Assembly (NCBI GenBank): GCA_963664815.2
Contig: CAXXHB010000003.1
Span: 1,952,001-2,016,000, forward strand
DNA: 64,000 nt
Source: Spirochaetota bacterium
GTDB lineage: Bacteria; Spirochaetota; UBA4802; UBA5550
Direction: 5' to 3'
In this document: piece by piece, positions 1 to 64,000 of the stretch
Layout of the letters: each line of letters starts with the position of its first letter
How positions within the stretch are numbered: the stretch's first letter is position 1
Program-made: the position numbers and the translations under genes
Notes under the pieces: model-generated
The model's input: only the letters and a program-made list of their open reading frames with translations
The model's database searches: none
Told to the model about the DNA's origin: nothing

Positions 1-5
1 TACTC

Positions 6-1745
6 TTGAGCAAAACTGAACAAGCATTTATTGCAATTACATCTGAAGCATCAAAGGTTATACAGGCTAACATGCGCACAAATACAGCAGTAATGGAAAC
101 ACTTGCGGAAAGAAGAATTATTGACGATGATACCCCATGGCAGAAAAAAGTGGAATCCATGGAAAAAGAGGCAAAGCGTACAGGGTTTGAAGTTTTCTCG
201 TTTGCTGATACTGATGCAAATTCATACAGATATAATATGGAAAAATCACCATCGAAAATCTCAGACAGGGATTACTATATAAGAGCCATCGCGGGTATAC
301 CGACTTATTCTTCAGTATTTATAAGCAGGGTTTCAGGTTTGCCAAGCATTTCTGTTGCTGTTCCAGTAAGAAGAGACGGGAAAATAACAGGAGTATTCTA
401 TGGTATAAGAGATGGCAATGATATATCACATCTGGTGGAAAACATTAAAATAGGTGAGACAGGTTATGCTTATGTCGTAAACAAAGAAGGGACTGTTCAG
501 GGACATAAAGACAGTCAGCTTGTTCTGAAAATGTACAATCCGATTAAAGAATCTTCTCAGGATAAATCACTCAATCAGCTTGCCGGGTTTTTAAAAAAAG
601 CAATATCCGGAGATAAAGGAACTGCTCAATATTTTTTCAAGGGACACGATATTTTCTGTTCATACGCACCAATTGCAGGGACAGATGGCTGGTTTGTAGT
701 TATAGCTATTGAAATGAATGAATTATTAAACGATGTTAATCATCTGAGAAATATTATTATATTGATTACAATTGCGCTTACTATTTTAGGTGTTGTTCTT
801 TCATATTATATAGGGAACCACATAGCTAAACCAATTATAGCAGCAGCAACTTATGCAGAGAATCTTGCCAGACTTGACTTCAGCAAGGATGTTGAAGAGA
901 CATATATTAACAGAAATGATGAAATAGGAATACTTGCAAGATCGTTTCAGATACTTATTGATATATTGAGAACAACTGTCACAGAAATTATAAGATCAGC
1001 TCAGGAGGTTGCCGTTGCTACAGTTAAAATAAGCGACGATAATCAGAATCTTTCTCAGAGAACTTCGGAACAGGCATCATCACTTGAAGAAATTGCCGCT
1101 GCCGTTGAAGAAGCCAATGCTTCAACAAGACAGAGTTTTGATAACTCCATTGAAGCAAATAACTACGCCAATAACTCATTAAAACTTGCTCAGGATGGCG
1201 GAAAAACAGTAGATACAGCTATAATTGCGATTGGAGAAATCAATGCTTCAAGCTCAAAAATTGCTGAAATAATTACAATGATTAACGAAATTGCTTTTCA
1301 GACTAATCTTCTTGCACTCAATGCAGCTGTTGAAGCTGCCAGGGCAGGAGAGCAGGGACGAGGATTCGCAGTAGTTGCAGGTGAAGTCAGGAATCTGGCC
1401 CAGAGAGCCGGCGCAGCGGCCAGGGAAATAGATATTCTTATTAAAAATTCTATCGATAAAATAGAGACCGGAACAAGCCTTGTTAATAAAAGCGGACTGG
1501 CTCTTGCAGAAATTATTGCATCAATACAAAAAGTAAACACACTTGTATCAGATATGACTGCTGCAAGCGAGGAACAGAGACGCGGGATTGAGCAGATTAA
1601 TACAGCAATAACAGACATGGATACAATGACCCAGCAGAATGCTGCACTTGTAGAAAAAACTGCTGCAGCAAGTGAGGAGATGTCTGCCCAGGCGGGTGAA
1701 CTTGTGTCCATTGTTGAGAGATTCAGCGTTAATGCAAAAAACTAA
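6..1745 (+). CDS. Methyl-accepting chemotaxis protein (dCache sensor, TM, HAMP, MCP signal domain); probably 5'-truncated by window edge
   Basis: [39 protein letters not shown] signalling hairpin; Cache-like [14 protein letters not shown]; frame is open upstream of position 6. Confidence 0.95.
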
Positions 1746-2047
1746 GTTTAAATAAAATTTAGACAGGTAATTACAATTGCAATTTATATTGAATTATAGC
1801 TGTTAAAAACTGAATCAATTCATTTTCCATCATTTACGCGAAGAAGTGAATCCAATTAATATTAACATCTGTTTCTTTTCATTTTTTCATTGTTAAACAA
1901 CTTTAAAACTTCTTCTTTTAAATATTATTTAAAAAAAATTATTCTTTATGAATTTCATATCTAATAAGATAATGGACCTGTAATAACATTGTGTTCGTAA
2001 ATACAGAGATACGAAAAATGATAATTTTACATGTGGATTATTGATTT

Positions 2048-4135
2048 ATGATTGATTACAAAGCTGTAATTATAAATTCATCATTCGGATATGCTTATCA
2101 CAGGCTGATACTTGATGAAAAAGGGAAACCTGCCGATTATGAATTTCTAGATGTAAATGCTGCATTTGAAAAATTAACAGGTATGAAAAAAGATAATATA
2201 ACGGGTTTAAGAGTCACTGATTTAATACCTGATATAAAAAAGGATACATTTGACTGGATTGGTTTTTACGGAAAAGCAGTACTTAGTAAAAAAGGTCACG
2301 AAATTGAAAAATACAGTGAAAGTCTTAAGAAATGGCACAGAATTGAAGTTATACCCATGGAAGGACTCTGTTTTGCGGCCCTTTTTATTGATATAACTAC
2401 ATTGAAAGAGAATATATCACAGATGAAACAATACCTGCATTATTCTCCGAAGGGAATTTTTATTACTGATAAAAATGGAAGATATATTATTGTAAATCAG
2501 GCCGCATGTAAATTATTGGGATATAATGAAAACCAATTACTGACAATGTCAATAACCGATATTGTACCACCGGATAACAGGGACATAGCTCTTTCCTTAT
2601 TCAAAACATTCAGAGAAAAGAAGGACGTCAGCGATGAAGTTTTACTTCAGAGAAGTGACGGTACAACTGTTTGGGTTGAACTCGCTTCTGTAGCTCTTCC
2701 TGACGGTACATTTATGGCATATTGTATTGATATTTCTCATAGGAAGAAATCTGAAACAGAACTTAAGGAGTTGCTTCATTTTAATAAAACACTTCTTAAT
2801 ACCATTCCTGCCCCGATATACTATAAAAATAAAGAGGGCAGATATCTCGGTGTAAATAATGCCTTTGCAGATTTTTATGGTAAATCGCAAGAAGAGATGA
2901 CAGGCCATACAGTTTTTGAGATTGCTCCTCCTGAACTTGCTGAAATTTATTACAAAATGGATAATAATCTGATTTTAAATCATGGTGTACAGGTTTATGA
3001 ATCTCAGATAGAAAATTCAAAAGGTGAGTTTCATGACGTTATATTTCACAAGGCGACTTTCAATGATCTGAATGGTGAAACTGGTGGATTAATCGGAGTT
3101 ATTCTAGACATCACTGAGAGAAAAAAAGCCGAGAAGGAGCTTGAACTTTATTACAGGGCAATGCAATCAATAGATCAGCCGGTTTTAATAACTGATAATA
3201 AAGGAAGAATAATACGTGTTAATAAAGCGTTTATAAGATTGTACGGTTTTTCAATTGAAGAACTTGAAGGTGAAAACCCAAGAATATTGAATCCTGGAAA
3301 AAATGTATATCTTGACCTGGGATATACAGAAGAAGAACATGCCAGGCTTTTTAAATCGATGTGGGAGGCAATAACAAATAAAGAAGTTGGTACATGGGAA
3401 AATGTTGTAATCAACAGAAAAAAGGATGGAACTATCGTCTGGGTCAGGCTCTTTATAAACGTGGTTTATGATGACAATGGCGTACCTATTAATTACATAG
3501 CTCTGCCTGTTGATATATCAGGTACTGTACAGAAGGAAGTAACGACACGCATACAGCTATATCAGACAATAGCCGGACTTGCAGAACTGAGAGACAATGA
3601 AACAGGAAACCATATGAGACGTGTCGGTATATTTGCAAAGCTTATAGCCAGAGAATACGGAATGCCTGAAAAGTACTGTAATGATATTGAAATATTCGCT
3701 CCCCTTCACGATATCGGTAAAGTCGGTATATCAGATTATCTGCTTCTTGCAGGAAGAAAGCTGACACAGGAAGAGTTCGAAATTATGAAAACGCATACAA
3801 TTATGGGTCACAACATTGTAAAAGGTAAAAAGGAGCTTGAGATGGTGGCCGCTATAACAATAAGCCACCACGAGTGGTTCAATGGAGATGGATATCCTAA
3901 TTCCCTGGCAGGTAAAGATATCCCACTTTCTGCAAGAATTACAGCAATAGCAGATGTTTATGATGCATTAAGAAATAAAAGACCTTATAAAGTTGAATGG
4001 GACCATGTTACTTCAAGAGATTATATAATTAACAAATCTGGAAAGCAGTTTGATCCTTCTCTTGTAGAAATATTTATAAAAGTGAATGATAAGTTTGATA
4101 TAATATTCAATGAGCTTAAAGATAATCCTGCTTGA
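2048..4135 (+). CDS. Multi-PAS HD-GYP c-di-GMP phosphodiesterase
   Basis: Four PAS-like repeats; ETGNHMRRV, LHDIGK, HHEWFNGDGYP, ADVYDALRNKRPYK motifs. Confidence 0.93.
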   Translation: MIDYKAVIINSSFGYAYHRLILDEKGKPADYEFLDVNAAFEKLTGMKKDNITGLRVTDLIPDIKKDTFDWIGFYGKAVLSKKGHEIEKYSESLKKWHRIEVIPMEGLCFAALFIDITTLKENISQMKQYLHYSPKGIFITDKNGRYIIVNQAACKLLGYNENQLLTMSITDIVPPDNRDIALSLFKTFREKKDVSDEVLLQRSDGTTVWVELASVALPDGTFMAYCIDISHRKKSETELKELLHFNKTLLNTIPAPIYYKNKEGRYLGVNNAFADFYGKSQEEMTGHTVFEIAPPELAEIYYKMDNNLILNHGVQVYESQIENSKGEFHDVIFHKATFNDLNGETGGLIGVILDITERKKAEKELELYYRAMQSIDQPVLITDNKGRIIRVNKAFIRLYGFSIEELEGENPRILNPGKNVYLDLGYTEEEHARLFKSMWEAITNKEVGTWENVVINRKKDGTIVWVRLFINVVYDDNGVPINYIALPVDISGTVQKEVTTRIQLYQTIAGLAELRDNETGNHMRRVGIFAKLIAREYGMPEKYCNDIEIFAPLHDIGKVGISDYLLLAGRKLTQEEFEIMKTHTIMGHNIVKGKKELEMVAAITISHHEWFNGDGYPNSLAGKDIPLSARITAIADVYDALRNKRPYKVEWDHVTSRDYIINKSGKQFDPSLVEIFIKVNDKFDIIFNELKDNPA

Positions 4136-4188
4136 ACAACCGGTTTTTCTACAAAAATTTCCTTATTTTGTATATCCAGTCATTCGAT

Positions 4189-4509
4189 TTAAACATCCGG
4201 CGGGAGATTTTTAAACTTATCTGCAAGGAAAAGAAATGTAGCATTCAAAAGCTGCATCTCAACACAATACTCACTGTCTTCAGGCGTACCATCCTTAAAA
4301 AAAAGACCCTGAAACTCCATTGCAAAAGATATATACTTTTGTGCTTCAGTGTAATTACCGTATAAAAGGTATTTAAATCCTCTTCGAACGAAAATATATG
4401 GAGTAAGCCCTGTTTCATGAAATACCTTTGATATCTCAGCCACGTCCGGTAATCCTGAAGCTTTTCGGGAATCAATGATAGAAGCAGTTGTATTATTTGG
4501 AAGTTTCAT
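4189..4509 (-). CDS. Hypothetical protein, paralog of 7943..8263
   Basis: Shared motifs TPYI(F/Y)VR, G-Y-EA, F-G-F, LAD-FK with 7943..8263. Confidence 0.75.
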   Translation of the reverse strand: MKLPNNTTASIIDSRKASGLPDVAEISKVFHETGLTPYIFVRRGFKYLLYGNYTEAQKYISFAMEFQGLFFKDGTPEDSEYCVEMQLLNATFLFLADKFKNLPPDV

Positions 4510-4517
4510 ATTTTTTG

Positions 4518-4644
4518 TTATATTCGATAATATCGATAATATTTTAATTATATTCGATATACCCGTATTTATGCAAAAAAAGTCAACTTTATTTACTATT
4601 TTTAAATAAAAAATATTTTGATAATTCGGTATTATCGAATATAA
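4518..4644. promoter_or_regulatory. Candidate XRE operator sites in divergent promoter region
   Basis: TTATATTCGATAATA at 4518-4532 with exact inverted copy at 4630-4644; partial direct copy at 4548-4559. Confidence 0.6.
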
Positions 4645-4651
4645 TAACTAT

Positions 4652-5047
4652 ATGACTGGATATGGGACAAAACTAAAAAACCTGATAAAAGATTCCGGAT
4701 ATACACTAAAGCAGATATCTGAAAAAATTGAGGTGCCTGCATCTACTATTGCATCATGGTACAAATCCGAGTATCCTCCGCTTGAAGCAATAATCAAGAT
4801 GTGTTGCTTTTTAAAAATCAATCTATGGGAATTCTTTATTAATGATAATGAAGATTTAAAAAATATTCTGCCCGATTATATCAAACCGGAAGATGCGGCT
4901 CTGTTTAAACTGCTAAACAACGATGTTGATATCAGTATCAGAATTGAAGTTAAAAAGCTGATGGTTCAAACAATGAAAGTTGTACTTTCAGGTAATGTTG
5001 ATAAACTGAAGGATAAACCTGAATATAAGATGCTTTTTGGAGATTAA
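4652..5047 (+). CDS. XRE-family HTH transcriptional regulator
   Basis: N-terminal GTKLKNL...YTLKQISEKIEVPASTIASW HTH; C-terminal LPDYIKPEDAAL shared with 8404..8802. Confidence 0.85.
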   Translation: MTGYGTKLKNLIKDSGYTLKQISEKIEVPASTIASWYKSEYPPLEAIIKMCCFLKINLWEFFINDNEDLKNILPDYIKPEDAALFKLLNNDVDISIRIEVKKLMVQTMKVVLSGNVDKLKDKPEYKMLFGD

Positions 5048-5083
5048 TAATATTCTGTTATGCTGATAAAAGTTCGGATATTA

Positions 5084-6370
5084 TCACAATAGTTTCAAAC
5101 TGACTCTTGCTCCCAGCCTGTGGAGTAGACGATAAAGTCCATACATTGTTCTCCCGAAATACATAAAACCCCCATGGTAACTTTCGATATAGTTATATAT
5201 TTCAGGTATATAAATTTTCATTTCATTGAAATAATCTGTGTTTTCTGCAAAATCGAAATATTCCGATCTTACAGGTCGTGTAATATACTCGATCCATGAT
5301 GTAAAGAATTTATAAGACTCCCTGTCAGTTTCGCTTTTTTTACATTTTATACCTGAAAGTCTGAAAAGTTCTTCAGCATTGTTAAAATTACCTTTATCAA
5401 TAAAATCCGGACTCAGTTTTTTTACACATCCGAAATCGATCAGTCCGAGTCTGCCGTCATCACGGAATAGAAAATTACCTATATTCGGGTCAGCATGTAT
5501 AAGAAAATTCCCTTTTATCGATGAAATAAAAAGATCACACAGAAGCTGGCCATAATAACTGCGTTTATCCCTGTCCGGAGACCGGTATAGCCAGCCATCT
5601 AGTTTTTCCCCATCTATAAAAGAAGTTGCAAGTACACGTTCGGAGCTGTATTCCCTGTAAACTTCAGGTATGATTATATTATCCATGCAGAGATTATTAT
5701 AAAAAAAATCTGTGTTATCCGCTTCAAGCCTGTAGTCGAGTTCTTCGGCCAAACCCTCTTCAATCTCTGTTAATGCACCGTCAATAATCCATGAAAAGGG
5801 GGTTATTCTTAAAATATTCCTTAACATCTGTACATCAGATTTAATACTTTCCGCGATGCCTGGATACTGGACCTTTACCGCAATTTTTTTGCCTTTAAGG
5901 GATTCAGCTCTGTGTACCTGACCGATGCTTGCTGCAGCGAACGGTGTTGATTCAAAGGAGCTGAATATATTCTCCGGCCATTCTCCGAGTTCACGTTTTA
6001 TAATATTGCGTATAAGTCCCCTGCTTATCGGCGGTACCTGGTTAGCCGATTTGATCAGTTCTTTTTGATATGTTTCCGGCAATCTTTCAGTTTCCATTGA
6101 GAACATCTGCGCGAGCTTTACCGGTGCACCTTTCAGCATACCTATCGCAGAGAATATAATTTTGGCAATCTCATCGTTATTAGACTCACGTAACTCTTCT
6201 TTCTTATCGCCATCAATAAAAGGGAGTTTTGAAACATACTCCAGCTTTTTGAGTCCTGCCTTTGCTGTCGTTATACCGATTACGCTGCTGCGTTTAATCT
6301 TTCCTTTTGGTATATTAGTCTGTTCCATGCTTTTCATCGTCCATCCCTGACTTACTGCGCATTTTTTCAT
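5084..6370 (-). CDS. ABC1/AarF/UbiB-family atypical kinase (true start likely a downstream Met)
   Basis: PFAAASIGQVHRA, AVKVQYPG, ELDYRLEA, HADPNIGNF, LIDFG motifs. Confidence 0.92.
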   Translation of the reverse strand: MKKCAVSQGWTMKSMEQTNIPKGKIKRSSVIGITTAKAGLKKLEYVSKLPFIDGDKKEELRESNNDEIAKIIFSAIGMLKGAPVKLAQMFSMETERLPETYQKELIKSANQVPPISRGLIRNIIKRELGEWPENIFSSFESTPFAAASIGQVHRAESLKGKKIAVKVQYPGIAESIKSDVQMLRNILRITPFSWIIDGALTEIEEGLAEELDYRLEADNTDFFYNNLCMDNIIIPEVYREYSSERVLATSFIDGEKLDGWLYRSPDRDKRSYYGQLLCDLFISSIKGNFLIHADPNIGNFLFRDDGRLGLIDFGCVKKLSPDFIDKGNFNNAEELFRLSGIKCKKSETDRESYKFFTSWIEYITRPVRSEYFDFAENTDYFNEMKIYIPEIYNYIESYHGGFMYFGRTMYGLYRLLHRLGARVSLKLL

Positions 6371-7088
6371 TCATAGCAGTATATAATACATTTTTAGCAG
6401 GAAAAATTTTACTGATATTCTGGAAATTGCTGTATATATGATTTTTAAAGATAAAAGAAGCAATGTTAGTAAATTTAAAAATTAGTCCGCTGTGAAGAAT
6501 TTCGACAATGACATCCAGGCTCAGATCTATAAACTGGCTTGTGTTACTCATCCCTGTTGATTTATCGTTGCACCAGTAAAGGCTGACAATACCGACGTAA
6601 TCCCAGTATAAATTTGTAATAAAACTTTTAAAGACATATTCCTGTATCTCATTTTTATGAAGAGCATCTACAAAAAATTCATTCACAGATTTTGTAAAGA
6701 GATCTTTTATCGGAATCATCTCTGTAAAAGTGCGGAGCGGTGAATCGAACATAAGCCTGAACGCTTCAACTACAAATTCACGATCTTCAAGATACATATC
6801 TAACAGGGATTCCATCTGAGTCTGAAGCTTTTCTTTCAGAGTAAACTCTCCGAATTCAGGAATTGTTTTCATAAGATTTACAAGATCGCCATGCTTATCC
6901 TCAAAATATGCATACAGAATCTTTTCCTTGGTTGGAAAATAATTATAGATTGTAGCAGTACCAAAACCAGCCTTTTCAGAAATTTCACGCATAGTTGAAT
7001 TTTGAAAACCTTTATATGTCATAATCTCTACTGCGGCTTTTAACAGTTTTTTACGGATTTCATTTTTCTGTTCCTGAGATACTTTCAT
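6315..7088 (-). CDS. TetR-family transcriptional regulator
   Basis: KGFQNSTMREISEKAGFGTATIYNYFPTKE HTH. Confidence 0.92.
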   Translation of the reverse strand: MKVSQEQKNEIRKKLLKAAVEIMTYKGFQNSTMREISEKAGFGTATIYNYFPTKEKILYAYFEDKHGDLVNLMKTIPEFGEFTLKEKLQTQMESLLDMYLEDREFVVEAFRLMFDSPLRTFTEMIPIKDLFTKSVNEFFVDALHKNEIQEYVFKSFITNLYWDYVGIVSLYWCNDKSTGMSNTSQFIDLSLDVIVEILHSGLIFKFTNIASFIFKNHIYSNFQNISKIFPAKNVLYTAMNEKMRSKSGMDDEKHGTD

Positions 7089-7101
7089 AAGCTACCCTCA
7101 A

Positions 7102-7602
7102 TTATTTAAATAAAGCATATGCATCCTTTGTCATTTCACCGAAGTATACACACCTGGCATCAGTAAATTTTAAATCGCGTACAACATGCATATTATCCCA
7201 GACGATTTTATATCCTTTTGTTCTTTTAAAAACTTTAACCTTCTTCATCCATAAATCTATCTCTCTATCAGTTGCCACCCTTCGTGGACCGGCTGTCCCA
7301 TAAAGACGGATAGCACAGGGAGAATTAAATCTGCCGCGAATCATACTTGTAAGCATAAAAAAGAATCCGCTGTTTGCAGCAAGTATGCATACATTGGGAT
7401 TCTCTTCCAGATTGTGTGGTAAATTTTTTGGATACTCCTCAAAATAAAAAGCATGTCCCGGTTCAAGGAAAATCAATGATCCTATCGGGGTAATATGAGG
7501 CAGGCCTTCAGGTGTAACTGTGGCTATTGCGTAATGACCTGAAGAAGAAAGTGCTTTTTTAAATAAACGCTGGATGTTTTCCCAGTTTTTTATGATATCC
7601 AT
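7102..7602 (-). CDS. Pyridoxamine 5'-phosphate oxidase-like FMN-binding protein
   Basis: AIATVTPEGLPHITPIGS, NLEENPNVC. Confidence 0.8.
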   Translation of the reverse strand: MDIIKNWENIQRLFKKALSSSGHYAIATVTPEGLPHITPIGSLIFLEPGHAFYFEEYPKNLPHNLEENPNVCILAANSGFFFMLTSMIRGRFNSPCAIRLYGTAGPRRVATDREIDLWMKKVKVFKRTKGYKIVWDNMHVVRDLKFTDARCVYFGEMTKDAYALFK

Positions 7603-7942
7603 TTTAAACTCTCATTTATCTCGCCAGATTTTAATAAATAAATACTATTCATTAAATAGCAATATAAACCATATATAATATAGCATTTACATATTAGTCA
7701 ATCTTTTTTTAAATTTCAATCTCCTTTTTTGCTATCTCTTTATTATTAAGGATTAATATTGAATGATATCTAACGAAAAAGATTGAATTCAGTTTTAATG
7801 CAGCTATATTTGAGAGGTTTTTAATAAAGTCCGGGTAGAATGAATCATGCTTCGTATATTGTTTTTACTCTACTGAGTATTATGTTATTAACTGATTTAT
7901 TTATATTATAGACATATTCCGGTTGTTTTTATACCCGTACTG

Positions 7943-8263
7943 TTACAACTTTTTAAACTCATCGGCAAGATGCAGCTCAATATATTTTAAAAGTTCTATT
8001 GTCTTTGCATAATCTTCATTTTCAGCTGTATTTTTTTCATAGAAAACCCCTTCAAACCCTCCAGCCAGTTCAAGAAGCCTGTATGCCTCTTTATATTCAC
8101 CCTGAACAAGCTGCCTCAAGGAATTACGTACATATATATATGGAGTAACATCCAGCCGCTTTAATATTTCTGAAATAAAAACTGATGTTCCTTTGCTGTC
8201 AAGAGCAAGCGGGTATTGTATCAAAGAACTTGCAAAGATTCTGAACATGTTTACCTCCGGCAT
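7943..8263 (-). CDS. Hypothetical protein, paralog of 4189..4509
   Basis: Colinear similarity to 4189..4509; same divergent position relative to an XRE gene. Confidence 0.75.
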   Translation of the reverse strand: MPEVNMFRIFASSLIQYPLALDSKGTSVFISEILKRLDVTPYIYVRNSLRQLVQGEYKEAYRLLELAGGFEGVFYEKNTAENEDYAKTIELLKYIELHLADEFKKL

Positions 8264-8403
8264 ATTTATTTCTGAATAAAATAATAGAAATAATATGTAT
8301 ATTAAATCACATAATATACTTTAATGTTCTAATATCAAGAAATATTTTTTCTAAACATTAATTTATTATTTATTTTTTTTCTAAAAATATTAATTTAAAT
8401 AAT

Positions 8404-8802
8404 ATGAAACTAGGTGATAAATTAAAAAACCTGAGGGAGCATTACGGTTACAGCCAAACCCAGATTGCAAATGTGCTTGATACTTCACAGAGGAATGTCT
8501 CTAATTATGAATCAACAGAAGAGATAACCGGCTTACTTGATTATATATTCAAGTTTTGCAGATATTTCAAGATACCTGTCTCAGAATTTTTTATTGAAAA
8601 TATAAGTGATTTAAAAAATACATTACCTGATTACATCAAACCGGAAGATGCAGCTTTAATAAAGATAATAAATACAGGGGTTGATATCCAGACACAGATA
8701 GAAATTAAAAAGGCTTTTATACAGGTGGCCAGGGCTATTCTGATAAATAAGTCTGACAGGATTAAGGATATGCCTGAGTATAAAGAGTTGTTCGGAGAGT
8801 GA
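8404..8802 (+). CDS. XRE-family HTH transcriptional regulator
   Basis: MKLGDKLKNLREHYGYSQTQIANVLDTSQRNVSNYE; paralog of 4652..5047. Confidence 0.88.
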   Translation: MKLGDKLKNLREHYGYSQTQIANVLDTSQRNVSNYESTEEITGLLDYIFKFCRYFKIPVSEFFIENISDLKNTLPDYIKPEDAALIKIINTGVDIQTQIEIKKAFIQVARAILINKSDRIKDMPEYKELFGE

Positions 8803-8864
8803 AATAAACCCTGCTTTTGTTTCCATATTTAAAAAATTGGTAATTCATTCTGCCACAGGATTTG

Positions 8865-10709
8865 TCAGAAATCCTCTTCAACGAGCTTCATGGCAGAAAT
8901 ATCGTTGCTTTCAATCGCCTGTTTTATCGCAAAAGCCTGCGGAAGCACGTTGTTGATAAAAAATGTGGAGGTGAGTATTTTGCTGTTGTAAAATGCTGCA
9001 TCTCTGTCTTTTGCTGTCAGCTGTTCCATTTTCACTATATCTTTTACATCAAACCCTTCGTTAGCGGCTTTTCCGGCGAGTTTCTGTGATGCAATTCCGG
9101 CCTGCCAGTAAAGAAGCCACGCAGACATTACAATACCGGTAAGGTTTAGGAACGGGTATGAGTTAACAAGAGGTATTAATAAATTCTTTTCTTTCATACA
9201 CCCCGTTAAATATTCCGCTGTATCGGTAAAAACATTAACGGCATCCCTGAATTTACCGGATAATCCGGAAATTAAATCTATACTGCTGTATTTGTCAAGA
9301 GCTGAATACATTTCTGTCACAAGGTTTCTGAAGTTCTGACCGCTATTCTGACTCAATTTGCGCATAACAAGATCTGTGGACTGTATACCGTTTGTTCCCT
9401 CGTATATGGAACCTATCTTCATATCGCGGAGAAATTGTTCTACGGGATAATCCTTACAGTAACCGTAGCCTCCATAAACCTGCATTGCTGTTTCCGTAAT
9501 CCTGAATCCTGTGTCAGTCCCGAATGCTTTAAGAACCGGAACCATAAATTCCATAATACCGCCCCACTTTCCGGATTCATCACCTGCGGATGACTTTTTA
9601 CGGTCAATTGAATAAGCGCATAGAAAAACCATTGCACGGAGAGCTTCCACATGGGATTTCATCCACATCAGCATTCGCCTTACGTCGGGATGATTGATTA
9701 TTGTAACAGCTTTCGCATCGGACCCCGTAATCGGCCTCCCCTGTATTCGTTCCTTTGCGTATGATAAAGCATGATGGTAAGCTGCAGAACCGGTGCTCAG
9801 GCCCTGCAATCCCATATTTATCCGCTCCTCGTTCATCATATTGAACATTATCTTCATTCCCTGCCGTTGCTCCCCCAGAAGTTCCGCGTAGCAGTTGTCA
9901 TTATCCCCGAAACTCATGGCACAGGTTGCGTTCGCGCTGAGACCAAGCTTATGTTCTATACCTGTGACGGTGTAGTCATTTCTGCGCCCTTTTGAACCAT
10001 CATCATTCACAAGGTATTTCGGCATAAGAAACAGCGATACACCCGACGTGCCTTCAGGATCACCTTCAATACGCGCGAGTATTGGATGTATAATGTTTTC
10101 AAACAGATCGTTATCACCGCATGATATGAATATCTTCTGACCCTTTATTTTGTAGGTACCATCAGGCTGCCTGATTGCTTTTGTTTTAAGAGCACCTACA
10201 TCAGATCCGGCATCAGGTTCTGTAATCAGCATTGTTCCGCCGTTTTTGCCTTCAAATATTTTGTGCATATATTTTTTTTTCTGATCATCTGTCCCGAAGT
10301 CATAAATAAGGTGGGCCGCCCCGGTTGCTCCGGCCGGATACATAAAGTATCCCATATGAAAAAGAAAGTTTTCCTGCACAGCAGTCTCAATAACGTAGGG
10401 CATACCCTGCCCGCCGGCATCCTGCGGAGCTGAGACAGTGAGCCATCCCCCGTCAGACATAATTTTCTGCAGAGAGTGAAGGCATTTCGGCACATAAACT
10501 GAACCATTAACAAGCGAGGCACCCTCCCTGTCAGCCTCCATACACCGGGGAAGCACCTCTTTCTCACCAAGTTTATATGCCATGTCAAGAGTCATATCGA
10601 ATGTATCTCGCGTGAAATCTTTAAATTTTTCAGTTAAAAAAAGTTCTTCAATACCAAGCATTTCATAGAGTATAAAATCCTGGTCACGCCTGTTTGTTGT
10701 AAGTGACAT
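8865..10709 (-). CDS. Acyl-CoA dehydrogenase (~600-aa type)
   Basis: TEPDAGSDVG, GQKIFIS, EHKLG, QVYGGYGY, IYEGTNGIQ. Confidence 0.95.
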   Translation of the reverse strand: MSLTTNRRDQDFILYEMLGIEELFLTEKFKDFTRDTFDMTLDMAYKLGEKEVLPRCMEADREGASLVNGSVYVPKCLHSLQKIMSDGGWLTVSAPQDAGGQGMPYVIETAVQENFLFHMGYFMYPAGATGAAHLIYDFGTDDQKKKYMHKIFEGKNGGTMLITEPDAGSDVGALKTKAIRQPDGTYKIKGQKIFISCGDNDLFENIIHPILARIEGDPEGTSGVSLFLMPKYLVNDDGSKGRRNDYTVTGIEHKLGLSANATCAMSFGDNDNCYAELLGEQRQGMKIMFNMMNEERINMGLQGLSTGSAAYHHALSYAKERIQGRPITGSDAKAVTIINHPDVRRMLMWMKSHVEALRAMVFLCAYSIDRKKSSAGDESGKWGGIMEFMVPVLKAFGTDTGFRITETAMQVYGGYGYCKDYPVEQFLRDMKIGSIYEGTNGIQSTDLVMRKLSQNSGQNFRNLVTEMYSALDKYSSIDLISGLSGKFRDAVNVFTDTAEYLTGCMKEKNLLIPLVNSYPFLNLTGIVMSAWLLYWQAGIASQKLAGKAANEGFDVKDIVKMEQLTAKDRDAAFYNSKILTSTFFINNVLPQAFAIKQAIESNDISAMKLVEEDF

Positions 10710-11001
10710 TATTCGCCTCTCTTTATCAGCAGAAGATAATTACATATTATTATTCAATAAGAGTAAAAAAAGTAAATTATGGTGAACTGTAAATATTAGA
10801 TTGTCAATGGAAAAATCCATGTTATTTTCAATCTTCTAATTTTCCATAAACAATTAACACAGGCCTGCACAGATTTAAAATATAGCTGCTGCATTATAGC
10901 GTGATACAAATTTCCTTCACTGACCGCTGCATGCTCAGGAAATATTTATATGATCATATCCGGGTAAGCCGCACTGTTATTTAGAATGAAACGCATTCTA
11001 A

Positions 11002-11862
11002 TTATGAATTGTAAAAATCTCTAATTATTCCGGCAGTCTCCTCCGGTCTTTCCATAGGTATGGTGTGTCCTGTACCTTCAAGCAGTCTATATTCTCCGAT
11101 AGGCATAAGTGACGCAGCCTTTTTAAGATCAATAAATGTCCTGTTTTCACTTTCGGCACCCTCCAGTACAAGCACAGGACATTGTATTCCACCGAGAACC
11201 AGCCACGGGTTAAAATGCAGTCCCCCCATAAAAACAGCTGCTTCATGTTCAGGTGAACAGGCAAGATTGATACTGCCTATGGTGTTTTCAACCATTCCAT
11301 AGTTGATGAATATATCCATTGCTTCAACATCCCATTTTTTATAAAGCGTTTTTGACAGAAGATATTCCCTTGCCTCTCCCCTGTCTTTCCATTCATTGCG
11401 CCGCTTTATAGATTTTGAAGCAAGAGGATGCTGGTTAACACTCATATTCATTGTGTAAACATCCTCCGGTAAAAATATCGGTTCCATAAGTATCATCCTG
11501 CCCGGAAGGTCTGGATTAATGGAAGCAGCAATAGTTGCCACCGTAGCGCCCATGGAATGTGCCACAATGCAGCATTTTTTTATTTTGAGTTTATTGCAGA
11601 AATTGCAGATATCTTCGGCAAGGATCTTCCATTTCAATCCCCCTTCTTCCGGCAAGGCCTCTCGGTGATCGCAAAAAAATGGCGCAATGATCCTGTATTC
11701 ACTATTCAATCTGTGTGCTACAGGGTGCCATAACCAGGGGAGAAAACCTGTACCATGAAGGAACATGATAGTAGGTCCGCCCCCTTCATAAAGCAAATAT
11801 TCAATTTCCGCAGAATCATCAATCTTCTCCCGCTTTATCAGCGGGGATTTATTCTCCGTCAT
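11002..11862 (-). CDS. Alpha/beta hydrolase
   Basis: FLHGTGF oxyanion motif, AHSMG nucleophile, GHTIPMERP His. Confidence 0.92.
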   Translation of the reverse strand: MTENKSPLIKREKIDDSAEIEYLLYEGGGPTIMFLHGTGFLPWLWHPVAHRLNSEYRIIAPFFCDHREALPEEGGLKWKILAEDICNFCNKLKIKKCCIVAHSMGATVATIAASINPDLPGRMILMEPIFLPEDVYTMNMSVNQHPLASKSIKRRNEWKDRGEAREYLLSKTLYKKWDVEAMDIFINYGMVENTIGSINLACSPEHEAAVFMGGLHFNPWLVLGGIQCPVLVLEGAESENRTFIDLKKAASLMPIGEYRLLEGTGHTIPMERPEETAGIIRDFYNS

Positions 11863-11939
11863 CAGCCGTCCTCCGATTCTGAGATTTGCATAATCTTTAA
11901 TCAGCGATTTTTTAGCAGCTGCGTTATGTTTTTATAAGG

Positions 11940-12056
11940 CTAATGTCCTGTTTCTTGGAAGATGATCTGCTGACATACCGGTTTTACCAAAATAGGACCA
12001 TGTGCGATCAATAAAACATCTTTTTTAGGGCTTACTTTTATTGCTAAAATATCCAT
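11940..12056 (-). pseudogene. 38-aa ORF, probable truncated terminal cassette gene
   Basis: RBS GGAG and ATG follow the minus-strand GTTATATGC cassette start at 12094-12086. Confidence 0.35.
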
Positions 12057-12085
12057 TTTATTTCTCCGTCAGTTTTTGGCGTATG

Positions 12086-12146
12086 GCATATAACTCTCAG
12101 AATAGTATCTCAATCTTCTCTGGTTGAGATACTATTCAAGTTGGCC
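12086..12146. repeat. attC-like hairpin site
   Basis: GCATATAAC (12086-12094), perfect 14-bp IR GAATAGTATCTCAA/TTGAGATACTATTC (12100-12113/12124-12137), GTTGGCC (12140-12146). Confidence 0.55.
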
Positions 12147-12520
12147 GGCTTTTTTATACTATAACTTTGACACAGCTCATTTTGACAGGACCAATACAAT
12201 CAGTGCATCGCCTGTTATATGCCGCCAGGTAGTCCCTGTGAGCCTGTCTAAGTGCAAAAATACTGTTTGCCCGACAGAACTGCTTGAGCAACAGCCAAAC
12301 ACAATATTAATGGATTTTAAATTACCGGATTTATAATTGCAAGAATAATTCGTATGTTGAAATTTGAATAAATAAACAAACGCATCTTTATAACAACCAA
12401 TGTATCTACTTTTAAAACACTGTTAAACGGCATTCCCAAGAATAAATTATCAGTATTTCTTAATCATCAGAATAAAAGTATCCCTTCATGGTCTTTTTAT
12501 AGTTCCATAATCATAAGATA

Positions 12521-12710
12521 TTAATATGCAGATAATAATCTACAACCGCTCTGCTTCGCCGGAGGTGACCAATACCTCACCGGTTCAGGAATCTCTTTTA
12601 CAACAAGCCTTCCGGTTTTGCATGCAGGGCAGCATGAAACGCGACAACTATCTTGGCACATAGGGCAACAGCCTTCTTTTTGTTTCTGTGTGATAGAATT
12701 CCGAAGTACT
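12521..12710 (-). pseudogene. IS91-family transposase C-terminal remnant (subfamily A)
   Basis: Frameshifted pieces YFGILSHRNKKKAVALC and CPACKTGRLVVKEIPEP...SPP typical of IS91 Y2 transposase C-termini. Confidence 0.6.
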
Positions 12711-12712
12711 AT

Positions 12713-13288
12713 CAGGGCAAACAATCTTGCCCTTTGCCGGATGTTTCCCGGTCAGCTGTCAGCCCCTGGCGGAGCAGTATGAGCTGAGCAAAGAGCTTCC
12801 TGAGGATACAGCTTTCCTGTTCTGGAAATATTTCAGGATTGATATAACTCTCTGCAGGGAGTGCGAAAAGGGACACATTCATTATATCCATGGCCTGTCG
12901 ACTTACGGTTAGCTGTTATAAAGAGTATAGCTGTACTTCACAAATTTAAAAAACTGTTTCATAGAGAGGATAAGTATGTCCGGAGATTTTGAGATTTTGC
13001 ATAAAATCGCCATTCACAGTCTATCAGATAACTGTAGAAATAATTATTTTACGGGATTATTATTTTTTCCGGTAAGATCATCGGATTTTTACTGTATGTT
13101 ATTTCAAAGATCGGGATAAAACGGTATTCAAATTCCTAAATATACTGTTCGATCCCAGTGGTTTCGTCCAACAGAGTCTTAACATAGCTGCTGTCTGAAG
13201 ATTGAAATCATCTGTTTAATGTTTTTATACCTCTAATAAAGATTAGCGGTTTTTTTGAGACAACTACGTTAAGACTTCTATAAGTTAT
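12713..13288 (+). mobile_element. IS91-family 3' end remnant (copy 1): transposase tail, oriIS-like motif, attC-like hairpin
   Basis: Near-identical to 15362-15929; DITLCRECEKGH tail; ATTCAAATTCCTA oriIS-like motif near 13126. Confidence 0.8.
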
Positions 13289-13290
13289 GC
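13166..13290. repeat. attC-like hairpin (copy 1 of IS91-linked site)
   Basis: GTCCAAC...AGTCTTAACATAG...CTACGTTAAGACT...GTTATGC. Confidence 0.55.
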
Positions 13291-13317
13291 GATGTTTTAG
13301 GCTTTAAAGAATAAGTT

Positions 13318-14541
13318 TTAACTATTGTTAAATTTTAACAAACCAGAATTATCATGGAATAAATTAATTATTTCGTTCGTCGTAATTTTTTTCAATAAAA
13401 AAGCTTCAAAAATTTCAAGCAGACTTTTCGTCTCAATTATCAAACTTTCATTTCTTTTTGCTAACTGGATTTGTTTTTCGTGAATTTGTTCGCGTTGTAG
13501 TAACTCTTTATTCCTTTGATGACAAATAATTAACAATGATTTTTTTGTTTTTGTTGAAATACTTTCACTTATTTTATCAAGATAATTCTGATAATGAACA
13601 TCCAATTGAGAAATGTGTTCGGATTTAACGTTTGTTGATACGCCCTTAATTTCACCAATAAAATTAATCTTCTCCAGTTCTATCAAAAAATCTTCATTTT
13701 TATTATCAATAAATCCTGTTAAATCACAATTTAATATTTGTTCAAGAATTTCAAATACAACATTAACCAAATCATTACCGTTTAAATAAAGAATCGATTT
13801 ATATTTATTGTTTCGATTAAGAAAATCATTTGCTTCTTGAATATTATTTTGTGCATTTTCTATTATTGAAATATTTTCTTGTATTGTTGATTTATGTTTT
13901 TTGTCATCATAAAAAATTACATCATTGATCCAAGATGGTATATTATCTTTTATTTTTATAAGGTTTAATAAATTTAAAAAATCGAATAATTCTTCAGTAT
14001 TATTAATTGAAAGTGTTGTTAAAATAATGTCATCAACTTCAATGGTTGTTGCTTTATTACTTAAAATTGATTTTGTTAAAACAATATGGTCAACATTAAA
14101 ATAAAAATCAGAACTAATAGTATGTGTAGATATTTGTGTTTGTGTTCTTTCAAACGTTAGTGATGTATAAGGTAACTTTAAATATTTAATTAGAATATTT
14201 ACTTCCAATTCATGCAAAATATTTTTTAGTTTACTACGACTCATATACTTACCAGAGAAATAATTATATTCAAAATTGATATCCTGTGGATAAATATATA
14301 TGATTTTTGTGTCTTGTGAGTTGTTTATCATCGTCGATAAGTGTATTAAATCGTTCGCTATATTGACTGAGTTATAACTATTCTTCGTATTACTCCATAT
14401 ATTGGAACTCCTTAAGTCAATTATATTGATTTGATACATATCAAGTGAGTCGGGATTATTAATCTCATTAATTGAAATATCATCTGAGTCAAAAGAATTA
14501 TAATTGCTTCGAGTAAGTAATTGTATCAATTTTTTATTCAT
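13318..14541 (-). CDS. Cassette protein with C-terminal PD-(D/E)XK nuclease-like domain
   Basis: EDFLIELEKINFIGEIKG motif after a coiled coil; very AT-rich. Confidence 0.6.
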   Translation of the reverse strand: MNKKLIQLLTRSNYNSFDSDDISINEINNPDSLDMYQINIIDLRSSNIWSNTKNSYNSVNIANDLIHLSTMINNSQDTKIIYIYPQDINFEYNYFSGKYMSRSKLKNILHELEVNILIKYLKLPYTSLTFERTQTQISTHTISSDFYFNVDHIVLTKSILSNKATTIEVDDIILTTLSINNTEELFDFLNLLNLIKIKDNIPSWINDVIFYDDKKHKSTIQENISIIENAQNNIQEANDFLNRNNKYKSILYLNGNDLVNVVFEILEQILNCDLTGFIDNKNEDFLIELEKINFIGEIKGVSTNVKSEHISQLDVHYQNYLDKISESISTKTKKSLLIICHQRNKELLQREQIHEKQIQLAKRNESLIIETKSLLEIFEAFLLKKITTNEIINLFHDNSGLLKFNNS

Positions 14542-14556
14542 AATAATTTCCTAAAA

Positions 14557-14974
14557 GTCTGGTAGGTCGGGGAGTTTGCACCCCCTTTCCCCCATAAGAA
14601 CCGTACGTGAAAGTTTTACCACAGGCACTTCCTACGGTCGCCCTCCATACGGCTCAAGCCGTCTAAAGCTGATTATACAACCAGCCGTTGTTATCTGTTT
14701 GTATTCCCATTTTTCTATAGCAGAAATAATCAGAATCTTCTTTTAAAAATGGGTTCCTGTCAAGACTTATCATTCTGTGCCGTACAATTTTAATGTGTCC
14801 CGCAGTAATGAGAATCTCCTCTTCAGAGCAGAAAGTCCAATCCCTGTTTCCTATGCGTTTCCAGTACCGGTTTTTAAGCCATAAAGAATTTTTCATCGGG
14901 TGCCTGAATCTGCCCCATCTCCATAGAGCCTGAAAAAGAACAGTATCGGGATTTTTAAAGGCTTCCTTTGACAT
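14557..14974 (-). mobile_element. Group II intron 3' fragment (end of IEP ORF, domains V and VI); 5' part deleted
   Basis: Minus strand GAGCCGTATG...CACGTACGGTTC (domain V, AGC triad), domain VI ending CCTACCAGAC. Confidence 0.85.
14663..14974 (-). pseudogene. Group II intron reverse transcriptase/maturase C-terminal fragment (CL-like lineage)
   Basis: LWRWGRFRHPMKNSLWLKNRYWKRIGNRDWTF...IVRHRMISLDRNPF. Confidence 0.85.
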
Positions 14975-15554
14975 TCAGGAAAATGCTTTTATTCCACCTC
15001 GGCAAAGAACTTAAAAACGGTTCTTTAAAGACACCTGACGGTATTGAAGATATTGCAAAGCTTTTTAATCAGCTTGCGCATATTCCATGGGTTGTAAATT
15101 CCCAGCCTCCCGGCAAAGGTAAAAAGAAACCGGTAAACATAGTCCGCTATCTTTCGAGATACGTTGCTAAAAGTGCAGTCAGTGATAAACGGATACAGAA
15201 AGCGGAGAATGGAAATGTTTACATCCGCTATTACAATAGAAAAAGGAAGCAGAGTAAAATGGAGGTTGTTACAGAGATTCAATTTATGAAACGGCTGGTG
15301 CTGCATATTCTTCCTAAAGGATTTAAAAAGTCCGGTTCTTCGGTTTTATGGCAAACCGTAACAGGGCAAACAATCTTGCCCTTTGCCGGATGTTTCCCGG
15401 TCAGCCCCTGGCGGAGCAGTATGAGCTGAGCAAAGAGCTTCTTGAGGATACGGCTTTCCTGATCTGGAAATATTTCAGGATCGATATAACTCTCTGCAGG
15501 GAGTGCGAAAAGGGACACATTCATTATATCCATGGCCTGTCGACTTACGGTTAG
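14968..15554 (+). pseudogene. IS91-family transposase, 5'-truncated and frameshifted (subfamily B)
   Basis: RYLSRYVAKSAVSDKRI (Y2 motif), FMKRLVLHILPKGF, then shift to ANRNR...DITLCRECEKG. Confidence 0.85.
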
Positions 15555-15929
15555 CTGTTATAAAGAGTATAGCTGTACTTCACAAATTTAAAAACTGTTT
15601 CATAGAGAGGATAAGTATGCCCGGAGCTTTTGAGATTTTGCATAAAATCGCCATTCACAGTCTATCAGATAACTGTAGAAATAATTATTTTACGGGATTA
15701 TTATTTTTTCCGGTAAGATCATCGGATTTTTACTGTATGTTATTTCAAAGATCGGGATAAAACGGTATTCAAATTCCTATATATACTGTTCGATCCCAGG
15801 GGTTTCGTCCAACAGAGTCTTAACATAGTTGTTGTCTGAAGATTGAAATTATCTGTTTAATGTTTTTATACCGCTAATAAAGATTAGCGGTTTTTTTGAG
15901 GCAACTACGTTAAGACTTCTATAAGTTAT
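15362..15929 (+). repeat. IS91-family 3' end (copy 2), direct repeat of 12713-13288
   Basis: ~570-bp near-identity ending at AAGTTAT; oriIS-like GGTATTCAAATTCCTATATATAC at ~15764-15786. Confidence 0.85.
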
Positions 15930-15931
15930 AT
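15807..15931. repeat. attC-like hairpin (copy 2 of IS91-linked site)
   Basis: GTCCAAC...AGTCTTAACATAGTTG...CAACTACGTTAAGACT...GTTATAT with internal CCGCTAAT/ATTAGCGG hairpin. Confidence 0.55.
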
Positions 15932-16034
15932 GAAGGCGGCGCGCTGAATATGAAAAGTCGGACGAAGACAGGACGTCTGAGGCCGTTGAAAAATCTATTT
16001 GTTTTGTACTAAAAGAAACAAAATTTTTTATATC

Positions 16035-16064
16035 TTGACAAATAATTGGTTTATTCATTATATT
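16035..16064 (+). promoter_or_regulatory. Candidate sigma70 promoter for three-gene cassette
   Basis: TTGACA (16035-16040), 18 bp, TATATT (16059-16064). Confidence 0.45.
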
Positions 16065-16166
16065 ATGCACCTATAAGTGTTAATAAATATGCCATATCTA
16101 GAGTTTTTTGTCTAGTATCTATTAATTGTTTCAGTTGCTTTTTGAATAATTAGAAAGCCTTCTTTT

Positions 16167-16934
16167 TTGAAATTAAATTGTTTAAATGAAAATATTATTA
16201 TGAATGACGAAAATATCTTAAAATTGCCAAATATTAACAAAATAAAATACCAAAGTAATTTTATTCGTTTGGCTGTATGTGAATTGCGGTTTCCAACTCT
16301 ACTTGAATTGGAAACTAAAGAGCCTGCAAAATTTCAAGCAGCAATAAGAAAAGAATACCCATATTATACAAAAGGTAAAAACATAAATATTGAACCCGGT
16401 AGTGAAAACCCATCTCTTGAAACTGTTTACAATTTTATTTCAAAAGATCAGAGTTGGACGATTGGTCTTAAACCTTCATCCATATCGCTTGAAACTAAAG
16501 CATATAAAAATTTTAGTGAATTTCTAGAACGCTTATTAAAAGTAATTGATAAGGTAAAACCAATTATTGATACAGATTTTTTTACTCGTGTTGGTTTGAG
16601 ATATATTGATACTTTACCAGTAAAAACTGAGCCAGTCAATGAATGGATTAATCCTGAGCTTACAAACCAACTTATCAATGGGGAACTCGGTAAGCCCGGA
16701 AGTTATTGGCAAGAAATTGTTGGAAATACTTTTTGTGGTAAATATACATTTCGACATGGAATAAAAAATAACAATCATAATGATTATATTCTAGATTTTG
16801 ATTTTTATGATGAAAATGTAGAATTAAAAGATATTGGAACAAAAATTAGAAATTTACATGATGAGAGTATTAAATTATTCTTTTGGTCTCTTGGAAAAAA
16901 AAGTATAGAATATATGAATTCACAACATCAATAG
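16167..16934 (+). CDS. TIGR04255-family-like protein
   Basis: AVCELRFP N-terminal strand, SISLETKAYKNFSEF, RVGLRYID, YILDFD. Confidence 0.8.
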   Translation: MKLNCLNENIIMNDENILKLPNINKIKYQSNFIRLAVCELRFPTLLELETKEPAKFQAAIRKEYPYYTKGKNINIEPGSENPSLETVYNFISKDQSWTIGLKPSSISLETKAYKNFSEFLERLLKVIDKVKPIIDTDFFTRVGLRYIDTLPVKTEPVNEWINPELTNQLINGELGKPGSYWQEIVGNTFCGKYTFRHGIKNNNHNDYILDFDFYDENVELKDIGTKIRNLHDESIKLFFWSLGKKSIEYMNSQHQ

Positions 16935-16944
16935 GATAATAGTT

Positions 16945-17379
16945 ATGAATTTGATAACAGCAACAACTACAAAATCAGATGATATGTATAAACTGGATAA
17001 TGGTAGTTTAACAAGGTCATCATTCGATGAAATAGAAAAGGATTTGGACGATTATTCTTCATTACGAAATTGGAAGAACCAAGACCTTAAACGAACTAAT
17101 TATATAGATTCTGATGATTATATTATTGAATTTGATAAAAATAAATCAGAAGTTCAAATATCAAATGAAAATCGAATAACATTATTGGCTAGAAAGTATA
17201 TATCAGGAAAATTGTCTCTTGAAGAAGAATCTCGACTGCTTATTGAAAAAGAACGAGTTAAACAACTAATTCCACTTGTCACCATAGAAGATTATAAACT
17301 TGTTGGAGATATGCTGGCAGATGTAAAAAAAATTCAAGATAAACAAAAAGCTATCAAGGAAAAACTAAATATAAAATAA
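16945..17379 (+). CDS. Hypothetical protein (middle gene of cassette operon)
   Basis: RBS AGGA; 10-bp and 4-bp gaps to neighbours. Confidence 0.7.
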   Translation: MNLITATTTKSDDMYKLDNGSLTRSSFDEIEKDLDDYSSLRNWKNQDLKRTNYIDSDDYIIEFDKNKSEVQISNENRITLLARKYISGKLSLEEESRLLIEKERVKQLIPLVTIEDYKLVGDMLADVKKIQDKQKAIKEKLNIK

Positions 17380-17383
17380 ATAT

Positions 17384-18007
17384 ATGGAACCATTCATATA
17401 TCCTCAGATAAAACATCGGCGTACCCAGACACCTCCAAAATTCAAGCGTTATCAATCATATAAAAAGTATTTAAAGGTTGAGTTTGAAAACAAGTGTATC
17501 TATTGTAGAATGCCTGATGGCTTAAAAGGAGATGCTTTTTTCGGCGTTGAACATTATAAGCCATCAAGTAAATTTAAAAGTTTAGAATGCACTTACTCAA
17601 ATTTATATTATAGTTGTAATACTTGTAACAGTAATAAAGGCAATTTTTGGCCCTCAGCACGACAATTAATTAAAAATTTATTTATTCCGAATCCATGTGA
17701 TCATATTATGATTCAACATCTTAAATACGTTGATGAGTATGTAAAGTCAAAGTCTGATACAGGAGATTTTTGCATAGAATTATTACGATTAAATGAAGAG
17801 AGTGTTGTTGATTATCGTAAATATGTAATTGATACAATAAAGATTCTTAATAAAGAACTCTCCTCTTTAAAATCTGATATAATTGAGTTTGAAAAATTAA
17901 AATTAAGTGATAAAAATAAATTAGACGAAATAAAATCAGCTATAAATGAAACAAATGAAAATATTGAAAGAATAGATAAACATATTCAACGTCTTACTGG
18001 AAAATAA
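17384..18007 (+). CDS. HNH endonuclease
   Basis: KCIYC...VEHYKP...NLYYSCNTCNSNKG, IPNPCD. Confidence 0.9.
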   Translation: MEPFIYPQIKHRRTQTPPKFKRYQSYKKYLKVEFENKCIYCRMPDGLKGDAFFGVEHYKPSSKFKSLECTYSNLYYSCNTCNSNKGNFWPSARQLIKNLFIPNPCDHIMIQHLKYVDEYVKSKSDTGDFCIELLRLNEESVVDYRKYVIDTIKILNKELSSLKSDIIEFEKLKLSDKNKLDEIKSAINETNENIERIDKHIQRLTGK

Positions 18008-18033
18008 TTAATATTACTCTTTTTATAATTCAT

Positions 18034-18074
18034 ATTTCAGAAAAAGCGGGCAGGACGCCAGCTTTTTCTGAAAT
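18034..18074 (+). terminator. Hairpin after HNH gene
   Basis: TTTCAGAAAAAGC / GCTTTTTCTGAAA inverted repeat. Confidence 0.5.
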
Positions 18075-18099
18075 CAGTAAAAAGTCAAGCGCCGCTTTC

Positions 18100-18197
18100 A
18101 TATAACGTTTTGCTTACCCGAAGTTGCGCGGCCTTTTGCGCAATTTGCCGCAGGCCAAGTGAGGTACTCCGAACGCAGCGGGTAAGCTTTGTTATAT
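18100..18197. repeat. attC-like recombination site
   Basis: ATATAAC - GCTTACCCG ... CGGGTAAGC - GTTATAT; GC-rich internal hairpins in AT-rich context. Confidence 0.75.
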
Positions 18198-18280
18198 GCT
18201 GAAAGCGCGATCATGAAATGTTTTGAGCAAGCGAAGCACGGATGCTGAGCTTGTACTAACGGATTATTATTAAATTTCCC

Positions 18281-18952
18281 TTATAATGGTTCCCATGTTT
18301 TAATAGGTTCTTGAAATTCACCATCAATTTCATCCGGTTTAAACGTGAATAAATAATTTTGCAACCATAAGTATTTATCTCTAATTTGTACTTTGTTTTT
18401 TATGTCACTAGAATTTGTTTTTACCATATTTTTTAAAACATCATATATTTTTTTCCAATTAGTATTATCAATAATATGCAATTGATAATTATTACCGTCT
18501 CTTCTTATTAAATTTTTTTCTTGAAGTGTGGAAAAAGTACCTTTATTTTTTTCAATCTCAATTATATTTGGGTTAATTAAAATTCTGGGATATGTTGCTA
18601 TTTGCTCTAACTGATAAGCTTCTGATAATGCTAAACTATAAGTTATTGTATCGTTTTCAAAATGTTTATTAAAGGATGTTCCTCCTCTGATTAACAATCC
18701 ATTTTCCATAAAATTAATAAATATATTTTTCAATATTTCAAGAAAATATATGACATTGTTAGTATCGTTATAAGCAATGAATAATGAATCCGATATTGAT
18801 TTATAGCTTATATCCGTTTTGCTAAAACCTTGTAGATATTGAAAAGATGATTGTAGCTTTTCTTTAAATAACTCTGTATTTTTTCTTTCATCATCTTCTA
18901 TAAATTGCTTATAACCAAGTACATCTAAAAAAGCATATAATTTATAACTCAT
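18281..18952 (-). CDS. Class III nucleotidyl-cyclase-fold protein (putative)
   Basis: FLDVLGY, SISDSL, LIRGG, EAYQLE...YPRILI pattern; 4-bp overlap with ParA gene. Confidence 0.55.
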   Translation of the reverse strand: MSYKLYAFLDVLGYKQFIEDDERKNTELFKEKLQSSFQYLQGFSKTDISYKSISDSLFIAYNDTNNVIYFLEILKNIFINFMENGLLIRGGTSFNKHFENDTITYSLALSEAYQLEQIATYPRILINPNIIEIEKNKGTFSTLQEKNLIRRDGNNYQLHIIDNTNWKKIYDVLKNMVKTNSSDIKNKVQIRDKYLWLQNYLFTFKPDEIDGEFQEPIKTWEPL

Positions 18953-19977
18953 ATTGTTAACGACTCAACAATTTTTTTTATTTCATCTTTATATGCAATT
19001 AATTTTGTATTATATGTGTCCCAGACTTGACCATAAAACTTTTGATTTATTTCTGATAAATATGTTGAATCGTCTTGGCTGATGTCAAATATAGCTTTCC
19101 CTACGATTTGTGCAACTGGAAGTAGGGGCCCAAGATCTTCAACTTCTGATATTATTGGTTTGTTCCCTATTTCTTTAGAGTTGGATTTTAAAGAACCATC
19201 TTTGATACAAGACTTCAATTCGTCGGTTATTTTATTACTCCATACATCATATACCTTTTTAGCTTTTCCTTGATACTTTTGATATTTTTGGGAGATGGAG
19301 CCTAAAAATATTGGAAAGGATTTAGTTACTTCAATTCCGAAAGGTGATAATGTATCATATATTAGTTCATCAGTTTTTTCCCATTCATTAAAAAGATTTT
19401 TTAATACTTTGATTGCTAACATAGAAAAACGATCAGGACTGACTGGGATAAAAAATCCATCCGTTGCGAGAAAAGCAAGTCTTGTTAATGCACCACTACT
19501 GGGACCAACGTCTGTGATTATATAATCATATTTATTTCTATAGTCATCTATAAGTCTTTTAAAAGAAACATATGTATTTTTTTCATTAACTCTGCTTGTA
19601 ATTGCAAAATCAATTGCTGATGCAAAATATTGTTCTGCACGTGCACTAAACTGGAAATCGCCACGTATTAAATCTAAGTTTGGATATAATTTAGATTTGC
19701 TTATTACGATTTTTGAAGTATCAATTCGATGTGATGCTCCATCTATTCGGTCTTGAAAGGCGTCTAATATTGATGTTCCGGGTAAATCTTTTTCGGGATT
19801 ATCCATTATTTCAGTATTTGAAGCGAAAAATAATTCTGTTAAATTACATTGTGGATCTGCGTCTATTAGTAATATTTTTTTACCAAGAATTTTACTCAAA
19901 TAAACTCCAACATTAAAGGCAGTAGTTGTTTTTGAAACACCACCTTTATTATTATAAAATGTAATCGCCTGTATCAT
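18949..19977 (-). CDS. ParA/Soj-family ATPase (cassette cargo)
   Basis: NNKGGVSKTT deviant Walker A, IDADPQCNLT, YIITDVGPS. Confidence 0.9.
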   Translation of the reverse strand: MIQAITFYNNKGGVSKTTTAFNVGVYLSKILGKKILLIDADPQCNLTELFFASNTEIMDNPEKDLPGTSILDAFQDRIDGASHRIDTSKIVISKSKLYPNLDLIRGDFQFSARAEQYFASAIDFAITSRVNEKNTYVSFKRLIDDYRNKYDYIITDVGPSSGALTRLAFLATDGFFIPVSPDRFSMLAIKVLKNLFNEWEKTDELIYDTLSPFGIEVTKSFPIFLGSISQKYQKYQGKAKKVYDVWSNKITDELKSCIKDGSLKSNSKEIGNKPIISEVEDLGPLLPVAQIVGKAIFDISQDDSTYLSEINQKFYGQVWDTYNTKLIAYKDEIKKIVESLTI

Positions 19978-20041
19978 AGCTTCTCCTTCTCTTTGTACAT
20001 TTTTATAAATGAGGCCACGGATGGCCGATTAAAAAGTTTTT

Positions 20042-20135
20042 GCGCTTTTTGCATATAACTCTTTTCTATCCGAACAAACTTTCGCATAGTACAGGAAAAT
20101 TCTGTTAAAACCGAAAGAAAGTACGTACAGTAAAG
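20042..20135 (-). other. Candidate attI-like primary site between recombinase stop and first cassette
   Basis: Minus-strand GTTATATGC core at 20059-20051 with no partner hairpin on the integrase side. Confidence 0.45.
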
Positions 20136-21209
20136 CTATATATCCAGGGGACTCTTGATGCTCCTGAGTTTACCCGTACTTACATGTGTATAAATCATCG
20201 TGGTATCAGGACTTTGATGCCCTAATAGTTCCTGTATATATCGTATATCTATACCCTGTTCAAGCAGATGTGTAGCAAAACTATGCCTTAAAGAGTGAAC
20301 TGTAACTGCTTTTTTTATACCGGCTTTTACTACAGCGCGTTGAAAAATATTCTGGACAGATCTCCCTTTGATGTGGCTCCCATCCTCCTGCCCTTTAAAA
20401 AGCCAGTTTTCAGGATGATATATCTCAATGTAAGATTTTAAAAGGGCAAGAAATGTTTCGGACAGAAGAGTGGCACGATCCTTCCTCCCCTTTCCGCACC
20501 TTAAATTGATGGCACCCCTGCCAATGTCTATATCGCTCAGCTTTATTGTAACTGCCTCGTTTAGCCTCAATCCGGCGGAATAAATTAATGCAATAATTGT
20601 TTTATGCTTCAGATTTTCTATACTTTCAAGTAAAGAATGAACTTCAGGTTTACTTAAAACAACAGGAAGCTTTTTATCCCTTTTAGGCGGCGTAATTTCA
20701 TAAATAAAATCTCTCTTTAATACCTCACCATAATAAAATCTGAGAGAATTGATCATCAGCTGCACTGTCGCTGCGCTTAGATTTTTTTCTGAAACTTTGG
20801 AAGAAAGAAATACCGTTATATCCTGCTGTATAATGCTTTCAGGTTTTTTTTCAGAAAAGACAAGAAGATCTGCATTATAGTGAAGGTAGCTTTTAATTGT
20901 GCTGCGGCTGTATTTTCTTATTATAAGTTCATCTTTAAGCGCTTTAAGAAATTCATCCGGAAAGTCATTGTTGCCGTTGGCAGGTGTGGCATCACTGCCA
21001 ATGTATACACAATATTTCAGATTAACTACTGTTTCAAGCAGTCTGTCAAAGTTCTCTTTCCTGTCAGGAATATACCATATTTTTCCTGCATTATCCCATC
21101 TTCTGCCTGATATACCTCTGATTACTGTAAGCAATTCCTGATTATACATGAATTTTACAGCAAGATGAGAATTGTCAGACGAGGCTATATGAATTTCATT
21201 TTTATTCAT
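20136..21209 (-). CDS. Tyrosine recombinase with N-terminal HARP-like domain and SAM-like domain (integron-integrase-related, lacks I2 insertion)
   Basis: GLRLNE (R), GKGRKDR (K), HSLRHSFATHLLE (HxxR), LLGH, TTMIYTH (Y); N-terminal FMYNQELLTVIRGISGRRWDNAGKIWYIP. Confidence 0.9.
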   Translation of the reverse strand: MNKNEIHIASSDNSHLAVKFMYNQELLTVIRGISGRRWDNAGKIWYIPDRKENFDRLLETVVNLKYCVYIGSDATPANGNNDFPDEFLKALKDELIIRKYSRSTIKSYLHYNADLLVFSEKKPESIIQQDITVFLSSKVSEKNLSAATVQLMINSLRFYYGEVLKRDFIYEITPPKRDKKLPVVLSKPEVHSLLESIENLKHKTIIALIYSAGLRLNEAVTIKLSDIDIGRGAINLRCGKGRKDRATLLSETFLALLKSYIEIYHPENWLFKGQEDGSHIKGRSVQNIFQRAVVKAGIKKAVTVHSLRHSFATHLLEQGIDIRYIQELLGHQSPDTTMIYTHVSTGKLRSIKSPLDI

Positions 21210-21720
21210 TATTTAACTTGCTCATCATTGCAACCGGCTATTAATACGTATCAGAATTGCCGTTATTTCAATACATTTTTTCAAATATTCAAATAAATAT
21301 CAGGATTGTTTCCAAACCGGCATTTTTATAATCCTGTGCATAAAAAGATAATACAATATAAACTACTACCTGTTTTGCAACCAGCCCGGCTGTTATGTGA
21401 AACTTCACTATTACTCTTAAGGCGGTCTGCCGGTAGCCTGTATATAAACTGCTTTTCATACTTTATAAAATCCATAATTTCCTGAAGTTTTCTTTTATCA
21501 CAAAACCGGTAATCACGTTGTTGAGCTGGCTGCCGCGCAATGAAGGAATATGAAAAATGTTATAAGCACAAATCGTGCCGAAAACCGCAGTAGGCTGCAG
21601 TGATTATGCACCATCTGTCGCCATGTATATGCCTTTTATCCGTCACAAATCCGCCATGTATCCGGCGAAGTAACATCAGAATTTTTTTTGCTTTTCCCGG
21701 AAATTTTTTAAATTCCCCGA

Positions 21721-22009
21721 TTTCTTTAACCACACCGTTCCCCGGGTGTTTTTAAGTAAAACCGGAAATGTATCGAGGGGACCACTACAGGAAAATTGTT
21801 TTCTTAAAATATATTAATAATATCATTCGTCTGAACACGATTACAGGATTAAAGGATTGGCAGGATTTTGGTTCATGTGCTCTCTGTTGATCGCTTTGAT
21901 GCTGTTCGTAATGAAATATTATCAATATACCCGTGTCAACGATGGAACCGCACCTTCCCTTTTCTTTAACCACACCGCTCCACTGGTTTTTTATGTGAAA
22001 CCGGAAATG
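21721..22009 (+). repeat. Imperfect ~50-bp direct repeat, two copies 240 bp apart
   Basis: TTTCTTTAACCACACCG...AAACCGGAAATG at 21721-21770 and 21961-22009. Confidence 0.7.
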
Positions 22010-22015
22010 CTATAG

Positions 22016-22052
22016 TCACCCCTCGCCATTTGGAGAGGGGCCGGGGGTGAGG
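22016..22052. repeat. REP-like GC-rich palindrome
   Basis: TCACCCCTCGCCATTTGGAGAGGGGCCGGGGGTGAGG. Confidence 0.55.
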
Positions 22053-22166
22053 TCTGCATCGTGCATCATCTGATTCAGATTCAAATTCACTGCAGATTTA
22101 TGACAAAATCCCGACTCTGTTTACAGAGTATTCAGTATCGCTTCAATTACGCCTCAAACACGCTAC

Positions 22167-22712
22167 CTACAGCTTTAAACGCGCGTTTTTCTCTGCCGGT
22201 AACGGTGTTGAAACGGTATTGAAACGGTTTTTAACAGGGTCTACATACTGCTTAAGTACTGTTTTAACAGCTTCACCTCTGTCTTTTCCCGCATTAATAT
22301 TACTCTGCCCACCTGCTGTTCTGCTGTTTTCTGAATGGTAACCGGCATATTCTGTAATATCACCAGAAGCGGATACAACCACTGCATCCCCTGTTCCGCC
22401 GATTCGCGATGGAGTAACAGGTGAACCTGGAGCAATGCCGCGAAGGTATTCAGACATAAAAAGGTTGTACCCTGACTTTTTCTTCCTCTTTGCCCTGTTT
22501 CTGTAGAGAGCTTTCTCCTCTTCCGGAAGAACCTGCCAGGCCTTTACGCCGCCGCCGAAATTACCCCTGCACTTCACCTGCGGTTCAGTACGCGGATTGG
22601 AGGGAATTGTGCGTGCTTTAATGTAGATTTTACCATAACGCCTGTAAAGCACAAGATCGCCCATACCTCCATGCGCAGTTCTTAAATAGGGATGAAGCTT
22701 AACTTTTGCCAT
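22167..22712 (-). CDS. Basic DUF6266-like hypothetical protein with HMG-box-like motifs
   Basis: RBS AAGGAG; GGMGDLVLYRRYGKIYIKAR...NPRTEPQ...RGNF; W-L-EEEK-Y and SGYNLFMSEY. Confidence 0.6.
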   Translation of the reverse strand: MAKVKLHPYLRTAHGGMGDLVLYRRYGKIYIKARTIPSNPRTEPQVKCRGNFGGGVKAWQVLPEEEKALYRNRAKRKKKSGYNLFMSEYLRGIAPGSPVTPSRIGGTGDAVVVSASGDITEYAGYHSENSRTAGGQSNINAGKDRGEAVKTVLKQYVDPVKNRFNTVSTPLPAEKNARLKL

Positions 22713-22864
22713 AGATATACACTCCTTTATTGCTGTTATATTTTATCGTAATTTATATAGAAACTTATGTCTCTAATAACCAGTGCGGAAAAACAAATGA
22801 CATGGGGCAAGCAGAATTTTTAAAAATTTTATATCTTAATAAACCAGGTTTATCAAAGAAGATA

Positions 22865-23034
22865 TTCTGCTTTGCCCCTTCCGGGCGCCCGAGCGCAGCG
22901 ACAAAGTACCCTTGGGGTAGGTGCGGGGGCTGATAAGTCCAGGTTGCTGAAGGTATACTATACAGACAGTTCTGCCTTGCCCCTTCCGGGCGCCCGAGCG
23001 TAGCGACAAAGTACCCTTGGGGTAGGTGCGGGGG
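22865..23034. repeat. Two ~65-bp GC-rich REP-like direct repeats
   Basis: TTCTGC-TTGCCCCTTCCGGGCGCCCGAGCG-AGCGACAAAGTACCCTTGGGGTAGGTGCGGGGG at 22865-22929 and 22970-23034. Confidence 0.85.
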
Positions 23035-23430
23035 GGTCTGAGCTGCGTCAAATTGTACGGGGTCCGGGCTGTTACGGCTGCTGAACGTATATTTTCAATG
23101 CTGTACTACTGCTTTCCCCTGTTACGATACTATACATTTATATTCATTGACATTTTTTATATATATTTAAAAGTTGAAAAAAATAATTAAGGAGAAATCA
23201 TTCCGGAACTGACTGTAATATTTAAACCAGAACCGGAGCTGTAGAATACTGAATCGATACCAATAACCGTTTTTTAAGTAAAGTAAATCATTTTAACTAC
23301 TTGAAAGGGGTGAAATATGTATATCGGGTATTTTCTGCAGAAAGGGATTTCTTATAATTATTAATACCTCCCTCATTATTAAACAATCCTGAATAACATT
23401 TTTGCCCCTTGTAATTTACAGGAGGCATAT

Positions 23431-24225
23431 ATGCTGATCACCCGGAATCAAAGGGAAAATCTTAACAATCTTTTTGACAGATTAAAATTAAACAATAAGC
23501 ATGGAAAGGATCATGATGCTAAAATCGAACAGATTCTCTCTTATCTGGAGATTATCCATGCTGAAATAAGAAGATATTCTATGAAAAGAAACCTTGTTTT
23601 CATAGAGAGCTGCGCAGGGAACTGCTGTCTAAGCTTTCTTGTTTATTATTACTACACACATATTGAAAAACGTCCGGTGTCAATACATTGCGTTGATATC
23701 AACAATAAGCTTTTATTCAATGCAGAAAAAACAGCTGCAGAGATGGGATTCGACAGAATGTATTTTCATAACTGCGACATTCTGAATTACAATGCTGCCG
23801 GGAATATTGATCTTGTTTACTCTCTCCATGCATGTGACACGGCTACAGACGGAACGATTTTTCTCGGTTTGAAAAACAGGGCAAAAACAATACTCTCAGT
23901 TTCATGCTGTCAGCATTCAATCAAGAAACAGCTGAGAAATCCCCGGTACAGAGTAATAACCAAGCATGGTGTGTTTAAAGACCGAATCGTTTACATGGCG
24001 GGGGACTCATTACGTGCGCTCCTTCTGGAAATGAACGGATATAAAACAGATATTTTTGAATTTGTGTCCTCCCGGTACACGGATAAAAACATCATGATAA
24101 GGGGACGTATCGGGAACTGCATCAATCGCGGGGAATTACTTGAGGAATATACAAAAGTCAGCAATGAATTTCATTTAAAACCGGCGCTTGAAAGATATTT
24201 AAAAGACTTTTCTTCTGTAATTTAA
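23431..24225 (+). CDS. SAM-dependent methyltransferase-domain protein
   Basis: ESCAGNCCLSF, CVDIN, SLHACDTATD, SVSCCQH. Confidence 0.85.
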   Translation: MLITRNQRENLNNLFDRLKLNNKHGKDHDAKIEQILSYLEIIHAEIRRYSMKRNLVFIESCAGNCCLSFLVYYYYTHIEKRPVSIHCVDINNKLLFNAEKTAAEMGFDRMYFHNCDILNYNAAGNIDLVYSLHACDTATDGTIFLGLKNRAKTILSVSCCQHSIKKQLRNPRYRVITKHGVFKDRIVYMAGDSLRALLLEMNGYKTDIFEFVSSRYTDKNIMIRGRIGNCINRGELLEEYTKVSNEFHLKPALERYLKDFSSVI

Positions 24226-24243
24226 ACTTTTAAATATCTGTGA

Positions 24244-24276
24244 TTCACTCCGGTCACTATGCATGTCCGGAGTGAA
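24244..24276. terminator. Hairpin between convergent genes
   Basis: TTCACTCCGG / CCGGAGTGAA 10-bp inverted repeat. Confidence 0.45.
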
Positions 24277-24292
24277 CAATCTGTTATCGCCA

Positions 24293-25015
24293 TTAAAGAT
24301 TTTTTCTCTGCCATTCAGCAGCCTTCCGGCGGCTTATCTGTTCTTTGCGGTCATGTTCTTCAATCTCATTCATAGCTTTTATAACATCCGCTTCTGTTAT
24401 TTTATCAGGGTTATAATAATCGAGAAAAATCTCAGCTTCAATAAACGGGAAATATTCAAATACCTTTATCTGCATTGCGCGGGAACATCCAAGCAATGAT
24501 ATAGCTATTGTACGGTAATCAATAACTCCCAGATCTGCCGGATTGCCGCCTATGATTTTATACAGAAAAATTGTTTCGATTTTATTTACAAGTTCCGGAT
24601 CAATTTTAAACAATATTGATGTGCTGAAAAACTCATTCTTACGTCTTTCCAGTTTAAGATGTTTTTCAAAATAGAGATTTTCTATATCCGGATCCACAAG
24701 CATAAAAAGCCTTAATCTTAAAATAAACGGTGAACCTGAGCCGGATTGTATCATTGAGAGAGCAATCTGAACTATCTTTTTTAAAAGCTTTGTATCAATA
24801 TCGTTTTCAGATTCAACAAGGTCTGACAGATGTTTCCAGACAATTTCCGGATCTGTACCTTTCGTAATCATTTCCAGGGCATTCGAAAGATAACTGTAAT
24901 TGCCGGTCAGATAACCGTACTTCTCTAATTCTATCAATCCCCTTGTAATTGCTATTTCGTATAATGAGGTCAAAATATGAATAAGGTCCATCTGATTTTT
25001 TTTAATGTTATCCAT
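24293..25015 (-). CDS. Soluble protein with MotA-cytoplasmic-like N-terminus and FliG C-terminal-like domain
   Basis: AITRGLIELE...LSNALEMITKGTDPE; IDYRTIAISLLGCSRAMQIKVF...DVIKAMNEI. Confidence 0.55.
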   Translation of the reverse strand: MDNIKKNQMDLIHILTSLYEIAITRGLIELEKYGYLTGNYSYLSNALEMITKGTDPEIVWKHLSDLVESENDIDTKLLKKIVQIALSMIQSGSGSPFILRLRLFMLVDPDIENLYFEKHLKLERRKNEFFSTSILFKIDPELVNKIETIFLYKIIGGNPADLGVIDYRTIAISLLGCSRAMQIKVFEYFPFIEAEIFLDYYNPDKITEADVIKAMNEIEEHDRKEQISRRKAAEWQRKNL

Positions 25016-25044
25016 GAGGGTATAAATCCTTATAATATAATATT

Positions 25045-26028
25045 TTAATCAATTGCTTGAAACGGAATTCTATTATGTTTTGAGTATTCTTCAGAAAAGG
25101 AATTTTTATATCCGTAAATTGTTACTCCGGTGCATTCGAAAAACGCAGACGACTGAATTATATTGACGCTGCCTGGTATGGTGACAGATTTAAGGCCTGT
25201 GCATCTGCTGAATGCCCTTTCCCCTATAATGGTCACTCCTGCAGGAATTATGATGCTGTTTATTCCGGTACAGCAGGAAAACGCATCCATTTCTATCTCA
25301 TTAACTCCATCCGGAATAATATATGTTTTCTCTTTTTTCCCTTCAGGGCATTGACGAAGAATTCTGCCATCCCCTGAAAACAGCACTCCATCGATGCTCT
25401 CAAATATCTTGTTCTCTTTTTTTACATTGATTTCTGAAAGAGAGATACATCCGGCAAACGCTATACCACCCACTTTAGTTATACCTGCAGGGAGAGTAAC
25501 AGATGTAAGGGCCGTACAGCTGGCAAACATACCCATAGGTATTTCAGTTATTTTTTCCGGTAAAGAAATACTTTTAAGTCCTGTACAGTGTGCAAAGGCA
25601 AACTCATAGATTGAAATCACGCTATCCGGTATTTTAATATCTGCAAGAGAGGCACAGCCGGAAAAAGCTTGATACCCGATTAAAGTCACATTGTGCGGTA
25701 TTGTAATACTTAGCAGGCCCGTACAGCCGGTAAAGGAGGAATCTCCAATTACAGTTACTTTATCCGGTATAGTAATATTTTTAAGTCCCGTGCAGCCGTT
25801 AAATGCTTTTCTGCCGATTTCTGTTACCGGCTTTCCTTCTATAAATTCCGGAATTACTACATTACCCCCCTTGCCGTTGTATTTCTCAATAGTGATTTCA
25901 CCTTTATTGTCACTGTAACTGAAATTACTATAATTACCGGCCTTAAGAGGAATTGATGAAATAAAAAACAATAAAAACATTGTGATGAAAAGGTAAAGTG
26001 ATATTTTCTTGCAGAGCATCAGAACCAA
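25045..26028 (-). CDS. BspA-type leucine-rich repeat (LRR_5) secreted protein
   Basis: Repeated AFxGCTGLKSITIPDxVTxIG; signal peptide. Confidence 0.92.
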   Translation of the reverse strand: MVLMLCKKISLYLFITMFLLFFISSIPLKAGNYSNFSYSDNKGEITIEKYNGKGGNVVIPEFIEGKPVTEIGRKAFNGCTGLKNITIPDKVTVIGDSSFTGCTGLLSITIPHNVTLIGYQAFSGCASLADIKIPDSVISIYEFAFAHCTGLKSISLPEKITEIPMGMFASCTALTSVTLPAGITKVGGIAFAGCISLSEINVKKENKIFESIDGVLFSGDGRILRQCPEGKKEKTYIIPDGVNEIEMDAFSCCTGINSIIIPAGVTIIGERAFSRCTGLKSVTIPGSVNIIQSSAFFECTGVTIYGYKNSFSEEYSKHNRIPFQAID

Positions 26029-26097
26029 CCTTTACGTTAACCGGTAATGTTACATGGTTAGAAAAAAATCACTGAATAAGGGATATTTTTCTAACTA

Positions 26098-27588
26098 CTA
26101 AATCTTAATCTTATTGAATTCCTTATTCATAACTTTAAAATAATCATCATAATACAATAGACAATACTGTAATATTTTTTCTTTATTAAAATCGTAATTG
26201 GATCCAAAAGCCTGTTTATACTGAAGGATTCTTAAACAGTAATCAAAGTATACTTTCGAAAAAAGTCTCAAATAAACAGTCGAATATTTCGCTGAAGGAT
26301 TCTTCTTATTAAAAGTTTCAATTTTATTTTTTAATGATACCAGGCTGACATCATATTTTTTTATACTATCCCCCAGCCTTTTAACCACCTCTTCATCAGA
26401 AGCGTTCTCTTTATCTTTATTGATAATTTCATCTATTTTTCTCTTTTCCTCATCCTGAAGCTTCTTAATACTTTCAAAAAAGTCAACGATTACAAGAGGT
26501 AAAAAACGGGGATTTGCTGTAATGATTTTTCACCTGTAACCGCTGTCAGGGTTGAAATTATCAATTTTATCCCATGCGTTGAAAAGTGTGCCGATCTCGT
26601 TAGGAAAACTTTCTATATCTGACTTTGCATCCTCCCCCCTTCTGCTGTAAGGTGAGATTGAATAGTTTTCATAAATCCTTTTAAACTCGGCAGGACTGGT
26701 ATTATATAATCTGTTTTTAATCTCATTCGCAGAAAGTATAACTTTTGCAAGCATTCCTTTTTCACTTGTAAAATATATAAATGAATCAAAAATCTTTGTG
26801 TTATCTGAAAATGATACAGATATGTATGCAGCCTTTTTTATATTATCGAATATAAGATCCTTTAAAGTTTTCATCTCTTCTAATGGCAATATAAATGAAT
26901 TATCTGTCTGGTAGGCCTCATAAAAACATTTCATTGCTTTCGCATACCCCTGTATTGTCTGGTCGCTTTCTGCATCAATTCCCATAAGATAAAGTCTATA
27001 CGCTTCACGGTTTGTTGTAAATTTATAAAAGGAGGCGAAATCCCTGTAATACGATTCAAACATGGTGTTTATTGAATAAGCGGTTTTTTCCGCGATATTT
27101 TCCTCAATATAAAACAGACTGTCGGGATATTTCTCTTTCATCACTATAGGTGTAATCTTTACTTCACCGCTTGTCACGTCAACCAGCTGTATCATCACTT
27201 TTATCTCATTTCCGGCAACACGGTATGTACCGCTGAGTACAAGATCAACATCCAGTTTTTCAAATTTATCAATCTGATTCTTTATTGAATCCTCATCGCC
27301 AACTCCTGAAAACTGTGCAAATGCCAGCTGCTGTATATAATAAGTACGCACTTCATTTGGATCAACAACTGAAAGCTCTTTAACCTGAGATAATGACTGT
27401 TTAAGACTAATAGATATCTCCTTGCCAATTGAATCTATATCTTTGCCTTTTTTACCCAGATTTTCAAGGGGGAGAATGACAAGTTTCTTAAATGATTTTT
27501 TCTCCGATGAATTTACAATTGTATAATTTGACGTAAGGCAAATGGATAAAAAAATAATGCAGAGGGCAATTCTTCTTTTTAATTGCAT
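26098..27588 (-). pseudogene. Secreted TolB-N/CsgG-like + TPR protein, one frame interrupted by a single in-frame TGA at 26530-26532
   Basis: LVILPLENLG, VDLVLSGTY, IQLVDVTSGEV; frame stays open from 26529 to stop at 26098. Confidence 0.6.
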
Positions 27589-27697
27589 GGGAAAACACCT
27601 GGATAGATTTTTATATTATACATATTTAAAATAATATAATTTCATTTCTGTCAATTATAATAATAACACAGCTTATCCTCAGTATTTTTATTCAGAA

Positions 27698-28636
27698 TTA
27701 TATACCAACAGAATCAAATACCCGTTTAATCTCATCTTTGTAATGAAAAATACTCCCTGATTTCCGAATTCTCTTTTCAATCTTTCTGCTGTCTGGAAAA
27801 CTCTGAGAAATATAAAACCACAGACCTCTCATTTTATCAAGCACATGAGCATCGGACTGCAGGTCGTTTATATATGCATCAAGCAGATAACCGGTAAAGT
27901 TTTTAATCCTTTCAATCTTTTCGCTTTCTGGTATAGCTTTTCCGTTTTTAATTTCCATGGCTAAACATGGATTAATAAGCAGCCCTCTCCCTATCATCCA
28001 GCCGTTCACGGAAGGGAATCTCCCGAAAAGAGTTTTGAAATCATCCTCTTTTTTAATATCCCCGTTATAAATAACAGGTTTCTCTGAAAGTTTAAGTGCT
28101 TTCTCAAATGCATCTAAATCTACATCACCTGTGTACATCTGTCCTCCTGTTCTGGGATGGATAATTATCTCTTTAACAGGGAAGGAGTTTATTACAGGTA
28201 TAAGTTTCAGAATCTCATCAGGTGCATGCATTCCAATTCTCATTTTTATTGAGATCGGTAGGGTTAAGCTGCTGCAGACTTTTTCAAGGAATAATGATAT
28301 ACTGTCGGGATGTTCTAATAATGCTGAACCTTCACCTTTTTTTACAACAGCTGCGAAGGGGCATCCCAGATTCCAGTTTACCTCTTTGCATCCGTAACCT
28401 TCAAGTTTCCGCGCAAGCGAGATAAACTCATCCGGCGACTTTGTCAGTATCTGCGGAACTGTCCTTACAGCTGTATTTAACTCCGGCGATAATGCCTTTA
28501 ATTTACTTTCACTGTCCGATTTTGTTACGAAGGGAGCAAGGACGGAGTCTACACCACCGAAATGCCTTATAAATGCATTCCGGAATGTTCTGTCCGTAAT
28601 CCCTTTTATCGGGGCAAGATGTATTAATGTTTTCAT
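27698..28636 (-). CDS. tRNA-dihydrouridine synthase family protein
   Basis: LAPIKGITD, NWNLGCP, IIHPRT, YNGDI, MIGRG. Confidence 0.92.
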   Translation of the reverse strand: MKTLIHLAPIKGITDRTFRNAFIRHFGGVDSVLAPFVTKSDSESKLKALSPELNTAVRTVPQILTKSPDEFISLARKLEGYGCKEVNWNLGCPFAAVVKKGEGSALLEHPDSISLFLEKVCSSLTLPISIKMRIGMHAPDEILKLIPVINSFPVKEIIIHPRTGGQMYTGDVDLDAFEKALKLSEKPVIYNGDIKKEDDFKTLFGRFPSVNGWMIGRGLLINPCLAMEIKNGKAIPESEKIERIKNFTGYLLDAYINDLQSDAHVLDKMRGLWFYISQSFPDSRKIEKRIRKSGSIFHYKDEIKRVFDSVGI

Positions 28637-28689
28637 AAAGAAAATTCTGCCATTATAATCATACCGGCGTCAATGATTTAACTGTATTT

Positions 28690-29676
28690 TTATCTGCTTA
28701 AAATTTTCATCATTGCTTCCGGATAACGTAATCCGCTTGCCGCGTCCGGAGGGAATATTTCATTTATCTCTTTCATCTCCGCTTCGGTGAATTTAATTTC
28801 AACCGACCTGACATTTTCTTCCATGTGTGATCTTTTTGTTGTTCCAGGTATAGGGACAATATTTTTACTTCGGTTTAAAACCCAGGCAAGTGCAAGCTGC
28901 CCCGGTGTTACATTTCGTTTTACTGCTAGCTTTTTTATTCTTTCAACCAGCTCAAGATTTTTACTGAAATTCTCACCCTGAAAGCGCGGAGAGTTTCTCC
29001 TGTAATCATCTTCAGAAAAGTCTTCATAATTTTTAAATTTATCTGCGAGGAAACCCCTCCCTATCGGACTGTAAGCCACAAACCCTATTCCAAGTTCCTC
29101 AACCGTCTTAAATATTTCAATCTCGGGATCACGGGTCCATAGCGAATATTCAGTCTGAAGCGCGCTCACCGGATGTATGACATTTGCCCTTCTTATGGTG
29201 TTTACTCCGGCCTCCGACATCCCTATATATCTGATTTTGCCCTCTTTGACAAGCTCACTCATTGTTCCGATCGTATCCTCTATCGGCACTTCGGGATCAA
29301 CCCTGTGCTGATAATAAAGATCTATACAGTCAATTCCAAGCCTTTTTAACGACCCCTCGCAGGACTTTCTTATATATTCAGGCTTGCTGTTTAATCCCCG
29401 TACATTCGGATCGCTAGTACGCACAATGCCGAACTTTGTAGCAATTATCAGCTTGTCTCTTATCCCCTTAATTGCCTTACAAAGAAGCTCTTCATTTTTA
29501 TAAGGCCCATACATGTCGGATGTATCGAGAAAATTTATTCCAAGTTCAACAGCACGGTGAATTGTGGCAATAGATTCACTCTCGTCAGCATGACCGTAAA
29601 AATCGCTCATACCCATACAGCCAAGACCCAGAGCAGATACCTCCAGCCCCTGTTTTCCAAGTTTTCTTTTTTCCAT
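28690..29676 (-). CDS. Aldo/keto reductase
   Basis: [45 protein letters not shown]. Confidence 0.96.
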
Positions 29677-29979
29677 GGCAAACCTCCCCTAACTGTTATA
29701 ATATTTATTACATTTAACTATATCTGTTTTTTTGTCAGTAAATATTTTTAAAATTTAAAATGTTATGTCTTAAAGCTATAATAAAAGCTATGATATATAA
29801 CTGTTTTTATTATTCAAAATATATATTAATATACAAAATATTTTCAGCATATCAATGGTCTTTAAAATAGAAATTGTCTGCTTTACTTTAAATGTCTTTC
29901 TGGTGTTGTAATTTTATTGACATTAAATATACATATTATTCTAAAGCATAAGAGAATCTAAGGAGAGTATTTTGTTATT

Positions 29980-30831
29980 ATGCGGAATTTTATCTTTTTA
30001 ATAATGTTATTATTTCTTGCATGTACAAGAAATTACGATGAATCACTTAAAATACTTGTTACTAAAAATGAATCGTCAACCCAGGAGGAGTTATGGACAA
30101 TGGACTTTGATGGGAAAAATGAGAAACAGTTAACATCCTTTGCACTGGAGAACAGGTGTACCCAGGGATCATGGTCTCAGAATGGTAAAACTATTGTTTA
30201 CCTTCAGTACGATTCTGTTAATTTTTCAAAATTAATGATAATGGATTCAAACGGAAATAATAAAAAGCTGATTGCAACAGATTCAACAGGTTTTCAGACA
30301 CCTTCATTTTTCAGTGATAATAAAAGAATAGCTGTTTCCGTTCAATCAATCACTGCTCCATACTTTTTTTATATAATAGATACTGATACAGGAACTAAAA
30401 CAACCTTATCTACTAATGAATTTCAGGTAAACCGTATGTCAGTTTCTTCAGACGGAACAATTATGATGAGTGAACCAAGTTCAGACGGAGGATATCAATT
30501 GTGGAATGAAAAAACCGGATTAAGTTCACTTGTAGTCCCTGCAGGACTATTAACATTCAGCCACTTTTCATGGAATTCTGACGGTAAGTTATTAGCTTTG
30601 TTTGACAGTACGCTCGGTTTATTGATTTACAATCCGTCAACTCAAACCACTTCAACAGTATTATCAACAGTAATAATTGATACAATAGTGAGCTGGGACC
30701 CATCCAGTGAATACATCTTTTTTTCATCTGCATCAGGTATTCAGAAAATTAAACCTGATGGAACAAATATTCAGACAGTGAATTCCAATCCATTATATAC
30801 ACAGCCTCAGATACAGTTTAAGACAATGTAA
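29980..30831 (+). CDS. TolB-like beta-propeller lipoprotein
   Basis: Lipobox FLAC; WS-NG-IVY and MD-DG-N repeats. Confidence 0.8.
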   Translation: MRNFIFLIMLLFLACTRNYDESLKILVTKNESSTQEELWTMDFDGKNEKQLTSFALENRCTQGSWSQNGKTIVYLQYDSVNFSKLMIMDSNGNNKKLIATDSTGFQTPSFFSDNKRIAVSVQSITAPYFFYIIDTDTGTKTTLSTNEFQVNRMSVSSDGTIMMSEPSSDGGYQLWNEKTGLSSLVVPAGLLTFSHFSWNSDGKLLALFDSTLGLLIYNPSTQTTSTVLSTVIIDTIVSWDPSSEYIFFSSASGIQKIKPDGTNIQTVNSNPLYTQPQIQFKTM

Positions 30832-31037
30832 ACTGATAATCATCGGAATACATTGTCTCATTCTCAGGGAGATTAAAAATCATATGAATATGCCTTGTTA
30901 TTCATTATAGATTTTATATGAACAGATTAAATATATTTATACATTTCATTTTTTTTAAAAACAGAAAATTTTTTATCTAAAATATTGTTGACACAAAGAG
31001 TGTTAATTTGTTATTACCCTTCTTGTCTTTGAAATAT

Positions 31038-31110
31038 TCCTCTGTAGCTCAGTCGGTAGAGCAGTTGGCTGTTAACCAATTGGTCGCAGGTTCGAGTCCT
31101 GCCGGGGGAG
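31038..31110 (+). tRNA. tRNA-Asn(GTT)
   Basis: TCCTCTG/CGGGGGA acceptor stem, CTGTTAA anticodon loop, GGTTCGAGTCC T-arm; CCA not encoded. Confidence 0.96.
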
Positions 31111-31126
31111 CATCATTTAATTTAAT

Positions 31127-31157
31127 AAAAAAGCACCTGTTAAAAAGGTGCTTTTTT
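31127..31157 (+). terminator. Rho-independent terminator after tRNA-Asn
   Basis: AAAAAAGCACCT / AGGTGCTTTTTT. Confidence 0.8.
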
Positions 31158-31278
31158 AATTTATTCTTTGCACTGATGAATTCCGAATTATATCAATCCA
31201 TTATACTTTAAGAGATAACTTGATACCAGATTCAAGTTTTTATGTATTTCTGCCGATATATAATTAAGGTGGATAAAT

Positions 31279-31545
31279 ATGCTTTATGAACTCGGAATTA
31301 CCAAGCTTTCAAAATACCATTTCTATAAAAACGAAATAAAAAATCTCAACAAGTATAAAAACGAAATACTCAGTAAATTCGGCAGCCTGGAAAACCTCCC
31401 GATACAGGTGCATTACTGCTATGAAAGGGAAAAATCAAGAGTTGAAAGATATGCGAAAGAAAATTGTATTCACGATATTTCTGAAGAAATACTATCTGCA
31501 AACAATACCGAGTACACTATACAGAATCAATCTGTTAAAGAATAA
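31279..31545 (+). CDS. Hypothetical protein
   Basis: RBS AAGGTGG before ATG; fills gap between tRNA and proB. Confidence 0.55.
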   Translation: MLYELGITKLSKYHFYKNEIKNLNKYKNEILSKFGSLENLPIQVHYCYEREKSRVERYAKENCIHDISEEILSANNTEYTIQNQSVKE

Positions 31546-32644
31546 TAAGATCGTCCCTGTTTATTACCTCTTCAAAAAAATGCCCATGAAGCAGATTTTT
31601 GATCTCTGACGTCTTCTTCCCTTTTATTAAAAAAAGTTCATCCGAACTGTAATTTACAATTCCCTTTGCAATGATATTATTCCCTATGTCAGTTATTTCT
31701 ATAATATCACCCATGTCAAATTTGCCATTAATTTTTATTACACCAGTAGCAAGGAGAGATTTTTTATTGCTGACAATCGCTTTTACTGCGCCATCATCAA
31801 TTGTTACTGAACCTCTTGCTTTTCTCATACTTATCCATTTTTTTCGCCCGCTTATCTTCGTTTCTTCACCTGCAAAGAGAGTTCCTTTTTGTTCTCCGGA
31901 CATTATTTTTGAAAGTATATCCTTTTCCTTACCATCGGCTATTATCATCATTCCGCCGAAACGCATTATCATCTCTGCTGCGTTGATTTTAGTAATCATA
32001 CCTCCGGTGCCATGCTCTGAACCGGTACCACCGGATTTTTTACGTATATCGTCAGTTATTTTAAATATCTCATAAACAGGTTCAGGATCACCCATGTTAT
32101 CGTAGAAACCGTCTATATCGCTTAGAAGTATAAGAAGATCCGCCTCTATGAGGTTGAAAACATGAGCAGAAAGAGTGTCGTTATCGCCAAATTTTATTTC
32201 AGACACGGTTACAGTGTCATTTTCATTTATTACAGGAATTACTCCCATTTCAAAGAGAGCATACATGGCATTTCTTGCATTCAGGAAACGTTTTCTGTTT
32301 CTCATGTCGTCTTCAGTTAGGAGGATCTGTCCTATATTATAGCCGAGTTTATCAAAAGACTTTCTGTATTCGTTCATCAGAACAGCCTGACCAACCGCTG
32401 CGAATGCCTGCTTTTCAGGCATGGAGAGATTTTTTCTGTTTTGCTTCAAAACTCCGGCTCCGGATGACACAGCACCTGATGTGACTATAGCCACCTCGTA
32501 GCCCATCTTTTTTAGTCCGGCAATGTTTGATACAAAACGTGATATTTTCTGAGAAGATATTGCATCGGATTCAGTAAGAGAGGATGATCCTATTTTTACA
32601 ACAATCCTTTTAACATTACGTAAATATTCATTCCTTCTCATCAT
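31535..32644 (-). CDS. proB: Glutamate 5-kinase with PUA domain
   Basis: VVKIGSSSL, VINENDTV, FGDNDTLSA, GTGGMITK. Confidence 0.97.
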   Translation of the reverse strand: MMRRNEYLRNVKRIVVKIGSSSLTESDAISSQKISRFVSNIAGLKKMGYEVAIVTSGAVSSGAGVLKQNRKNLSMPEKQAFAAVGQAVLMNEYRKSFDKLGYNIGQILLTEDDMRNRKRFLNARNAMYALFEMGVIPVINENDTVTVSEIKFGDNDTLSAHVFNLIEADLLILLSDIDGFYDNMGDPEPVYEIFKITDDIRKKSGGTGSEHGTGGMITKINAAEMIMRFGGMMIIADGKEKDILSKIMSGEQKGTLFAGEETKISGRKKWISMRKARGSVTIDDGAVKAIVSNKKSLLATGVIKINGKFDMGDIIEITDIGNNIIAKGIVNYSSDELFLIKGKKTSEIKNLLHGHFFEEVINRDDLIIL

Positions 32645-33636
32645 TCCTTTTCATCACTCCTCTCCATCAGTTTTCTGATTTCTGAATATAGAAGTTTAAG
32701 TTTGTCATCCAGCAATACTGAAATTGGAATCACATCTCCACCAAGTTCTTTAATTCTTGATGAAAGCTCATCTTCAGTAATCAGATCAATTTTTGAAAGA
32801 ATAATTTTACTTCTTTTATTAAGAAGTTCAGGATTATATGTCTTCAGTTCGCTTTTCAGAAGTTCAAGGCTGTATTTCAGGTTATCTTCCGATGAATCGA
32901 GTATATACAATATACATTTAACCCTTTCAATATGCTGAAGGAAAGATAAACCAAGTCCGTGCCCCATATGGGCACCCTCTATAATTCCAGGTATATCTGC
33001 AATCTTGTAAACGATGCTGTCATTATACTCAACAACTCCAAGGTTTGGCGTAAGCGTCGTAAAGGGATAATCTCCGATTTTCGGATTGGCATTTGTTATC
33101 GCCCCCAGAAGCGTCGATTTACCCGCATTTGGAAGTCCTACAAGCCCGATATCAGCAATCAGTTTCAGGTTGAGATTTACTGAAAACTCCTCCCCCGGCA
33201 TTCCAGGCTGAGCAAATCTAGGAGTCTGATGTGTGGCAGTTTTGAAGAATGCGTTCCCACGGCCACCGGAACCTCCTGAAGCAACTTTAAATGGCATACC
33301 CTCATCTATAAGGTCTGCCATTATTTCATTGGTTTCTATATTCATAACAACTGTTCCGGGGGGTACTTTAATCACAAGATCCTCTCCATCTTTTCCATGC
33401 ATATTCTGTCCGGATCCATGGCCGCCGTTTTCAGCCTTATATATCCGGTCAGAGAAGAAATGCGAAAGGTTGTAATACCTTCTGTCTGCCTCAATATACA
33501 CATCTCCCCCTTTACCGCCGTCGCCGCCGTCGGGTCCACCATAGGGAATATACTTCTCTTTTCTGAAAGCAACCGATCCGGGCCCTCCATTACCCGCTTT
33601 TATATGTATTGAAATAATATCTGTAAATTTTGCCAC
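32641..33636 (-). CDS. obgE: GTPase ObgE
   Basis: GGPDGGDGGKGG, GLPNAGKST, YPFTTL, DIPG. Confidence 0.97.
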   Translation of the reverse strand: MAKFTDIISIHIKAGNGGPGSVAFRKEKYIPYGGPDGGDGGKGGDVYIEADRRYYNLSHFFSDRIYKAENGGHGSGQNMHGKDGEDLVIKVPPGTVVMNIETNEIMADLIDEGMPFKVASGGSGGRGNAFFKTATHQTPRFAQPGMPGEEFSVNLNLKLIADIGLVGLPNAGKSTLLGAITNANPKIGDYPFTTLTPNLGVVEYNDSIVYKIADIPGIIEGAHMGHGLGLSFLQHIERVKCILYILDSSEDNLKYSLELLKSELKTYNPELLNKRSKIILSKIDLITEDELSSRIKELGGDVIPISVLLDDKLKLLYSEIRKLMERSDEKE

Positions 33637-33652
33637 TTAAATATCTCCGTAT

Positions 33653-33686
33653 AAAAAACAAAATCGCGTATGTAACCATACGCGAT
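33653..33686 (-). terminator. Terminator after rpmA
   Basis: ATCGCGTATG/CATACGCGAT stem with minus-strand U-tract. Confidence 0.7.
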
Positions 33687-33720
33687 AATTATTTAATTTT
33701 ATTTTATTTCAAAGAAAAAA

Positions 33721-33978
33721 TCAGGCTGCCGGATATACGGACACCTTTTTTCTTTTTTTATCATATCTTTCAAAAGTAACAAATCCGTCAACAGTCGCAA
33801 AAAGTGTATCATCGCCGCCCTTACCAACATTAGTTCCGGGATGAATTTTTGTTCCCCTCTGTCTTACTATAATACTCCCCCCTTTCACAAACTCACCACC
33901 GAATTTTTTGACTCCAAGTCTTTGTGAGTTTGAATCTCTTCCATTTCTGGTGGAACCACCACCCTTCTTATGTGCCAT
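33721..33978 (-). CDS. rpmA: 50S ribosomal protein L27
   Basis: [24 protein letters not shown]. Confidence 0.98.
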
Positions 33979-33989
33979 AATATAGCTCC

Positions 33990-34349
33990 TTAATCATTGA
34001 CAAATTCAATTTTTATTCTGTCGGGATATTCACCTTTAATTTCCGAAAAGCCTATTACAAGTGACTCTATCAACAGTTTCAGCTTTGCTCTATCTTCAGC
34101 AGAAACATTATCTAAAGTTATAAGAGTACTTAAGAAACCGTCGCTCCTGCCTATATGCTGTTTAATCCTTAAAGCCCTGTCAACAGTAAGTATAAAAGTC
34201 TGCGACAATGCAGAAACAGCCGAACAGAGAATATCATTTCCCTTTTTATTTAAACCTGAATGTCCGGATATTTCAATATATATAATACTAATTTCATTTA
34301 TATCAATACAATCGTTAAAAATAATATTTTTAAAGATTATATTAATCAA
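33990..34349 (-). CDS. prp: Ribosomal-processing cysteine protease Prp-like
   Basis: ISGHSG...[12 protein letters not shown]; located between rplU and rpmA. Confidence 0.88.
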
Positions 34350-34351
34350 AT

Positions 34352-34663
34352 TCAGCTGACTGTTACATCGCTTATTTTTAATTGCGAATACACTGCTCTG
34401 TGGCCAATTGTTCTTGTGTAGTTCTTTCTTTTCTTAAATTTTATGCCTGAAACCTTGTTACCCTTTATTTCACCAATTATTTCAGCTTTAATCTGCACAT
34501 TGTTTAAATAAGGTTTGCCGATCCTTACATCATCATTATTGGAATATAGTAATACTTTATCCAGAATTATATTGCTTTCAGCTTTTTTCAGTCTATCTAC
34601 ATTAACAATGGCGTCTTTCTCAATTTTATACTGCTTCCCTGCTATTTCGACTATCGCGTACAT
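34352..34663 (-). CDS. rplU: 50S ribosomal protein L21
   Basis: MYAIVEIAGKQYKI...KFKKRKNY...GHR. Confidence 0.97.
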   Translation of the reverse strand: MYAIVEIAGKQYKIEKDAIVNVDRLKKAESNIILDKVLLYSNNDDVRIGKPYLNNVQIKAEIIGEIKGNKVSGIKFKKRKNYTRTIGHRAVYSQLKISDVTVS

Positions 34664-34721
34664 TTCTTTATCCTTTATTAGACTTGATAATGAGTTTAAA
34701 AAGATTCAAACCTTTTTAATC

Positions 34722-34795
34722 TGGGCCCACAAGGAATCGAACCTTGCACCTACTGATTATGAGTCAGCCGCTCTAACCTACTGAGCTATGGGCCC
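34722..34795 (-). tRNA. tRNA with CAT anticodon, probably tRNA-Ile2 (lysidine type)
   Basis: GGGCCCATAGCTCAG...GACTCATAATC...GGTTCGATTCC...TGGGCCCA on minus strand. Confidence 0.9.
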
Positions 34796-34878
34796 GCTAT
34801 TGCTTTTGCCATATATCTCTATCACTTTTTTTATGTCAAGAAAATATTGCAAAAAACCATTATGTGACATAAAAAAAC

Positions 34879-35436
34879 TTACTTCGTGATAAATTCAGTG
34901 TTATATGGATTATTGTCCCCTGACAATATCTTTTTATTTATCTCCTCCGCATCAGTGTAAGCTTCAATTATACCCACAAAATGTATTATTATCGAAATAA
35001 AAAGGAGAAAACATGTAAGGAGCAGATAGTTTTTATATTCTACACTTCCAGTCTCGGCAAGTGTGGTTTTAACCATAAAATAACCTGCAGCTGTATAACC
35101 TGCCCCAGCTGCAATACAGAACCCTACACCCTTCGCATCTCTGTTAAGATAAAAATGACCTCCACCAGGCACTATTACAGACAATAAACAGACTAACCTG
35201 GGATTTATCAGTTCTTTCTCATTTTTTACATCACCGGCTTTTACAGCCGGTTTTTCCTTCTCTTTTCCGGCAGGAATTTTATTATCCGGTTTTTCAATGT
35301 CGCTGTTCTTTTTAACAGAACTATTTGTCTGTTTGTCAGGTTTGATTTCCCCCAGAGTTATTGCTGATGCAGCGGGCATAAAATAAATACTCATCAAAAA
35401 AATAACACACGTAATGATTGAAATAAGTTTTTTCAT
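34879..35436 (-). CDS. Hypothetical membrane protein
   Basis: Signal peptide; LLSVIVPGGGHFY motif; two TM segments. Confidence 0.75.
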   Translation of the reverse strand: MKKLISIITCVIFLMSIYFMPAASAITLGEIKPDKQTNSSVKKNSDIEKPDNKIPAGKEKEKPAVKAGDVKNEKELINPRLVCLLSVIVPGGGHFYLNRDAKGVGFCIAAGAGYTAAGYFMVKTTLAETGSVEYKNYLLLTCFLLFISIIIHFVGIIEAYTDAEEINKKILSGDNNPYNTEFITK

Positions 35437-35461
35437 CTGACGTCCTGTTTAAAAAATATAA

Positions 35462-36520
35462 CTAGAGAAATGATACTCTGTTTCTTCCCTCATTTTTTGA
35501 ATTATACAGAGCCCTGTCAGCGCGTTCAATAAACTTCTGTTTTGTTGTATCCATTGCAGGATCGAACTGTGCAACACCTACAGATATTGTTACGTTCAGT
35601 ACGTTCTCATTAAACCTTAGCGACGAAGATTCAATTGCTGACCTTATCCTCTCTGCAACTATTATGGCCTCATTTATATCTGTTTTAGGGAGAATAACTG
35701 CAAACTCCTCACCACCGTACCTCGCACCTATATCAATCAATCGTATATTTTCTTTGAAAACCGAGGCAACATTCATTAATACTTCATCACCGGCTACATG
35801 TCCGTAATGATCGTTAAATTTCTTAAAATTGTCAATATCCGCCATAATCAGAGAAAGCGGCCGTTCGTACTTCATTGACCTGTTTAACTCCTCTACAAGA
35901 ATCGTCTGAAAATAGTGATGTATTTTCAGCTTTGTCATCATGTCAGTTGTAGCCATTTCATAAAGCCTTGCATTATTTATGGCAATTCCCGCTAGTGAAG
36001 CTATGTTGAGAATGTATTCAATTTCAGATTCTGTAAACGATTCGTCGTTTATCCTGTCGCCAAGTATAATGATACCATTTATCTCCCCTTTACTCATAAG
36101 AGGCACAAGAATATCAGGCTTAAGAATTTTTATTACAGAAACAGAATCTTCGTCTACGTCATTTATTATCTCATCATAACTGTAGCACCTGTAGTCATTT
36201 TCAATGTATCTTACCAGAGATGAGTTTACAGGAAAGGAATATTCGACCGAATGATCAAGATCAAAACCTTTATAGTTTCTGTGAAGTGTGAATTTTTCAC
36301 CGCCCAACACCTTGACAAGAAAAATTCCGGCATTTAAAAGCTGAAGCTGCCCCATGCATGTCAGTAATATAGAATCAATGAGAATATTATAATCAAGGGT
36401 TGAATTAAGTCCCTTACTTATTTCAATAAGCTGCCTAAGGTCATATATTTTTTTTTCATACTGATCAATAAGCGGGGGAAATTTAATATCACCATCAAAT
36501 TTATCATAAGAATCCATCAT
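35462..36520 (-). CDS. GAF + GGDEF diguanylate cyclase (DgcA-like)
   Basis: DIDNFKKFNDHYGHVAGD, RYGGEEF, RLID I-site, ADRALY. Confidence 0.93.
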   Translation of the reverse strand: MMDSYDKFDGDIKFPPLIDQYEKKIYDLRQLIEISKGLNSTLDYNILIDSILLTCMGQLQLLNAGIFLVKVLGGEKFTLHRNYKGFDLDHSVEYSFPVNSSLVRYIENDYRCYSYDEIINDVDEDSVSVIKILKPDILVPLMSKGEINGIIILGDRINDESFTESEIEYILNIASLAGIAINNARLYEMATTDMMTKLKIHHYFQTILVEELNRSMKYERPLSLIMADIDNFKKFNDHYGHVAGDEVLMNVASVFKENIRLIDIGARYGGEEFAVILPKTDINEAIIVAERIRSAIESSSLRFNENVLNVTISVGVAQFDPAMDTTKQKFIERADRALYNSKNEGRNRVSFL

Positions 36521-36724
36521 AATCCTCTCATAAAATTATTGATTAAGCAGATAAAAAACAATAAAAAACTATATTAAACTGCTTCGCTTATATATATAGT
36601 AAATCAATAATAAATCACTTGTAAACAGCCCATATAAAATGATTCAATAATAACCCATGAACTTTTATAATATATTACTCTCTTTTCAACTATCCGTCAA
36701 ATATGACAGAGAAAACAATATTTT

Positions 36725-37345
36725 TTAAATTTTAACATTACTATTTAACTTTGAGAAGTTTTCAATAATTTTCAAACCAGATTTGTGACTTTTTTCAGGA
36801 TGAAACTGGGATGCTACCATGTTTTTTTTACCGACAACACATGTGAAAACAGAACCATATTCAGATGTTCCTATGACCCAGCTGGAATCCTCAACTACCG
36901 GATAATAAGAATGAATAAAGTAAAAGTAGCTTAAATCCTCAACCCCATTAAAAAATGCCGAATCTTTATGAAGCTTTAACTGGTTCCACCCCATATGAGG
37001 AATTTTAAGGCTATCCTCTTTGAATTTTACGACTTTACCGGGAATAATATCAAGACCCGATGTATATGAAAACTCCTCACTTCCGGAAAAAAGAAGCTGA
37101 TAGCCGAGACATATACCCATAAAATAACCATCATTTTTAATGAAGTTTTTAAGCGGGTTAATCCAGTTATTCTTATAGAGATTCTCCATCGCCTGTGGAA
37201 ATGCACCGTCACCCGGGAGTACAACTCCCGTGGATTCATATATTGTATCGGGATTGCTGCTAACTACAACTTTTTCTGTATAAAGTTCAAAGGCTTTAGT
37301 GACAGAACGTAAATTACCCATCCCGTAATCAATAACTGTTATCAT
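36725..37345 (-). CDS. hisH: Imidazole glycerol phosphate synthase glutaminase subunit
   Basis: DYGMGNLRSV, GICLGYQ, PHMGWN, QFHPEKS. Confidence 0.97.
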   Translation of the reverse strand: MITVIDYGMGNLRSVTKAFELYTEKVVVSSNPDTIYESTGVVLPGDGAFPQAMENLYKNNWINPLKNFIKNDGYFMGICLGYQLLFSGSEEFSYTSGLDIIPGKVVKFKEDSLKIPHMGWNQLKLHKDSAFFNGVEDLSYFYFIHSYYPVVEDSSWVIGTSEYGSVFTCVVGKKNMVASQFHPEKSHKSGLKIIENFSKLNSNVKI

Positions 37346-37935
37346 CAGATAATCCCTTTTGTCGAAGGAACCGCTCCTTTAAGGTTTTCATCTATCATGA
37401 ACCCGTTATATAAAGCAAGCCCTACAGCCTTGAAGATAGATTCATGAATATGATGCCTGTTGTCACCATATTTCTGCACGATGTGAAGGTTAATCTCCGC
37501 GTTCTCTGCAAACGAACGAAAGAATTCCAGAGTCAGTTCTTCACTATATTCTTTTATATTACCTTTCAGATCAACACCGGAATATTTGAAAAAAGGTCTG
37601 CCGGAAAGATCAACTGCAGCAAGCGTAAGAGCATCATCCATCGGAATAATAACATGACCGAATCTCTTTATTCCCGACTTGCTGCCCATTGACTCTTTAA
37701 ATGCTTTTCCCAGACATATCCCTGTATCTTCAACAGTATGATGGTCATCAACATGAGTATCGCCTGTACATTTTATTTTCGCAAAAAAACGGCCATGCCT
37801 GGACATTGAATTCAGCATATGATCAAAGAATGGAACACCGCTTTGTATATCGGAAGAAGCGGGTTTATCAAGATTGATCTCTACACTTATGTCTGTTTCA
37901 AGAGTCTTCCTTTCGATAATAGAAATTCTGTCCAT
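37345..37935 (-). CDS. hisB: Imidazoleglycerol-phosphate dehydratase
   Basis: FFDHML, DDHHTVED, PMDDAL, NRHHIHESIFKA, PSTKG. Confidence 0.97.
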   Translation of the reverse strand: MDRISIIERKTLETDISVEINLDKPASSDIQSGVPFFDHMLNSMSRHGRFFAKIKCTGDTHVDDHHTVEDTGICLGKAFKESMGSKSGIKRFGHVIIPMDDALTLAAVDLSGRPFFKYSGVDLKGNIKEYSEELTLEFFRSFAENAEINLHIVQKYGDNRHHIHESIFKAVGLALYNGFMIDENLKGAVPSTKGII

Positions 37936-38149
37936 TAGTCATGTCCTTGTTTTGGAGAAATGCGATGTATTGAGCCTGTCGAAATAACAAGTAAGAACAT
38001 TTTTTTCATAATAAATTGCATTTTTATAAATAAAATTTGCCTGACTCATGTAATTTATATAAAGCCATGCTTATCAGTCAAGCCTTAAAATGGTATATAA
38101 TGTCTGGAATTCTAAACGGAATAAATTAAAGTAACAGAATGATTATAAC

Positions 38150-39676
38150 TCAATTATCATGGGAGTATTCATTCATAAATAAGCGGTAACTGCTCTTATA
38201 GTAGGAAAGGTAATATATATATCTGCCTGATACAAGTGACAACAGATTATAATTTTTATTCAAAATCACCGGTCTCTGGTTTCCAGATCTAGGGTCTATT
38301 GAGTAAATATTATAGAAGCCTCCTGTATTCATAGAGAAAAGAAGTTCATTTTCATTTCCAGGTTTAATACGGGAGATTCTCCCGGGTGAAGTATAAATCG
38401 TTTTTAAATCTCCGGACAAGATGTTTAATTCAATTATCCTGTAATCTTTTAACCGCGATACATAATAGAGTTTATCCTTCAGCAAAACAGGGGAAAAATT
38501 ATTTCCGGAATCCATCAGTATTGTAAGTTCCCCTGTGTTTATATTTATAGTATAAATATTGCTATTGATACCGCATGTTGCTGAAAAAACAACAGTCTCG
38601 GTATTCACTGGATTTATATCTGATATATATAGATATGGCACATTTAGCTTTCTTATTGAATCGCTTTCTGTATTATATAAATGAATTACACTTCCCGATT
38701 TAACGTTTTCAACTGTTCCAATAAGATTATTATTTAGAAATAACAGTGAGGAGAAAAAGCTTCCATTTTCAGATTTTTTTAGAACAAGTACTTTTTCGTC
38801 TTCACCTCTCTTCATTAAAATCCGGTATCTGCTTTCTCTCTCCTGTAAAACAGCCGATTGCCCGTTACCGGATATTGAAACTCCAATATCACTATAATCA
38901 TCAGACCTGCATACGATATTTACATCTTTACCCTGAAGTACCGGCCCCCTCTGTTTTTCTTTATCAATATATAATTTCAAACTGTATAGAATTTTCTCAC
39001 GGGAATCACCGGTTATTGCAGATAAAGATTCTAAAAAACCGTTGTAGTAATCAGCATCTTTCAGAGACTGGATCATTATGTTTTTCCCGTAAGTGGTTAT
39101 GATGAAATTAATAACAACCGTGTAAATGTCTTTCTGTTCATTACTGTCCAGACTTTTTATTTTATTAAAATCGATTTCTGTTAATTTTGATGTATGAACA
39201 AGATCACGCAGTATAATATCAATAAAGGATTGTTCCATCTTGGGGTATTGTATAATTGCATCGATGAATGGTTCTTCAATTACCGACGTACCTTTCCCAT
39301 CATTCATCAATTTCCTCAGATTTATAAGAAATACTTTACGGTAGAGAGCTTCGGCTGTTTTATTAAAATTGCATTCAGAGATTATTTTTAATTCATTGCT
39401 GAAAATGCTTAACGGAGTATTTTCATTAGAATTTTCAGTTACAACAGAAATATTTATTTTTTCCAAAGGATCAATTTCAAGGAAAGACGAAATAATTTCA
39501 TAATCGGATTCAAGCTTAACTGCCAGGGCTGCTGAAAAACCGCTGTTAACGGGATTGTATTTAATATTAAAATGAACAGTTTCAAGCATCTTACCTGCAT
39601 AGAGAGGCATACAGGGTAATAATAAAGCAAAAATCAGCAATGCACTTTTTTTAAGATAAAAGTTCAGGTTTTCCAT
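38150..39676 (-). CDS. Hypothetical secreted protein with C-terminal beta-propeller-like region
   Basis: Signal peptide; NIYTININTGEL / NIYSIDPRSG repeats. Confidence 0.65.
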   Translation of the reverse strand: MENLNFYLKKSALLIFALLLPCMPLYAGKMLETVHFNIKYNPVNSGFSAALAVKLESDYEIISSFLEIDPLEKINISVVTENSNENTPLSIFSNELKIISECNFNKTAEALYRKVFLINLRKLMNDGKGTSVIEEPFIDAIIQYPKMEQSFIDIILRDLVHTSKLTEIDFNKIKSLDSNEQKDIYTVVINFIITTYGKNIMIQSLKDADYYNGFLESLSAITGDSREKILYSLKLYIDKEKQRGPVLQGKDVNIVCRSDDYSDIGVSISGNGQSAVLQERESRYRILMKRGEDEKVLVLKKSENGSFFSSLLFLNNNLIGTVENVKSGSVIHLYNTESDSIRKLNVPYLYISDINPVNTETVVFSATCGINSNIYTININTGELTILMDSGNNFSPVLLKDKLYYVSRLKDYRIIELNILSGDLKTIYTSPGRISRIKPGNENELLFSMNTGGFYNIYSIDPRSGNQRPVILNKNYNLLSLVSGRYIYYLSYYKSSYRLFMNEYSHDN

Positions 39677-39684
39677 TTATAAAT

Positions 39685-40398
39685 TTAAAAATCGCCGAGA
39701 AAATAAAGAGATTTAATCTCTTCAGAACTGACTCTACCTTCGTTTATAATATCCAGTTTGTCACAGCTTACATCAATCAATGTAGGGAGTGAGTGGTTTT
39801 TGTTAAACTCGTTAATTATAAGAATGGAACATATATCCTTGAATTTTTTAAGTATATCGCAATCTGTAAAAATCATCTCCTTCATTGAAGACCTGGCCGG
39901 CATATATACTATGGGCATTCCAACACCATTTACAATATCAAGTATATATTTATGTCTGGGCATCCTCATAAAAAGATTTGAATCGGATGAACATTCCCTG
40001 TTTTTCAACTGGACTATAACTTCACCAGGCCATACTCTTTTCAGAAAATTATATATAAACTTATCGACAAGAGCCATCTCTTCAAGCATCTTGAAGTTGG
40101 ATATTATAATTTCAATATTGTCATCAGGTTCGCCGGAAAGATTTATTATTTCATCAATAATATCTCCCCGCCTCAAGCCTACAAAACCGTATACAGAATC
40201 AATAGGCATTATTACAAGTTCACCCGCTTTAATAGATCTTATAATATTATCTACATTATTTGGCGGAATAGAACCGTCTTTTTTTAATTTTTTTATGTCA
40301 TGAATGACGTGTTTACTTTTAATTTTACTATTAATATTAACTTTATTTTTACTGGCTTGCATCATCGCACAATCTCTCCCTGCAATAATTAATACCAT
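39685..40398 (-). CDS. Sua5/YrdC/TsaC-family protein (divergent)
   Basis: GELVIMPIDSVYG, WPGEVIV, RMP, PTLIDV...IINEGRV. Confidence 0.75.
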   Translation of the reverse strand: MVLIIAGRDCAMMQASKNKVNINSKIKSKHVIHDIKKLKKDGSIPPNNVDNIIRSIKAGELVIMPIDSVYGFVGLRRGDIIDEIINLSGEPDDNIEIIISNFKMLEEMALVDKFIYNFLKRVWPGEVIVQLKNRECSSDSNLFMRMPRHKYILDIVNGVGMPIVYMPARSSMKEMIFTDCDILKKFKDICSILIINEFNKNHSLPTLIDVSCDKLDIINEGRVSSEEIKSLYFLGDF

Positions 40399-40904
40399 TT
40401 AAGAGGTTATGAACAATTCTTCCGGCAACATTGTCTTCACATATCTGAAAATGACTGTAATGCTGATGGAGGCACTTGATGTTATTAATTTCTTTTATGC
40501 CTCCTATTCCGGAGTTGAGAACCTTTGTATTAAATTCAAGGGAACTTATCTCTCCAAACTCCCTGGAATAAAGGTTTCTTCTTAAATAATAATAACTGGC
40601 ATGCGCGTTTTTCATAAGTTCAATTAAGCTTCTATCCGAATTTATTAAGTCTGTTATCTTCTTAATATAACCAATAGATTCAAAATCGTGTATTTTTTTA
40701 TTTAAAAAAGGGCATGTTAACCACAGCGGATTTGAAATTGCCATAAAATTAAGCTTTTTTTTACTACCAGGTTCAGTACATTCAACAGGATTTAATAAAA
40801 TTATTACCGGGTACCCGTAAACACATTTTCTTACTATACCTGTCATATTTACACAGTCAGTATTCAACTGCCATTTAATTACATTTAAATCATTATGGTC
40901 GAAT

Positions 40905-40924
<20 letters not shown>
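40349..40924 (-). CDS. DUF501-family protein
   Basis: KCVYGYPVII, WLTCP, GIGG...IKCLH, NVAG. Confidence 0.82.
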
Positions 40925-42666
<1,742 letters not shown>

Positions 42667-42826
42667 TTAAATCTCAAATTTTAGCTTAAAATAATCTAAA
42701 GATTAATTTAAAATACAGAAATGATAATTATTGAATAATAAAACATGATCCCTTAATCAAGTTTTTATTACAATTATTTTTAATTGCCAGCTATTATTTA
42801 TTTACTAACATTTTCCGGGAATCATG

Positions 42827-43993
42827 CTAAACGGCGCAAAAATTCTTGTACCTCTCCCTTGCAATGGAATATATATCTTTTATAAGAACCTTCGGATCAT
42901 CAATATATTTATGCATCCTGTTAAAAATCAGTCCTCTCACCATGCTTATATTCACTGTTGACGCCCCAAGAAGAACATTTATCTCTCTTTCCAGAGATGC
43001 GTAGGAATCTTCAGAATGTTCAATTTTAAGACCTATAATATTTTCCTGCATCTGCCTGTGTTCAAGCTCCAGTTCGATCAAATCTTTATTTTTTTCCTTT
43101 TTATAAGAATATACTATCAATGACGGCAGGTTTTCCTCATATTTGTCAGACATGAGAAAACTCTCCAGTTCATTATCATAATTTAAAAGAACAAGGAGTG
43201 ATTCCAGCGTTGATCCATAAAGGGAAAACATTGGTTTACCCATCAGGCCTTCGGCAGGATTAAAAGCTATCGAGTTATATGTTGTAAATGTGTTGGAACC
43301 AGCTTCACCGCGTCCTATATAAAGAACATCATCATTTCTGTAATCCATCTCTGCCATAATCTTCTCAATTGCGAGGCTTCTCCGGTTACCTGAAATAAAC
43401 TTTATTATATCACCGGTGAAAATCTCACGGTTATTAATGACAGCTTTTTTATATTCTGTTGCAAGAAGATTGATCTTACCCAATCCCATCCTTTTCATAT
43501 ATTCGATTGAAATTTCAAATGGGATTGCCGTAAAAACAAGAGGATTGTACTGCTTTGTATATCTGATGAAAACTTCCGATCCGGGGAATAGCCTTGCTTT
43601 GCGTCCTATTGTTGAAATGCATTCAACAGGAACCCCCTTAAAAAGAAAATCGGGATAATACACTGCAAGTTTGAAAAATGAAAACGGAATGTCTCCTTCT
43701 TCAGAAATCTTTCTGTTATTTTTGTCTATTATACCTTCAAGCTTTGCGACATCCTGATCCAGAAGAACAGCATCAATAAGATTATTATAATCTCCAAGTT
43801 CAAGAAAATCTCCCATTCCAAGAAACATTTTTTTTGGACGTGTAAGAAGCTTTGTCGTTTCTTCAATAAAAGTCTTTTTATCAAGGTGATGATGTTCAAA
43901 TCCTTCATTGAAACCATGATTGATTACAAGTTCATATTTTTTATCATTTTCATTCATAAAATGTTTTCCCGACTGAAAACTCCCGGTGTCCAT
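42827..43993 (-). CDS. Hypothetical protein, possibly degenerate HAD-like fold
   Basis: ARLFPGSE, LVFTA, VLYIGRG resemble HAD motifs but lack catalytic Asp. Confidence 0.6.
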   Translation of the reverse strand: MDTGSFQSGKHFMNENDKKYELVINHGFNEGFEHHHLDKKTFIEETTKLLTRPKKMFLGMGDFLELGDYNNLIDAVLLDQDVAKLEGIIDKNNRKISEEGDIPFSFFKLAVYYPDFLFKGVPVECISTIGRKARLFPGSEVFIRYTKQYNPLVFTAIPFEISIEYMKRMGLGKINLLATEYKKAVINNREIFTGDIIKFISGNRRSLAIEKIMAEMDYRNDDVLYIGRGEAGSNTFTTYNSIAFNPAEGLMGKPMFSLYGSTLESLLVLLNYDNELESFLMSDKYEENLPSLIVYSYKKEKNKDLIELELEHRQMQENIIGLKIEHSEDSYASLEREINVLLGASTVNISMVRGLIFNRMHKYIDDPKVLIKDIYSIARERYKNFCAV

Positions 43994-44405
43994 AAATCAG
44001 TTACAACCACAGGAAACGATACATTTAGGAATTATAAAAAACCAAATTATATCTTTCCGGGATGAAAAGTCAGATATTTTTAATTTACTATAATATTTGA
44101 CTTTTAAATCAGAACAGCTGTTTTGTTATGATACCGCTCAAGCAATATATAGTACTCCCGGATTTGAGTTGAAAAAAAATGTTAATTCATTCATTAATTA
44201 CTGTATATTGTAATCGTGATCCGTTTAGTAAATAAATATTATATTTCAAATTAATCCTTATACAATCTTTACAAGATCCGAGAATTAAATAAAGTATCTT
44301 AGTCTGGAAATTGATTTATTAAAAATTGTACTACAAATAAATAAATTGACATCTTTTAATCCCGGCAAGATATAGTCATAAAATTTAATAGTCATAAAAT
44401 AATCA

Positions 44406-45590
44406 ATGATAATAAAAAGAATAATATTAATTTTATCTCTCTGCTTTATTCCGTTCTCATGCAACAGGGAATATATAAAACCTGTTTCTGTAAAGAGAAA
44501 TTTTTCCGGTGCTTTGTGGATTGTTCGTCACAATATTTCAAGTCCAAAGAAAATTGATAAATTACTGGATCTTATTAAAGATACAAATATCAAACATCTT
44601 TTTGTGCAGGTTCGGGGGCGTGGCGATTCATATTATAATTCAGAATTTGAACCTAAAGCTTTTGATGTCCCGGCTGGTTTTGATCCGTTAAAATACCTGC
44701 TGAAAAAAACTGCCAAAACAGATATAAAAATTCATGCATGGATAAATGTTTCTTTTGTTCTTAATGCTGAAGATTATCCTCCGAAAGGAACCCATATATT
44801 ATCTCTTCATCCTGAATGGATTACATATGATCATTCGGGCAGACCAATGACTGAATACTCAAAAAAGGAACTTGAACAGAATCTTGCTGAAGGATATTTT
44901 CTTGATCCGGCTATTCCTGAAGTTAAGGATTATATTGAAAATATAGTGTGTGATGTCCTCAGTAAATATCCCGTTGATGGAATTCATCTCGATTATATCA
45001 GGTATCCATATTCAGGCTATTATTCTTATGGAAAAAAATATTTAAGTGATTTTGGTTATAATCCGGTAGCCAGAAAAATTTTTAAAAACCTTCACGGGAT
45101 AGATCCGGTAAATATAGACAGATTTAAAGATTCACCCGAAAAACAGCTTTTTGATAAATTCAGAAGCGACCAGATTACTGAAATTGTTAAAAGAATACAT
45201 AAGGATGTTAAATCATTAAACGAAAATCTTATCCTGTCAACTGCAGTAATGCCTAGATATGACTGGGGAAAAAAAGTTTATTTTCAGGACTGGACAAACT
45301 GGCTTGATAACGGATATATAGATTTCGCGTGTGTAATGAGCTATAGCGATGGTCCATCAGGTTTTAAAGATTATGTAAAGTACGCTAACTCAACACGTCA
45401 TAACAATAAAATATTTATGGGTATCAGCGTTAAAAAAAATACTGCACTTAAAAATGCAGTAAAACAGATTGATCTATCCTATGAAAACGGAATGAGGGGA
45501 TTTTCGATATTCAGTTTTAATCATGACAAAGATTTTATTGATAATCTCAATGCTCTCATTGAATACAACAGGAATATTTACATGTATTGA
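44406..45590 (+). CDS. Glycoside hydrolase family 10-like (GHL10) lipoprotein
   Basis: FVQVRGRGD, FDPL, IHAWIN, LDPAIPEV, DGIHLDY, QDW. Confidence 0.9.
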   Translation: MIIKRIILILSLCFIPFSCNREYIKPVSVKRNFSGALWIVRHNISSPKKIDKLLDLIKDTNIKHLFVQVRGRGDSYYNSEFEPKAFDVPAGFDPLKYLLKKTAKTDIKIHAWINVSFVLNAEDYPPKGTHILSLHPEWITYDHSGRPMTEYSKKELEQNLAEGYFLDPAIPEVKDYIENIVCDVLSKYPVDGIHLDYIRYPYSGYYSYGKKYLSDFGYNPVARKIFKNLHGIDPVNIDRFKDSPEKQLFDKFRSDQITEIVKRIHKDVKSLNENLILSTAVMPRYDWGKKVYFQDWTNWLDNGYIDFACVMSYSDGPSGFKDYVKYANSTRHNNKIFMGISVKKNTALKNAVKQIDLSYENGMRGFSIFSFNHDKDFIDNLNALIEYNRNIYMY

Positions 45591-45745
45591 TTTCAATAAG
45601 TGTAAATCAGCAGCTTTTTCACATTAACAGTAAATGTTTTTTCTGTTTTAAATCAATGTTAATTTTAATAAAAGTTTAATGAAAAATAGAACCTTCATAT
45701 TACTCATCAATAACGTCAACATTTTCCGGATATACAATAGAACCA

Positions 45746-46540
45746 TTATATAGATTTTACAATATTCATCGATGACCACTCTCCATGTGAGAGGAATTCC
45801 CATAAATTTTTTTTAGGGAAAAGACAACGATTAATCTCTTCTCGCGAAATTCCTTCTTTCTCTAATGTTTTTACTTTTTCCTGAATCTCCAGGAAAAAAT
45901 CAAGTTTTGATTTAAATTTTTCTTTTCCGTTAAAATGTACTCCGGAATGACCGCATAATATTTTGTCAAAATCGAGTTCAAGAATTTTTTTAATGGAGTT
46001 TATAGCATCCCCGATATTTTCATCCTTAAATGCTACAACCTGTCGTCTGCTTACATAAAGATCTCCAGTAAATAACCATCCCATATTTTTCTCATGATAT
46101 ACAACATGATCCTTCTGATGTCCCGGAGCATTAATCACATCAAGTCTGTATTTTCCTGTTTCAATATATAACGGAACCGGATCAGCAACAAATCCATCCC
46201 TGTTACCCCATACCAGTCTTCTGTACAATGGAATGTCTGATTTTTTCATAGCTTCAGCGATTGAATTTTTATTAATATATACAGGAATTTTCATATTTTC
46301 CTTTATCCATGCAGCAGCTCCAGTATGGTCTTCATGGACATGAGTTATCGCAACACAATTAACTTTTTCATTTTTCAGGAGAATTTTTGTCATTTTCTGA
46401 ATATTTGCTGAACCTGCATCTATTAAAACTCCATCAACTATATAAAGATATACAATCAACTGCAACGGGAACACACCCGATTTAATCCCGGCGGAAACCA
46501 GGCCGTTATCAATTTTCTTAATAATCATAAATGACTCCAA
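45746..46540 (-). CDS. MBL-fold metallo-hydrolase
   Basis: THVHEDHTG, PGH, FTGD, GH. Confidence 0.92.
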   Translation of the reverse strand: MESFMIIKKIDNGLVSAGIKSGVFPLQLIVYLYIVDGVLIDAGSANIQKMTKILLKNEKVNCVAITHVHEDHTGAAAWIKENMKIPVYINKNSIAEAMKKSDIPLYRRLVWGNRDGFVADPVPLYIETGKYRLDVINAPGHQKDHVVYHEKNMGWLFTGDLYVSRRQVVAFKDENIGDAINSIKKILELDFDKILCGHSGVHFNGKEKFKSKLDFFLEIQEKVKTLEKEGISREEINRCLFPKKNLWEFLSHGEWSSMNIVKSI

Positions 46541-46790
46541 AATTAAATAATGGATTCAACAATATTTGATTAGTCAACTATTGTCAAGATAAAGACATAT
46601 TTCTGACATAGTTTTATGGCATTTGCAAATCTTTCATCTGTCTCAAGAATAAGCTTTTTATACTTTTTTTAAAGCACTATTCTCAAGTTTCTGCAGAATA
46701 AACATTTTCTCTATGAAGACTCATCATCTGTTTAAAATCACTATCCCTGTATTTCATGATCTCCATTGAGATTTCCATATTTAAATAAAT

Positions 46791-47312
46791 TTAATGATTT
46801 AAAGTATTCGATATTTTTAATACATCTTCTACTGGTATTTTTGTTCCATTCTCATCATTAAAAAGGTATTTTTCTTCCATTTTGTCTACAAAAAGTATTC
46901 CATTCAGATGATCAATTTCATGCTGTATACATCTTGCCATTTTGCCTGAACGTTCAATCTGGATTTCATTCCCATTTCGATCATTGTATTTCACAACGAC
47001 AGTTTTTGCTCTTTTAACTTCTCCTGAAAATCCGGGAAACGAAAGGCATCCTTCATAATCAAACTGTTCACCGGAGAATGAAATAATCTCAGGGTTTACC
47101 ATTTCAATATATTCATCCATATAATCAATTACAGTTATCCTTTTCAGTACAGCAATCTGATTAGCTGCCAGAGCTGCACCATCTTTTGCAGCAGATAAAG
47201 TATACTTCATTGTATCAATCAACGCATGAATCTTTTTATGGAAGATCTTTACTTCTCTGGCTTTCTCCCTTAACGCCATTTCACCGAATAAAATTATTTT
47301 TTCCTTTTTCAT
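46791..47312 (-). CDS. def: Peptide deformylase
   Basis: GAALAANQI, EGCLS, QHEIDHLNG. Confidence 0.95.
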   Translation of the reverse strand: MKKEKIILFGEMALREKAREVKIFHKKIHALIDTMKYTLSAAKDGAALAANQIAVLKRITVIDYMDEYIEMVNPEIISFSGEQFDYEGCLSFPGFSGEVKRAKTVVVKYNDRNGNEIQIERSGKMARCIQHEIDHLNGILFVDKMEEKYLFNDENGTKIPVEDVLKISNTLNH

Positions 47313-47483
47313 TTTGTACTTCTTGTTATTTTTGTTGTTAAAAATTAATTAATTATCTGATAAATATAATTTTTGCAACAATTAATTGATTATCCGGGAA
47401 TATCATTATCTCTGTTTCAAGAGAAAAATTCATTGCCTTTTTACAATAAAATTTATTTATCGGATTAAAGAGGTAATCATAAG

Positions 47484-47792
47484 ATGAAACATATAGCTGT
47501 CATTTCAGTACTCTCTATTTTATTGCTCCCGTTAAATTCATGTAAAACTGGAGGTATTATGGTTTTTACTAAAGAGGGATGCAGCAGATGTGAATATACT
47601 ATAAACTATTTTAAGCAGAATAATATCAGCTATACAGAGTATTCTGCAGATACAGATAAAGAAAAAATGTGGAATCTGATTACACAGTCCAAGCCTGATG
47701 CTGAAAGCGTAACAATGCCGGTTATTGTTAAGGAAGGAAATGTTTATTTCAGCATAGAAAATCTGGAGGAATTTTTAAAAAAGACCCGTTAA
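47484..47792 (+). CDS. Glutaredoxin-like lipoprotein
   Basis: Lipobox LNSC; CSRC; TMPVI cis-Pro motif. Confidence 0.75.
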   Translation: MKHIAVISVLSILLLPLNSCKTGGIMVFTKEGCSRCEYTINYFKQNNISYTEYSADTDKEKMWNLITQSKPDAESVTMPVIVKEGNVYFSIENLEEFLKKTR

Positions 47793-47805
47793 ATTATGGT
47801 ATTAT

Positions 47806-48072
47806 TTATTTCTTCTGTTCTGTCTTAACTCTTTCTTCAGTCATTGTTTCAATTTTATGTCTTTTATTCGCTGCAGTAACAAATAGAAGTATGAGTATTA
47901 CAATTATCAATACCACTGTGCCTGCACCTATGGCGAAGTAGAGTTCATTAAGAGGGCCGGTTTTTTTCTTTGACTGATTTTCATCATAATGAAGTTTTCC
48001 GCAACTCCTGCATACATAATAACCATATGATGAACTATCAAAATCTTTGCCTTTGCAGTAACTGCACTGCAT
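47806..48072 (-). CDS. Zn-ribbon membrane protein
   Basis: CxxC...CxxC then one TM helix. Confidence 0.65.
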   Translation of the reverse strand: MQCSYCKGKDFDSSSYGYYVCRSCGKLHYDENQSKKKTGPLNELYFAIGAGTVVLIIVILILLFVTAANKRHKIETMTEERVKTEQKK

Positions 48073-48265
48073 ATGCTCCCCCCGCCAGCAAAAAAGTCTG
48101 AAAAATATTATTACCCTCTATCAGATTCTTTAATGCAACTCAATCATTATTATAATGTCAGTAAGTTATAATTATATCTGTACTGCAAGAACTATATTAC
48201 TTTCAAATGGAAGAATGTTTTAAAATCTTCCGGTTTTTTATCTGTACAATTCCGGTAACATATTC

Positions 48266-48925
48266 TCATAAATAGGATTCAATAAAATTCTTAACGTTTT
48301 CTTTTCCCTTAATAACACCAAAATGTCCTTCACATAAGATATCTGCACCAAGTGAAATCATAAATTCAAGTGACGCTTTATAATCCCTGTTGTTTGAAAG
48401 AAGCAGGCTATTCAGTGGACCGTGAATATCCTGTCCGAAAAGAACTGAAAATCCATCTGAAGCTAACACAAGAACAGAAGAGCCTGGAGAATGCCCCGGG
48501 GTGTGATAGAAACATATATTTATCTCCCCGATTTTAAAACTTCTTTTTTTATCTGTAACTTTTACATCAACCTTTAATGGCTTAATATATGCCCCATACC
48601 ATGATGCCGCTGTAACCTCGGAATCTCCGATTTCAAGGTACTTGGCATCAAGATCGTGTGCGATAATACTGCATCCCGTAACATCACGGATTTTATCAGC
48701 TCCACCGGTATGATCATAATGACAATGTGTGATAAACAGATATCTGATACTCGATAATTCTGCTCCTGTTTTCCTTATATTGCTTATTACTCTGTCTATT
48801 CCTTTGCCGGTACCGGCATCAATAAGCGCAGATTCATCACCTGATATCACAAGATATACTGCTGCATCCGAAGAATGCGAAAGTCCTGATCCGCCTACCT
48901 GATATATATTTGATGTTATTTTCAT
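48266..48925 (-). CDS. MBL-fold metallo-hydrolase
   Basis: THCHYDHTGG, TPGHSPG, EGH. Confidence 0.92.
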   Translation of the reverse strand: MKITSNIYQVGGSGLSHSSDAAVYLVISGDESALIDAGTGKGIDRVISNIRKTGAELSSIRYLFITHCHYDHTGGADKIRDVTGCSIIAHDLDAKYLEIGDSEVTAASWYGAYIKPLKVDVKVTDKKRSFKIGEINICFYHTPGHSPGSSVLVLASDGFSVLFGQDIHGPLNSLLLSNNRDYKASLEFMISLGADILCEGHFGVIKGKENVKNFIESYL

Positions 48926-49160
48926 AAATGATTAATCTAAAAGTTAATTTTAATATTGCAAGCGGTTTTATAACTCTTTAAATATATCATTAAAAAAAAT
49001 AAAATTAATCATAAAGAAATAAAATCCATCAAAATTGATTAAACATGTTATTTAAATGTAACATCAATTAATAATATATATCTGAATAATCGCTTTATGT
49101 TGATTTATTATGAATCAGTTATTACAATAAATATTACAAATTATTAAACCGGGGGTTTCA

Positions 49161-49493
49161 ATGGGATACTGGGAAGAAGTAAGAGAAGTAGTCTTAAAGG
49201 GAGTTGATCTTGCGGTTGAAGGTGTAAAGGACAGTGCTGCAAAGGCAGTGGAAAAGGGGAAGGATGGAGTTGCATATACACAGTTTAAAACAAGTCTTTT
49301 TGTTGAGCAGAGGAAACTTCAAACCATATTAGCAGATCTGGGGGATCGTACACGTGATATTTACAGGGAAAAAAAAGATCTCTATACAGATTCAGTAATA
49401 ACAGAAACTATGAATAAACTCGGCAAAGTCGAAGATGAATGCAAACGCCTGGAGGAGGAAATAAAAAAACTCGGTTTTGAGACAAAGAAATAA
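49161..49493 (+). CDS. Hypothetical coiled-coil protein
   Basis: RBS GGGGG; helical composition. Confidence 0.65.
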   Translation: MGYWEEVREVVLKGVDLAVEGVKDSAAKAVEKGKDGVAYTQFKTSLFVEQRKLQTILADLGDRTRDIYREKKDLYTDSVITETMNKLGKVEDECKRLEEEIKKLGFETKK

Positions 49494-49586
49494 CCGATAA
49501 AATTTTATCAATTCCTGATAATAATAAGTGATTTTAATTACAATAAAGCTATTCCGCTATTACGGAATAGCTTTATCAGATCCGTT

Positions 49587-50132
49587 TTACAATTCAGATT
49601 TAACCTTTGATTGTATTTCAATTGGAGGGAGGGTACTGCTGACGGTAAAGGTTGATCCATCTTTTTTAAATACTTTGATATCTTTATTGTCAAGGAGCTG
49701 TACCATCCTTTTAATATCTTTACCATTTCCAAGACACCATGTTTGTGTTTCGGGATTATAAATAATATCCGCTGAATCTCCCATGTTAGGTCCTTCAAGC
49801 TGTACAATATGATATTTATTGAGACTTACATCAACTTTATATTTTACTCCGTCTTTTGCTATATATTTTGTTTCAATTTCTCCCGGTTTCATTGCAAGAG
49901 GATTTTTACCTGTCCAGAACTCTACTGAATTTAGTATTACTCCGTCTACAAGGAGTGTAATTCCGTAAACAGGTATAAGAACAAAAAATACTACCTCATT
50001 AATATATTTATTACTTAGACCCTGATTCCAGCTCAGAATCTTTCTGGTTACAACAAAATTCCCGATACATCCTTGAAGTGACGTAATACCGATAACAAAT
50101 GCCAGCATTAGAGCAAGACCGCTTTTTTTCAT
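49587..50132 (-). CDS. DUF3332-family lipoprotein
   Basis: GCIGNFVVTRK...WN...NEVVF...PVYG...D...LNSVEFWTGKNPL. Confidence 0.85.
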   Translation of the reverse strand: MKKSGLALMLAFVIGITSLQGCIGNFVVTRKILSWNQGLSNKYINEVVFFVLIPVYGITLLVDGVILNSVEFWTGKNPLAMKPGEIETKYIAKDGVKYKVDVSLNKYHIVQLEGPNMGDSADIIYNPETQTWCLGNGKDIKRMVQLLDNKDIKVFKKDGSTFTVSSTLPPIEIQSKVKSEL

Positions 50133-50216
50133 AATGTTTCTCCTTGAAATTTTAAAATAAATTTAATAGCAAAATCCTTTTTTAAAAAATATATCAATAG
50201 TAAATAGTTAATTTTA

Positions 50217-52463
50217 TCAGTCAGTCCACAGGCTTGATTCGCTCCTTATCAGATCAAGGTATTTATCTGCAAAACCTTTATCAGTTTTAAAATAAAGTTT
50301 CATCCAGCGTGGTGGTTCAATAAAGTCGCTATTATTTAATATATCATCCTGTGAATCAAGTTCATATTTCCATATTCTCCAGAACATATTATCCTTAAGA
50401 AAGGGAATAGTATTAAACCGCATATAAAGTATTCCGTCAGTAATCTTCCATTTGTCCGGCATTACAACTGAAGTACAATCGGCATCACCATTTTTCCGGC
50501 ATTTATAACGGTCATGAAATTCAATGTTGCCATCTTTTTTAAATGTCATTCTTAATATGGTTTCATTTTTTTCATACATGATAAATGTTTCACCCGATAT
50601 CGATCCGGAAAGAGATTTACTGTATTTTTCCATATAAGTTTTTTTCATTGAATCAATCCCCTGAAAAGGGATTCTTTTTCCATTATTAAAAAACGCTATT
50701 TCAGCAACAGAGGTCCTGTCCTGTTCAATACCTTTATAATACTCATCATCCCTTGTGCGAAAATCAATTTTTGTCACTACGTACTTCCCTTTCAGATTAA
50801 TACTTTGAAAGTCCATTGAATCTTTCAGCGTAGTATAGATCAGCACACGCCCTGTATTATCATTTTCTATTCTTACAACACCTGACATTTTTTTTACTGT
50901 AACATCTTCCGTCTTTTTTTTATCAGTAATAACTTTTTTCGAATTTTTCTTTTCCTTATTATTTTTTTTATCGTTTTTCGCAGAATCTGCAGCGGTTTTT
51001 TTATTCTTGCCCTTTATATTATCATTTTTCTTATCATCTTTTTTCTCTGTAATAATTTTATCAGTAATTTTCTCATTCTCTTTTTTTTCATTCACCGGTT
51101 TCGCGGTTTTGTTATCTTTTTTTATCTGGCTGTCAGAAGATATGGGTTTATCAATTTTGACTGAATTTTTAACATCAGGCTTCTTTGTTATTGAGCTTTC
51201 TTTCTTTTTAACACCGGTGACAGGTTTCTTTTTACTGAAATCTTTTTCGGTTTTTTTCTTGTCTGATTTTAAAACGGGTTTTTTTGTCATTTTGTAACCG
51301 GTTTTATTCTTCTCTGTTTTTTTATTATCAGCTAAAGATTTTTTATCAGATGTTTTTTCTGTTTTATCTTCACCGGCAAGTATTTTCTTGATCTTTGTTT
51401 CTTCCGAAACTTCGTTTTCTTCTTCAGGCTTATGTGATTTATTAATAATAGTCTCACTTTTCCCGGGAACTGAAGGCTGTTTGCTTTTATTTGAATCTGT
51501 TATCTCTATTATATTTGTATTACCGGTTTTTGTTTTAACAGGAATCGTTTCTTTTTGAGTCGATTGTTTGTTTGAACTACTTTTTACAGTATCATTTTTT
51601 TGAGATCCTGATTTTTTTTCTACCGGCTTATCTCCTGATAATTTTTTTTCTTTCTTTTTACTTTTTTTTGTGATTTTCTTTTCCTGTTTTCTATCTTTTA
51701 TCTGTTTTCCGTCAGATTCTTTTTTATCAGTTTTTATTTCAGTTGTTGTATTTTTCTCTGGTTCGCTTACAGCTTCAGTTGCGGTAAAGAATAATTTTAT
51801 ATCTTCACTATCATAAATTTCAGGGCTTTCAAAGACATCATAATTCACAACTTTTTCCGGAACGATAGTTTTTTCTTCTTTTTTGTTTTTTTCTATATCT
51901 TCTTTTTTCTCTTTTTCATTTTTTTCCTCTTTTTCCTTATCGTTCTTATCTGCTTTATTCTCTTTCTCTTTTATCTCTTTTTTTTCATCTCCTGTTTTAT
52001 CATTTTTGACTTTTTCTTTACCTGGTTTATTTTTTGAATCATCTTTGTTTAATTCTGTTTGTCTTTTTTTATCTGCACGTTTTGCAGGTACTGTTTTTTT
52101 ATTTTTTTTTACCGGAACTTTTTTGTCTGTTTTTATCTCCTGTGTATATAATGTAATCTCTATATCCCGAATCCGATTATCTTTTTTAAACATCTCTTTG
52201 CTTGAAGTATTACCATTCATTATTTTGATAGTGTCTATAGTAACAGGTTTACTTAATTCCATTGAAAAATCTGAATAAAGTGCAGCGCTTTTAAAATCTC
52301 CATCAAATGCATTGTATGGTGAATCAGCGGCCGGATTTCTTCTTTCGTTGAATGGAATAGGTTTCATCAAAAGCTTTTTTATAACAATGTCTTCATCGGT
52401 TACTGAATGAACCAGTACCGGCATTGCAAACAGCAACAACAAAACCAAAATGCGCTTTTTCAT
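50217..52463 (-). CDS. Secreted protein with discoidin-like domain split by a long Lys-rich low-complexity insert
   Basis: Start MKKRILVLLLL (signal peptide); NAFDGD...IKIMNG...NRIRDIEI then ~420 aa K/E-rich then LKDSMDFQSI...SVAEIAF. Confidence 0.7.
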   Translation of the reverse strand: MKKRILVLLLLFAMPVLVHSVTDEDIVIKKLLMKPIPFNERRNPAADSPYNAFDGDFKSAALYSDFSMELSKPVTIDTIKIMNGNTSSKEMFKKDNRIRDIEITLYTQEIKTDKKVPVKKNKKTVPAKRADKKRQTELNKDDSKNKPGKEKVKNDKTGDEKKEIKEKENKADKNDKEKEEKNEKEKKEDIEKNKKEEKTIVPEKVVNYDVFESPEIYDSEDIKLFFTATEAVSEPEKNTTTEIKTDKKESDGKQIKDRKQEKKITKKSKKKEKKLSGDKPVEKKSGSQKNDTVKSSSNKQSTQKETIPVKTKTGNTNIIEITDSNKSKQPSVPGKSETIINKSHKPEEENEVSEETKIKKILAGEDKTEKTSDKKSLADNKKTEKNKTGYKMTKKPVLKSDKKKTEKDFSKKKPVTGVKKKESSITKKPDVKNSVKIDKPISSDSQIKKDNKTAKPVNEKKENEKITDKIITEKKDDKKNDNIKGKNKKTAADSAKNDKKNNKEKKNSKKVITDKKKTEDVTVKKMSGVVRIENDNTGRVLIYTTLKDSMDFQSINLKGKYVVTKIDFRTRDDEYYKGIEQDRTSVAEIAFFNNGKRIPFQGIDSMKKTYMEKYSKSLSGSISGETFIMYEKNETILRMTFKKDGNIEFHDRYKCRKNGDADCTSVVMPDKWKITDGILYMRFNTIPFLKDNMFWRIWKYELDSQDDILNNSDFIEPPRWMKLYFKTDKGFADKYLDLIRSESSLWTD

Positions 52464-52934
52464 CTGATACCCGCTGAGAGTGAATATTTTAAATGGCGAA
52501 GTGAATCTAAATCGGCCACAAGTTACAAACATCTAATCTATATCTTTCAATATTTCAATAAGTATTTTTATTGAATGTTTTTTTAGAGGATTTTTCAGTT
52601 TTCATAAATTGCGGAATTTATCTCGCAGATAACTTTATCATTTTGTCACGAAAAAAATATTTAATAACTTCCCTGTTTCTTAAATATTTTGAAAAAAGAT
52701 TTTTTTATCCGGAATCTTTGTATGTACTATTTTACAGTTAATATATTGATTCATTGGATATATTCCTGTGCCCACGCAGCGGCGGTAGCCATAACTGTAT
52801 AAAATCATTAACTGCTGAATCTGGTAAAAGGAGATACCTGGAATACCAGTGAAAACTTATACGGTACATTCAGCATAAACACTCACGTTTATAAAAAAAA
52901 TAGTTATTATATTTATTAGAAGGCATTGAAAAGA

Positions 52935-53330
52935 TCATTTTTTTTGAACAGAATTGTTATCTGTTTCTACAACATCGGCAATGATTTTTAATTTTATAAC
53001 TTTATGTGCCGGATCATTTGTATATACGTATATTGTTTTTTCCACACTACCAATGTAATCACTGCTGTCAAAAGTAATCTCAATACTTCCATCTTCACCC
53101 TTCTGCAGTTCTTTTTTATTTAACAACGTTCCTGTACAACCACAGCCTGTTTTCACTCTGTCTATAATTAAAACAGAGTTCCCGGTATTTTTAAAATTAA
53201 AAACAGTTTTGACAACATTTTCTCTTGTGACTTTTCCAAAATCATGTACTGTCGAGTTAAACATCACTTCCGGTTTTGCAAATAGTGTAACTGATAAAAA
53301 AAGTATTATAACAGATATTAATTTTTTCAT
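52935..53330 (-). CDS. DUF1573-domain secreted protein
   Basis: HDFGKV, FKNTGN, TGCGCT, KTIYVYTNDP. Confidence 0.88.
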   Translation of the reverse strand: MKKLISVIILFLSVTLFAKPEVMFNSTVHDFGKVTRENVVKTVFNFKNTGNSVLIIDRVKTGCGCTGTLLNKKELQKGEDGSIEITFDSSDYIGSVEKTIYVYTNDPAHKVIKLKIIADVVETDNNSVQKK

Positions 53331-53505
53331 TTTATACCCCGGTTAAAACGTAATTGATTTACATAATACATTCAGAAAAGTCAAATAAGATTAACCAGTC
53401 AACATATAAAAAATATAGCAAAAGTATAATATTAATATTCTTCTTGATTTTTTATTTCATCATAAAATTATCGTAACATATACAATATAATAATCAGAGG
53501 TTTTA

Positions 53506-54606
53506 ATGTTACCAACATCAGCAGTTATCCAATCATCATCCTCCTCCTCATTCAGATGGAAACTATTCGGTCAGTCTCTCGTAGAACGCAATATACGTCT
53601 ATTAAATCAGGCAGGGGTCTCTGTTGTCTACCTTGATCTAAATGATGCTGACATGGTTTTTTACGAAAATAACATTAAAAAACATCTCGTAGAAATTACC
53701 GGTACTGAAATAATTGCGGGAAGACCTGTCGAAAAAAATTATCTCCAGATCCCGGCAAACCAGTTTGTATTGTTTAACGCTTTTTCAAAATTTGAAGAAA
53801 ATTTTTTATTGATAAACGGAGTTTACCAGCCTGTTAAGAAACCCAACCAGTACAGAATCGAAGACACCACAGATTTTAATAATGCCCGCAAAATGGCTAT
53901 AGAAGTTATCCGCACAGGATCGGGTGGAAAACTGGCACAGACTATAAACAAAAAAATATCAATTCCATTAAGCCTTCTTTTTTCACGTTTCCGGGTACTC
54001 CCCAATGTTATCACTATAATAAATTTTTTTATTGCAGTGATTGCAGTTTCATTTCTTTTTTCCAGCCAGAGATCATTTGAAGCCATCGGCGGAATTCTGG
54101 TTCAGCTGTGTTCAATCATAGACGGCTGCGATGGGGAAGTTGCAAGAATGACTACGCGTTTTTCAAAGCTTGGCGGTTTGCTTGATACAATCAGTGATCA
54201 GCTTCTTGCCTTAGCCCTTATAGTTGTCGCCATGGTAAAAGTTTATCTGAACTGCTCAACATCAACTTTTGTGATTGTAATGATTTCTGTTGTTGCGGGA
54301 GTAGGAACCATGGTTGGAATTATTATATATTTTATGCAGCACTACACTGAATCCATGTCATTCGCATCATTTGATCGTGATTTCTTACAGGTATTGCCAC
54401 GTAACGATTATCTTGTAAAATCAATGATTTATCTGCAATACCTAGCACGAAAGGAATTATACTCAATGATGGTATGCCTTTTCTGTCTGTTCAATGCTCT
54501 CCACTATTATATGATATTTTTTGCAGTGGTAGCAGTCTCGGGATCATTTCTTGTAATATCTATAACTTTAAAATATTTACCCGGAATGAAAAAGATCAGG
54601 AACTGA
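53506..54606 (+). CDS. CDP-alcohol phosphatidyltransferase with degenerate N-terminal NTP-transferase-like region
   Basis: PNVIT, DGCDGEVAR...SKLGGLLDTISD. Confidence 0.88.
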   Translation: MLPTSAVIQSSSSSSFRWKLFGQSLVERNIRLLNQAGVSVVYLDLNDADMVFYENNIKKHLVEITGTEIIAGRPVEKNYLQIPANQFVLFNAFSKFEENFLLINGVYQPVKKPNQYRIEDTTDFNNARKMAIEVIRTGSGGKLAQTINKKISIPLSLLFSRFRVLPNVITIINFFIAVIAVSFLFSSQRSFEAIGGILVQLCSIIDGCDGEVARMTTRFSKLGGLLDTISDQLLALALIVVAMVKVYLNCSTSTFVIVMISVVAGVGTMVGIIIYFMQHYTESMSFASFDRDFLQVLPRNDYLVKSMIYLQYLARKELYSMMVCLFCLFNALHYYMIFFAVVAVSGSFLVISITLKYLPGMKKIRN

Positions 54607-54777
54607 ATAAGCATCTCTGATTCCTGAAATTAAGTAATTAATACTAGATTCGGCATTATCAGTATGATTTTAATATGATGTATGATAATTTGATAATAGT
54701 GAAAACGAATGACTTAATGATTATATAACGGGTTTTTTCTTGTGAAAGCTTCGGCTATTTAAAGAAAAAACTTTTAT

Positions 54778-54960
54778 TTATTTTATAAAAGAAAACTCCA
54801 TCTTTTCGTTTACAATAATTCCTCCGTAATTACCGAGTTTTATCCATTTGTTCTTTACTAGTTCAGTGTTTGGTCTTACGCCGGCAGAAACAATAACCAT
54901 ATCGGTTTCAATTGTTTTCCCGCTTTCTGTGGTAATTCTCGCACCACCATCAATTCTGTA
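54778..54960 (-). pseudogene. Fragment of FAD-dependent pyridine nucleotide-disulfide oxidoreductase
   Basis: TESGKTIETDMVIVSAGVRPNTEL...GGIIVNEKME; no N- or C-terminus. Confidence 0.7.
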
Positions 54961-54967
54961 ATTTTGT

Positions 54968-56005
54968 TTAATAATATTTTTTTCTGAAATACAATGCAAC
55001 ATTTACAAGCCCAATCATAACCGGTACTTCTACAAGTGGTCCAATAACAGCTGCAAATGCCGCACCGCTGTTTATACCGAATACGGCAACAGCAACAGCT
55101 ATGGCAAGCTCAAAGTTATTACTTGCTGCAGTGAAAGAAAGAGTTGCCGAAACAGGGTAACCTGCTCCGGTTTTTCTGCTCAGGTAAAAGCTTAAAAGAA
55201 ACATTACAACGAAATATATCAGAAGCGGAACTGCAATACGAATAACATCAATTGGAATTTTTACTATATATTCACCTTTAAGACTGAACATTACAATTAT
55301 TGTAAACAGAAGTGCTATAAGTGTAACAGGGCTGATCCTGGGGATAAACCTGTTCTGGTACCACTCTTTATCTTTTATCTTAATAAGAGTAAACCTTGTT
55401 ATAATTCCAGCGATAAACGGAACCCCAAGATAGATAAAAACGCTTTCAGCAATCTGACTTATAGTTATGTCTACTATGCTGCCGCTCAGTCCAAATAAAG
55501 GAGGTAGAATTGTTATAAAAAACCAGGCATATACACTGAAGAAAAGTACCTGGAATATACTATTAAACGCAACAAGACCCGCGGCGTATTCCGTGTCTCC
55601 GGATGCAAGATCGTTCCATACAATAACCATTGCGATACATCGTGCAAGTCCGATCATTATAAGTCCTACCATATATTCCGGATAACCGGAAAGGAATATT
55701 ACAGCCAGCATGAACATTAAGATAGGCCCGATTATCCAGTTCTGTACCAGTGAAAGCAGCAATATTCGCCAGTTTTTAAAAACATCACCCAGTTCTTCAT
55801 ATTTGACCTTTGCCAGCGGCGGATACATCATTAAAATCAGCCCGATTGCAATTGGAATATTTGTTGTTCCTGACTGGAATCTGTTCCAGAATCCAGTGAT
55901 ACCAGGGAAAAAATATCCCGAAAACACTCCGATAAGCATTGCGAAAAAGATCCAAAAAGTCAGATATCTGTCAAGAAAGGACAATCTTTTTGTTAAATTT
56001 TCCAT
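54968..56005 (-). CDS. acr3: Arsenite efflux transporter Acr3
   Basis: [44 protein letters not shown]. Confidence 0.96.
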
Positions 56006-56098
56006 ATTTTAACACTCCTTTTATACTTTGACTTACTTTTAAAAATTATATTTTCTGCCTGACTTGCGGAGATTTGATATATTATAAAACTATCAATA

Positions 56099-57169
56099 CT
56101 AGTAAAGAAAATTAAAAATGTATCCCACAATCATAATACCACCTGCAACAATCGAAACAAAGATTATCATTAATGGCAATTTAATCACTTTTTTAAGTAT
56201 AATCATTTCAGGCAGAGAAAGGCCGATAACTGCCATCATGAATGCCAGTGCCGTACCCAGTGATGCCCCTTTTGCAATCAAAGCCTGTAGAATAGGTATA
56301 ACACCTGCTGCATTTGAATAAAGAGGTACACCTATAAGAACAGCAGCAGGAACAGACCACCAGACAGATTTCCCCATGATAGAGGCCATGAAATTTTCTG
56401 GAACATAACCGTGTACAAATGCCCCAACTCCTATTCCCAGCATTATGTAAATCCATACCTTTGCTACAATTTCCTTAACAGCCGCATATCCTGCATCCAT
56501 TCTATCATAAAAAGAAAGATTCATTTCTTCAAGAGTCAGTTCACCCCTTTTAATCTCAAAAACCCAATCCTGCACAAAACGGTTCAGCTTTAACTTACCT
56601 ATTATCCATCCTGCTATGATCGCAATTATTAAACCCGTAGAAAGGTATAATAAAGCTGTCTTCCATCCGAATAGACCAAACAATAAAACAAGTGCAACTT
56701 CATTAACCATAGGCGCTGATATAAGGAAAGAGAATGTAACCCCAACAGGAATTCCGCTCTCCATAAATCCGATAAAAAGTGGAATAGCCGAGCAGGAACA
56801 GAACGGAGTAACAATCCCGAGACTAGCGGCCATTACGTTACCTATAAAAAGCGGCTTCCCTTCAAGAGCTTTCCTTGTTTTCTCAGGCGAAAAATATGAA
56901 CGTATAATACCAACGGCAAATACAATCACAGTAAGAAGCAGCAGAACTTTGGGAACTTCATAAATAAAAAAGTGAAGAACCATGGTAAGTCTTTTCAGCG
57001 GATCAAGCCCCATCAGATTAAACACAAATAAATCAGTAATATCTTTAAGAAAAATGTATAACGCAATACCGGTGCTTAGTAAGAGTAAAAGAAATATAAG
57101 GCTTTTAATCTTTTTCTCTTTAGATGTAATACAGCTTTCCGTATTTATATTACAACTGCAGCCATTCAT
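56099..57169 (-). CDS. ArsP-like permease (DUF318)
   Basis: TPFCSCSAIPLF, FLISAPMVNE, LSLPE. Confidence 0.92.
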   Translation of the reverse strand: MNGCSCNINTESCITSKEKKIKSLIFLLLLLSTGIALYIFLKDITDLFVFNLMGLDPLKRLTMVLHFFIYEVPKVLLLLTVIVFAVGIIRSYFSPEKTRKALEGKPLFIGNVMAASLGIVTPFCSCSAIPLFIGFMESGIPVGVTFSFLISAPMVNEVALVLLFGLFGWKTALLYLSTGLIIAIIAGWIIGKLKLNRFVQDWVFEIKRGELTLEEMNLSFYDRMDAGYAAVKEIVAKVWIYIMLGIGVGAFVHGYVPENFMASIMGKSVWWSVPAAVLIGVPLYSNAAGVIPILQALIAKGASLGTALAFMMAVIGLSLPEMIILKKVIKLPLMIIFVSIVAGGIMIVGYIFNFLY

Positions 57170-57408
57170 TTCTGTTCACCTATCATCTTCTTTAATTCAT
57201 CAACACCGGGAACTTTGCCAGCGACCTTTACCACTCCATTAACAACAAGTGCCGGTGTAATCATTACTCCATATTCCATTATCCTGTTTATCTCTTTTAC
57301 CTTAACCACTTCATATTCAATTCCAAGCTCTTCAGCCGCCCTTTTCGCTGTCTCTTCAAGCTTATTGCACTTAGCGCAGCCTGTTCCCAATATTTCAATT
57401 TTATGCAT
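57166..57408 (-). CDS. Small redox-active disulfide (thioredoxin-family) protein
   Basis: ILGTGCAKC, YGVMITPALVVNG. Confidence 0.92.
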   Translation of the reverse strand: MHKIEILGTGCAKCNKLEETAKRAAEELGIEYEVVKVKEINRIMEYGVMITPALVVNGVVKVAGKVPGVDELKKMIGEQK

Positions 57409-57637
57409 GTCAATCCTCCTTATAATTTACAATTTATACTTAATAAAACATAACTAAAATAATTCCGGTAATTTTAGTCAGCGGTTTAAATTCATCTTTC
57501 CAGAAAATATAATTTCTTCATATTTAACCTTTACTTCTTGGCAAAAAAGGCAAATTATAGATAAATTTTTTTGCCTTTCCTTACATTTGTCTTTACATAC
57601 ATTACGATTAATTCTCATTTAAAAATTTTAAAAACCA

Positions 57638-57982
57638 TTATCGGGAATTTCCTGTTTTACAGCATCTCATAATATCAGCCTGCTCTTTTGCATTGCTTTC
57701 AATGACACCCTCTATACAGCTTATAAAATTTAGAATGCATGGAGTCTTAAGGCTGTACACCACTGAAGTTCCCTTTTTTTCGTCATCAACAATACCGGCA
57801 TTTTTCAGAACACTCAGGTGTTTCGATACCGTAGAGGTATCAGATCCTACCATTTCAGTTAATTCTCCCACGGTCCACGGCTGCCTGCTTAGCATATCTA
57901 CAATGAATAACCTTGTTGAGTGTGCCATAGCTTTTACAATGTTAGCACGTGCTTCATATAATTTTATCTCATCATTATTCAT
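57638..57982 (-). CDS. ArsR-family regulator (start MNNDEIK)
   Basis: KAMAHSTRL, STVSKHLSVLKNAG, C-terminal Cys residues; RBS AAAGGA. Confidence 0.9.
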   Translation of the reverse strand: MNNDEIKLYEARANIVKAMAHSTRLFIVDMLSRQPWTVGELTEMVGSDTSTVSKHLSVLKNAGIVDDEKKGTSVVYSLKTPCILNFISCIEGVIESNAKEQADIMRCCKTGNSR

Positions 57983-57992
57983 AATATATCCT

Positions 57993-58022
57993 TTACTATT
58001 TGGCGATATTGCCAAATAGTAA
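57993..58022. promoter_or_regulatory. Palindromic operator, probably for ArsR autoregulation
   Basis: TTACTATTTGGC-GATATT-GCCAAATAGTAA, perfect 12-bp arms, just upstream of arsR. Confidence 0.75.
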
Positions 58023-58166
58023 GAAAAAGTCAATTCTTTTTATAAAATAATATTCTGCTTATTTCCTTTATTATAAAAAAATTAGCAGCTTGAAACCTGA
58101 CAACTATACACTTTTTTATTTGGTTATATCACAACAAAGAAAACAGTTCCGTCTTTTAAACTGTTT

Positions 58167-58206
58167 AATCTTTAAATCCTGAACACAATTTCAGGATTTA
58201 AAGATT
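58167..58206. repeat. 17-bp perfect inverted repeat
   Basis: AATCTTTAAATCCTGAA-N6-TTCAGGATTTAAAGATT. Confidence 0.6.
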
Positions 58207-58283
58207 TACGGGATTTCCTGCGGATAGAGGTATCGAGCGCTAACGCATTCCACATTGTGCTTCAACAGTTTTATAATCAATAC

Positions 58284-58466
58284 CACAGCATATTTATGAT
58301 AAAATCCAGACTCTATTTACAGAAAAGTCAGTTTCGGTTTAATTACGCCTCAAACACGCTGTTGACAGTAATAAACGTGTATTTTTCTCTGTCTTAAACG
58401 GAGTTGAAACGGAATTGAAACGGTTTTTAACAGAGTCTTCATACTCCCTAAGATCTGACTTAACAG
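58284..58466 (+). repeat. Diverged copy of 22088-22270
   Basis: Shared AATTACGCCTCAAACACGCT and TTGAAACGG tandem units. Confidence 0.8.
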
Positions 58467-58694
58467 GTGTATAACAAATAGTGCGGCCGACAGGCCGGAG
58501 GATTTTATGTAAGAAAAATACAATATTTAATAATTAAGCTTATAAATATGCTGGAAGTTGAAAGGAATGGAACAGTTTAAACAATTCAGAAAAACAATCC
58601 AATCTTTCCGTTATTACCTGCTGTGGATAGATCAGATTGTTCTTTACATATAAAATGTAAAATCAATTTTCGGTTTAAATAAAAAATCAACGAT

Positions 58695-61190
58695 TTAAAC
58701 CTTGATATTTACCGGTTTTACTTTCCATATATCATTTGCATATTCAGTAATTGTTCTGTCAGTGGAGAATTTACCCATATTCGCCGTATTCATAATCGAC
58801 ATCCTGCTCCACCTGTTTTTATCTCTGTATGCTTCGCTTACTTTTTGCTGGCAGTTTACATATGACTCATAATCTGCAAAGAGCATGTATGTATCCCCCT
58901 GATAAAGCAGTGAATCAACAATCGGCCTGAAAAGATCAGGTTGCCCCTTTGAAAAAAAACCATTCTGAATTTGTGTTATCACCCTGTTCAGCTCAGGGTT
59001 ATTATTGTAATAATAAAACGGGTTGTATCCGGAATGTTTCAGGTTAGTAACGCCCTCCGCATCAAGCCCGAAAATAAAAATATTTTCATCACCAACCTCC
59101 TCCTTAATTTCAATATTTGCTCCATCAAGAGTTCCAATTGTCAGAGCCCCGTTAAGTGCGAATTTCATGTTCCCTGTACCGGAAGCTTCAGTTCCTGCAG
59201 TTGAGATCTGTTCGGAAAGATCAGCAGCAGGTATAATTTTTTCTGCATTTGATACTGCGTAGTTCCGCAGAAAAAGTACTTTAAGCCTGTCGCTTACCTG
59301 TGAATCATTGTTAACAACATCAGAAATTGAATTTATAAGTTTTATAATAAGCTTTGCCATGTAATACCCTGGAGCGGCTTTACCTGCAAAAATTACTGTT
59401 CTTGGAACAAAATCTTTACCAGGATTATCTTTAATTCTGTTATAAAGAGTGATTACATGCAGTGCATTAAGCAACTGTCTCTTATATTCATGAAGCCTCT
59501 TTACGTGAATATCAAACATTGAATCGGGATTAACCGCAATATTATTGTGGCTCATGATATATTTAGCAAGACGCTCTTTATTCTCTTTTTTTATATCAGA
59601 CCACCTCTTCTGGAATTCGGCATCATTGGAAAGGGGAATAAGCTTCTTCATTTCATATAGATCTGTAATCCATTGTTCTCCAATTTTTTCACTTATAAGT
59701 GAAGATAGACCGGGATTACAAAGTTTAAGCCATCTTCTTTGTGTTATACCATTGGTTTTATTGTTAAATTTTTCAGGCCACATTTTATAAAAATGTTTGA
59801 AAACACTGGACTTTAGAATTTCAGTGTGAAGAGCCGCAACACCATTAATGGCATGGCTTCCTATTATCGCAAGATTTGCCATCCTTACCTTCTTTTCAAC
59901 TCCTTCCTCAATTATTGACATCTCTCTCATCATCTCTTCATTTCCAGGATACAGTGAAGAAAGATGTTCGAGAAATCTCCGGTTTATTTCATAGATTATC
60001 TCCATATGCCGTGGAAGCACTCTTTCTATAAGTGTAACGGGCCATCTCTCAAGTGCTTCCGGAAGTATCGTGTGATTTGTATACCCGAATGTTTTAACGG
60101 TTATTTTCCAGGCATCGTCCCATCCCAGTAATTCGATATCCATAAGTATTCTCATAAGCTCCGGAATAGAAATAGCAGGATGTGTGTCATTAAGCTGTAT
60201 CGCAACCATATCAGGAAACTCGTTAAAATTGCTGTTTGTTTTTTTAAACCTTCTGATTATATCCTGAACCGTTGCCGATACAAAAAAGTATTCCTGCCTT
60301 AGTCTAAGCTCCTTCCCTTCGAAAATATTATCATTGGGATAAAGCACCTTTGTAATATTTTCAGATACAGACTTGGCAGATACAGCTTTAATATAATCTC
60401 CATCATTGAAATAATTCAGATCGAACTCCCTCGATGCTTTTGCAGACCATAATCTCAGGTTGTTGACTGTATTATTTTTATATCCCGGAACAGGGGTATC
60501 ATAACCCATTGCCACTATCTCTTCGGCGTCAACCCACCTGCTACGTTGGCTGCCTTCACTATCGGTGTATCGTTCAACTCTTCCATAAAAATTTACTACG
60601 TAAATAAATTCCGCCCTGGGGAACTCCCAGATATTACCAAGCCTGAGCCAGTTATCCGGGGTCTCAACCTGGTAGCCATCCCTGATAGTCTGGAAAAATA
60701 TTCCGTACTCATACCTTATACCATATCCCACAGCAGGAAGTTCAAGAGTAGCAAGAGAATCAAGAAAACATGCAGCGAGTCTCCCAAGTCCTCCATTACC
60801 AAGTCCGGCATCCCACTCCTTTTCACGCAGTTCTTCAAGCGAATATCCCAGCTCATGCATTGCTTTGTCCGCTTCATTATAAAGACCAAGATTGATCAGG
60901 CTGTTTCCGAGAGTTCTCCCAATAAGGAATTCAAGGGAAAGATAATAAACTCTTTTCGCTTTCTCCTTATAATATGTCTGTTGTGTACATATCCATTTCT
61001 CGATAAGATGATCTCTTGCAGTAAGAGCGATGCTGCTGTAGCAATCCTGGTGAGTCGCGGCATATTCATCCTTTGCAAGGGAAAACTCCATGTGATTTAC
61101 AAAAGATTCCTTTATCGATTCAGAATCAGTTCCAAGCATTTTATTATTTGAAGGTGTCAGTATTACAGGCTTATTTTCATTTCCAGACAT
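58695..61190 (-). CDS. glgP: Glycogen/starch phosphorylase
   Basis: [40 protein letters not shown]. Confidence 0.98.
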
Positions 61191-61624
61191 ATCTACCCCT
61201 CAGAATTATATTTGAATTTTAATATATATTAAAATTATATCAAGATCACCTTTTTATTTTTTTTCAATATTTATTTCATAATATATAATAGCAGTTAATG
61301 AATTATTTAAACATTAATATTTTTTAAAGCTTAACCATTAAGTACTATTTAAAAAACACAAAATAATTCATTTTTCAGGGTATTTTTATACATTTTAAAC
61401 CAATATGTTCATAAAGGGAATTTCCCCATAATAAAAAAAGATTATCCCCTCATTTACAATTTTTTTTTATTAGATATAATAACATCATCAAAAGTTAGTA
61501 CTTCTGATATAGATATGACGCTTATCAGTTTTACATCTGTATCTGGTAGTAATGATTATTGTAATGCACACTAGCATATTCAAATAGTTCCCGGGATAGT
61601 TACCCGTGGGCACTCCAACTGGTT

Positions 61625-61655
61625 GCCGCTGAGTAAACTTCAGCGGCTTTTTTTT
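61625..61655 (+). terminator. Rho-independent terminator on + strand with no upstream + CDS
   Basis: GCCGCTGA/TCAGCGGC stem followed by T8. Confidence 0.7.
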
Positions 61656-61685
61656 AATAATAATATGGTATAAAAATATAAGTAT

Positions 61686-62063
61686 TTACTTTTTTCCCGG
61701 ATATTCTTTGTTTTTCCAGTTCCACCATTTCAGAAGTTCAGGTTCGTAATCCTTTTCTGTTGCAAAATATACCGCGCATCTGAAAACATAGAGTACACAT
61801 CTGTCCTGTATTTTACCTGTAATATTATTTAATGATTCATAGATTTTTTCCGGATTCTCACCGGCAAGATCAGCAATAGTACTGTAACCGAGTGAATATA
61901 AATCTTCTGCTATACTCTTCCCTACACCAGGGATTCTCTTTAAATCTTTAATTGATTCTGCTTTATTTAACATCATATCATCCTCAACAATGTTTATAAT
62001 TACAGCATTAAATTGAAAAAATGCTTTTAAATGAATCTTCCTCACATTTATATTTACATCCAT
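61686..62063 (-). CDS. Helix-hairpin-helix (Cdd1/pathogenicity-locus-like) protein; true start likely a downstream Met
   Basis: IPGVGKSIAEDL, QDRCVLYVFRCAVY, KWWNWK. Confidence 0.85.
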   Translation of the reverse strand: MDVNINVRKIHLKAFFQFNAVIINIVEDDMMLNKAESIKDLKRIPGVGKSIAEDLYSLGYSTIADLAGENPEKIYESLNNITGKIQDRCVLYVFRCAVYFATEKDYEPELLKWWNWKNKEYPGKK

Positions 62064-62301
62064 TTATATTTATTGACATATTTACAACACGTGATAATAT
62101 TTATTTCAATAATTTTGACTGATAGTAAAATATATACGAAACCATCAGCAATATAGATCTTATGTTAATTATATAATTCCATAAAAAATGTGTCACTGGA
62201 TGTTTATAGTAATAAAAAGTCACTTATATTATAAGTATAATACTTCTGATATATATCAATCAGATAACCTTAAAATAAAGAAAAATATAAAATAATCAGA
62301 C

Positions 62302-63132
62302 ATGAATAAATTGATGAAAACAGAATATAAAGAATTCAAACTGCATATATACAAAGGGTATATTCAGAATAATTTTCTTGTTGAGTATAAAGATAAAATT
62401 CTTCTTCTTGACGGTGCATGTAAACCAGATGCTGATCACATAGCAGAATTTGTAACGAAAAATCTCGGCAGAAAAATCAGCGATCTTAAACTAATAGCAG
62501 TGACACATTGCCACCCGGATCATGCAGGCGCTGCAGGAATTATAAGAGAAAAATATAATGTACCGGTTGCAGCTCCCCGCGATATTGACCTTTGGTATTC
62601 CGGAATAGGTGGAACAGTCCAGTATATATCGGATACACTGCAAACAGCATTTATGGCAAGTAAAAGCAAAGTAGAATCCGAACCGCTGTTTTATAAAAGA
62701 TTAATCAAACCTGACTATCTACTTGATGATCTGTCACCTTTACCATTCTTTGAAGACTGGAAAGCTATTCATGCTCCTGGGCATACATTTCATAATGTGA
62801 TGTTTTACAATGAAAAAGAAAAAATTATATACATTGCTGACACAATGATTGACGCAAATAATAAATTTCTCCCTCCTGTTCCCGTACTTTTCCCGGTTGA
62901 AATGAAAGAAACACTTCAAAAAATAAAAAAAATTAAACCGGAGATTATACTTTTCGCTCACAGCGAATCATCAATTATGGGTTACCAGGACAATATGATC
63001 GATCAGACAATAAAAAAAATTGATTCTGAGGATTCAGTATTTATAAGGTTTTTTTACCTGATTTCAAAATTCACAGGTGAATACAGAAAAAACAAGAGTA
63101 AGCCCAAAACAAAAAAGTTGTTTAAAATATAA
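62302..63132 (+). CDS. MBL-fold metallo-hydrolase
   Basis: THCHPDHAG, APGHT, IADT. Confidence 0.9.
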   Translation: MNKLMKTEYKEFKLHIYKGYIQNNFLVEYKDKILLLDGACKPDADHIAEFVTKNLGRKISDLKLIAVTHCHPDHAGAAGIIREKYNVPVAAPRDIDLWYSGIGGTVQYISDTLQTAFMASKSKVESEPLFYKRLIKPDYLLDDLSPLPFFEDWKAIHAPGHTFHNVMFYNEKEKIIYIADTMIDANNKFLPPVPVLFPVEMKETLQKIKKIKPEIILFAHSESSIMGYQDNMIDQTIKKIDSEDSVFIRFFYLISKFTGEYRKNKSKPKTKKLFKI

Positions 63133-63386
63133 AAAAATCGTTTATTTCAAGATATCCGTCTTGTTCCTTAAAAAGAACAAATTGTAAATGTATTTATTCT
63201 TAAAATGATGCTAATATCAGAAATATTCAGAATTAAATAACAAAGTTCAGCAATCAAGAACAAAATTCATGAATTCATAACAGTACTCCCGCAAATAGTT
63301 CTTTTTTACTTGACAATAATATTTTTCTTTTTTTGTATTTCATATGCAATCAGTTGAATATGAAATACAAATGCACAGAGGTTATT

Positions 63387-64000
63387 GTGAAGACAAAAAT
63401 AACAGAACTTTTTAAAATCAAGTATCCGATCATTCTTTCCGGTATGAGCTGGATAAGTATGCCTGAACTTGTTGCTGCTGTATCAAATGCCGGAGGTCTC
63501 GGAATCCTTGCAACAGGAGTTATGAAAGCCGAAGAAACTCTGGAAGCAATAAAAAAAACACGCGAACTTACAAAAAAGCCATTTGCTGCAAATGTGACAC
63601 TTTACTTTCCCGGTTCAGACAAGAACGCCAGAGTGATTATAGATCAGAAAGTTCCAGTGGTTAATTATGCCCTTGGTAAGGGTGACTGGATATGCAGAGA
63701 AGTCCATGCATATGGAGGTAAAGTTATAGCAACTGTAACAACCCTTAAACATGCCCTTGCAGCACAGAAGGATGGTGCTGATGCAATAATTGTTACCGGG
63801 CACGAAGCTGCAGGACATGGCGGAGATGTAACATCAATGGTACTTATTCCTGATATTGCCGACAAGATAGATATTCCAATAATTGCCGCAGGGGGATTTG
63901 CCGACGGAAGAGGTCTTGCTTCAGCATTAATCCTTGGTGCAGATGGAATATCAATGGGTACACGCTTCATGAACTCTGTTGAAAGCCCAGTAAACGAAAA
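63387..64000 (+). CDS. Nitronate monooxygenase/FabK-family flavoprotein, runs off window end
   Basis: GTG start, MKTKITELFKIKYPIILSGMSWIS...AVSNAGGLG, GHEAAGHGG, IAAGG, MGTRF. Confidence 0.9.
   Translation, partial: MKTKITELFKIKYPIILSGMSWISMPELVAAVSNAGGLGILATGVMKAEETLEAIKKTRELTKKPFAANVTLYFPGSDKNARVIIDQKVPVVNYALGKGDWICREVHAYGGKVIATVTTLKHALAAQKDGADAIIVTGHEAAGHGGDVTSMVLIPDIADKIDIPIIAAGGFADGRGLASALILGADGISMGTRFMNSVESPVNE

Follow-up and report, generated by a model that had tools for sequence, protein, structure and literature searches.

A chromosomal gene-cassette array of integron-like design, headed by a tyrosine recombinase without the I2 segment, in a Spirochaetota bacterium

Can an integron-like array be served by a recombinase that does not have the I2 segment? 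The I2 helix is required for attC recombination by IntI1 (PMC7790495). The locus considered here, part of a 64 kb stretch of a Spirochaetota genome that was analysed as a whole (below, the window), contains a recombinase without this domain, thought to define integron integrases, which nonetheless heads an integron-like array. We aimed to establish what this recombinase is, how the adjacent array is built, and whether the two are linked in other genomes.

The recombinase

20136-21209 (minus strand): tyrosine recombinase, 357 aa, with a HARP-like N-terminal domain, a SAM_4 core-binding domain and a catalytic domain; the IntI-specific I2 segment is missing
20985-21209 (minus strand): its N-terminal domain (residues 1-75), beta-beta-alpha-beta-beta-alpha-beta, HARP-like (PF07443, AF2, Foldseek)

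The recombinase matches PF13495 and PF00589 (E = 2.7e-41 for the latter), and the catalytic R, K, HxxR, H and Y line up with those of IntI4 and XerA in the alignment. It is not a canonical IntI: the score against the integron integrase model TIGR02249 is 220.7 bits, under the cut-off of 265, the match is split into two stretches with model positions 180-234 unmatched, and relative to seven canonical IntIs there is a gap of approximately 41 residues where the I2-bearing segment is expected, with IntI aligning on either side of it. Residues 262-278 face residues 182-240 of IntI4 in the alignment.

The protein passes the XerA-type model NF040815 (235.3 bits, cut-off 220), whose product name also includes "integron integrase", and is far under the cut-offs of the XerC and XerD models (TIGR02224, 183.1 vs 335.15; TIGR02225, 177.5 vs 329.6). 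Its nearest PDB relatives are IntI4 (2a3v) and XerA, the latter being among the top matches by both sequence and fold. In a quick tree of 36 rows, the I2-less proteins (SH-aLRT 94) and the IntIs (99) form separate clades, jointly split from Xer at 99; the tree includes only two Xer outgroups, and the branching order among the I2-less and IntI clades is unresolved. Two further Xer-like genes are present in the genome. There is also a 295-aa paralogue of the recombinase (37% identical), situated within another array directly upstream of the sole intact IS91 transposase of the genome.

The N-terminal domain was modelled by AF2 with pLDDT 89.7. The HARP profile PF07443 matches it weakly (E = 0.0056; 16.6 bits vs the gathering threshold of 25), and at E ≤ 0.05 this profile is found in 43 of 54 members of the recombinase family (best 3.3e-6). 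No fold matches were obtained for this domain with Foldseek at E ≤ 0.001; ranks 2-3 are the HARP domain of SMARCAL1 (4o66), with a non-significant E of 0.024, probability 0.96 and TM 0.43-0.47. Hence the HARP identity, inferred from profile and fold matches, is a weak assignment and should be regarded as a possibility only.

Architecture of the cassette array

Downstream of the recombinase, the following features are distinguished.

20051-20135 (minus): attI-like region, from the recombinase stop to the first cassette, with its GTT core at 20059-20057 in minus-strand reading
18200-20050 (minus): cargo of cassette 1, a ParA/MinD-like ATPase (18949-19977) and a 223-aa protein (18281-18952), in the same direction as the array
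18098-18199 (minus): attC of the GC-rich type, comprising R'', a 3-nt spacer, a 9-bp L stem, a branched tip, a 5-nt spacer and R' (fold and covariation)
15935-18097 (minus): cargo of cassette 2, whose genes run against the array, on the plus strand: TIGR04255 family (16167-16934), 144-aa protein (16945-17379), PtuB-like HNH nuclease (17384-18007)
15792-15934 (minus): proximal part of a long bipartite attC, with R'' and the first hairpin; an IS91 end interrupts it at 15791
14968-15791 (plus): truncated IS91-family element, C-terminal half of the transposase and element 3' end (PF04986, 8.9e-20; NF033538, 82.3 bits, under the cut-off of 125)
14557-14974 (minus): 3' portion of a group II intron, with the C-terminus of the maturase and domains V-VI, joined to the IS91 fragment (RF00029, PF08388)
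13294-14556 (minus): cargo of cassette 3, a 407-aa protein (13318-14541) of no known family; the cassette start is lost
13151-13293 (minus): second proximal part of a long attC, likewise interrupted by an IS91 end; its R'' is ATCGCATAAC (13284-13293)
12710-13150 (plus): second IS91 3' fragment (direct repeats D1, D2 and D5; tblastn)
12085-12223 (minus): further attC-like site, in which R'' (12214-12223) is complementary to R' (12085-12094) over 10 nt; internal 15-bp hairpin
11923-12084 (minus): last cassette, probably truncated, with a 38-codon ORF (11940-12056); read from sequence

On the minus strand, the recombinase is thus followed by the attI-like site, which has a GTT core at its end (20051-20059), and then by cassettes parted by folded ...AAC/GTT... 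sites. Cassette 1 opens with GTTATATGCA (20059 downward), and the reverse complement of this sequence, TGCATATAAC..., closes it at 18191-18199; similarly, cassette 2 starts with GTTATATGAA (18106 downward), complementary to its end TTCATATAAC at 15925-15934 (10/10). In both cassettes the complementarity spans 10 nt. For cassette 3 we looked for an upstream complement of R'' and found none, and the cassette start is missing, as the intron fragment abuts this cassette. The site at 18098-18199, to which the covariance model R1 assigns 126.2 bits, folds into an R stem, a 3/5-nt internal loop, a 9-bp L stem and a branched tip. Parts of the site at 12085-12223 reappear in other arrays of the genome. 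No recognisable attC follows the last cassette, and the array end adjoins an alpha/beta-hydrolase gene.

The window contains four exact copies of GTTATATGC (12086, 12214, 18191 and 20051) and two copies of GTTATATGA (15925 and 18098). If one mismatch is allowed, the core motif is not enriched in the window (23 vs 18.4 expected; 23 is reached in 20 of 100 shuffles), and hence the signal is the placement at junctions, not the count. The GC content of the cargo is 0.21-0.33, vs 0.40-0.48 in the flanks.

The segments 13151-13293 and 15792-15934 are copies of a repeat of approximately 145 nt with about 33 copies genome-wide, each in-window copy being broken by an IS91-family 3' end; uninterrupted forms of the long bipartite attC, of approximately 190 nt, are found at G000:C3:1373993 and 1375382 (G000 being the present genome). 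We place the IS91 fragment at 14968-15791 outside the cassette platform proper; the genome has a single intact IS91 transposase. The intron is represented by a 3' fragment only (RF00029 at 14557-14657 on the minus strand, 45.3 bits vs the gathering score of 40; PF08388 on the ORF 14663-14974, E = 0.00046, under the cut-off), and its junction with IS91 occurs at least four times in the genome.

The complementarity of cassette ends extends beyond the window. Among 33 long-type sites of this genome, ten have a reverse complement of the R'' 8-mer 500-3300 nt upstream, and all ten complements coincide exactly with the 3' end of the attC-like or attI-like site that comes before; rare R'' variants (GTTATCTG, GTTAAATG, GTTATGCA and GTTATGCG) are represented among these ten. 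In G006, a complete genome from the same genus, neighbouring sites agree at seven or more of nine variable positions in 50 of 55 pairs, vs 199 of 3249 pairs of non-adjacent sites, and a short cassette of approximately 230 nt is found at five places in the array with differing neighbours. We regard the cassette architecture as shown.

Folding was analysed for 17 sites from eight genomes (23 predicted stem pairs). In this set, 99.2% of cells are paired, 13 of the 23 pairs have compensatory changes, and there are no one-sided changes; none of 500 shuffles reaches the observed values, and the slid controls are 20-46% paired. That the hairpins covary is, again, shown. The AAC/GTT cores are invariant in 17/17 sites. 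The 9-bp L stem is bulge-free in 15 sites and has one extra A in two, that is, extrahelical L-box bases as in canonical integrons are absent in 15/17 sites. The asymmetry sits in the spacers of 3 vs 5 nt (16/17 sites) and in a conserved C-A mismatch at the 11th pair, read by eye, that makes the strands unequal. The covarying pairs are all Watson-Crick, with no wobble, and hence the stems are equally palindromic on both strands.

In all eight aligned array heads (8/8), the attI-like region is conserved as far as AGTT and divergent beyond. The attI function of the region at 20051-20135 is inferred from this change from conservation to divergence at GTT. The genome has four more array heads, each consisting of a recombinase 3' remnant and an attI-like site; hence, four of its five heads bear recombinase remnants only.

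A first-pass annotation of the window, made from sequence alone, had reported a recombinase, cores, hairpins, IS91/intron debris and AT-rich cargo, and all of these are at the places given. Its claim of integron-like cassette units held (complementary ends across AAC/GTT, covarying stems, attI-like divergence past GTT), as did the claim that the recombinase is I2-less and not a canonical IntI, which rests on the TIGR02249 score and the gap described above. Two claims held in part: the hairpins at 13166-13290 and 15807-15931 exist, but they are IS91-interrupted proximal halves of long bipartite sites, and the defence-like cargo is reduced to one protein, the PtuB-like HNH nuclease (E = 5.8e-22). 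Finally, the site at 12085-12223 with its 10-nt R''/R' complements is to be added, and the last cassette has no recognisable attC after it.

Arrays and recombinases in other genomes

In G006, the R1 model finds 72 sites, of which 59 are on one strand within approximately 98 kb directly downstream of the orthologous recombinase. Co-directional arrays downstream of the recombinase are also present in G004, G007, G009, G017 and G036. In seven genomes of this order the I2-less gene heads an array in the same orientation, and the attI-like spacer is conserved. In G010, G027, G029 and G034, a full-length homologue is present but R1-type sites were not found; other site types are possible. There is no canonical IntI (TIGR02249 over the cut-off) in the present genome or in any of the eight genomes of the genus, the complete G006 included; for the present genome this refers to the assembly, as approximately 4% of the genome is unassembled. 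Among 41 relatives, four possess a canonical IntI, and two of these four belong to the same family.

Downstream of the I2-less homologues in Jejudonia, Flavobacterium, Gilvibacter and Winogradskyella, 3-4 cassettes with complementary ends form a chain, whereas chains of three or more cassettes are found in 0/61 upstream flanks and 0/36 shuffled flanks. The I2-less gene is at the array head in at least four Flavobacteriaceae, and arrays with the same cassette logic headed by I2-less homologues are also present in Ignavibacteriota. The same design, an I2-less integrase heading a cassette array, thus recurs in several bacterial phyla. We found no description of such an I2-less integron-like system in the literature searched. 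Related genes are also seen in archaeal and Aquificota records.

This spread, the other arrays of the genome and the HARP-like domain were missed by the first-pass annotation. It had proposed excision and circular cassettes as a check; in contigs of four public runs we found no clean excision or circle joint, and no recombination event was observed.

Interpretation and comparison with known systems

The region is likely a platform for gene cassettes on the chromosome that operates in the manner of an integron, with the adjacent I2-less recombinase as its enzyme. In the proposed mechanism, strand exchange at the GTT core would probably both excise and insert cassettes, and this would account for the presence, at the start of a cassette, of the complement to its own R''. 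The enzyme would most likely be the adjacent recombinase, a separate lineage related to IntI and XerA. There are no recombination data, and hence recombination by this enzyme, a folded strand as the substrate, and reading of the structure by the N-terminal domain in place of I2 are all inferred. A bolder reading, which we would not quite back, is a second, old integron lineage: an IntI/XerA-related recombinase that never had I2 or lost it long ago may recombine folded attC hairpins via the structure-binding HARP-like domain, reading the extended R stem and the fixed mismatch rather than bulged L-box bases, and may form the main cassette platform of Flavobacteriia, a part of Spirochaetota, and Ignavibacteriota.

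Alternatively, the arrays could be CALIN-type relics of ordinary integrons, built by a canonical IntI now lost or acting in trans, with the I2-less recombinase doing another job, such as Xer-like resolution or island integration. In favour of this, canonical IntI occurs in the four relatives, so that its action in trans or in the past is not excluded; canonical arrays such as L140 share the AAC/GTT cassette logic; I2 is held to be necessary in the literature (PMC7790495, for IntI1); and four of five heads in this genome are remnants. Still, we consider this explanation unlikely: the I2-less gene heads arrays in the same orientation and with a conserved attI-like spacer in the seven genomes of the order and, at array heads, in at least four Flavobacteriaceae, the eight genomes of the genus have no canonical IntI, including the complete one with 72 sites, and the studied sites (116-245 nt, with a perfect bulge-free 9-bp L stem) are unlike the canonical ones examined. 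If, on the other hand, the same enzyme moved cassettes as double-stranded DNA in the Xer/Cre manner, site folding would be irrelevant. Xer-type double-stranded cassette movement has a comparison in pdif modules. This would agree with an enzyme that has no I2 and resembles XerA and IntI equally closely, and with stems of Watson-Crick covarying pairs equally palindromic on both strands. It is, however, very unlikely, given that R'' and R' are 90-230 nt apart and can meet only by DNA folding or extrusion, that sites of unrelated sequence keep one stem plan with compensatory changes in 13/23 pairs, and that the unequal spacers (3 vs 5 nt in 16/17 sites) and, by eye, the C-A mismatch at pair 11 leave the strands different.

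It could also be suggested that the repeats represent the termini of IS91-family rolling-circle elements, and that one-ended transposition, rather than site-specific recombination, gathered the units. Indeed, both in-window hairpin repeats are at the ends of IS91 fragments of 440-820 nt, and the genomic copies have a common end and variable truncation. This possibility is all but excluded: uninterrupted sites without IS91 sequence exist, IS91 ends begin at a single, fixed position within the site, sites of the GC-rich type contain no IS91 sequence whatsoever, rolling-circle capture predicts no complementarity of cassette ends, and only one IS91 transposase in the genome is intact. Two-gene IS91-family elements consist of a tyrosine recombinase and an HUH transposase. 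The adjoining recombinase paralogue and intact IS91 transposase of this genome resemble them, whereas the recombinase of the window carries the HARP-like domain, and next to it come attI and cassettes rather than a transposase.

Returning to the integron-like reading, several known systems share a part of this design. With archaeal XerA and bacterial XerC/XerD the window recombinase has the fold and the catalytic residues in common, whereas Xer proteins have no N-terminal domain, and the array-head position suggests no dif-type role. The rule used by IntegronFinder (PF00589 plus intI_Cterm) would see no IntI here, leading to a CALIN call if the attC model detects the sites; however, a conserved recombinase with its own attI-like site heads the studied arrays, and hence they are not orphan clusters. 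The layout is also shared with the reverse, or inverted-integrase, sedentary chromosomal integrons of Treponema denticola and other Spirochaetota: the integrase reads toward the array with attI right after the stop, attC hairpins lie between ...AAC and GTT..., the cassettes run mostly in one direction, are rich in AT and have functions that are unknown or defence-like, the arrays reach approximately 100 kb, and group II introns are found in attC sites. In contrast to these, the window recombinase has no I2-helix segment, fails the TIGR02249 cut-off, carries the extra HARP-like N-terminal domain and belongs to its own clade beside IntI in the quick tree, while the studied attC sites are longer (116-245 nt), with a perfect L stem without bulges and an R stem that reaches 10-24 bp and has a conserved mismatch at the 11th pair.

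Layout and cargo of the array

We conclude that the region holds a genuine cassette platform of the integron type, whose candidate integrase is non-canonical; the architecture is shown, no recombination event has been seen, and the role of the enzyme is inferred. The array runs along the minus strand and comprises the following features.

Features of the window array, in the order of the array
20136..21209, minus strand: tyrosine recombinase of 357 aa (open reading frame and profile matches)
20059 to 20051, minus-strand reading: 9-mer GTTATATGC, 77 nt past the recombinase stop
Cassette 1: ParA/MinD-like ATPase and a 223-aa protein (profile matches)
18098-18199: GC-rich site of 102 nt, after cassette 1
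Cassette 2: three genes on the strand opposite to the array, for a TIGR04255-family protein, a 144-aa protein and an HNH nuclease
15792-15934: first of the two window copies of a ~145-nt repeat, after cassette 2
14968-15791: first IS91 fragment
14557-14974: 3' fragment of a group II intron (RF00029, 45.3 bits), fused to the first IS91 fragment
12710-13150: second IS91 fragment
12085-12223: further site
Last cassette, short: its end adjoins housekeeping-type genes

Across the 64 kb window, the 9-mer GTTATATGC occurs four times exactly and twice in a form ending in A, always within 12086-20059 and at unit boundaries. When one mismatch is allowed, it is not enriched in the window (23 found vs 18.4 expected); thus, it is the placement that matters, not the number. 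The GC content of the cargo is 21-33%, compared with 40-48% in the flanks.

For the six cassette proteins, no homologues turned up in the fetched loci or in the rest of the genome. G006, a complete genome of the same genus with a recombinase orthologue and an array of its own, shows no synteny with the window at the nucleotide level in the fetched stretches, the only sequence common to its array and the window being attC. Hence, the cassette content is variable. Variable content in relatives was a check proposed in the first-pass annotation, and it held against G006, with the caveat that the species are not close (the recombinases are 57% identical).

The first-pass annotation also described the cargo as defence-like. 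PADLOC gave no match for four of the six cassette proteins, and for the 144-aa protein it gave a very weak TIR-like one (E 0.0038); the HNH nuclease of cassette 2 matches PtuB at 5.8e-22. This PtuB-like nuclease occurs without a PtuA ATPase, its partners in the one inverted cassette (16167-18007) being the TIGR04255-family and 144-aa proteins, and it is possible that the three genes form an undescribed defence set.

Two types of attC-like sites and their interruption

When folded, the GC-rich site of the window shows an R stem, then a 9-bp L stem separated from it by an internal loop (3 vs 5 nt), and a branched tip at the end. For 17 sites of this type from eight genomes, RNAalifold predicted 23 pairs, 13 of them with compensatory changes, and no one-sided change was found among the 23 pairs in these sites. 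Paired cells constituted 99.2%, as compared to 85.8% in shuffles, none of which reached the observed value (0/500); when the partners were slid as a control, 20-46% were paired. Fifteen of the 17 sites have an L stem free of bulged bases, in which respect they differ from canonical attC sites, including those of a canonical array (locus L140). As read by eye, the R stem extends beyond ten pairs, and in both Spirochaetota and Flavobacteriaceae sites the eleventh is a mismatch, with C facing A when the array strand is read and G facing T on its complement. At this position the G006 sites have A in all 59 listed R' ends and C in 47 of 56 R'' arms.

The second type is long and bipartite. Its ~145-nt repeat is present about 33 times in the genome that the window comes from (G000), with a sharp upstream edge at a variable stretch of 7-10 nt with an AAC end. 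Two uninterrupted sites of this type (G000:C3:1373993 and 1375382) are ~190 nt long and contain a second hairpin, followed by ...CTTAAC and then GTTAT... In about 20 of 26 aligned long-site copies, an IS91-family 3' end begins between the two hairpins, always at the same position, and both window copies are of this interrupted kind. The hairpins that the first-pass annotation placed at 13166-13290 and 15807-15931 are thus real, but not complete: as the long sites run through the second hairpin and IS91 ends cut the window copies, each is half of one long site. From this pattern, an IS91-type element appears to target the long sites in a site-specific manner.

Several further observations concern these insertions. 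The 3' ends of at least two IS91 subfamilies begin after ...CACTG-N-N-ATC, between the hairpins (examples on contig C3 of the same genome include 1367561, 2541062 and 3204080). At least four times, an IS91 transposase gene and a group II intron, both truncated, are joined at the same junction (window ~14970; G000:C3 ~1368590, ~3198340 and ~3209180). The genome has just one intact IS91 transposase (429.7 bits; G000:C3:3695479-3697423); inside another array, it immediately follows a 295-aa tyrosine recombinase, which is 37% identical to the window enzyme and lacks the N-terminal domain. The group II intron 3' end has 18 copies in the genome, each followed by a different sequence and a different open reading frame. 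The only intact intron (G000:C3:3194570-3196515; reverse transcriptase of 436.9 bits at 3194810-3195907) halves a GC-rich attC site, hence the intron targets the site middle.

Complementarity of cassette ends within and beyond the genus

Integron cassettes open, past the GTT, with bases that pair with their own R'' ahead of AAC. Here, cassette 1 starts with GTTATATGCA and ends with TGCATATAAC; cassette 2 starts with GTTATATGAA and ends with TTCATATAAC, the complementarity here extending to about 18 nt. Across G000, 14 of 33 long-type sites have a complement of their R'' 8-mer within the 8 kb upstream, compared with 8 of 33 downstream. Ten of the 14 upstream complements directly abut the attC-like or attI-like site before them, at its 3' end, and these exact placements include the rare R'' variants GTTATCTG, GTTAAATG, GTTATGCA and GTTATGCG. 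Most long-type sites without a partner come after an IS91-interrupted site. Two other scans were discarded: a structure-only one (AAC, 8-bp stem, GTT) was too unspecific, with 672 matches across the whole genome, and a strict 12-mer scan for end complements yielded few true cassettes and mostly AT-rich chance pairs.

In G006, a covariance model built from the GC-rich type had 64 matches within 128 kb. Of these, 59 lie on one strand, beginning 310 nt below the recombinase orthologue and spanning ~98 kb. Adjacent site pairs match at seven or more of nine variable positions in 50 of 55 cases, as opposed to 199 of 3249 for non-adjacent ones. A cassette of ~230 nt with the ends GTTATGTGGCAT and CAGCCACATAAC recurs in five places with different neighbours (G006:C1:4371071-4416659; loci L044, L144 and L145), as unit-wise movement predicts.

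To look beyond the order, we considered 80 related loci from named genomes, 12 of which were aligned; I2, the IntI-specific segment of integron integrases, is absent in nine of these and present in three. Complementary-end chains of 3-4 cassettes were observed downstream of I2-less genes in Jejudonia soesokkakensis, a Flavobacterium, a Gilvibacter and Winogradskyella ursingii. Chains of at least three cassettes occurred in 4 of 71 downstream flanks, in none of 61 upstream ones and in none of 36 shuffled ones. By eye, all adjacent pairs fit in Jejudonia (3/3) and the Flavobacterium (5/5), and an Ignavibacteriota locus fits the cassette-end rule with a one-base bulge. Named strains carrying the I2-less gene are J. 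soesokkakensis CCUG 63830 and W. ursingii HL4150.

The recombinase and its link to the arrays

The window recombinase passes NF040815 (235.3 bits vs the cut-off of 220) and fails the integron-integrase model TIGR02249 (220.7 vs 265), the latter match being split into two stretches. When aligned to the sequence of the Vibrio IntI4 structure, residues 86-261 of the recombinase correspond to IntI4 4-181, and 279-355 to 241-317. A segment of about 41 residues, with an ...ALERKYP... motif in seven canonical IntIs, is absent from the recombinase in the multiple alignment, and the catalytic residues are present. Its nearest relatives by sequence and fold are IntI4 and then archaeal XerA, and the whole-protein fold search returned no folds other than recombinase. 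In a quick tree, the I2-less clade (SH-aLRT 94) stands beside the canonical IntI clade (99), apart from the two Xer-like proteins of the genome (99); with few outgroups, the branching order is unresolved. One member of the recombinase family with the same sequence as the G010 protein is attributed to a Spirochaetes bacterium, which places the host family in the Spirochaetota.

The N-terminal residues 1-75 are modelled confidently (pLDDT 89.7) as a domain of their own. Pfam HARP matches 43 of 54 family members at E<=0.05 (3.3e-6 at best; 0.0056 for the window protein, below the cut-off). Foldseek with this domain found nothing at E<=0.001; ranks 2 and 3 were the SMARCAL1 HARP domain (E 0.024, above 0.001), with XPB and MutS DNA-recognition domains lower. 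HARP domains bind branched DNA.

Of the eight genomes of the genus, seven have a full-length homologue of the recombinase, as do many genomes from the wider family and order. Sites lie downstream of the recombinase, co-directionally, in the relatives' genomes G004, G006, G007, G009, G017 and G036. In G000, four more array heads consist of a 3' remnant of the recombinase and an attI-like spacer, and in all eight aligned array heads conservation ends at AGTT.

There remains the possibility that a canonical enzyme acts on these arrays in trans. I2 is needed for attC recombination according to published work (PMC7790495), and recombinases without intI_Cterm near attC sites have been held not to be IntI (PMC4889954). 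Canonical IntI above the TIGR02249 cut-off was found in 4 of 41 relatives and in none of the eight genomes of the genus (completeness 73-97%, one being a single contig); the window's own genome has no TIGR02249 match above the cut-off and none covering the I2 positions. A rolling-circle origin of the units from IS91 was rejected, as uninterrupted sites without IS91 exist and the GC-rich type is IS91-free. Pending recombination data, we consider the system best classed as an integron variant. As a separate observation, one same-order relative has two divergent canonical integrase genes back to back (locus L056, G028:C33:33360-35958; 460 and 370 bits on TIGR02249).

The extra domain bearing I2 defines integron integrases both in software and in mechanistic work, and it is credited with having made a Xer-like enzyme able to recombine folded single strands. 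IntegronFinder 2.0 reported a single complete integron in Bacteroidetes. In the open literature searched, no account of an integron-type system without I2 was found; supplements were excluded, among them Supplementary Fig. S1 of Cury et al., with 21 integrases lacking intI_Cterm. If large, well-formed arrays do have an I2-less enzyme at their head, integrons would be under-counted in whole phyla. It would then also provide a natural test of the I2 requirement in attC recombination, represent an ancestral stage or an independent solution in the origin of integrons, and offer a new structure-specific recombination system as a tool.

Five public runs from two studies cover 39-90% of the window stretch, with no RNA data covering it listed among them. 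No excision or circle joints were readable in four of the runs, their contigs being short and broken at repeats. Repeat copies or other organisms account for the candidate joints 13169/15816, 13292/21118 and 17967/19550 (sides of 24-32 nt). The summed contig depth is high over 21368-22500 in all four runs, hence this stretch is repeated or common to other organisms. Upstream of the recombinase gene there are also a 214-nt repeat (22057-22270), with a copy at 58253-58466 (79% identity), and two 65-nt GC-rich repeats, 105 nt apart (22865-23034).
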